Counted from the stretch's first letter, positions 1-24,000 are shown. The stretch is 24,000 nt of DNA from Alkalimonas delamerensis (GCF_030717955.1 NZ_JAUZVY010000001.1:211597-235596); one strand, 5' to 3'. Translations and numbers: made by a program. The notes: generated by a model from the letters alone, not told the origin.

Positions 1-1300
1 CGGCCATCTGGGCCAGCCGCCGGGCGGCGAAGGTCGCCATCGAGACATGATCTTCCTGATTGGCTGAGGTGGGCAGGCTGTCGACACTGGCCGGGTGCGC
101 CAGCGACTTGTTTTCCGATGCCAAAGCCGCCGAAGTAACCTGGGCAATCATAAAGCCGCTGTTAACACCGCCATTGTTGACCAAAAAGGCCGGCAGTTTG
201 CTTAAGCTGGCATCAATCAGCAGTGCCATCCGCCGCTCGGACAAAGAGCCGACTTCGGCAATCGCCAGCGCCAGATTATCGGCCGCCATTGCCACCGGCT
301 CGGCGTGGAAGTTGCCACCGGAGAGAATGTCGCCTTCATCGGCAAACACCAGCGGGTTGTCGGTGACGCCATTGGCTTCGGTTTCCAGCACCACAGCCGC
401 CTGACGGATTTGCGTTAAGCAAGCGCCCATCACTTGTGGCTGACAACGCAGGCTGTAGGGATCCTGCACCTTTTCACAATCCTGATGCGAGTCCCCAAGC
501 TCAGAGCGCTCAGTCAGCAGATGGCGGTAAATGGCAGCGGCATCGATCTGCCCCTGCTGACCACGGATGGCATGAATGCGGGCATCAAACGGCGAGCGGC
601 TGCCAAGAGCGGCTTCCACACTGAGTGCACCAATCACGCTGGCCGCAGCAAACAAGTCTTCGGCTTTAAACAGACCTTCCAGCGCCAGGGCGGTGGAGGC
701 TTGGGTGCCGTTTAGCAGCGCCAGACCTTCTTTGGCCGCCAGTACTACAGGCGCAAGGCCTGTCAGTTGCAAGCCTTCTTTGGCTGGCAGTTGCTTGCCC
801 TGATAACGCACCTCGCCTTCGCCAATCAGCGGCAGCACCATGTGCGCCAGCGGCGCCAAATCGCCGGAGGCACCGACCGAGCCCTGGGCTGGAATGCAGG
901 GATACACGCCTTGATTGATCATGGCAATCATCGCATCGATGATTTCTGGTCGGATCCCCGAATAGCCACGCGACAGGGAGTTGACCTTTAAAATCATCAT
1001 CAGCCGCACCGTCTGATCGGCCATCAGCTCACCATAGCCAGCCGCGTGCGACAACACAATGGAGCGCTGCAGCAATTCCAGCTGATCCGGGGCTATCTTG
1101 GTATTGGCCAACAGGCCAAAACCGGTATTGATGCCATAGACGGTTTTGCCTTTGGCCAGCACATCGGCCACGGTTTTGGCCGAGGCTGCAATCGCCGGGT
1201 AAGCTGCTTTATCCAGGGCAATGGCCTGGTCATTTTGCCACAGCTGGCGCAATTGGCTCAGGCTGAGCTGGCCGGGTGTCAAGGTAAATGGGGTGGTCAT
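1..1300 (-). CDS. hutH: Histidine ammonia-lyase (histidase), 3' end cut by window edge
   Basis: Absent from the ORF track because it runs off the window. The reverse complement from ATG 1300..1298 reads [31 protein letters not shown]... It carries the MIO-family hallmarks [11 protein letters not shown] (Ser-His codons at 1046..1051) and [16 protein letters not shown] (Ala-Ser-Gly codons at 863..871), plus [10 protein letters not shown] and [11 protein letters not shown]. It starts 3 nt after the hutU stop. The + strand ORFs at 60..1330 are antisense to it. Confidence 0.92.
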
Positions 1301-1303
1301 GGC

Positions 1304-2986
1304 TTACTCCTTGGTGCTCAGCATCGGTAAATCCAGCCCTTGTTCGCGGGCGCAGTTTTGGGCAATGTCGTAGCCGGCATCGGCATGGCGCATCACGCCG
1401 GTACCCGGATCGTTCCACAGCACCCGGCCCAGTCGTTTGGCGGCCGCTTCGGTGCCATCGGCCACGATTACCACACCTGAGTGCTGGCTGTAGCCCATGC
1501 CGACACCACCACCGTGGTGCAGCGAGACCCAGCTGGCGCCACCGGCGGTGTTTAGCAAGGCGTTCAGTAGTGGCCAGTCGGAGACGGCATCCGAGCCATC
1601 CAGCATGGCTTCGGTTTCACGGTTCGGGCTGGCAACGGAGCCGGAGTCCAGATGGTCACGGCCGATCACGATAGGGGCTTTCAGCTCGCCACTTTTCACC
1701 ATCTCGTTAAAGGCCAGCGCAATGCGGGCGCGATCTTTTAAGCCGATCCAGCAGATGCGGGCTGGTAGACCCTGGAAGTGGATTTTCTCACGCGCCATAT
1801 CCAGCCAGTGGTGCAGGTGCGGGTTGTCCGGGATCAGCTCTTTGACTTTTTGGTCGGTCTTGTAAATGTCTTCCGGATCGCCCGACAGCGCCACCCAGCG
1901 AAATGGCCCAACGCCCTCACAAAACAGCGGCCGGATGTAGGCTGGCACAAAGCCCGGGTAGTCAAAGGCATTCTGCACGCCTTCGTCCTTGGCCATCTGG
2001 CGGATGTTGTTGCCGTAATCGACCGCGACCGCGCCTTTGCTCTGCATATCGAGCGTGGCCTGAACTTGCACCGCCATTGACTGCTTGGCGGCTTTGACCA
2101 CCTGCTCCGGGTTTTGCAGGCGACGCCCGGCGGCTTCGCTCATGCTCCAGCCTTGTGGCAGGTACCCATTCAGTGGGTCGTGGGCGGAGGTTTGATCGGT
2201 CACCACATCCGGGATGATGTTGCGCTCTACCAGCTCGGCAAAGACATCGGCGGCATTGGCCAACAAACCAATGGAGGTCGGCTTGCCGGAGGCTTTGGCT
2301 TGCTCCAGCAGCTGCAGCGCCTGATCCAGGCTGGTGGCTTTGACATCGACGTAACCGGTGCGAAGGCGGAAATCAATGCGGCTTTCATCCACTTCACAGG
2401 CAATCATATGAAAACCGGCCATGGTGCCGGCCAGTGGCTGAGCCCCGCCCATGCCGCCCAGGCCTCCGGTCAGGATCCATTTGCCGCTGGCATCGCCATT
2501 GAAATGCTGTTTGGCCATGGCGACAAAGGTCTCGTAAGTGCCTTGTACGATGCCTTGGGATCCAATGTAAATCCAGGAGCCGGCAGTCATCTGGCCGTAC
2601 ATCATCAGGCCTTTTTTATCAAGCTCGTTAAAGTGCTCCCAGTTGGCCCAGGCCGGTACCAGATTGGAGTTGGCAATCAGCACCCGGGGCGCATCCGGGT
2701 GAGTGGGAAAGACACCGACCGGCTTGCCACTTTGCACCAGCAAGGTCTGGTCGTCTTCCAGCCGGTCCAGCACTTCAACAATTTTATCGAAGCAGGCCCA
2801 GTCGCGGGCCGCCCGGCCGATACCGCCGTACACCACCAGCGATTGCGGGTGTTCGGCCACATCCGGGTCCAGGTTGTTCATCAGCATGCGTTTGGCGGCT
2901 TCGGTCAGCCAGCTTTTGGCGGTTTTCTCCGCGCCTCTGGTTGCGCGGATCACCCGGCTGTTATCGATACGTGGATCAGACATCAT
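1304..2986 (-). CDS. hutU: Urocanate hydratase (urocanase)
   Basis: 560 aa, colinear over its full length with Pseudomonas HutU as I recall it ([73 protein letters not shown]). ATG at 2986 overlaps the hutC stop (ATGA). Confidence 0.97.
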
Positions 2987-3711
2987 GAGCTCCTGGTTGC
3001 GCCTGCTGGCGCGAAATTTAAATGGCCCCCGAGCCGGTAACGGCTGCCCGGGGAGGTCAGATACGCCAGGCTGACAGCACCATCGCGGCTAAAAGTGCGA
3101 CGGGTCAGGCGCAGGCAGGGTTCGGGTTTTTTCAATTGCAAATGCTGGCAGGTGAAGCTATCCGGCAAGATGGCTTCCACCGTATGCTCCGCCTCGGTCA
3201 GCGGTGCCACCTGGCTTAAATACAGGTGCGGCGTGATGGCAGAAAAATCCTGCGCCATGTAATCCGGAACTTGCCGTGGATTGACGTAACGGGCTTCCAG
3301 CTGCAGCGGTTGGCGGTCTTCAAAATGCACAATCAGTGAGAAAAACACCCGCTCGTTGTGCTTTAAACCCAGCGCCGCCGCCACGGTGGCCGGGCAGGGC
3401 AGCTCGGTCAGCTGGAGCAGCTCGGCCCGGTAGCTGTGACCGCGGCTGTGGATTTCATCGGCAATGTTGCGAATTTCCAGCAAGGAGGATTGCGATTTCA
3501 GTGCCGCAACAAAGCTGCCCACACCCTGGGTGCGGTACAAAATGCCTTGCTCGGTCAGCTCTTGCAGCGCACGGCGCGCGGTCATCCGGCTTACGGCAAA
3601 CTGCTCGGCCAGCTCGTTTTCGGATGGGACCCGGCTGTGCTCGGGCCAGGCACCGATTTCGATCTGCGTCAGCATAAAATCTTTGATTTCGGCAAATTTG
3701 GCGACGGCCAT
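2983..3711 (-). CDS. hutC: Histidine utilisation repressor, GntR/HutC family
   Basis: N-terminal winged-helix motif [41 protein letters not shown] followed by a UTRA-type C-terminal domain. The ORF-track start at 3735 is a TTG. I use the first ATG at 3711 ([12 protein letters not shown]...), which fits HutC N-termini. The start is uncertain by 8 codons. Confidence 0.88.
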
Positions 3712-3764
3712 GCGGTGGCGATCCCTTGGTGGCAACGGTTGCTGATAAAAATAGCCGATCTTGG

Positions 3765-3776
3765 TTGTATATACAA
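3765..3776. promoter_or_regulatory. Candidate HutC operator: perfect 12-bp palindrome TTGTATATACAA in the hutC/hutI divergent region
   Basis: TTGTAT|ATACAA is read directly at 3765..3776. It is the only strong palindrome in the 123-bp divergent intergenic region. It fits the GT-n-TA-n-AC / TGTATATACA type reported for HutC-subfamily operators. It overlaps a possible hutI -35 (TTGTAT, 16-nt spacer, TACACT at 3787..3792). Confidence 0.65.
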
Positions 3777-3834
3777 GTTTTTGCGGTACACTATTTTTAT
3801 CAAAACAGCACTGAATTGATTCCGGAGTAGCTTA

Positions 3835-5055
3835 ATGACTGAATTTGATGCGGTTTGGCTCAATGCCAATCTGGCCACCATGCAAGCCGGCAGCGAACCC
3901 TATGGCGCCATCACCGATGGTGCTATTGCTGTGAGAGATGGCCGTATTGCCTGGCTGGGCCCGAAAAGTGAACTGCCCGCCTTTGATGCGCTTAGTACCC
4001 CTTTGTACGATGTGCAGGGGCAGTGGCTTCTGCCGGGGCTGATCGATTGCCATACCCACTTGGTCTATGGTGGCAACCGGGCCAATGAGTTTGAAATGCG
4101 GCTGCAAGGCGCCAGCTATGAGGCCATTGCCAAAGCCGGGGGCGGTATTCGCGCAACCGTTAACGCCACCCGTGAGGCCAGTGCCGAGCAGCTGTTTGTG
4201 CTTGGCAAAGACCGGCTCAATGCCTTGCTGTCGCAAGGGGTGACCGAAGTAGAAATTAAATCCGGCTACGGGCTGGACTTGGCCAGCGAGCAAAAAATGC
4301 TGCAGGTGGCGCGTGAGCTGGCGGTGCATCACCCCATTCGTATCCATACCACCTTTTTAGGGGCTCATGCCCTGCCGCCGGAATTTAGCGACAGCGATGC
4401 CTACATCGATTACCTGTGCCAGACCATGTTGCCCGAGCTGCACCGCCAGCAGTTGATTGATGCGGTCGATGTGTTTTGCGAAGGTATCGGCTTTAGCGTC
4501 GAACAAAGCCGCAGGCTGTTCGAAACCGCCAAAACGCTGGGATTACCGGTCAAAGCCCATGCCGAGCAGTTGTCCAACCTCGGCGGCAGTGCACTGGTGG
4601 CCGAGTTTGGCGGTCTGTCGGCCGATCACATTGAGTATCTGGATGAGGCCGGTGTGCAGGCGATGGCGAAAGCCGGTACCGTGGCGGTACTGCTGCCGGG
4701 TGCTTTTTACTTTTTAAAAGAAACCAAAAAACCACCGATTGAGCTGTTGCGCCGGTATCAGGTGCCAATGGCGGTTGCGACCGATCTCAACCCAGGTACC
4801 TCGCCGCTGTGCAATCTGCCGCTGATGCTGAATATGGCCTGCACCTTCTTTGCGCTAACCCCGGAAGAAGCTTTGCTTGGCGTGACCCGTCATGCCGCGA
4901 CAGCGCTGGGTATCCGTGATGCAGGCACCCTGGCCATTGGCAGCAAAGCCAACTTTGGCTGTTATGCCATCAGCCAGCCGGCGGAGCTGGTGTATCAGCA
5001 GGGGGTGAATTCCTTGCGGCAATTGGTGATCGCAGGGCAGGCGGTGCCACTTTAA
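3835..5055 (+). CDS. hutI: Imidazolonepropionase
   Basis: 406 aa amidohydrolase-fold protein with [16 protein letters not shown] (HxH metal site), [13 protein letters not shown] and [17 protein letters not shown] lies 8 nt upstream of ATG 3835. It is divergent from hutC. Confidence 0.95.
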
Positions 5056-5070
5056 AGGGCTTTACAATTA

Positions 5071-6651
5071 ATGCCAGCCAGCTATGCTCGTTTTATCAAG
5101 ACGAACGAGTTGTTTGGCATGGGTGTTCTGGTAGGGCTGTTGTTGCTGTTGTGGACTGCTGCTGTGCAGGCCGAGTCGTTGGGGAGTTTCAGCGTGGAAA
5201 CTGCCTGGCCGCTGTTGCTGGTCGTGTTGCTGGCACTGGTCGTTTGGTTGGGCTGGAAAGTAAGGCAATTGCAGCAGCGCCTGGCTGATAAAAATCAGGC
5301 GCAGAATGGCGATTACACCCTATGGCACGACGAGGTCACAGGCTTTCCCAACAAACAGTTGCTGCGCCAGCAACTGCAGCCTCTACTGCAACAAGCAGAG
5401 CAAAAGCACTATGGGCTGCTGTTGGTCAAAATTACCCATTTTGAGCAAATTAACGAAGCGCTCGGTTATCAGAACAGCAATCTGTTGCTGATGCAGCTGG
5501 CCCACCGCATCAATGCCTTGCTGCAGCCGCATGAGAACCTGCTTTGTCTGGAGTGGCGTGAAGAAAAAGCCATTCGACTTTGTCATTTGGGTGGTGTTGA
5601 TTTTGTTGCCTGGGTTGATGTCAGCAATAAGCCGCATCTGGCAGAGCAGCTGGCCAAGCAGGTGGAGCAATCCATCTCGGAACCATTGATGTTGCAAAGC
5701 AGCGCGATGAATGTGCAGTTGGTCACTGGCATTGCCTGTTACCCGGAGCACGGCAGCCAGTTGAATGAATTGCTGGAGCATGCTTTTTTAGCCTTGCAGC
5801 ACCATCGTTGGCAGGCGCCGAATAATCCGATGTTTGATCCTGAGCTGTTGTCCTACACCGACAACAAGTTACGGCTGATGGCGGAGCTGCGTCAGGGCAT
5901 AGAACAGAATCAGCTGCTGCTTTATGTTCAGCCTCAGATAGACTTGCAGCAACGCCAATTGCTGGCCGCAGAGGTCCTGGTGCGCTGGCAGCACCCCAGG
6001 TTGGGATTGCTGGCGCCGGAATACTTTCTCGAGATGGCGGAGCAACTCGGAGTGGTGTACTCCATGACCGAATGGGTACTGCAGCACAGTGTGGCTGCTC
6101 TGGCCGAGCTGAAAGCGGTCTACCCGAGTCTGAAGCTGGCAGTGAATTTGTCCAGTAAAGATCTGCTGCAAGCTGAGTTGATCGACTACCTACAAAGCTT
6201 GTTGGAGCAGCATCAGGTCAAACCAGCGTCTTTGGTGTTGGAGCTAAGCGAGCAAACCCTGGCCGATGATCCGGTACAGGCCCTGACCATGCTGCAACGT
6301 TTGGAGCAGCTTGGTGTGGAGCTGGCACTGGATGACTTTGGCACCGGCTTTTCATCGCTGTTTTACTTACGACAGCTTCCTATCAGTCATGTCAAAATCG
6401 ATTGCAGCTTTATCAATGACCTGCACAAGAGCGATGCACACATCGCCATCGCTGGCGCCATTATTGATATCGCCCGCAACTTAAAGTTGGAAGTGGTGGC
6501 TGAAGGCATCGAAGAGCAGGAGGTGGAGCAAAAGCTGCTACGGATGGGCTGCACCCGGGGGCAGGGTTTCTACTATTCCCGGCCCTTTGAACTAAAAGGT
6601 CTGGTACCCTGGCTTAAACAGTGGCAGCAATCGTCTGCGCCTCGAGCTTAG
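5071..6651 (+). CDS. Membrane-anchored degenerate-GGDEF / EAL protein, probable c-di-GMP phosphodiesterase
   Basis: 526 aa. There are two N-terminal hydrophobic segments (GVLVGLLLLLWTAAVQA and WPLLLVVLLALVVWLGW). The GGDEF-like domain has its signature degraded to LGGVDF. The EAL domain has its catalytic set intact (EVLVRW, AVNLS, ELSE, DDFGTGFSSL, KIDCSF, VAEGIE, GQGFYYSRP). Confidence 0.9.
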   Translation: MPASYARFIKTNELFGMGVLVGLLLLLWTAAVQAESLGSFSVETAWPLLLVVLLALVVWLGWKVRQLQQRLADKNQAQNGDYTLWHDEVTGFPNKQLLRQQLQPLLQQAEQKHYGLLLVKITHFEQINEALGYQNSNLLLMQLAHRINALLQPHENLLCLEWREEKAIRLCHLGGVDFVAWVDVSNKPHLAEQLAKQVEQSISEPLMLQSSAMNVQLVTGIACYPEHGSQLNELLEHAFLALQHHRWQAPNNPMFDPELLSYTDNKLRLMAELRQGIEQNQLLLYVQPQIDLQQRQLLAAEVLVRWQHPRLGLLAPEYFLEMAEQLGVVYSMTEWVLQHSVAALAELKAVYPSLKLAVNLSSKDLLQAELIDYLQSLLEQHQVKPASLVLELSEQTLADDPVQALTMLQRLEQLGVELALDDFGTGFSSLFYLRQLPISHVKIDCSFINDLHKSDAHIAIAGAIIDIARNLKLEVVAEGIEEQEVEQKLLRMGCTRGQGFYYSRPFELKGLVPWLKQWQQSSAPRA

Positions 6652-7693
6652 CCCTGGCTTGCAAAAAGGCGTAGCAGAGACTACTGAGTACCTGACCACT
6701 GTGTGCCAGTCCGGCTTCAACCCCTGCCGGGTGACGGCTGGGTGCTGCTTCAGCCAGGTGCAGATAGCGGCAACGGGGCAGTTGCGCCAGCTGGTAGATG
6801 TAACGCTCGGCAGCCTGAACGGTTACGCCGCTGCTGGTAAAGGCGCTGACCGGCATCAGCTCGATGCTGTCGGTATCGAGTTCAATGCCGATGGCTCCTT
6901 CCGAGTTGGCGACAAAATCGACACAACGATCCAGCGCTTCGGGCCAACTCAGCTCTTCTCGCGGGCTTAGCGCCTGCAGGCTGATCCACTCGACCTCTGC
7001 TTGCCTCATCGCATCCAAACTGGCCTGGTTATTCTTTAATTCATGCAAACCCAGCACAAAGTATTTGTCCAGCAGTTGTTCGGCTTTGGCATAGCTGAAG
7101 CCATTGCCGCTGTGACGGCCTTCTTGCGGGCGAAAATCGGCATGGGGATCCAGATTGGCGCAACTGACCGGCTGACCACTTTGCTGGGCCAGAGCTTTAA
7201 TCAGGGGATAGGCATTGTTATGACCACCGCCAATCACCAGCAGATCAAAACCGGCAGCAAACAAAGGTGCTACGGCATCCTCCACCCGCTGATCCAGCGC
7301 AGCGCATAGCTGGCGCAGTTGGCTCAGCTGCTCTGGCTGCTGCGGATCCAATGCCTGGCTTTGTTGCAGCAGATCCTGGCAGTCGACTTCGCCTGCCAGC
7401 AGCACAGGGCCAAAGGCCTCACTAAATTGGTTGGCTTGCAGGTTCAGCCAGACCTTCAAAAAGGCTTGCCAACCGAGTTCAGCACCACCTTTACCCAGGT
7501 TGCCTCTGGGGCCGATATCTTCCGGGATGCCAAGGATGGCAAAGCGGGCTCCCTGGGCTCGAGCTTGCTGCAAGGTCTGATGCAGTGGCAGACTGGGATC
7601 GGGCAACAGCAGCTGCTGAGCAAGACGTTGCTCATTCGGTCGAGTGCTGCTCCAGGCGGCCAGCTCGGCCGCGGTGTAGATGCGTAACGCCAT
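6614..7693 (-). CDS. hutG: Arginase-fold hydrolase, probably formimidoylglutamase
   Basis: 359 aa with ureohydrolase metal motifs VIGGGHNNAYP, NLDPHADF (DxHxD) and IELDTDSI (DxD). The assignment to HutG rather than another ureohydrolase rests on its location in the hut locus. The last 38 nt overlap the convergent EAL gene. Confidence 0.6.
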   Translation of the reverse strand: MALRIYTAAELAAWSSTRPNEQRLAQQLLLPDPSLPLHQTLQQARAQGARFAILGIPEDIGPRGNLGKGGAELGWQAFLKVWLNLQANQFSEAFGPVLLAGEVDCQDLLQQSQALDPQQPEQLSQLRQLCAALDQRVEDAVAPLFAAGFDLLVIGGGHNNAYPLIKALAQQSGQPVSCANLDPHADFRPQEGRHSGNGFSYAKAEQLLDKYFVLGLHELKNNQASLDAMRQAEVEWISLQALSPREELSWPEALDRCVDFVANSEGAIGIELDTDSIELMPVSAFTSSGVTVQAAERYIYQLAQLPRCRYLHLAEAAPSRHPAGVEAGLAHSGQVLSSLCYAFLQARAKLEAQTIAATV

Positions 7694-7696
7694 GCT

Positions 7697-8182
7697 TTAC
7701 TCGATATCCAAGGGATCGGGCGATAAGATAATGCCGGTGTTATCGGCGTACAAATGGTCGTCTGGTAAGAAGGTGACACCGGCAAAATTCACCGGCACAT
7801 CAATGTCGCCAAAGCCTTTGTCGTCGGCTCCCACCGGAATGGCATTAATGGCTTGCACGCCGACATCAAAATCTTCCAGGGTATCGACATCGCGCACACA
7901 GCCGTAACAGACGATGCCTTCCCAGCCCTGACTGGTGGCCAGCGCAATCAAGTCAGCATCCAGCAAAGCCCGACGTGTTGAGCCGCCGCCGTCAATCAGC
8001 AAGACCTTGCCGACACCAGGCTCGGATAGAACCTGGCGGATAACCCCATTGTCTTCAAAGCATTTGATGGTTCGCACCTGACCGCCAAAAGAGCGACGGC
8101 CGCCATAGTTGCTAAAAATGGGTTCGACCACATCAATGGAATCGGCGTACAGGTCACAAAGTTCAGAGGTGTTGTATTCCAT
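7697..8182 (-). CDS. rraA: Regulator of RNase E activity A
   Basis: 161 aa, [46 protein letters not shown]...[19 protein letters not shown], colinear with E. coli RraA end to end. The ORF-track start 8239 adds 19 residues absent from RraA. ATG 8182 has GGAG 6 nt upstream, and a promoter lies inside the supposed extension. Confidence 0.93.
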
Positions 8183-8218
8183 CAGGTGCTCCGGATAAAC
8201 AGCGAGGGGGTTGCCCTT

Positions 8219-8246
8219 AGTATAACGACCTTCCACCACAGCTCAA
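8219..8246 (-). promoter_or_regulatory. Putative sigma70 promoter of rraA (TTGAGC, 16-nt spacer, TATACT)
   Basis: On the minus strand, -35 TTGAGC is at 8246..8241 and -10 TATACT at 8224..8219. This would give a roughly 30-nt leader that contains the GGAG. Sequence match only. Confidence 0.4.
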
Positions 8247-8401
8247 GCCGAACTTGCTGACTGCTTTGGCTTTTGTTTGTGGTGGATCAAGCTGTTGGGT
8301 GGTTTTTATGCAACTTTTTTTTGGTGGTTGTGCGCACTTTGCAATAGGTCTGACTATGCTTGTGCATGAACCTTGTTATTCTCTAAGCAAATGGAGTCGG
8401 T

Positions 8402-10270
8402 ATGTTTCGACAATTCAGTATCAAGCAGCGTTTGTTGGCCAATGGCCTGGCGCTTGTTATGGCCATGTTGGTGATGCTTGGTTTGCTGTTTTATCAAAGC
8501 AGCCAATTGACCAGTCTGGCGCAGGCGCAGGAAACGGTTCAACGGTTGAACACCGATGTGTTGATGTTCCGCCGGCATGAAAAAGATTTCTTGTTGCGAT
8601 TCGAATTGCGTTATCTGGAACGGATGCAGCAGCACTATGGGGCGATGCAACAACAAGCCGACTCATTGGATGCCTTGTTGCAACAGCATCGGATTGACCG
8701 TGGCCCTTTGCTTGAATTCCAACGCGATACTGAACGTTATCAGCAAAGTTTTACGGCGCTGGTGCGACAATACCAACAGATGGGTTTAACACCGGAGCAG
8801 GGGCTGCAAGGCGAGCTTCGCCATGCGGCTCAGCAGATAGAAAATCTACTGCAACAGCGTGGTGATGATCGTTTAATGGCGCAGCTGTTGCAACTGCGCC
8901 GGCATGAAAAAGATTTTTTATTGCGCCGCGATGCCGATTACTACCAGCGCTTTGGCCAGACCTTTCAGCAAATGCAAGCTTTGATGCAGTCGTTGGATGC
9001 TGTTGAGCGCCAGCAAGTTCAGCGGTTGGCCGCAGACTACCAGCAAGCCTTTGCCAATCTGGTTTCGGCGTATCAGCAGGCTGGTCTTGATCAAAATTCA
9101 GGCTTGCAGGGCGAGATGCGCCGCGCCATTCATGCCACCGAGCAAAGCTTGCAGCAATTGTCGCAAGCGACCGGTCAGGCCATTGCCAGCTCGGTCTCTC
9201 AAACGCAATGGTTGGCGCTTAGCTTCTTTGTGTTGGTATTGGGGGTGGTGTTGACTCTGGTCTTTATGACCAGCCGCAGTATTCTGCAGCCAATATTGGC
9301 AGTGTGCCAGACGGTTGGGCTGGTGCGGCAGGACAATGATTTTCGTCAGCGCATTCAGGTCGATGGTAAGGATGAAATGACGGCCCTGGCACAGGATGTG
9401 AATGGCATGATTGCGGACTTCCAGGATTTGGTCAACAACGTCAACCAGGCGCTGGATATGTTGGATACAGCTACCCAGCAACTGGCAAAATCGACCAATG
9501 AAACCAGCGATGGCATGCAGTTGCAGCAGCAAGAGAGCGATATGGTAGCGACCGCGGTTACGGAAATGGGGGCGACCATCAATGAAATTGCTGGTAATAC
9601 CGAAAGTACTGCCGATAAAGCCAGCACCACCAATGACAACGCCAAGCACGGTCAACAGGAGGTGGAAAAAACAGTCGCCGGCATCCAGCAATTGTCGACC
9701 GAATTGCAGGATGCAACCCAGGTGGTGGAAGCGCTGGAGCAGGACAGTCAGACCATTGGCTCCGTGCTGGATGTGATCCGGGGCATTGCCGAGCAGACCA
9801 ACTTGCTGGCGCTGAATGCAGCCATTGAAGCAGCCCGTGCCGGTGAGCAGGGCCGTGGCTTTGCGGTGGTGGCGGACGAGGTTCGAAACCTTGCGATGCG
9901 CACTCAGGAGTCCACCCGGCAAATTGAGCAAATCATCGGTGGTTTGCAGGGCCGTACCAAAGACATCGTTCAGGTGATGCTGCATTGCCGTGAACAGGGC
10001 TTATCCAGTGCCGAGCAGGCGCAATTGGCCCGGCAGCTGCTGGAACAAATTACCGAAGATGTCAGCGGCATTATGGACATGACCACTCAGATAGCTGCGG
10101 CCATCGAAGAGCAAAGTCAGGTGGCAGCAGAAGTGAACCAAAATGTGGTGAAAATTCGCGATATTTCGGTGCAGTCCTATCAGCATGCTCAGCACAATGC
10201 AGAAATCAGCGAAGAAGTTGCCATGCAGGCGGCCCGTTTGCATCAGACGGTGGATCGCTTTAAAGCCTGA
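8402..10270 (+). CDS. Methyl-accepting chemotaxis protein with a bimodular helical periplasmic sensor, HAMP domain and MA signalling domain
   Basis: 622 aa. TM1 is LANGLALVMAMLVMLGLLF. A periplasmic region of about 250 aa contains two copies of a roughly 109-aa module (RRHEKDFLLR occurs twice). TM2 is WLALSFFVLVLGVVLTLVF. The canonical hairpin tip is EQTNLLALNAAIEAARAGEQGRGFAVVADEVRNLA. GGAG lies 7 nt upstream of the ATG. Confidence 0.95.
   Translation: MFRQFSIKQRLLANGLALVMAMLVMLGLLFYQSSQLTSLAQAQETVQRLNTDVLMFRRHEKDFLLRFELRYLERMQQHYGAMQQQADSLDALLQQHRIDRGPLLEFQRDTERYQQSFTALVRQYQQMGLTPEQGLQGELRHAAQQIENLLQQRGDDRLMAQLLQLRRHEKDFLLRRDADYYQRFGQTFQQMQALMQSLDAVERQQVQRLAADYQQAFANLVSAYQQAGLDQNSGLQGEMRRAIHATEQSLQQLSQATGQAIASSVSQTQWLALSFFVLVLGVVLTLVFMTSRSILQPILAVCQTVGLVRQDNDFRQRIQVDGKDEMTALAQDVNGMIADFQDLVNNVNQALDMLDTATQQLAKSTNETSDGMQLQQQESDMVATAVTEMGATINEIAGNTESTADKASTTNDNAKHGQQEVEKTVAGIQQLSTELQDATQVVEALEQDSQTIGSVLDVIRGIAEQTNLLALNAAIEAARAGEQGRGFAVVADEVRNLAMRTQESTRQIEQIIGGLQGRTKDIVQVMLHCREQGLSSAEQAQLARQLLEQITEDVSGIMDMTTQIAAAIEEQSQVAAEVNQNVVKIRDISVQSYQHAQHNAEISEEVAMQAARLHQTVDRFKA
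8570..8925 (+). repeat. Intragenic direct repeat marking the duplicated sensor module of the MCP
   Basis: cgccggcatgaaaaagatttcttgttgcg (8570..8598) matches cgccggcatgaaaaagattttttattgcg (8897..8925) at 27 of 29 nt. The offset is 327 nt, which is 109 codons. Confidence 0.8.
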
Positions 10271-10271
10271 G

Positions 10272-10299
10272 TTGACAAATTCAGGGACAGCTCTATAGT
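10272..10299 (+). promoter_or_regulatory. Putative sigma70 promoter for the binding-protein gene (TTGACA, 16-nt spacer, TATAGT)
   Basis: A consensus -35 TTGACA sits at 10272..10277 and TATAGT at 10294..10299. They begin 2 nt after the MCP stop and end 30 nt before ATG 10329. Confidence 0.5.
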
Positions 10300-10328
10300 C
10301 AAGTAGTTGAATATTTAGGGACAATGGA

Positions 10329-11033
10329 ATGCGACCAGGGCTGGTACTCTGTAGTTTATTGGCAGCTTGGGCCTTTGCTGAGCCACTTAAAGTTGTGACC
10401 TCACCGATGGCACCCTACCAGATGCAGCAAAACGGTGAGGTCAGTGGCAGCAACACCCTTTGGGTGCGCCAGTTGCTGGAAGAGGCTGAACTAACCGCGG
10501 ATTTTGCGCTCTACCCCTGGCCCAGGGCCTATCAATTGGCATCGTCTGAACCCAATGTGTTGATTTATGCGTTGGCTCGCACTCCAGATCGGGAAGCGAT
10601 GTTTCATTGGGTGGCGCCGATAGCGAGTTTTGAGCACGCGCTGCTGGTGCGAGCCAGTCAGCGGTCGTCGTTGCAACAGCGCTTGCAGCAAGGCGATACC
10701 CTGGTGTTGGCTGTGCCGCGCGATCATGTGGCGCTGCGTTTTGTGCAGTATTTGCCAGAAGCGGAACAGCTCGATATTTTTTACACCGCCAGTACCGATG
10801 AAGCGATGCGGTTATTGCTGAATGGGCGGGTGGATGCGGTGCTGGAAAATCCACAGTTGACTTCCGCTTTGGTGGCCAGCCACCCGCAATCGGCCGATGC
10901 GGTGCAAGTGCTGCTGTCGATCCCCGCATCCAGATCCACCGCCTACCTGGCTGCCAGCAAAGCCACCGATGAGGCATTGATTCAACGCTTGCAACGAGCA
11001 TTTCAGCGACTGCATGGAAAAGCCCCCGATTGA
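10329..11033 (+). CDS. Orphan periplasmic substrate-binding protein (family 3 / amino-acid-binding type)
   Basis: 234 aa. Signal peptide MRPGLVLCSLLAAWAFA|EP, then a pattern typical of stand-alone SBP_bac_3 proteins (PMAPYQ, ALYPWPRAY, VLIYALARTPDRE, FHWV). No permease or ATPase genes are adjacent. Confidence 0.75.
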   Translation: MRPGLVLCSLLAAWAFAEPLKVVTSPMAPYQMQQNGEVSGSNTLWVRQLLEEAELTADFALYPWPRAYQLASSEPNVLIYALARTPDREAMFHWVAPIASFEHALLVRASQRSSLQQRLQQGDTLVLAVPRDHVALRFVQYLPEAEQLDIFYTASTDEAMRLLLNGRVDAVLENPQLTSALVASHPQSADAVQVLLSIPASRSTAYLAASKATDEALIQRLQRAFQRLHGKAPD

Positions 11034-11052
11034 GGGCGCCGCCAAATTCAGC

Positions 11053-11445
11053 TCACTTCGGCGCGTCGGCATCGAAAAAACGAATAGGGACCTGCTGTTG
11101 CTTCGCCTGGGCTTCCTTTAGACGTTGTTGATACTGCTGCCACAAGGCTTGCTGTTGGCTTGCCAGCTGGTGCAGGTAGTCAAAGTGGTAGATGCCGCTG
11201 CGGTGACCATCATCAAAATGAATGCAGACCCCATAGTGACCGCTTGGCTCCAGCTGGTGGATGCCAACCTGGGCTTTACCCTGCACCAGCACCGGCTTGC
11301 CATGCCCCCGTACCTCGGCTGAGGGCGAGTGTACCCGCAAAAACTCGGCCGACAGGCTGGCAGTGCTGCCGTCGGCAAAGTACAGTTCCAGCTGCTTGCT
11401 GCGCTTTCGGTAATGCAGCTTGGTCAGTTGGGGGCTGCTGCTCAT
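11053..11445 (-). CDS. DUF971 (gamma-butyrobetaine hydroxylase-like N-terminal domain) protein, function unknown
   Basis: 130 aa with LELYFADGSTASLSAEFLRVHSPSAEVRGHGKPVL and CIHFDDGHRSGIYHFDYL, which I recognise as the DUF971 signature. The ATG is 2 nt after the hslU stop. Confidence 0.8.
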   Translation of the reverse strand: MSSSPQLTKLHYRKRSKQLELYFADGSTASLSAEFLRVHSPSAEVRGHGKPVLVQGKAQVGIHQLEPSGHYGVCIHFDDGHRSGIYHFDYLHQLASQQQALWQQYQQRLKEAQAKQQQVPIRFFDADAPK

Positions 11446-11447
11446 GG

Positions 11448-12776
11448 CTACAGGATAAAGCGGCTTAAGTCTTCATCCTGCACCAGGGCATCCAGGTGCT
11501 GATCGACATAAGCACCATCAACCACTACCGTCTGACCGGCATGATCGGCCGCTTCATACGAGATTTCATCCAGCAAACGCTCCATCACGGTGTACAAGCG
11601 ACGGGCACCGATGTTTTCGGTCTTTTCATTGACATGAAAAGCTGCATCGGCCAGTTTACGAATGCCGTCTTTGGTAAACTCCAGCTTGACCCCTTCGGTC
11701 GCCAGCATGGCAATGCTTTGTTCGGTCAGTGAAGCCTTAGGCTCGGTCAATACCCGCTCAAAGTCATCGGCAGTGAGCGCCGATAGCTCGACCCGAATCG
11801 GCAAGCGGCCTTGCAGCTCAGGCACCAGATCCGATGGTTTGCTCATCTGAAAAGCGCCGGAAGCGATAAACAGAATGTGATCGGTTTTGATCATGCCATG
11901 CTTGGTGTTGACGGTGCAGCCTTCGATGAGCGGCAGCAGATCGCGCTGCACCCCTTCGCGGGAGACATCCGGCCCACCGGCATTTTCCCGCTTGCAGATT
12001 TTGTCGACTTCATCGAGAAAAACAATGCCGTTTTGCTCGACCAGTTCAACCGCTTGCAACTTTAACTCTTCCGGGTTGACCAGCCGGCTGGCTTCTTCTT
12101 CCGTTAACAGTTTAAAGGCATCTTTGATCTTAAGTTTGCGTTTTTTCTTGCGCTCGGTGCCGAGGTTTTGAAACATGCTTTGCAGCTGTGAGGTCATTTC
12201 CTCCATGCCCGGTGGGGTCATGATCTCGATGCCCAGTTGAGGCTGCGCTATGTCAATCTCGATTTCTTTGTCGTCGAGCTGGCCTTCGCGCAGTTTTTTG
12301 CGAAACACCTGGCGGGTGTTGCTGTCTTCTGCCGGCTTATCGTCTTGCCAGTTGTCACGGGCGCGTGGCAGCAGTGCATCCAGAATACGCTCTTCGGCGG
12401 CTTCTTCAGCCCGGTACTGGTTTTTGGCGATTTCCTGCTCGCGCAGCATCTTGACCGCACTGTCGGCCAGATCGCGGATAATGCTCTCGACATCCTTGCC
12501 GACATAGCCCACCTCGGTGAATTTGGTGGCTTCTACTTTGATAAAAGGGGCATTGGCCAGCTTGGCCAGGCGGCGGGCAATTTCGGTTTTGCCGACACCG
12601 GTCGGGCCTATCATCAGAATATTTTTTGGCGTCACTTCCTGGCGCAGCGCTTCAGGCAGCTGCATCCGGCGCCAGCGGTTTCGCAGCGCAATGGCAACAG
12701 CGCGTTTGGCCTGATGCTGGCCTATGATGTGCCGATCCAGCTCGTGCACTATTTCTCTGGGGGTCATATCGGACAT
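11448..12776 (-). CDS. hslU: ATP-dependent protease ATPase subunit HslU
   Basis: 442 aa, [40 protein letters not shown], Walker [17 protein letters not shown]-terminal EDLSRFIL. Colinear with E. coli HslU. Confidence 0.98.
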
Positions 12777-12788
12777 AAGGTAACCTGC

Positions 12789-13307
12789 TTATAGCTGTTC
12801 AATGGTGTGGTGCTGGTTGGTAAAGACGCAAATGTTGCCAGCGATGGTCAGACTTTTTTCCACAATATCATTCGCGGACAGTTCGGTATTTTCCAGCAAG
12901 GCGGTTGCGGCCGCCTGGGCAAAAGGGCCGCCGCTGCCAATGGCAATCAAGTCATGCTCGGGCTGAATCACATCGCCGTTGCCGGTGATGATCAACGAGC
13001 TGTTGGCATCGGCAACCGCCAGCAAGGCTTCGAGACGGCGCAGCATGCGATCGGTGCGCCAGTCTTTCGCCAGCTCGACGGCGGCGCGCATCAGGTGGCC
13101 CTGGTGCATCTCCAGTTTGGCTTCAAAGCGTTCAAACAGGGTAAAGGCGTCGGCGGTGCCGCCGGCAAAGCCAGCCAGCACTTTGTTTTGGTAAAGGCGG
13201 CGTACTTTGCGGGCATTGCCTTTCATTACGGTATTGCCAAGCGAAACCTGGCCATCGCCGCCCAGTGCGACCTGGCCATTGCGGCGAACAGAAACGATGG
13301 TAGTCAT
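12789..13307 (-). CDS. hslV: ATP-dependent protease subunit HslV
   Basis: 172 aa, [39 protein letters not shown] with Thr2 as the nucleophile. Near-identical in pattern to E. coli HslV. A 12-nt gap separates it from hslU. Confidence 0.98.
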
Positions 13308-13340
13308 GAGGAGCCCTTAGTGGCAGTTCAGATAACGGCT

Positions 13341-13371
13341 ATCTGAGGGCTCCATGCTTGCTTTTCAAGGG
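13341..13371 (-). promoter_or_regulatory. Putative sigma32 heat-shock promoter of hslVU
   Basis: The minus strand reads CCCTTGAA (13371..13364), a 14-nt spacer, then CCCTCAGAT (13349..13341). The sigma32 consensus is CTTGAA, 13-15 nt, CCCCATnT. hslVU is a classical sigma32 operon in E. coli. Confidence 0.5.
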
Positions 13372-13377
13372 TGCTTG

Positions 13378-13908
13378 CTAGTTCCAGTTCCAGATTTGGC
13401 AACTGTTGATGCCGTTGCGGCGCAAGCGGTTGCGATCGGCTTCGGCCTGACGACGACTGTCGTAAGGGCCTAACACCACCCGGTACCAGACGCCGTTGCT
13501 GCCTTCGGTGCGGCGAATGCTGGATGAAAAACCGGCAAACGCAATTTGTGCCCGCATCGCATCGGCTTGCTCTTCGCTGCGAAACGAAGCGCACTGCATC
13601 TGAAAGGGGCCGCGCGACTCAAGCTCCCGTACTTCCACCGCCACTTCACGGTTTTCCAACTCACGAATGTATTGAAACGGCTCTTCGGTCGGTCGCTCTG
13701 GCAAGGGATCTTTTTCCACTTCAACCACCGGGGCAGCTGGTGTACTAACCGGCTCTTGCTGGTTGATGGTCCACAAAAACCAGCCAAACAGCAGCATCAA
13801 GCCTGCCGTCACCGACAGCAACAACCAGGGAAACGGCGCTTTGGCCGGCGCTTTTTTGCGAGGCTTGGCTTTTGGGCGGGCGGTTTTTACATAATCACGT
13901 CGTGGCAT
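13378..13908 (-). CDS. ftsN: Cell division protein FtsN (short form, SPOR domain)
   Basis: 176 aa. Cytoplasmic MPRRDYVKTARPKAKPRKK, one TM segment (WLLLSVTAGLMLLFGWFLW), the FQYIRELENRE motif matching the E. coli FtsN essential segment WRYIKELESRQ, and a C-terminal SPOR domain (MQCASFRSEEQADAMRAQIAFAGF...WYRVVLGPY). It keeps the conserved position upstream of hslV. Confidence 0.8.
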   Translation of the reverse strand: MPRRDYVKTARPKAKPRKKAPAKAPFPWLLLSVTAGLMLLFGWFLWTINQQEPVSTPAAPVVEVEKDPLPERPTEEPFQYIRELENREVAVEVRELESRGPFQMQCASFRSEEQADAMRAQIAFAGFSSSIRRTEGSNGVWYRVVLGPYDSRRQAEADRNRLRRNGINSCQIWNWN

Positions 13909-13942
13909 GAGCGCCGGGACCTCCTACAGCAATTCAGCCGCC

Positions 13943-13972
13943 ATTCTAGCGGTTTAAGAGGCAACAGTGCAA
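13943..13972 (-). promoter_or_regulatory. Possible sigma70 promoter of ftsN (TTGCAC, 18-nt spacer, TAGAAT)
   Basis: On the minus strand, TTGCAC is at 13972..13967 and TAGAAT at 13948..13943. GGAGG lies 10 nt upstream of ATG 13908. Sequence match only. Confidence 0.3.
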
Positions 13973-14011
13973 TCGACAACCTTACAACAGCTCAGCCAAT
14001 AAGCTAAGCCT

Positions 14012-14033
14012 ATGAAAGAACCGCTAAAGGTTC
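14012..14033 (-). terminator. Weak candidate terminator at the end of tal
   Basis: The minus-strand RNA reads GAACC-UUUAGC-GGUUC followed by UUUCAU. The 5-bp stem overlaps the tal TGA stop. The stem and U-run are both short, so this is at best a leaky terminator. Confidence 0.2.
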
Positions 14034-15621
14034 AAAACGTATTGAGGCTGTCTGTGGTTGCTTCATCAAATAATGTCATCAAGGGTCTTACTTGATCCGG
14101 ATCCGCCAATGCGGCTGCAAGGTTGGCAATGTCTTCAGCCAGCGGGCGATCCTTTTGCAAAGGCGCTGCAAAGTCGCGAACCCAGCCGCAGAGCGTTTGC
14201 GAGGCATGGCTAAGCACTTCGCGGTTTTTTAACTCGGCGCCCTGCGCCAGGATAAGAGCTTCAATTGCTAAGATCTGATAGAGCTGGGTTAAACTAATGC
14301 TGGCACGCCTAGCTGCGATGGTGCCTAAGGGGACTATATCCTGGTTGTCGGCATTGGTTGGGATCGACTGGATGGAAGCAGGCATGGCCTGGCTACGAAG
14401 CTCCGCGACCAATGATGTAGCGCAGACTTGGGCTCCCATAAAGCCACTATGCAAACCGGTATCCTGTGGTTGCATAAAGGCAGGTAAGCCTTTATTTTTC
14501 AACGGGTCGGTAATACGTGCAATCCGACGTTCGCTGTAAAGTGCCATTTGGATCAGGGCATTGTTCAGGTGGTCACTGGCAAAAGCCAAGTGTTGGCCAA
14601 AGAAGTTGCCGCCATGCAGTACCAGTTGTTCATCCACCAGCAGCAGCGGGTTATCAGTCACTGAGCCGATTTCAATACGCACTGTACTGGCATGCTGACT
14701 GACTACGTCCAGCACGGCTCCTAACGCCTGTGGTGCACAGCGCAAGGTATAAGAATCCTGTAGCAGTGGACGGTTTTGCGCGATATCCTCTGACATTTCC
14801 GCCAGTCGTTCGGGGGTTGCTTGCCAGGGCGTTAACGCCTGACTACTGGCCGATAGCGACCAGAGCCAGCGGTGCAGTTGTTGCTGACCAGGGTGAGGCC
14901 TTAGTTTACCAATGGCTGGATGAAAGGCTTCACGATGACCTGTCAACAGCTCTGAGTAGAGCAACACCAGCAAGGTGCTCAGCTTCACGGCTCGCTCTGC
15001 AGCGGTAGCGTTTAAAGCTGCAATACCAGCGGTTGCTGAGGTGCCATTAACTAAGGCAATGGCATCTTTGCCATGCAATACCAGTGGTTGCCAACCGAGC
15101 TGCTGATGTGCTGTGGCACTCTCTATCCAGGAGCCGCCATTGATACTGACACGGCCGCCGCCACTGAGTGCACGTGCCAAATGCGCCAGTGGGGTTAAAT
15201 CGCCGCTGGCGCCGACTGTTCCTTGCGACGGTATCTCAGGCACGACATCTGCCGTTAGCCAGGCTTGCATGCGTTGCAGCAATGCGGGGTTAGCCCCCGA
15301 GTGACCAAGCGCCAGGCTGGCGATACGGGCGACCATCATGGCGCGGACATGCTGGCGCGCCAGCGGTTTACCTACACCACTGCAAAGATGGTACACCAGG
15401 TTTTGTTGCAACTGTGCCGACTGCCTTGGGTCCACCTCCGTGGTTGCTAAGGGGCCATAGCCTGTGGTGACACCATAAATACGCTGGCGTTTGGTGATGC
15501 CATCCAGCAGAAACTGATGTGCTTCAGACACTGTTTGTTGTTGTGCCTCAGACAAAACCAAGGTTTGGCGGCCAAGAGCAATGGCCTCAATGGCTTCAAG
15601 CGTGAACTGCTCATCGTGCAT
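14032..15621 (-). CDS. tal: Tyrosine ammonia-lyase (MIO-dependent aromatic ammonia-lyase) supplying p-coumarate for PYP
   Basis: 529 aa HAL/PAL/TAL-family protein. The MIO triad in GTVGASGDLTPLAHL has codons at 15202..15210. The substrate-selectivity position reads Tyr-His-Leu (LVYHLCSGVG, codons 15385..15393), as in bacterial TAL, rather than Ser-His as in histidase. AAGGA lies 10 nt upstream of the ATG. It is the last gene of the pyp operon. Confidence 0.85.
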   Translation of the reverse strand: MHDEQFTLEAIEAIALGRQTLVLSEAQQQTVSEAHQFLLDGITKRQRIYGVTTGYGPLATTEVDPRQSAQLQQNLVYHLCSGVGKPLARQHVRAMMVARIASLALGHSGANPALLQRMQAWLTADVVPEIPSQGTVGASGDLTPLAHLARALSGGGRVSINGGSWIESATAHQQLGWQPLVLHGKDAIALVNGTSATAGIAALNATAAERAVKLSTLLVLLYSELLTGHREAFHPAIGKLRPHPGQQQLHRWLWSLSASSQALTPWQATPERLAEMSEDIAQNRPLLQDSYTLRCAPQALGAVLDVVSQHASTVRIEIGSVTDNPLLLVDEQLVLHGGNFFGQHLAFASDHLNNALIQMALYSERRIARITDPLKNKGLPAFMQPQDTGLHSGFMGAQVCATSLVAELRSQAMPASIQSIPTNADNQDIVPLGTIAARRASISLTQLYQILAIEALILAQGAELKNREVLSHASQTLCGWVRDFAAPLQKDRPLAEDIANLAAALADPDQVRPLMTLFDEATTDSLNTF

Positions 15622-15643
15622 AGCATTTTTTCCTTGGCAACCG

Positions 15644-16771
15644 CTACCAGTCTATCCGCTTACCGATAACATTGGTTGGGATGACGTCACCATAAGTGAT
15701 GCTAATGGGGCGTTCTGGCGCTGGCCAGAGTGCGATCGTGTTGGCGATATCATGCTTAGCAGTTGCATGATCGCCTGCCGGGACGACAAAGGCTTTCAAG
15801 CGTCTTTTCGCATTGAGCCCTGTGGGACGTATTTCGCAGTCCTGTACGCTACTTAACGCTCGTAAACGACTGGCAATATAGCTTGGGCTGACATTGACGC
15901 CAGCAATGCTGATGGTGTCATCCAGCCTCCCTTGCAGCTCAAAAGCGCATTCGTTGAGCCAGTGCAGCTGATCCATCAATGGGGTCATGGTACTATCCCC
16001 CCGACGTTGAATATGCTGGTTGTCAAAACGCTGCCAGTGCGACAGTAGCTGATAGTTTGATTCAGGCCGCCAGCGCGTAGCGACACCGCCCGTTTCTGTA
16101 CTGCCGTAAATATCTAGCAAACCAATCAATCCCTGTTGCAGCAAGCTGGCTACAGTGGCGTCGCTGAGTGGTGCAGTAGAGCTAACGCCAAGTATCTGTG
16201 CCGGCCAGGCTTTGCCCGTTCGTGCCAGATAGTCCCAGCGAGGTGGCACAGTCACTAGCAGATCACCACTTAGCACTTCAGGTAAAGTTTGGTTGCCATA
16301 AATCCGTGGCACTTTGGCGTAGGCGGGCAATGCTACCGCCAGCATAAAGCCGTACAGGTGATGCAGTGGCAGCCAGCTCACAACACGCTGGATAGGCTGC
16401 TTTGCTGTCAGTCGCTCAGCCAATGCAGCGGCTTCCGTTTCAATCTGCCGCCAGGTGTGAACGTGAGGGGTTGGAGAGCCAGTGCTGCCAGAGGTTCTGA
16501 AAGTAAGCCCCGAAGTTTCGCTAATGGCTGCTGCTATCAATGCTGCCCATTCATCCAGGCTTTTGGTCATCAACAACCGATCTTCTGCCCCGGTTTCATG
16601 CAAACGGAAAAACTCGTTGACGCAGCTGGCAAGATGCAGCCGCTCCAATGAATCGAGCTCCGATGGCTGTTGCCCATCGGGGATGGGCGCTCCACGGTAC
16701 GCGCTCAACTCTGCCCGTACAAAATCGTTTAAAACAGCTTTACAGTCTGTGATGGTGAGCCAGCTTGGCAT
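15644..16771 (-). CDS. pcl: p-Coumaroyl-CoA ligase (short adenylate-forming enzyme) for PYP chromophore activation
   Basis: 375 aa from ATG 16771 (AAGGA 6 nt upstream). The ORF-track ATG at 16789 has a pyrimidine-rich upstream region with no RBS. ANL-superfamily motifs are FRTSGSTGSPT, DIYGSTETGG, ISIAGVNVSPSYI and C-terminal IGKRIDW. It lies between pyp and tal, with a 22-nt gap to tal. Confidence 0.85.
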   Translation of the reverse strand: MPSWLTITDCKAVLNDFVRAELSAYRGAPIPDGQQPSELDSLERLHLASCVNEFFRLHETGAEDRLLMTKSLDEWAALIAAAISETSGLTFRTSGSTGSPTPHVHTWRQIETEAAALAERLTAKQPIQRVVSWLPLHHLYGFMLAVALPAYAKVPRIYGNQTLPEVLSGDLLVTVPPRWDYLARTGKAWPAQILGVSSTAPLSDATVASLLQQGLIGLLDIYGSTETGGVATRWRPESNYQLLSHWQRFDNQHIQRRGDSTMTPLMDQLHWLNECAFELQGRLDDTISIAGVNVSPSYIASRLRALSSVQDCEIRPTGLNAKRRLKAFVVPAGDHATAKHDIANTIALWPAPERPISITYGDVIPTNVIGKRIDW

Positions 16772-16810
16772 CGCAGATCCTTGATGCATGCAAGAGGGGT
16801 AAGGCGAAGT

Positions 16811-16832
16811 CTGGCTGCTAACCGGTAGCCAG
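16811..16832 (-). other. Intercistronic stem-loop between pyp and pcl
   Basis: The minus-strand RNA reads CUGGCU-accgguuagc-AGCCAG, a 6-bp stem. An alternative pairing is GCUGCU...AGCAGC. No U-run follows, so it is not a canonical terminator. Confidence 0.35.
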
Positions 16833-16852
16833 GTCAGCAGCTTTGAGTTGAT

Positions 16853-17236
16853 TTACAGTCGTTTGACAAAAATCCAGTAGCTATCACCAGCCATCGCTTT
16901 TTTCATGTGGACTTTTACTTTGGTGGGTTTCATCTGGTAATCAAAGACGTATTCAAACATGGTGTTCAGATTGCCGTTTTGAACCCCTTCTTTAAAACGC
17001 CCCTGAAACTCTTTGCTTTGGGTACATGGCGCCACGCTGGTAAAAAAGTTCTTACCAATGACGCTTTTCGGGTCACGACCGGTAATATCGCCTTCGGCAG
17101 CATTGTATTGCAGGATTTTACCACTAGCATCGAGTTGGATGGCACCAAAGGCGAGCTTATCGAGGCTTTGGTCATCCATCTTTGCCAGTGAGTTTTCGAT
17201 GTCATCGCCGCCGAAACGAATAGTTTCTAATGTCAT
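16853..17236 (-). CDS. pyp: Photoactive yellow protein (PAS-fold blue-light photoreceptor)
   Basis: 127 aa from ATG 17236 (AAGGT 7 nt upstream). The ORF-track start 17242 is a TTG two codons earlier. [127 protein letters not shown] aligns without gaps to Halorhodospira halophila PYP as I recall it. The chromophore Cys (codon 17024..17026) and the Tyr42, Glu46, Thr50, Arg52 and Met100 equivalents are all conserved. Confidence 0.95.
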
Positions 17237-17271
17237 AGACAATACCTTATCTGTTGGTGATGCTCATTAAA

Positions 17272-17335
17272 GTTAGCTTACGACCAGCGCGTTAAAAGCG
17301 TCTAATATTTAGTAGTTGGCAGAATTTAAGCTAAC
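17272..17335. promoter_or_regulatory. 9-bp inverted repeat GTTAGCTTA / TAAGCTAAC (46-nt spacer) plus a tandem TTAGCT half-site in the AT-rich pyp upstream region
   Basis: GTTAGCTTA is at 17272..17280 and TAAGCTAAC at 17327..17335. An adjacent AGCTAA at 17337..17342 gives a second half-site. The nearest arm is 36 nt upstream of the pyp ATG. No clear sigma70 hexamers were found. Confidence 0.35.
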
Positions 17336-17442
17336 AGCTAAACATAAGCATAGCACATAACTTCACCCTACTTGCTTGTGTTTTAACGGGTCTGTGCGAG
17401 CCGGTTTTTTGTGTTTGGTCCAAAAGCGATATGGAGCTGGAT

Positions 17443-19617
17443 CTAAGACAGATCAATCGGATCCACATCCAGTTGCCAGCGCAGCTTGCGTGTCAGTGAC
17501 CAGCTTTGACTGGCGTCAATCAGTTGATCAAGCAGTTGGTGCAGGCCTGCGCGGCTGGCGCTGTAACAATGAAGTTGCCAGCGGTACTTGCCGGCTTTGC
17601 GCTCCAATGGCGCTCGGATTGGGCCCAGCAACTGCACCTGCGGCGCCTGGACCTTTGCCAGTGCAACCAACTGGTGCAGCCACTGCTGTGGCAGCTCATC
17701 CTGATGAGCCTCGGCCCGCAGCAGCGCCAAAAACTGGTAAGGGGGCAGTTGGGTTTGTTCGCGCTCGCTCAGTGCCAGTCGGGCAAAGGACGGGTAGCCG
17801 TTGTGAATGATGTCCTGCAAGATGCCATGGTCCGGGTAACGGCTTTGCAGCAGCACCTTGCCGGCATGTTGCGCCCGGCCGGCGCGGCCAGCCACCTGGG
17901 TGATTAATTGCGCCAGCTGCTCCGGTGCCCGAAAATCGCTGCTAAACAGAGCACCATCGACATCCACAATCACCACCAGGGTGACTTTGGGAAAGTGATG
18001 GCCTTTGGCCAGCATCTGGGTGCCAACAATCAGCTGGGGGCCGCCTTCGGTAATGTGTTGCAGGGCTTCGGCCAGACTGCCTTTGCGCCGGGTGCTGTCG
18101 CGATCCAGCCGCACCACCGGAACATCCGGAAACATCGGTTGCAGCTGAGCTTCCAGTTGCTCGGTGCCCTGACCCAGTGGCACCAGCCGGGTACTGCCGC
18201 AGTGGCCACATTGGCGGGGGACCGGTCGGCTGCTGCCGCAGTGGTGGCAGTTGAGCTGGCGATCCTGCTTGTGCCAGGTCATGCTGGCATCGCAGCGCTG
18301 GCAATCGGCCACCCAGCCGCATTCATCGCACGACAAAGCCGGGGCGAAGCCACGCCGGTTTAAAAACAGCATCACCTGAAAGCCTTGTTGCAGGGTCTGT
18401 TTGATTTGCTGAATGGTGCTTTCGGCCAGGCCAAAGTGGACCGGTTGTTGCTGCAGATCAATCAGCTCCAGGCCAGGCAACTGTTGGCCACTGGCCCGGT
18501 TGTGCAGTTGCAGCAGTTGGAAGCGGCCTTGCAGTGCATTGTGCAGGCTTTCCAGGCTGGGCGTGGCCGAGCCTAACACCACCGGGCATTGCTCCAGTGC
18601 TGCTCGTTTTACTGCCAGATCGCGGGCGTGGTAGCGAAAGCCATCCTGTTGCTTCAGCGAAGGATCGTGCTCTTCATCCACCACGATCATGCCCAGTTTG
18701 GCAAAACGCAAAAACAAAGCCGAGCGGGTGCCAATGACAATGGCCGCACTGCCGGTGGCGGCATGCTGCCAGCAGGCCAATCGCTCGGTATCGGTAAGCC
18801 CGGAATGCCAGCTAAGTACCGGCACGGCAAAGCGGCGGGAGAAGCGCGCCAGGGTTTGCGGCGTCAGGCCGATTTCTGGTACCAGCACCAGTACCTGCTT
18901 GCCTTGTGTCAGCAGCGGGGCGATGCTTTGCAGATAGACTTCGGTTTTGCCAGAGCCGGTGATCCCTTCCAGCAAAAAAGGCTGAAAGCGTCCCTGAGCC
19001 TGCACGATGGCAGAGACCGCCAATGCCTGATCGGTGGTGAGCGTCAGCCCGGATTGCGGCGTTAACAGCGGCTGGTAGGGGGCAAAGGGCTTTTCTTTCT
19101 GGCTGACCAGGCCTTTTTGCCGCAGGGCCTTGAGTGCCGGCCGTTGTTCGCTTTGGATGGCCGTCTCATCCAGCGCCTGCTGCTGCAGTTGTTGCCACAG
19201 TGCCTGCTGTTTGGGGGCCCGGGCTAAATCGCCTGCGCTTAGTGCCTGGCCTGCGTCGCTCAGCTGGTAGTGGATGCTTTGATGGGCCGGCAGGGCTTTG
19301 CCTTCGCGCAACAAGGCCGGGATGGCGGCCACCAGCACTTCGCCCAGTGGATGGTGGTAATAATCGGCGGCAAAAGAAAGCAGTTGGCACAAGGCTGCGG
19401 ACAGCACCGGGCTGGGGTCCAGCACCTCCAGCACCTCTTTTAAGGCATCGGAGCTAAAGCCATCGCTGGGTTCCAGCTGCCAGGCAATGCCAATCAGTTC
19501 GCGCTTGCCAAAAGGCACCCGCACCCGACAGCCCACCTGCACCTGCATGCCGGCAGCAAGCAGGTAATCGAAGGATTGACGCAAAGGGACTGGCAAAGCA
19601 ACCCGGATCACTGGCAC
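17443..19617 (-). CDS. priA: Primosomal replication-restart helicase PriA
   Basis: 724 aa from GTG 19617 (AGAGG about 10 nt upstream), giving (M)PVIRVALPVPLRQSFDYLL, matching E. coli [20 protein letters not shown]. The ORF-track ATG 19743 adds 42 non-conserved residues. It has Walker A GITGSGKTEVY, DEEH, and the Cys-rich zinc region CDECGWVADCQRCDASMTWH...CHHCGS...CGHCGS. Confidence 0.93.
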   Translation of the reverse strand: MPVIRVALPVPLRQSFDYLLAAGMQVQVGCRVRVPFGKRELIGIAWQLEPSDGFSSDALKEVLEVLDPSPVLSAALCQLLSFAADYYHHPLGEVLVAAIPALLREGKALPAHQSIHYQLSDAGQALSAGDLARAPKQQALWQQLQQQALDETAIQSEQRPALKALRQKGLVSQKEKPFAPYQPLLTPQSGLTLTTDQALAVSAIVQAQGRFQPFLLEGITGSGKTEVYLQSIAPLLTQGKQVLVLVPEIGLTPQTLARFSRRFAVPVLSWHSGLTDTERLACWQHAATGSAAIVIGTRSALFLRFAKLGMIVVDEEHDPSLKQQDGFRYHARDLAVKRAALEQCPVVLGSATPSLESLHNALQGRFQLLQLHNRASGQQLPGLELIDLQQQPVHFGLAESTIQQIKQTLQQGFQVMLFLNRRGFAPALSCDECGWVADCQRCDASMTWHKQDRQLNCHHCGSSRPVPRQCGHCGSTRLVPLGQGTEQLEAQLQPMFPDVPVVRLDRDSTRRKGSLAEALQHITEGGPQLIVGTQMLAKGHHFPKVTLVVIVDVDGALFSSDFRAPEQLAQLITQVAGRAGRAQHAGKVLLQSRYPDHGILQDIIHNGYPSFARLALSEREQTQLPPYQFLALLRAEAHQDELPQQWLHQLVALAKVQAPQVQLLGPIRAPLERKAGKYRWQLHCYSASRAGLHQLLDQLIDASQSWSLTRKLRWQLDVDPIDLS

Positions 19618-19731
19618 GGCTAAGGTTACCTCTGACTGTGGCCTGGGCCACCGATGAATGAAGCTATTAGTGTATCGACAGGGGCCCTGGCTTCGCAACC
19701 GAAAAAGCACGGAGAATCCTGCAGTCGGCGC

Positions 19732-19760
19732 TTGCATGGCCATGGCAGATCGAATAAACT
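19732..19760 (+). promoter_or_regulatory. Possible sigma70 promoter of rpmE (TTGCAT, 17-nt spacer, TAAACT)
   Basis: TTGCAT is at 19732..19737 and TAAACT at 19755..19760. This would give a leader of about 80 nt before ATG 19845. Sequence match only. Confidence 0.3.
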
Positions 19761-19844
19761 ACGCGCCCTAATTGAACTGTAACCGCGTATGGTGCCCGGC
19801 GTTTAGCGACCAGGTGGCGATACGGCCTTAAACTGAGGTAACCC

Positions 19845-20057
19845 ATGAAACCAGGAATTCACCCAGAATACCAAGAAATTACGGCAACCTGTACTTGCGG
19901 TAATACGTTTAAAACCCGTTCAGCCCTGTGCAAAGACATCCATTTGGACGTCTGCTCTGCCTGCCACCCATTCTACACCGGCAAGCAAAAAGTACTGGAC
20001 GTTGGTGGTCGTGTTGATCGCTTCAAGAAGCGTTTCAGCATGGGCAGCAAGCGTTAA
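19845..20057 (+). CDS. rpmE: 50S ribosomal protein L31 (zinc-binding type A)
   Basis: 70 aa, [22 protein letters not shown]...[15 protein letters not shown]...[10 protein letters not shown], with the CxC...CxxC zinc motif. GAGG lies 7 nt upstream. It is divergent from priA, as in E. coli. Confidence 0.97.
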
Positions 20058-20073
20058 TCGCGCTTTGCACCGA

Positions 20074-20103
20074 CAAAAAAAGCACCTGCGGGTGCTTTTT
20101 TTG
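20074..20103. terminator. Bidirectional rho-independent terminator shared by rpmE and srmB
   Basis: AAAAAAA-AGCACC-tgcg-GGTGCT-TTTTTTT: a perfect 6-bp GC-rich stem (20081..20086 with 20091..20096) and a 4-nt loop, flanked by an A-run and a T-run. It starts 17 nt after the rpmE stop. Confidence 0.85.
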
Positions 20104-20130
20104 TGCCTGTAGTTGCGAGCTTACAGTAAG

Positions 20131-20148
20131 CCCGGCACATTTGCCGGG
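20131..20148 (-). other. Second perfect hairpin just downstream of srmB
   Basis: CCCGGCA-catt-TGCCGGG (7 bp, 4-nt loop) lies 26 nt after the srmB stop. It has no U-run, so it may act as a 3' stabiliser or pause ahead of the true terminator. Confidence 0.4.
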
Positions 20149-20173
20149 ACTGCTCAGTGTTTGTTATCACAAC

Positions 20174-21394
20174 TTACTTTTTCGATTTGCCAGCTGTTGA
20201 TGCTTTTTTCTTGCCCGTTGGCTTTTTCTTTTTCACCGGCACCCGGGCTTCTTTGTGTTTTGGTCGTAGGCCTTCAATAAAACGCCGTTTCAGCTTTTGC
20301 TCGGTGTAGCGCTCAATTTTGCTTAAAATCGCCATATCGTGCGCTTCGACCAGCGAGATGGCAGTGCCTTTTTTGCCGGCCCGGCCGGTGCGGCCAATGC
20401 GGTGGACATAGATGTCGGCGGTGCGCGGCATATCGTAGTTGATGACATGGCTGATGTCGTCGATGTCCAGGCCGCGGGCGGCGACGTCGGTGGCCAGCAA
20501 CACCGGCACCTGACCTTGCTGAAAACGGAAGATAGCTTGCTGACGCTTATCGAGCGCCATTTCGCCCTGCAGCCAGGCATTGCGAATGCCAGCGGTTTGC
20601 AGCTGACCGGTCAGTTGCGCCAGTCGCTCCCGGGTTTTTACGAATACGATGGCCTTTTGCACCTCATCTTGCTGCAAAATGTGGGTCAGCAGCGCCAGTT
20701 TGTGGGTGTTGTCGTCCGCCAGATGGATCCACTGGGTGATCTTGCCGCGTTCACGCCGTGGGGGCTCGGCTTCAATTCGCTCGGGTTCATGCAGGGAGTG
20801 ACCGGCAAAACGCTCCAGATTAGCGCCTTCCAGGGTGGCGGAAAACAGCATGCTTTGCTTGCGTTGCCGCGCTTCGAGCACAATGCGGTTCATTTCACCA
20901 ATAAAGCCCATATCCAGCATGCGGTCGGCTTCATCGAGGATCAGCACTTCAACCTGATCGGCCTGAAACTTTTCGTTGTCGAGGTACTCGGTTAAGCGCC
21001 CTGGGGTAGCAACCAGCAGATCGTTGTTCTTGGTCAGCACCTCGGTGTGGCTGCCGTAATTAATGCCGCCGGTAATCACACCGGCGTTGAGTTCGGTAAA
21101 CTGAATCAGCTTCTGAATTTCCTGATGGATTTGGTAGGCGAGCTCACGGGTTGGCGTCATAATCAGCACCCTGGCAAAACCGGGCGAGCGGCGCGGGAAA
21201 TCCAGCAGGTACTGAATGGCCGGAATCAAAAATGCCAGGGTTTTGCCGGTGCCGGTCGGGGCCGAGGCCAGAATATCGCGTGCTTCCAGTGCAAAAGGCA
21301 GCACCTGTTGCTGGATCTGGGTGGCTTGTTTAAAACCACATTTGTGCAAGGCCCGGTTTAGGGCCGGGTGCAGATCAAATTCATCAAATTGCAT
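20174..21394 (-). CDS. srmB: DEAD-box ATP-dependent RNA helicase, SrmB type
   Basis: 406 aa with the Q-motif GFKQATQIQ, then SAPTGTGKT, PTRELA, DEADRMLDMGF, SAT, HRIGRTGRAG and a lysine-rich tail. It is colinear with E. coli SrmB (LLDFPRR, ISLVEAHD) and divergent from a yfiC homologue, as in E. coli. Confidence 0.85.
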   Translation of the reverse strand: MQFDEFDLHPALNRALHKCGFKQATQIQQQVLPFALEARDILASAPTGTGKTLAFLIPAIQYLLDFPRRSPGFARVLIMTPTRELAYQIHQEIQKLIQFTELNAGVITGGINYGSHTEVLTKNNDLLVATPGRLTEYLDNEKFQADQVEVLILDEADRMLDMGFIGEMNRIVLEARQRKQSMLFSATLEGANLERFAGHSLHEPERIEAEPPRRERGKITQWIHLADDNTHKLALLTHILQQDEVQKAIVFVKTRERLAQLTGQLQTAGIRNAWLQGEMALDKRQQAIFRFQQGQVPVLLATDVAARGLDIDDISHVINYDMPRTADIYVHRIGRTGRAGKKGTAISLVEAHDMAILSKIERYTEQKLKRRFIEGLRPKHKEARVPVKKKKPTGKKKASTAGKSKK

Positions 21395-21468
21395 GCAAAA
21401 CTCTCTTGGTGGTGGTCGGCCTGTGCGTTTTCCCTGGCGGTCAGGGTATACTGTGCCCCGGAGGCGTC

Positions 21469-22176
21469 ATGGCAGCAGGTTTTCAGTGTAAACAATTTTT
21501 TATCGGTCACCAGCATTGCGCAATGAAAGTCGGCACAGATGCCTTCTTGCTGGGCGCCTGGGCGGTTCTGCCCGAGCGTGGTGCTGTGCTCGATATTGGC
21601 TGCGGCAGTGGCATTCTTAGTCTGATGCTGGCACAGCGCAGCCAGGGCCTGCGGCCTGTTACTGCGCTGGATCTCGATGCCGGTGCCGTGCAGCAAAGCC
21701 GTGTTAATGTGGCGGCCAGCCCCTGGCCATCAGCCATACAAGTGCTGCAACAGGATATTCTAACCCATCAGCCGCCAGAGCGTTACTCTTTGCAGATCTG
21801 CAATCCACCTTATTTTCATCAGGCACTGCCAAGTCAAGACCAGGCAAGGCAGCGCGCACGCCACAGCAGCAGTTTGCCCTGGCCGGCTTTGCTGCAAAAA
21901 ACAGCGCAACTGAGCGAGGCGGACGGTAGCCTGGCCCTGGTGGTGCCGACAGACAACCTGACCCTGTTGTTGGCGCTGGCGGCCGATTCCGGTTGGCAGC
22001 TGCAGCGGCTGTGCCGGGTGAAAGCCTTGCCGGATAAAGCTCCGGGCCGGGCCTTGGTGCAGCTGGTGCGTCAGCCGGTGGTGGCCGAGCTCACTGAGCT
22101 GTGCATTGCGACAGCGCCGGGCCATTACAGCCAAAACTACCGGGAGCTCTTGCAGCACTTTTATCTGAATTTTTAA
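21469..22176 (+). CDS. trmN6: tRNA1(Val) (adenine37-N6)-methyltransferase
   Basis: 235 aa from ATG 21469 (GGAGG 5 nt upstream). The ORF-track start 21406 adds 21 residues. FQCKQFFIGHQHCAMKVGTDAFLLGAW, the SAM motif LDIGCGSGILSLMLAQR, the catalytic NPPY (ICNPPYF) and the C-terminal FYLNF match E. coli YfiC. Confidence 0.85.
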   Translation: MAAGFQCKQFFIGHQHCAMKVGTDAFLLGAWAVLPERGAVLDIGCGSGILSLMLAQRSQGLRPVTALDLDAGAVQQSRVNVAASPWPSAIQVLQQDILTHQPPERYSLQICNPPYFHQALPSQDQARQRARHSSSLPWPALLQKTAQLSEADGSLALVVPTDNLTLLLALAADSGWQLQRLCRVKALPDKAPGRALVQLVRQPVVAELTELCIATAPGHYSQNYRELLQHFYLNF

Positions 22177-22692
22177 TTAAAGCGCTTCCAGCTCCGCCAG
22201 CAACTGGTCCACCCATTGCTTTAAGCGTGCATCGGTTTGTTCGTACTGGTTTTCGTCATCCAGTGCCAGACCGAAAAACCACTGACCATCGTCCGTTAAA
22301 GCTTTGGACGCTTCAAACTCGTAGCCCTGATTGGGCCAGAATCCAATGCGATCGCAACGGTTGTGGCTGATGGCATGATGCAACATGCCCAATGCATCCT
22401 GAAACCATTCGGTGTAGCCAATTTGATCGCCCATGCCATACAGTGCGATCACTTTGTCATTGAGATCCAAGTCGGCAATATCGGCCCAGCATGCTTCCCA
22501 GTCTTCCTGCAGTTCGCCAAAGTCCCAGGTGGAAATGCCCAGGATTAGAATGTCGTAATCCTGCATTTTGCCAAGCGGGGTATCTTTCAAGTTGTGCAGG
22601 GCCACCAGCTCAGGCCCCAACAGCTGCTGAATTTTCTCGGCCACCATTTCGGTGTAACAAGTGGTGGAACCATAAAAGAGCCCTATCTGCAT
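22177..22692 (-). CDS. fldB: Flavodoxin 2
   Basis: 171 aa from ATG 22692 (GGAGAA upstream). MQIGLFYGSTTCYTEMVAEKIQQLLGPELVALHNLKD...ILGISTWDFGELQEDWEA is colinear with E. coli FldB. The ORF-track start 22734 adds 14 residues. It is divergent from xerD, as in E. coli. Confidence 0.92.
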   Translation of the reverse strand: MQIGLFYGSTTCYTEMVAEKIQQLLGPELVALHNLKDTPLGKMQDYDILILGISTWDFGELQEDWEACWADIADLDLNDKVIALYGMGDQIGYTEWFQDALGMLHHAISHNRCDRIGFWPNQGYEFEASKALTDDGQWFFGLALDDENQYEQTDARLKQWVDQLLAELEAL

Positions 22693-22816
22693 GGGCTGTT
22701 TCTCCAGGCGTTGTGCAAAGGCGCAGTGTAGCAAAACTGCCGCAGTGGCAAAAGCTGCACGAACACTTTGTCCGCAAGCGGCATCGCGTTAAACTAAGGT
22801 CATTGAACCTAAGACG

Positions 22817-23725
22817 ATGCTCCTTGTGCCTACCACTGAAAGCCCGCTCATTGAAGATTTTCTGCAGCAGCTCTGGCAAGAGTCGGCGACCAGTCGCCAT
22901 ACGCTCAGCGCCTATGGCAGCGATTTGCGGCATTTTGCTTTATTTTTAACCAAAGAAGGAACAGGCCTTGGCTTGCTGCAAGCCCAGCCTCAGCATGTTG
23001 AAGCTTATCTTGCCGAGCGGGTCGACCACCATTACAGTGCACGCAGCACCTCGCGGCTGCTTAGCGCCTTGCGGCGCTTTTACAACTGGCTGCAACAAAG
23101 TGGTCAGCGTCAGGATCACCCGCTGGCGCAGACGTTAAACCCCAAGTTGGGACGAAGCTTGCCAAAAACCTTGTCGGAAGCGGAAGTGGAAGCCTTGTTG
23201 CAGGCGCCGGATCTGAGCGAAGCCATTGGGCTCAGGGATAAAGCCATGCTGGAAGTCTTGTATGCAGCAGGGCTGCGGGTCAGTGAGCTGGTGGGCCTGA
23301 CATTGCGTCAACTCAATTTGCGTCAGGGGGTGCTGCTGGTGCAGGGCAAAGGGCGCAAAGAGCGGTTGGTGCCCATTGGTGAAGAAGCGATGGACTGGCT
23401 GCAGCGCTATTTACGCGAAGCAAGGCCAGAGCTGCTGCGTCAGCCGGGCGAGGTCTTGTTTCCCAGCAGCCGTGGGCAGCAGATGACCCGTCAGACCTTC
23501 TGGCATCGGATTAAGTTTTACGCTAAGGTAGCGGGCATTCAGAGTCCGCTGTCACCGCATACCTTGCGCCATGCTTTTGCCACGCATTTATTGAATCATG
23601 GCGCCGACTTGCGGGTGGTCCAGCTGCTGCTTGGCCACAGCGATTTATCCACAACACAGATTTACACACACATTGCGCAGGCCCGCTTGCAGGACTTGCA
23701 TCAACAACACCACCCTCGGGGTTAA
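22817..23725 (+). CDS. xerD: Site-specific tyrosine recombinase XerD (chromosome dimer resolution)
   Basis: 302 aa with RDKAMLEVLYAAGLRVSELVGL, GKGRKERLVPIGEEA, LSPHTLRHAFATHLLNHGADLRVVQLLLGHSDLSTTQIYTH and C-terminal QQHHPRG, nearly superimposable on E. coli XerD. The fldB-xerD-dsbC synteny is kept. Confidence 0.95.
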   Translation: MLLVPTTESPLIEDFLQQLWQESATSRHTLSAYGSDLRHFALFLTKEGTGLGLLQAQPQHVEAYLAERVDHHYSARSTSRLLSALRRFYNWLQQSGQRQDHPLAQTLNPKLGRSLPKTLSEAEVEALLQAPDLSEAIGLRDKAMLEVLYAAGLRVSELVGLTLRQLNLRQGVLLVQGKGRKERLVPIGEEAMDWLQRYLREARPELLRQPGEVLFPSSRGQQMTRQTFWHRIKFYAKVAGIQSPLSPHTLRHAFATHLLNHGADLRVVQLLLGHSDLSTTQIYTHIAQARLQDLHQQHHPRG

Positions 23726-23739
23726 TCAGGAACCATGTC

Positions 23740-24000
23740 ATGACAATGCTTCGACTTTCCATGCTTGTATTTGCATTCGGCTTAGCCGCCACCCAGCTCG
23801 CTGCCGAGACAGCAACCGCCTACGATGAAGCGGCCATTCAGCGTCAACTGACGCAGCTTGGCCTCAAGGTTGACTCGGTAGGACCCTCGCCGGTCGAAGG
23901 TCTGGCTCAGGTGTTTACCAACCGCGGCTTGTTCTTTGTCAGCAACGACGGTAACTTTTTCTTTGAAGGCAACCTGTTTGATATTCAAAACCGCGAACTG
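23740..24000 (+). CDS. dsbC: Thiol:disulfide interchange protein DsbC, N-terminal part (cut by window edge)
   Basis: Absent from the ORF track because it is open-ended. ATG 23740 gives MTMLRLSMLVFAFGLAATQLAAETATAYDEAAIQRQLTQLGLKVDSVGPSPVEGLAQVFTNRGLFFVSNDGNFFFEGNLFDIQ, a signal peptide plus the DsbC dimerisation domain (compare E. coli DDAAIQQTLAKMGIK...PVAGMKTVLTNSGVLYITDDG). It lies downstream of xerD. Confidence 0.85.
   Translation, partial: MTMLRLSMLVFAFGLAATQLAAETATAYDEAAIQRQLTQLGLKVDSVGPSPVEGLAQVFTNRGLFFVSNDGNFFFEGNLFDIQNREL

Follow-up and report, generated by a model that had tools for sequence, protein, structure and literature searches.

A pyp-pcl-tal photoactive yellow protein cassette in Alkalimonas delamerensis and the carrier-protein-like N-terminal domain of its predicted ligase

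A predicted self-contained photoreceptor cassette

The 24,000-nt stretch of Alkalimonas delamerensis DNA analysed here (the window) carries, with a probability that we put at roughly 0.93, this species' version of the classical pyp-pcl-tal operon, a 3.2-kb cassette for a blue-light photoreceptor that is self-sufficient. The three genes are intact open reading frames, all on the minus strand, with gaps of 81 nt between pyp and pcl and 22 nt between pcl and tal (Table 1). An earlier note on this DNA had given positions, spacing and co-orientation that match the frames we found, and its placing of the cassette among housekeeping genes is borne out by the flanks: priA on one side, a FtsN-like SPOR gene and then hslVU on the other. 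Its core reading, a stand-alone photoactive yellow protein (PYP) with its own chromophore genes for a tyrosine ammonia-lyase (TAL) and a p-coumarate ligase (pCL), held in every sequence test run, and the three-gene pattern is not due to chance. The cassette is not, as had been supposed, the sole non-core sensory system in the window, which also encodes an MCP and a GGDEF-EAL protein.

How would such a cassette work? By analogy with characterised homologs, TAL would deaminate tyrosine to p-coumaric acid, pCL would activate p-coumarate with ATP, and the activated acyl group would form a thioester on Cys71 of the 127-aa apoprotein to give holo-PYP. Because the apoprotein is 78% identical to Halorhodospira PYP, the holoprotein is expected to absorb near 446 nm and to undergo the usual trans-cis photocycle. 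Light signalling, predicted from the same homologs, would pass to an output partner encoded outside the operon.

Table 1. Features of the cassette and other sensory genes, in window coordinates
Feature	Position	Strand	Description
pyp	16853-17236	-	photoactive yellow protein, 127 aa, one PAS domain, without output domain
Chromophore Cys71 codon	17024-17026	-	within pyp; Cys69 in H. halophila
pcl	15644-16771	-	predicted PYP-type p-coumarate-activating ligase, 375 aa, short adenylate-forming (ANL) core
pCL N-terminal domain, residues 1-88	16508-16771	-	predicted four helices, carrier-protein-like
pCL Asp40-Ser41	16649-16654	-	start of helix II; invariant in 80 sequences
pCL P-loop TSGSTG, residues 93-98	16478-16495	-	
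pCL YGSTE, residues 222-226	16094-16108	-	
pCL GRLDD, residues 281-285	15917-15931	-	
pCL catalytic Lys371	15659-15661	-	
tal	14032-15621	-	MIO-dependent aromatic ammonia-lyase, predicted tyrosine ammonia-lyase, 529 aa
Lyase MIO triad Ala-Ser-Gly, residues 138-140	15202-15210	-	
Lyase His78-Leu79 selectivity switch	15385-15390	-	aligns with RsTAL His89-Leu90
Inferred pyp promoter	17328-17356	-	-35-like element, 17-nt spacer, extended -10
-35-like element	17356-17351	-	GTGCTA
Extended -10 element	17337-17328	-	CTGTTAGCTT
Intercistronic stem-loop	16814-16841	-	11 nt after pyp stop; 10-bp stem (GCUGCUGACC/GGUUAGCAGC), without U-tract
MCP	8402-10270		
GGDEF-EAL protein	5071-6651		

The photoactive yellow protein

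Profile and database searches, which the earlier note had proposed as a check, placed the apoprotein in the PYP family. In the curated-model search it scores 211.7 bits against TIGR02373 (cut-off 143.05, E 2.5e-63) over the full-length model (1-124), and the NCBI entry 'photoactive yellow protein [Alkalimonas delamerensis]' matches it at 100% identity. It aligns to the solved Halorhodospira halophila PYP without gaps, as had been claimed, with 97 of 125 residues identical (78%). Y42, E46, T50, R52, C69, F96, Y98, M100 and W119 of that protein are all kept, as Y44, E48, T52, R54, C71, F98, Y100, M102 and W121, so that the pocket is complete and the chromophore-binding triad (Tyr42, Glu46 and Cys69 in H. 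halophila numbering) is present as Y44, E48 and C71. The single PAS domain agrees with the description of a stand-alone PYP with no fused output domain. The gene starts at an ATG with an AAGG ribosome-binding site 8 nt 5' of it, which makes a TTG two codons further up an unlikely start. The automated annotation of PYP is right, and the product names of pcl ('AMP-binding protein') and tal ('aromatic amino acid ammonia-lyase') are too generic. As for the family's rarity, it is relative only: published surveys count 789 and 984 homologs (PMC9664959, PMC12826048), and our homology search returned 1,871 clusters.

The ammonia-lyase

Is the third gene a TAL? Its product matches Pfam Lyase_aromatic (PF00221) at E 4e-144, and the best solved relative is Rhodobacter sphaeroides TAL (RsTAL, 2o6y), aligned over essentially the whole length at E 1.8e-102; HAL or TAM structures reach E 1e-85 or weaker. 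The segment 'NLVYHLCSGVG' aligns with 'NLVHHLASGVG' of RsTAL, and catalytic Tyr49 aligns with RsTAL Tyr60. With the Ala-Ser-Gly triad, these features are consistent with the MIO lyase bearing a TAL-type His-Leu switch that the earlier note had predicted. The switch is Ser-His in HAL and Phe-Leu in PAL. His-Leu also occurs in tyrosine aminomutases, and sequence alone is therefore no proof of lyase activity. Among pyp-linked lyases, 36 of 47 have the HL motif. Databases often label homologs of this lyase 'histidine ammonia-lyase'.

That naming would suit a HAL paralog, or else a tyrosine 2,3-aminomutase, in which case p-coumarate would come from some other source. The curated models would suit it too: the lyase reaches no NCBIfam cut-off, and HAL models lead with 437 and 427 bits, followed by Tyr 2,3-aminomutase with 389 bits, all below their cut-offs. 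The TAL models FlxA and BagA, whose cut-offs are 700 and 1000 bits, score 359 and 261, and NCBIfam has no model for PYP-type TAL. Substrate calls for PYP-linked lyases are described as uncertain (PMC12826048). We nevertheless consider such an identity very unlikely. A true hutH, its switch reading Ser-His ('VLSHAAGYG'), adjoins hutU in the same window, for which reason the tal product is not the histidine-utilisation enzyme; RsTAL outscores every HAL or TAM structure, and the His-Leu switch is retained. Moreover, tal closely follows pcl in an order repeated at no fewer than 45 loci, and its product shares 60% identity with the H. halophila pyp-operon lyase.

The ligase and its N-terminal domain

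The pcl gene starts at its second ATG, preceded by AAGGA, and the 375-aa product from there is exactly the NCBI protein 'AMP-binding protein'. Pfam AMP-binding matches it, and against TIGR02372 (PYP-activation 4-coumarate-CoA ligase) it scores 317.4 bits (E 1e-94), a near miss, 17 bits short of the curated cut-off of 334.7. Across 80 homologs the adenylation motifs vary little or not at all. The P-loop has Thr in place of the usual GxPK Lys, a trait of its sub-clade, and the closest homologs, from Halomonas and Rheinheimera, share the sub-clade features. The AF2 model (pLDDT 92.7) has ANL ligases as its top fold matches. The intact ANL motifs and the TIGR02372 match, though under the cut-off, point to the short adenylate-forming ligase for p-coumarate that had been proposed. 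Published support for the formation of p-coumaroyl-CoA by a PYP-type ligase consists of in-vivo reconstitution only (PMC12826048, PMC3992019).

The sole new point at this locus is the overlooked carrier-protein-like N-terminal domain of the PYP ligase family, of which we found no mention in the searchable open-access literature (subscription papers fall outside that scope). It is an add-on, because the short ANL core stands alone, without this domain, in 4gs5. Asp40-Ser41 is invariant across 80 homologs, a property shared only with the catalytic motifs. Pfam PP-binding (PF00550) matches 10 of 31 pCL N-terminal segments (best E 1.3e-4), one of which (P0376) exceeds the gathering score; the window pCL's own segment has no PP-binding match. 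A profile of the domain, searched against a library of 1.84 billion proteins, found a five-ACP tandem protein at E 1.6e-17 and only 560 hits at E<=1e-3; judged by its profile, the domain is a small, distinct family. When it is compared with one ACP repeat by hhalign (E 6.4e-5), Ser41 falls on the phosphopantetheine Ser. For the family as a whole, these matches give real support to homology with PP-binding domains. AF2 places helices at residues 7-26, 41-55, 63-66 and 72-85, and the best Foldseek matches of the domain are ACP domains (TM 0.51-0.55), none of them significant. Its predicted four-helix layout and its (G)xDS(L/I) motif, whose Ser opens helix II, resemble those of carrier proteins (PF00550) and adenylation-carrier didomains. 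Unlike the carrier of those didomains, it precedes the adenylation core and is joined to it almost directly: the AF2 model has only 2 residues between the domain and the P-loop strand and packs it onto the core with high confidence.

What might this domain do? Conceivably, pCL is not a simple free-CoA ligase: with a predicted phosphopantetheinyl group on Ser41, it would load p-coumarate on its own arm and hand it to apo-PYP, acting as a carrier-adenylation didomain. We regard this as a tentative proposal, less likely than not. It draws on the invariance of Asp40-Ser41, on the PP-binding and ACP homology seen by profile searches and hhalign, on the ACP-like helix pattern with its serine opening helix II, and on the separate existence of the core. 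The PYP ligase has also been counted only as a 'hint' of 4CL activity and not among the enzymes demonstrated in vitro (PMC3992019, 2014). The short linker and confident packing, however, do not fit a mobile carrier domain; in addition, the window's own segment lacks a PP-binding match, the ACP fold matches are not significant, and no phosphopantetheinyl transferase recurs near the cassette in the fetched loci. Furthermore, p-coumaryl-CoA is given as the product of the PYP ligase (PMC12826048), and co-expression of homologous genes in E. coli has already yielded holo-PYP with TAL and pCL only (Kyndt 2003, as related in PMC12826048). For the PYP-type ligase family as a whole, it is likewise possible but doubtful that these enzymes are fusions of a carrier-homologous N-terminal domain to a minimal adenylation core and that the domain is functional, either as a carrier of a Ser-tethered p-coumarate thioester to Cys69 of apo-PYP or as a module for apo-PYP docking and hand-over.

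Expression signals

A conserved extended -10 promoter of its own, some 100 nt 5' of pyp, most likely drives the operon, with a predicted leader of ~85 nt. In 28 of 80 loci the pattern TTGnnn-N13-CTGnTAnnnT occurs upstream of pyp at a constant distance (shuffled mean 0.24, max 2), and the CTG.TA..TT columns are invariant in 11 sequences from at least three genomic contexts. The window promoter is one -35 base off the conserved TTG. A generic sigma-70 scan of the region did not call it and found no consensus promoter or intrinsic terminator.

Between pyp and pcl, the stem-loop appears in the centroid structure, where the region has a z-score of only -0.83, and the window's own hairpin is no better than shuffled sequence. 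Most of the closest loci have a stem-loop of different sequence at the same place, followed in several by a U-tract. Its role would be partial termination or mRNA stabilisation, and it may thereby raise PYP relative to the two enzymes.

Conservation and origin

Across related loci, pcl comes directly after pyp in 74 of 81, and 46 contain tal; of the 80 related loci fetched, 45 or more have the full pyp-pcl-tal order. Against A. amylolytica, dN/dS is 0.03 for pyp, 0.15 for pcl and 0.08 for tal, at a dS of about 0.6-0.8 that is similar to flanking genes. The cassette is under purifying selection comparable with that on its housekeeping neighbours. It looks horizontally acquired, because its GC3 is low (0.50-0.55 versus at least 0.60 in all 18 other window genes) and because its neighbours are different in Rheinheimera, A. 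collagenimarina and Halomonas. In E. coli, cytR occupies the same priA-ftsN gap. We infer that the cassette entered this gap of an otherwise conserved priA/ftsN/hslVU block by horizontal transfer and was then probably inherited vertically within part of the genus Alkalimonas.

Could the cassette be a decaying or silent remnant of that transfer, with no working photoreceptor in A. delamerensis? Its foreign composition would allow this, as would the departure of its -35 from the conserved TTG and the failure of the scan to call a consensus promoter or a terminator. Three intact frames, retention of all functional motifs, a conserved -10 element and dN/dS values of 0.03-0.15, like those of housekeeping genes, make it extremely unlikely. 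The comparison shows a cassette that moves as one piece, bringing its own promoter but no signalling partner.

Relation to known systems and significance

The pyp-pcl-tal arrangement is already known and catalogued, and this locus adds one more species. The prototype is the H. halophila operon (PMC12826048, section 8), which has the same gene order, a stand-alone PYP of ~125 aa with an identical chromophore pocket, and a pCL of the same short family. The Alkalimonas cassette differs in its host, a non-phototrophic alkaliphilic gammaproteobacterium, in its location between priA and ftsN, in two additional N-terminal residues of PYP and in the sub-clade Thr of pCL. The orthologous locus of the sister species A. 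amylolytica has itself been catalogued: the supplements of PMC9664959 and PMC12826048 (Xing et al. 2022; Dohmen et al. 2025) list its PYP (WP_091338811.1) together with the neighbouring genes. This locus reads priA, pyp, ligase, lyase, ftsN, hslVU, with identities of 96% for PYP, 91% for TAL and 79% for pCL. It belongs to a different species; the A. delamerensis proteins are not named in the two surveys, and the enzymes are generic in NCBI.

The PYP of Idiomarina loihiensis, which regulates biofilm under blue light, is likewise a stand-alone, H. halophila-like PYP with pcl next to it in a non-phototrophic marine or saline gammaproteobacterium, and Idiomarina PYPs are ~75% identical to ours. 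Idiomarina-group loci differ in a divergent pCL (~33% identity) and in a linked lyase that is absent or of the 'FHGC' rather than the 'YHLC' type. The TAL and pCL of Rhodobacter sphaeroides and R. capsulatus have been used for heterologous holo-PYP production. The lyase has the MIO fold, the His-Leu switch and the catalytic Tyr in common with the Alkalimonas enzyme, the proposed pathway is shared, and RsTAL is clearly divergent from the window lyase despite near full-length alignment. Rhodobacter PYP differs in its spectral forms and has the gene for a binding partner (PBP) beside its own. No comparable small PBP-like gene adjoins pyp in the window. The earlier statement that a signalling partner has been established in no organism is nearly right, apart from a report that the PYP-binding protein binds R. 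capsulatus PYP in vitro (bioRxiv 10.1101/2021.06.01.446672).

What, then, does the locus contribute? As found, it has little significance, adding one species to a catalogued family, and a cassette that travels without a partner restates the open question of PYP output without solving it. If the result on the pCL domain holds, it could change the accepted picture of chromophore attachment, which would be carrier-mediated and not a spontaneous reaction with free p-coumaroyl-CoA. That would bear on the production of holo-PYP and of PYP-derived optogenetic and fluorogenic tags in heterologous hosts, where, for example, co-expression of a phosphopantetheinyl transferase might be needed.

The pyp-pcl-tal cassette

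The operon is laid out as an earlier note on this DNA had described it: three co-oriented genes, encoding PYP, a predicted p-coumarate ligase (pCL) and a predicted tyrosine ammonia-lyase (TAL), whose open reading frames and gaps of 81 and 22 nt match exactly. pyp starts at the ATG at 17236, with an AAGG ribosome-binding site 8 nt 5' of it, and pcl at the second ATG of its frame, at 16771, preceded by AAGGA. The 127-aa PYP matches the database entry 'photoactive yellow protein [Alkalimonas delamerensis]' at 100% identity, and the 375-aa pCL is identical to the NCBI entry 'AMP-binding protein [Alkalimonas delamerensis]'. The claimed housekeeping setting also holds, with priA on one side and an FtsN-like SPOR-domain gene, hslV and hslU on the other. 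For comparison, 80 loci with close PYP relatives were fetched from species-representative genomes (L001 onward), giving 81 with the window.

Features of the cassette and its surroundings (window positions)
Feature	Position	Strand	Remark
GGDEF-EAL protein	5071-6651	+	526 aa, no recognised sensor domain
HAMP-MCP	8402-10270	+	622 aa
FtsN-like SPOR-domain gene	13378-13908		flank, then hslV and hslU
tal	14032-15621	-	529 aa
pcl	15644-16771	-	375 aa
pCL N-terminal four-helix domain	16508-16771	-	residues 1-88
Stem-loop	16814-16841	-	10-bp stem, 11 nt after pyp stop codon
pyp	16853-17236	-	127 aa
Inferred pyp promoter	17328-17356	-	extended -10 CTGTTAGCTT (17337-17328); -35 position GTGCTA
priA	17443-19743		flank on the other side
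XerC/XerD-type tyrosine recombinase gene	22817-23725	+	~5.6 kb past priA

The family search that the earlier note had proposed places PYP well above the cut-off of the curated equivalog TIGR02373 (211.7 bits against 143). Alignment to the solved Halorhodospira halophila PYP is without gaps (E 1e-64; 97 of 125 residues identical), and the chromophore pocket is intact as claimed: Tyr42, Glu46, Thr50, Arg52, Cys69, Phe96, Tyr98, Met100 and Trp119 (H. halophila numbering; add two for the window protein) are all retained. The protein consists of one PAS domain and is a stand-alone PYP without fused output, as had been supposed.

The ligase matches TIGR02372 (PYP-activation 4-coumarate-CoA ligase) at E 1e-94 and 317.4 bits, 17 bits below the cut-off. 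A sequence search found no close solved structure. The AF2 model, built with 80 homologs in the alignment, has a pLDDT of 92.7, and its core resembles the adenylate-forming (ANL) ligases, the top match being the short ligase 4gs5. The window protein has the adenylation motifs TSGSTG, YGSTE and GRLDD and the C-terminal Lys371, which show little or no variation among 80 homologs. Intact motifs and a matching core together uphold the description of pCL as a short adenylate-forming ligase.

The lyase matches Pfam Lyase_aromatic at E 4e-144, and its closest solved relative is the Rhodobacter sphaeroides TAL, RsTAL (2o6y; E 1.8e-102), with tyrosine aminomutases (1e-85) and histidine ammonia-lyases behind. 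Alignment of its 'NLVYHLCSGVG' to 'NLVHHLASGVG' of RsTAL places the His-Leu switch at His78-Leu79, the MIO triad ASG at 138-140 and the catalytic Tyr at 49, as expected for the predicted MIO lyase with a TAL-type switch. No curated NCBIfam model matched at its cut-off, and homologs carry generic database names. At its left end the window cuts into another lyase gene, hutH, which has the Ser-His motif of HAL type ('VLSHAAGYG') and adjoins hutU, hutC, hutI and hutG; the lyase linked to pyp is thus a different enzyme from that of histidine utilisation. Of 47 lyases beside pyp-pcl in other genomes, 36 retain the His-Leu motif, from which the divergent Idiomarina-type lyase departs.

That divergent class, ~33% identical, is found in the Idiomarina/Aliidiomarina group (L036-L059, L067, L070, L074-L075, L079) and has 'NLTFHGC-GLG' in place of the 'YHL' switch. 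At several loci of this group a linked lyase is absent. The source of p-coumarate may differ in these bacteria.

A carrier-like domain at the N-terminus of pCL

What is the N-terminal part of pCL? Residues 1-88 are not ANL sequence. Pfam AMP-binding matches only residues 99-242 of the 381-aa translation begun at the upstream ATG, and since the whole-family pCL profile aligns with 4gs5 only from profile position 98 on, the N-terminal part is an add-on. Neither Pfam nor NCBI annotates it, and we found no mention of it in the searchable open-access literature. The segment includes 'LDSLERLHLASCVNEFF'; its Asp40-Ser41 is invariant among 80 homologs down to 35% identity, and the AF2 model has helices at 7-26, 41-55, 63-66 and 72-85.

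Several comparisons point to the acyl and peptidyl carrier proteins. Of 31 N-terminal segments, 10 match Pfam PP-binding (best E 1.3e-4); that of the window protein does not. In a profile search of the PDB the first-ranked matches were acyl carrier proteins, at marginal E and with the DSL motifs in register, and hhalign against the E. coli acyl carrier protein gave E 1.3e-3. Against 1.84 billion representative proteins, the domain profile returned only 560 matches; one of these (E 1.6e-17) is a five-fold tandem PP-binding protein with five matching stretches, and hhalign against one of its repeats (E 6.4e-5, 52 columns) sets Ser41 on the attachment Ser. Foldseek with the isolated domain gave acyl carrier protein domains as best matches (TM 0.51-0.55), none significant. 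Taken together, these results make it probable that the domain shares ancestry with acyl/peptidyl carrier proteins. The two-residue linker and the tight packing against the core in the AF2 model speak against a mobile carrier, and, according to PMC12826048, E. coli also makes holo-PYP with only TAL and pCL.

The domain is a property of the whole family and is not peculiar to this window. Three protein matches with other arrangements were set aside: P0428, an apparent PYP-pCL fusion, is a frameshifted read-through; P0376, an apparent stand-alone domain, is cut by a contig end; and P0363, another, comes from a contig of 665 nt, has no ligase downstream and cannot be relied on.

Proposed promoter and leader

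Of 80 loci, 28 have the element TTGnnn-N13-CTGnTAnnnT at a fixed distance 5' of pyp; shuffled sequences average 0.24, with no more than 2. The element is found whatever the upstream gene, its columns are invariant in the cross-context alignment, and in L001-L034 and L046 the conserved element lies ~60-130 nt upstream of pyp. We infer from this conservation that a -35/extended -10 promoter travels with the cassette across genomic contexts. In the window, transcription is predicted to begin near 17321. A generic promoter and terminator scan returned nothing relevant and did not call the window's element. An inverted repeat of 9 bp in the leader (GTTAGCTTA/TAAGCTAAC) was dropped because it is not conserved in L001, another Alkalimonas.

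The stem-loop after pyp is no better than shuffled sequence in the window (z -0.83). Stem-loops of differing sequence occupy the same position in most close loci (L001-L025), several followed by U-tracts, and may, as attenuators or stabilisers, tune how much PYP is made relative to the enzymes. An Rfam scan of 13300-17600 gave no match at E<=1.

In L008-L025 (Halomonas, Vreelandella, Halovibrio), the stretch separating the conserved -10 from pyp has palindromic repeats of TACAA/TTGTA and TGTA(C/T)A, ~40-90 nt upstream of the gene (e.g. 'TACAATTCTTGTATATGTTTTGTA'); they are absent from the window. These repeats may serve a regulator as its operator, and they resemble light-responsive LitR-type boxes.

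Where is the signalling partner?

When the open reading frames within 10 kb of pyp were clustered over the 81 loci, only pcl and tal recurred across different contexts, which agrees with the proposal that the output is encoded elsewhere. Recurrent CIA30, AceK and Sir2 reflect genus-level synteny in Halomonas, and SDR, LysR, Crp and Zn-ADH are common families. Of the 81 loci, 19 encode a GGDEF-EAL protein within 10 kb, which by a rough estimate is about chance in these genomes, so this linkage was discounted as evidence. In Rhodobacter capsulatus, a PYP-binding protein encoded beside pyp interacts in vitro with UV-activated PYP but not with the Halorhodospira protein, and the Halorhodospira genome has no homolog of it (bioRxiv 10.1101/2021.06.01.446672).

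The cassette is not, as had been thought, the only non-core sensory system in the window, which also holds a HAMP-MCP and a GGDEF-EAL protein. Both were rejected as partners: they lie ~4-7 kb (MCP) and 7-9 kb (GGDEF-EAL) from the cassette, on the opposite strand and beyond housekeeping genes, and we found no evidence tying either to PYP. The MCP has an uncharacterised N-terminal region of ~290 aa, and two other Alkalimonas genomes (L001, L002) carry this MCP in the corresponding place. In the GGDEF-EAL protein the first 84 residues contain no recognised sensor domain; its gene begins 15 nt past hutI within the hut cluster, an odd location for a c-di-GMP enzyme. Loci of three genera (L003, L004, L006, L064, L074) also have a gene for a Crp/Fnr-family regulator close to the cassette; in the Rheinheimera loci this gene is directly 3' of tal (L003, 13641-14435).

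Origin of the cassette

GC3 is 0.50-0.55 in the three cassette genes against 0.60-0.72 in the window's remaining 18 genes. Among the fetched loci, the cassette lies between priA and ftsN in just two genomes, both of Alkalimonas; its contexts are different in Rheinheimera, A. collagenimarina, Halomonas/Vreelandella and others. The E. coli backbone is the same (rpmE-priA-(cytR)-ftsN-hslVU-...-rraA), with cytR occupying the gap. Comparison with A. amylolytica gives dN/dS values of 0.03 (pyp), 0.15 (pcl) and 0.08 (tal), and dS in the cassette resembles that in the genes on either side. Taken together, low GC3, varied contexts and this substitution pattern make the cassette look like a horizontally acquired unit, old in this lineage and retained under selection. 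The recombinase gene past priA is probably a housekeeping xerC or xerD and not a cassette-associated integrase.

A locus of known kind

A pcl homolog directly follows pyp in 74 of 81 loci, and 46 of the 81 have a lyase homolog, which comes after pcl in no fewer than 45 of the 80 fetched loci. pyp-pcl-tal was the first pyp operon described, from H. halophila, and co-expression of the enzymes yields holo-PYP (PMC12826048). Published surveys list 789 (PMC9664959) and 984 (PMC12826048) PYP homologs, and the supplements of both include the A. amylolytica ortholog, 96% identical. The locus is of a known kind, a near-identical copy having been catalogued before; the observation is confirmed and its interpretation supported, yet the arrangement is ordinary and already known. 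What the analysis adds to it is modest: a conserved putative promoter and a carrier-like domain in pCL.
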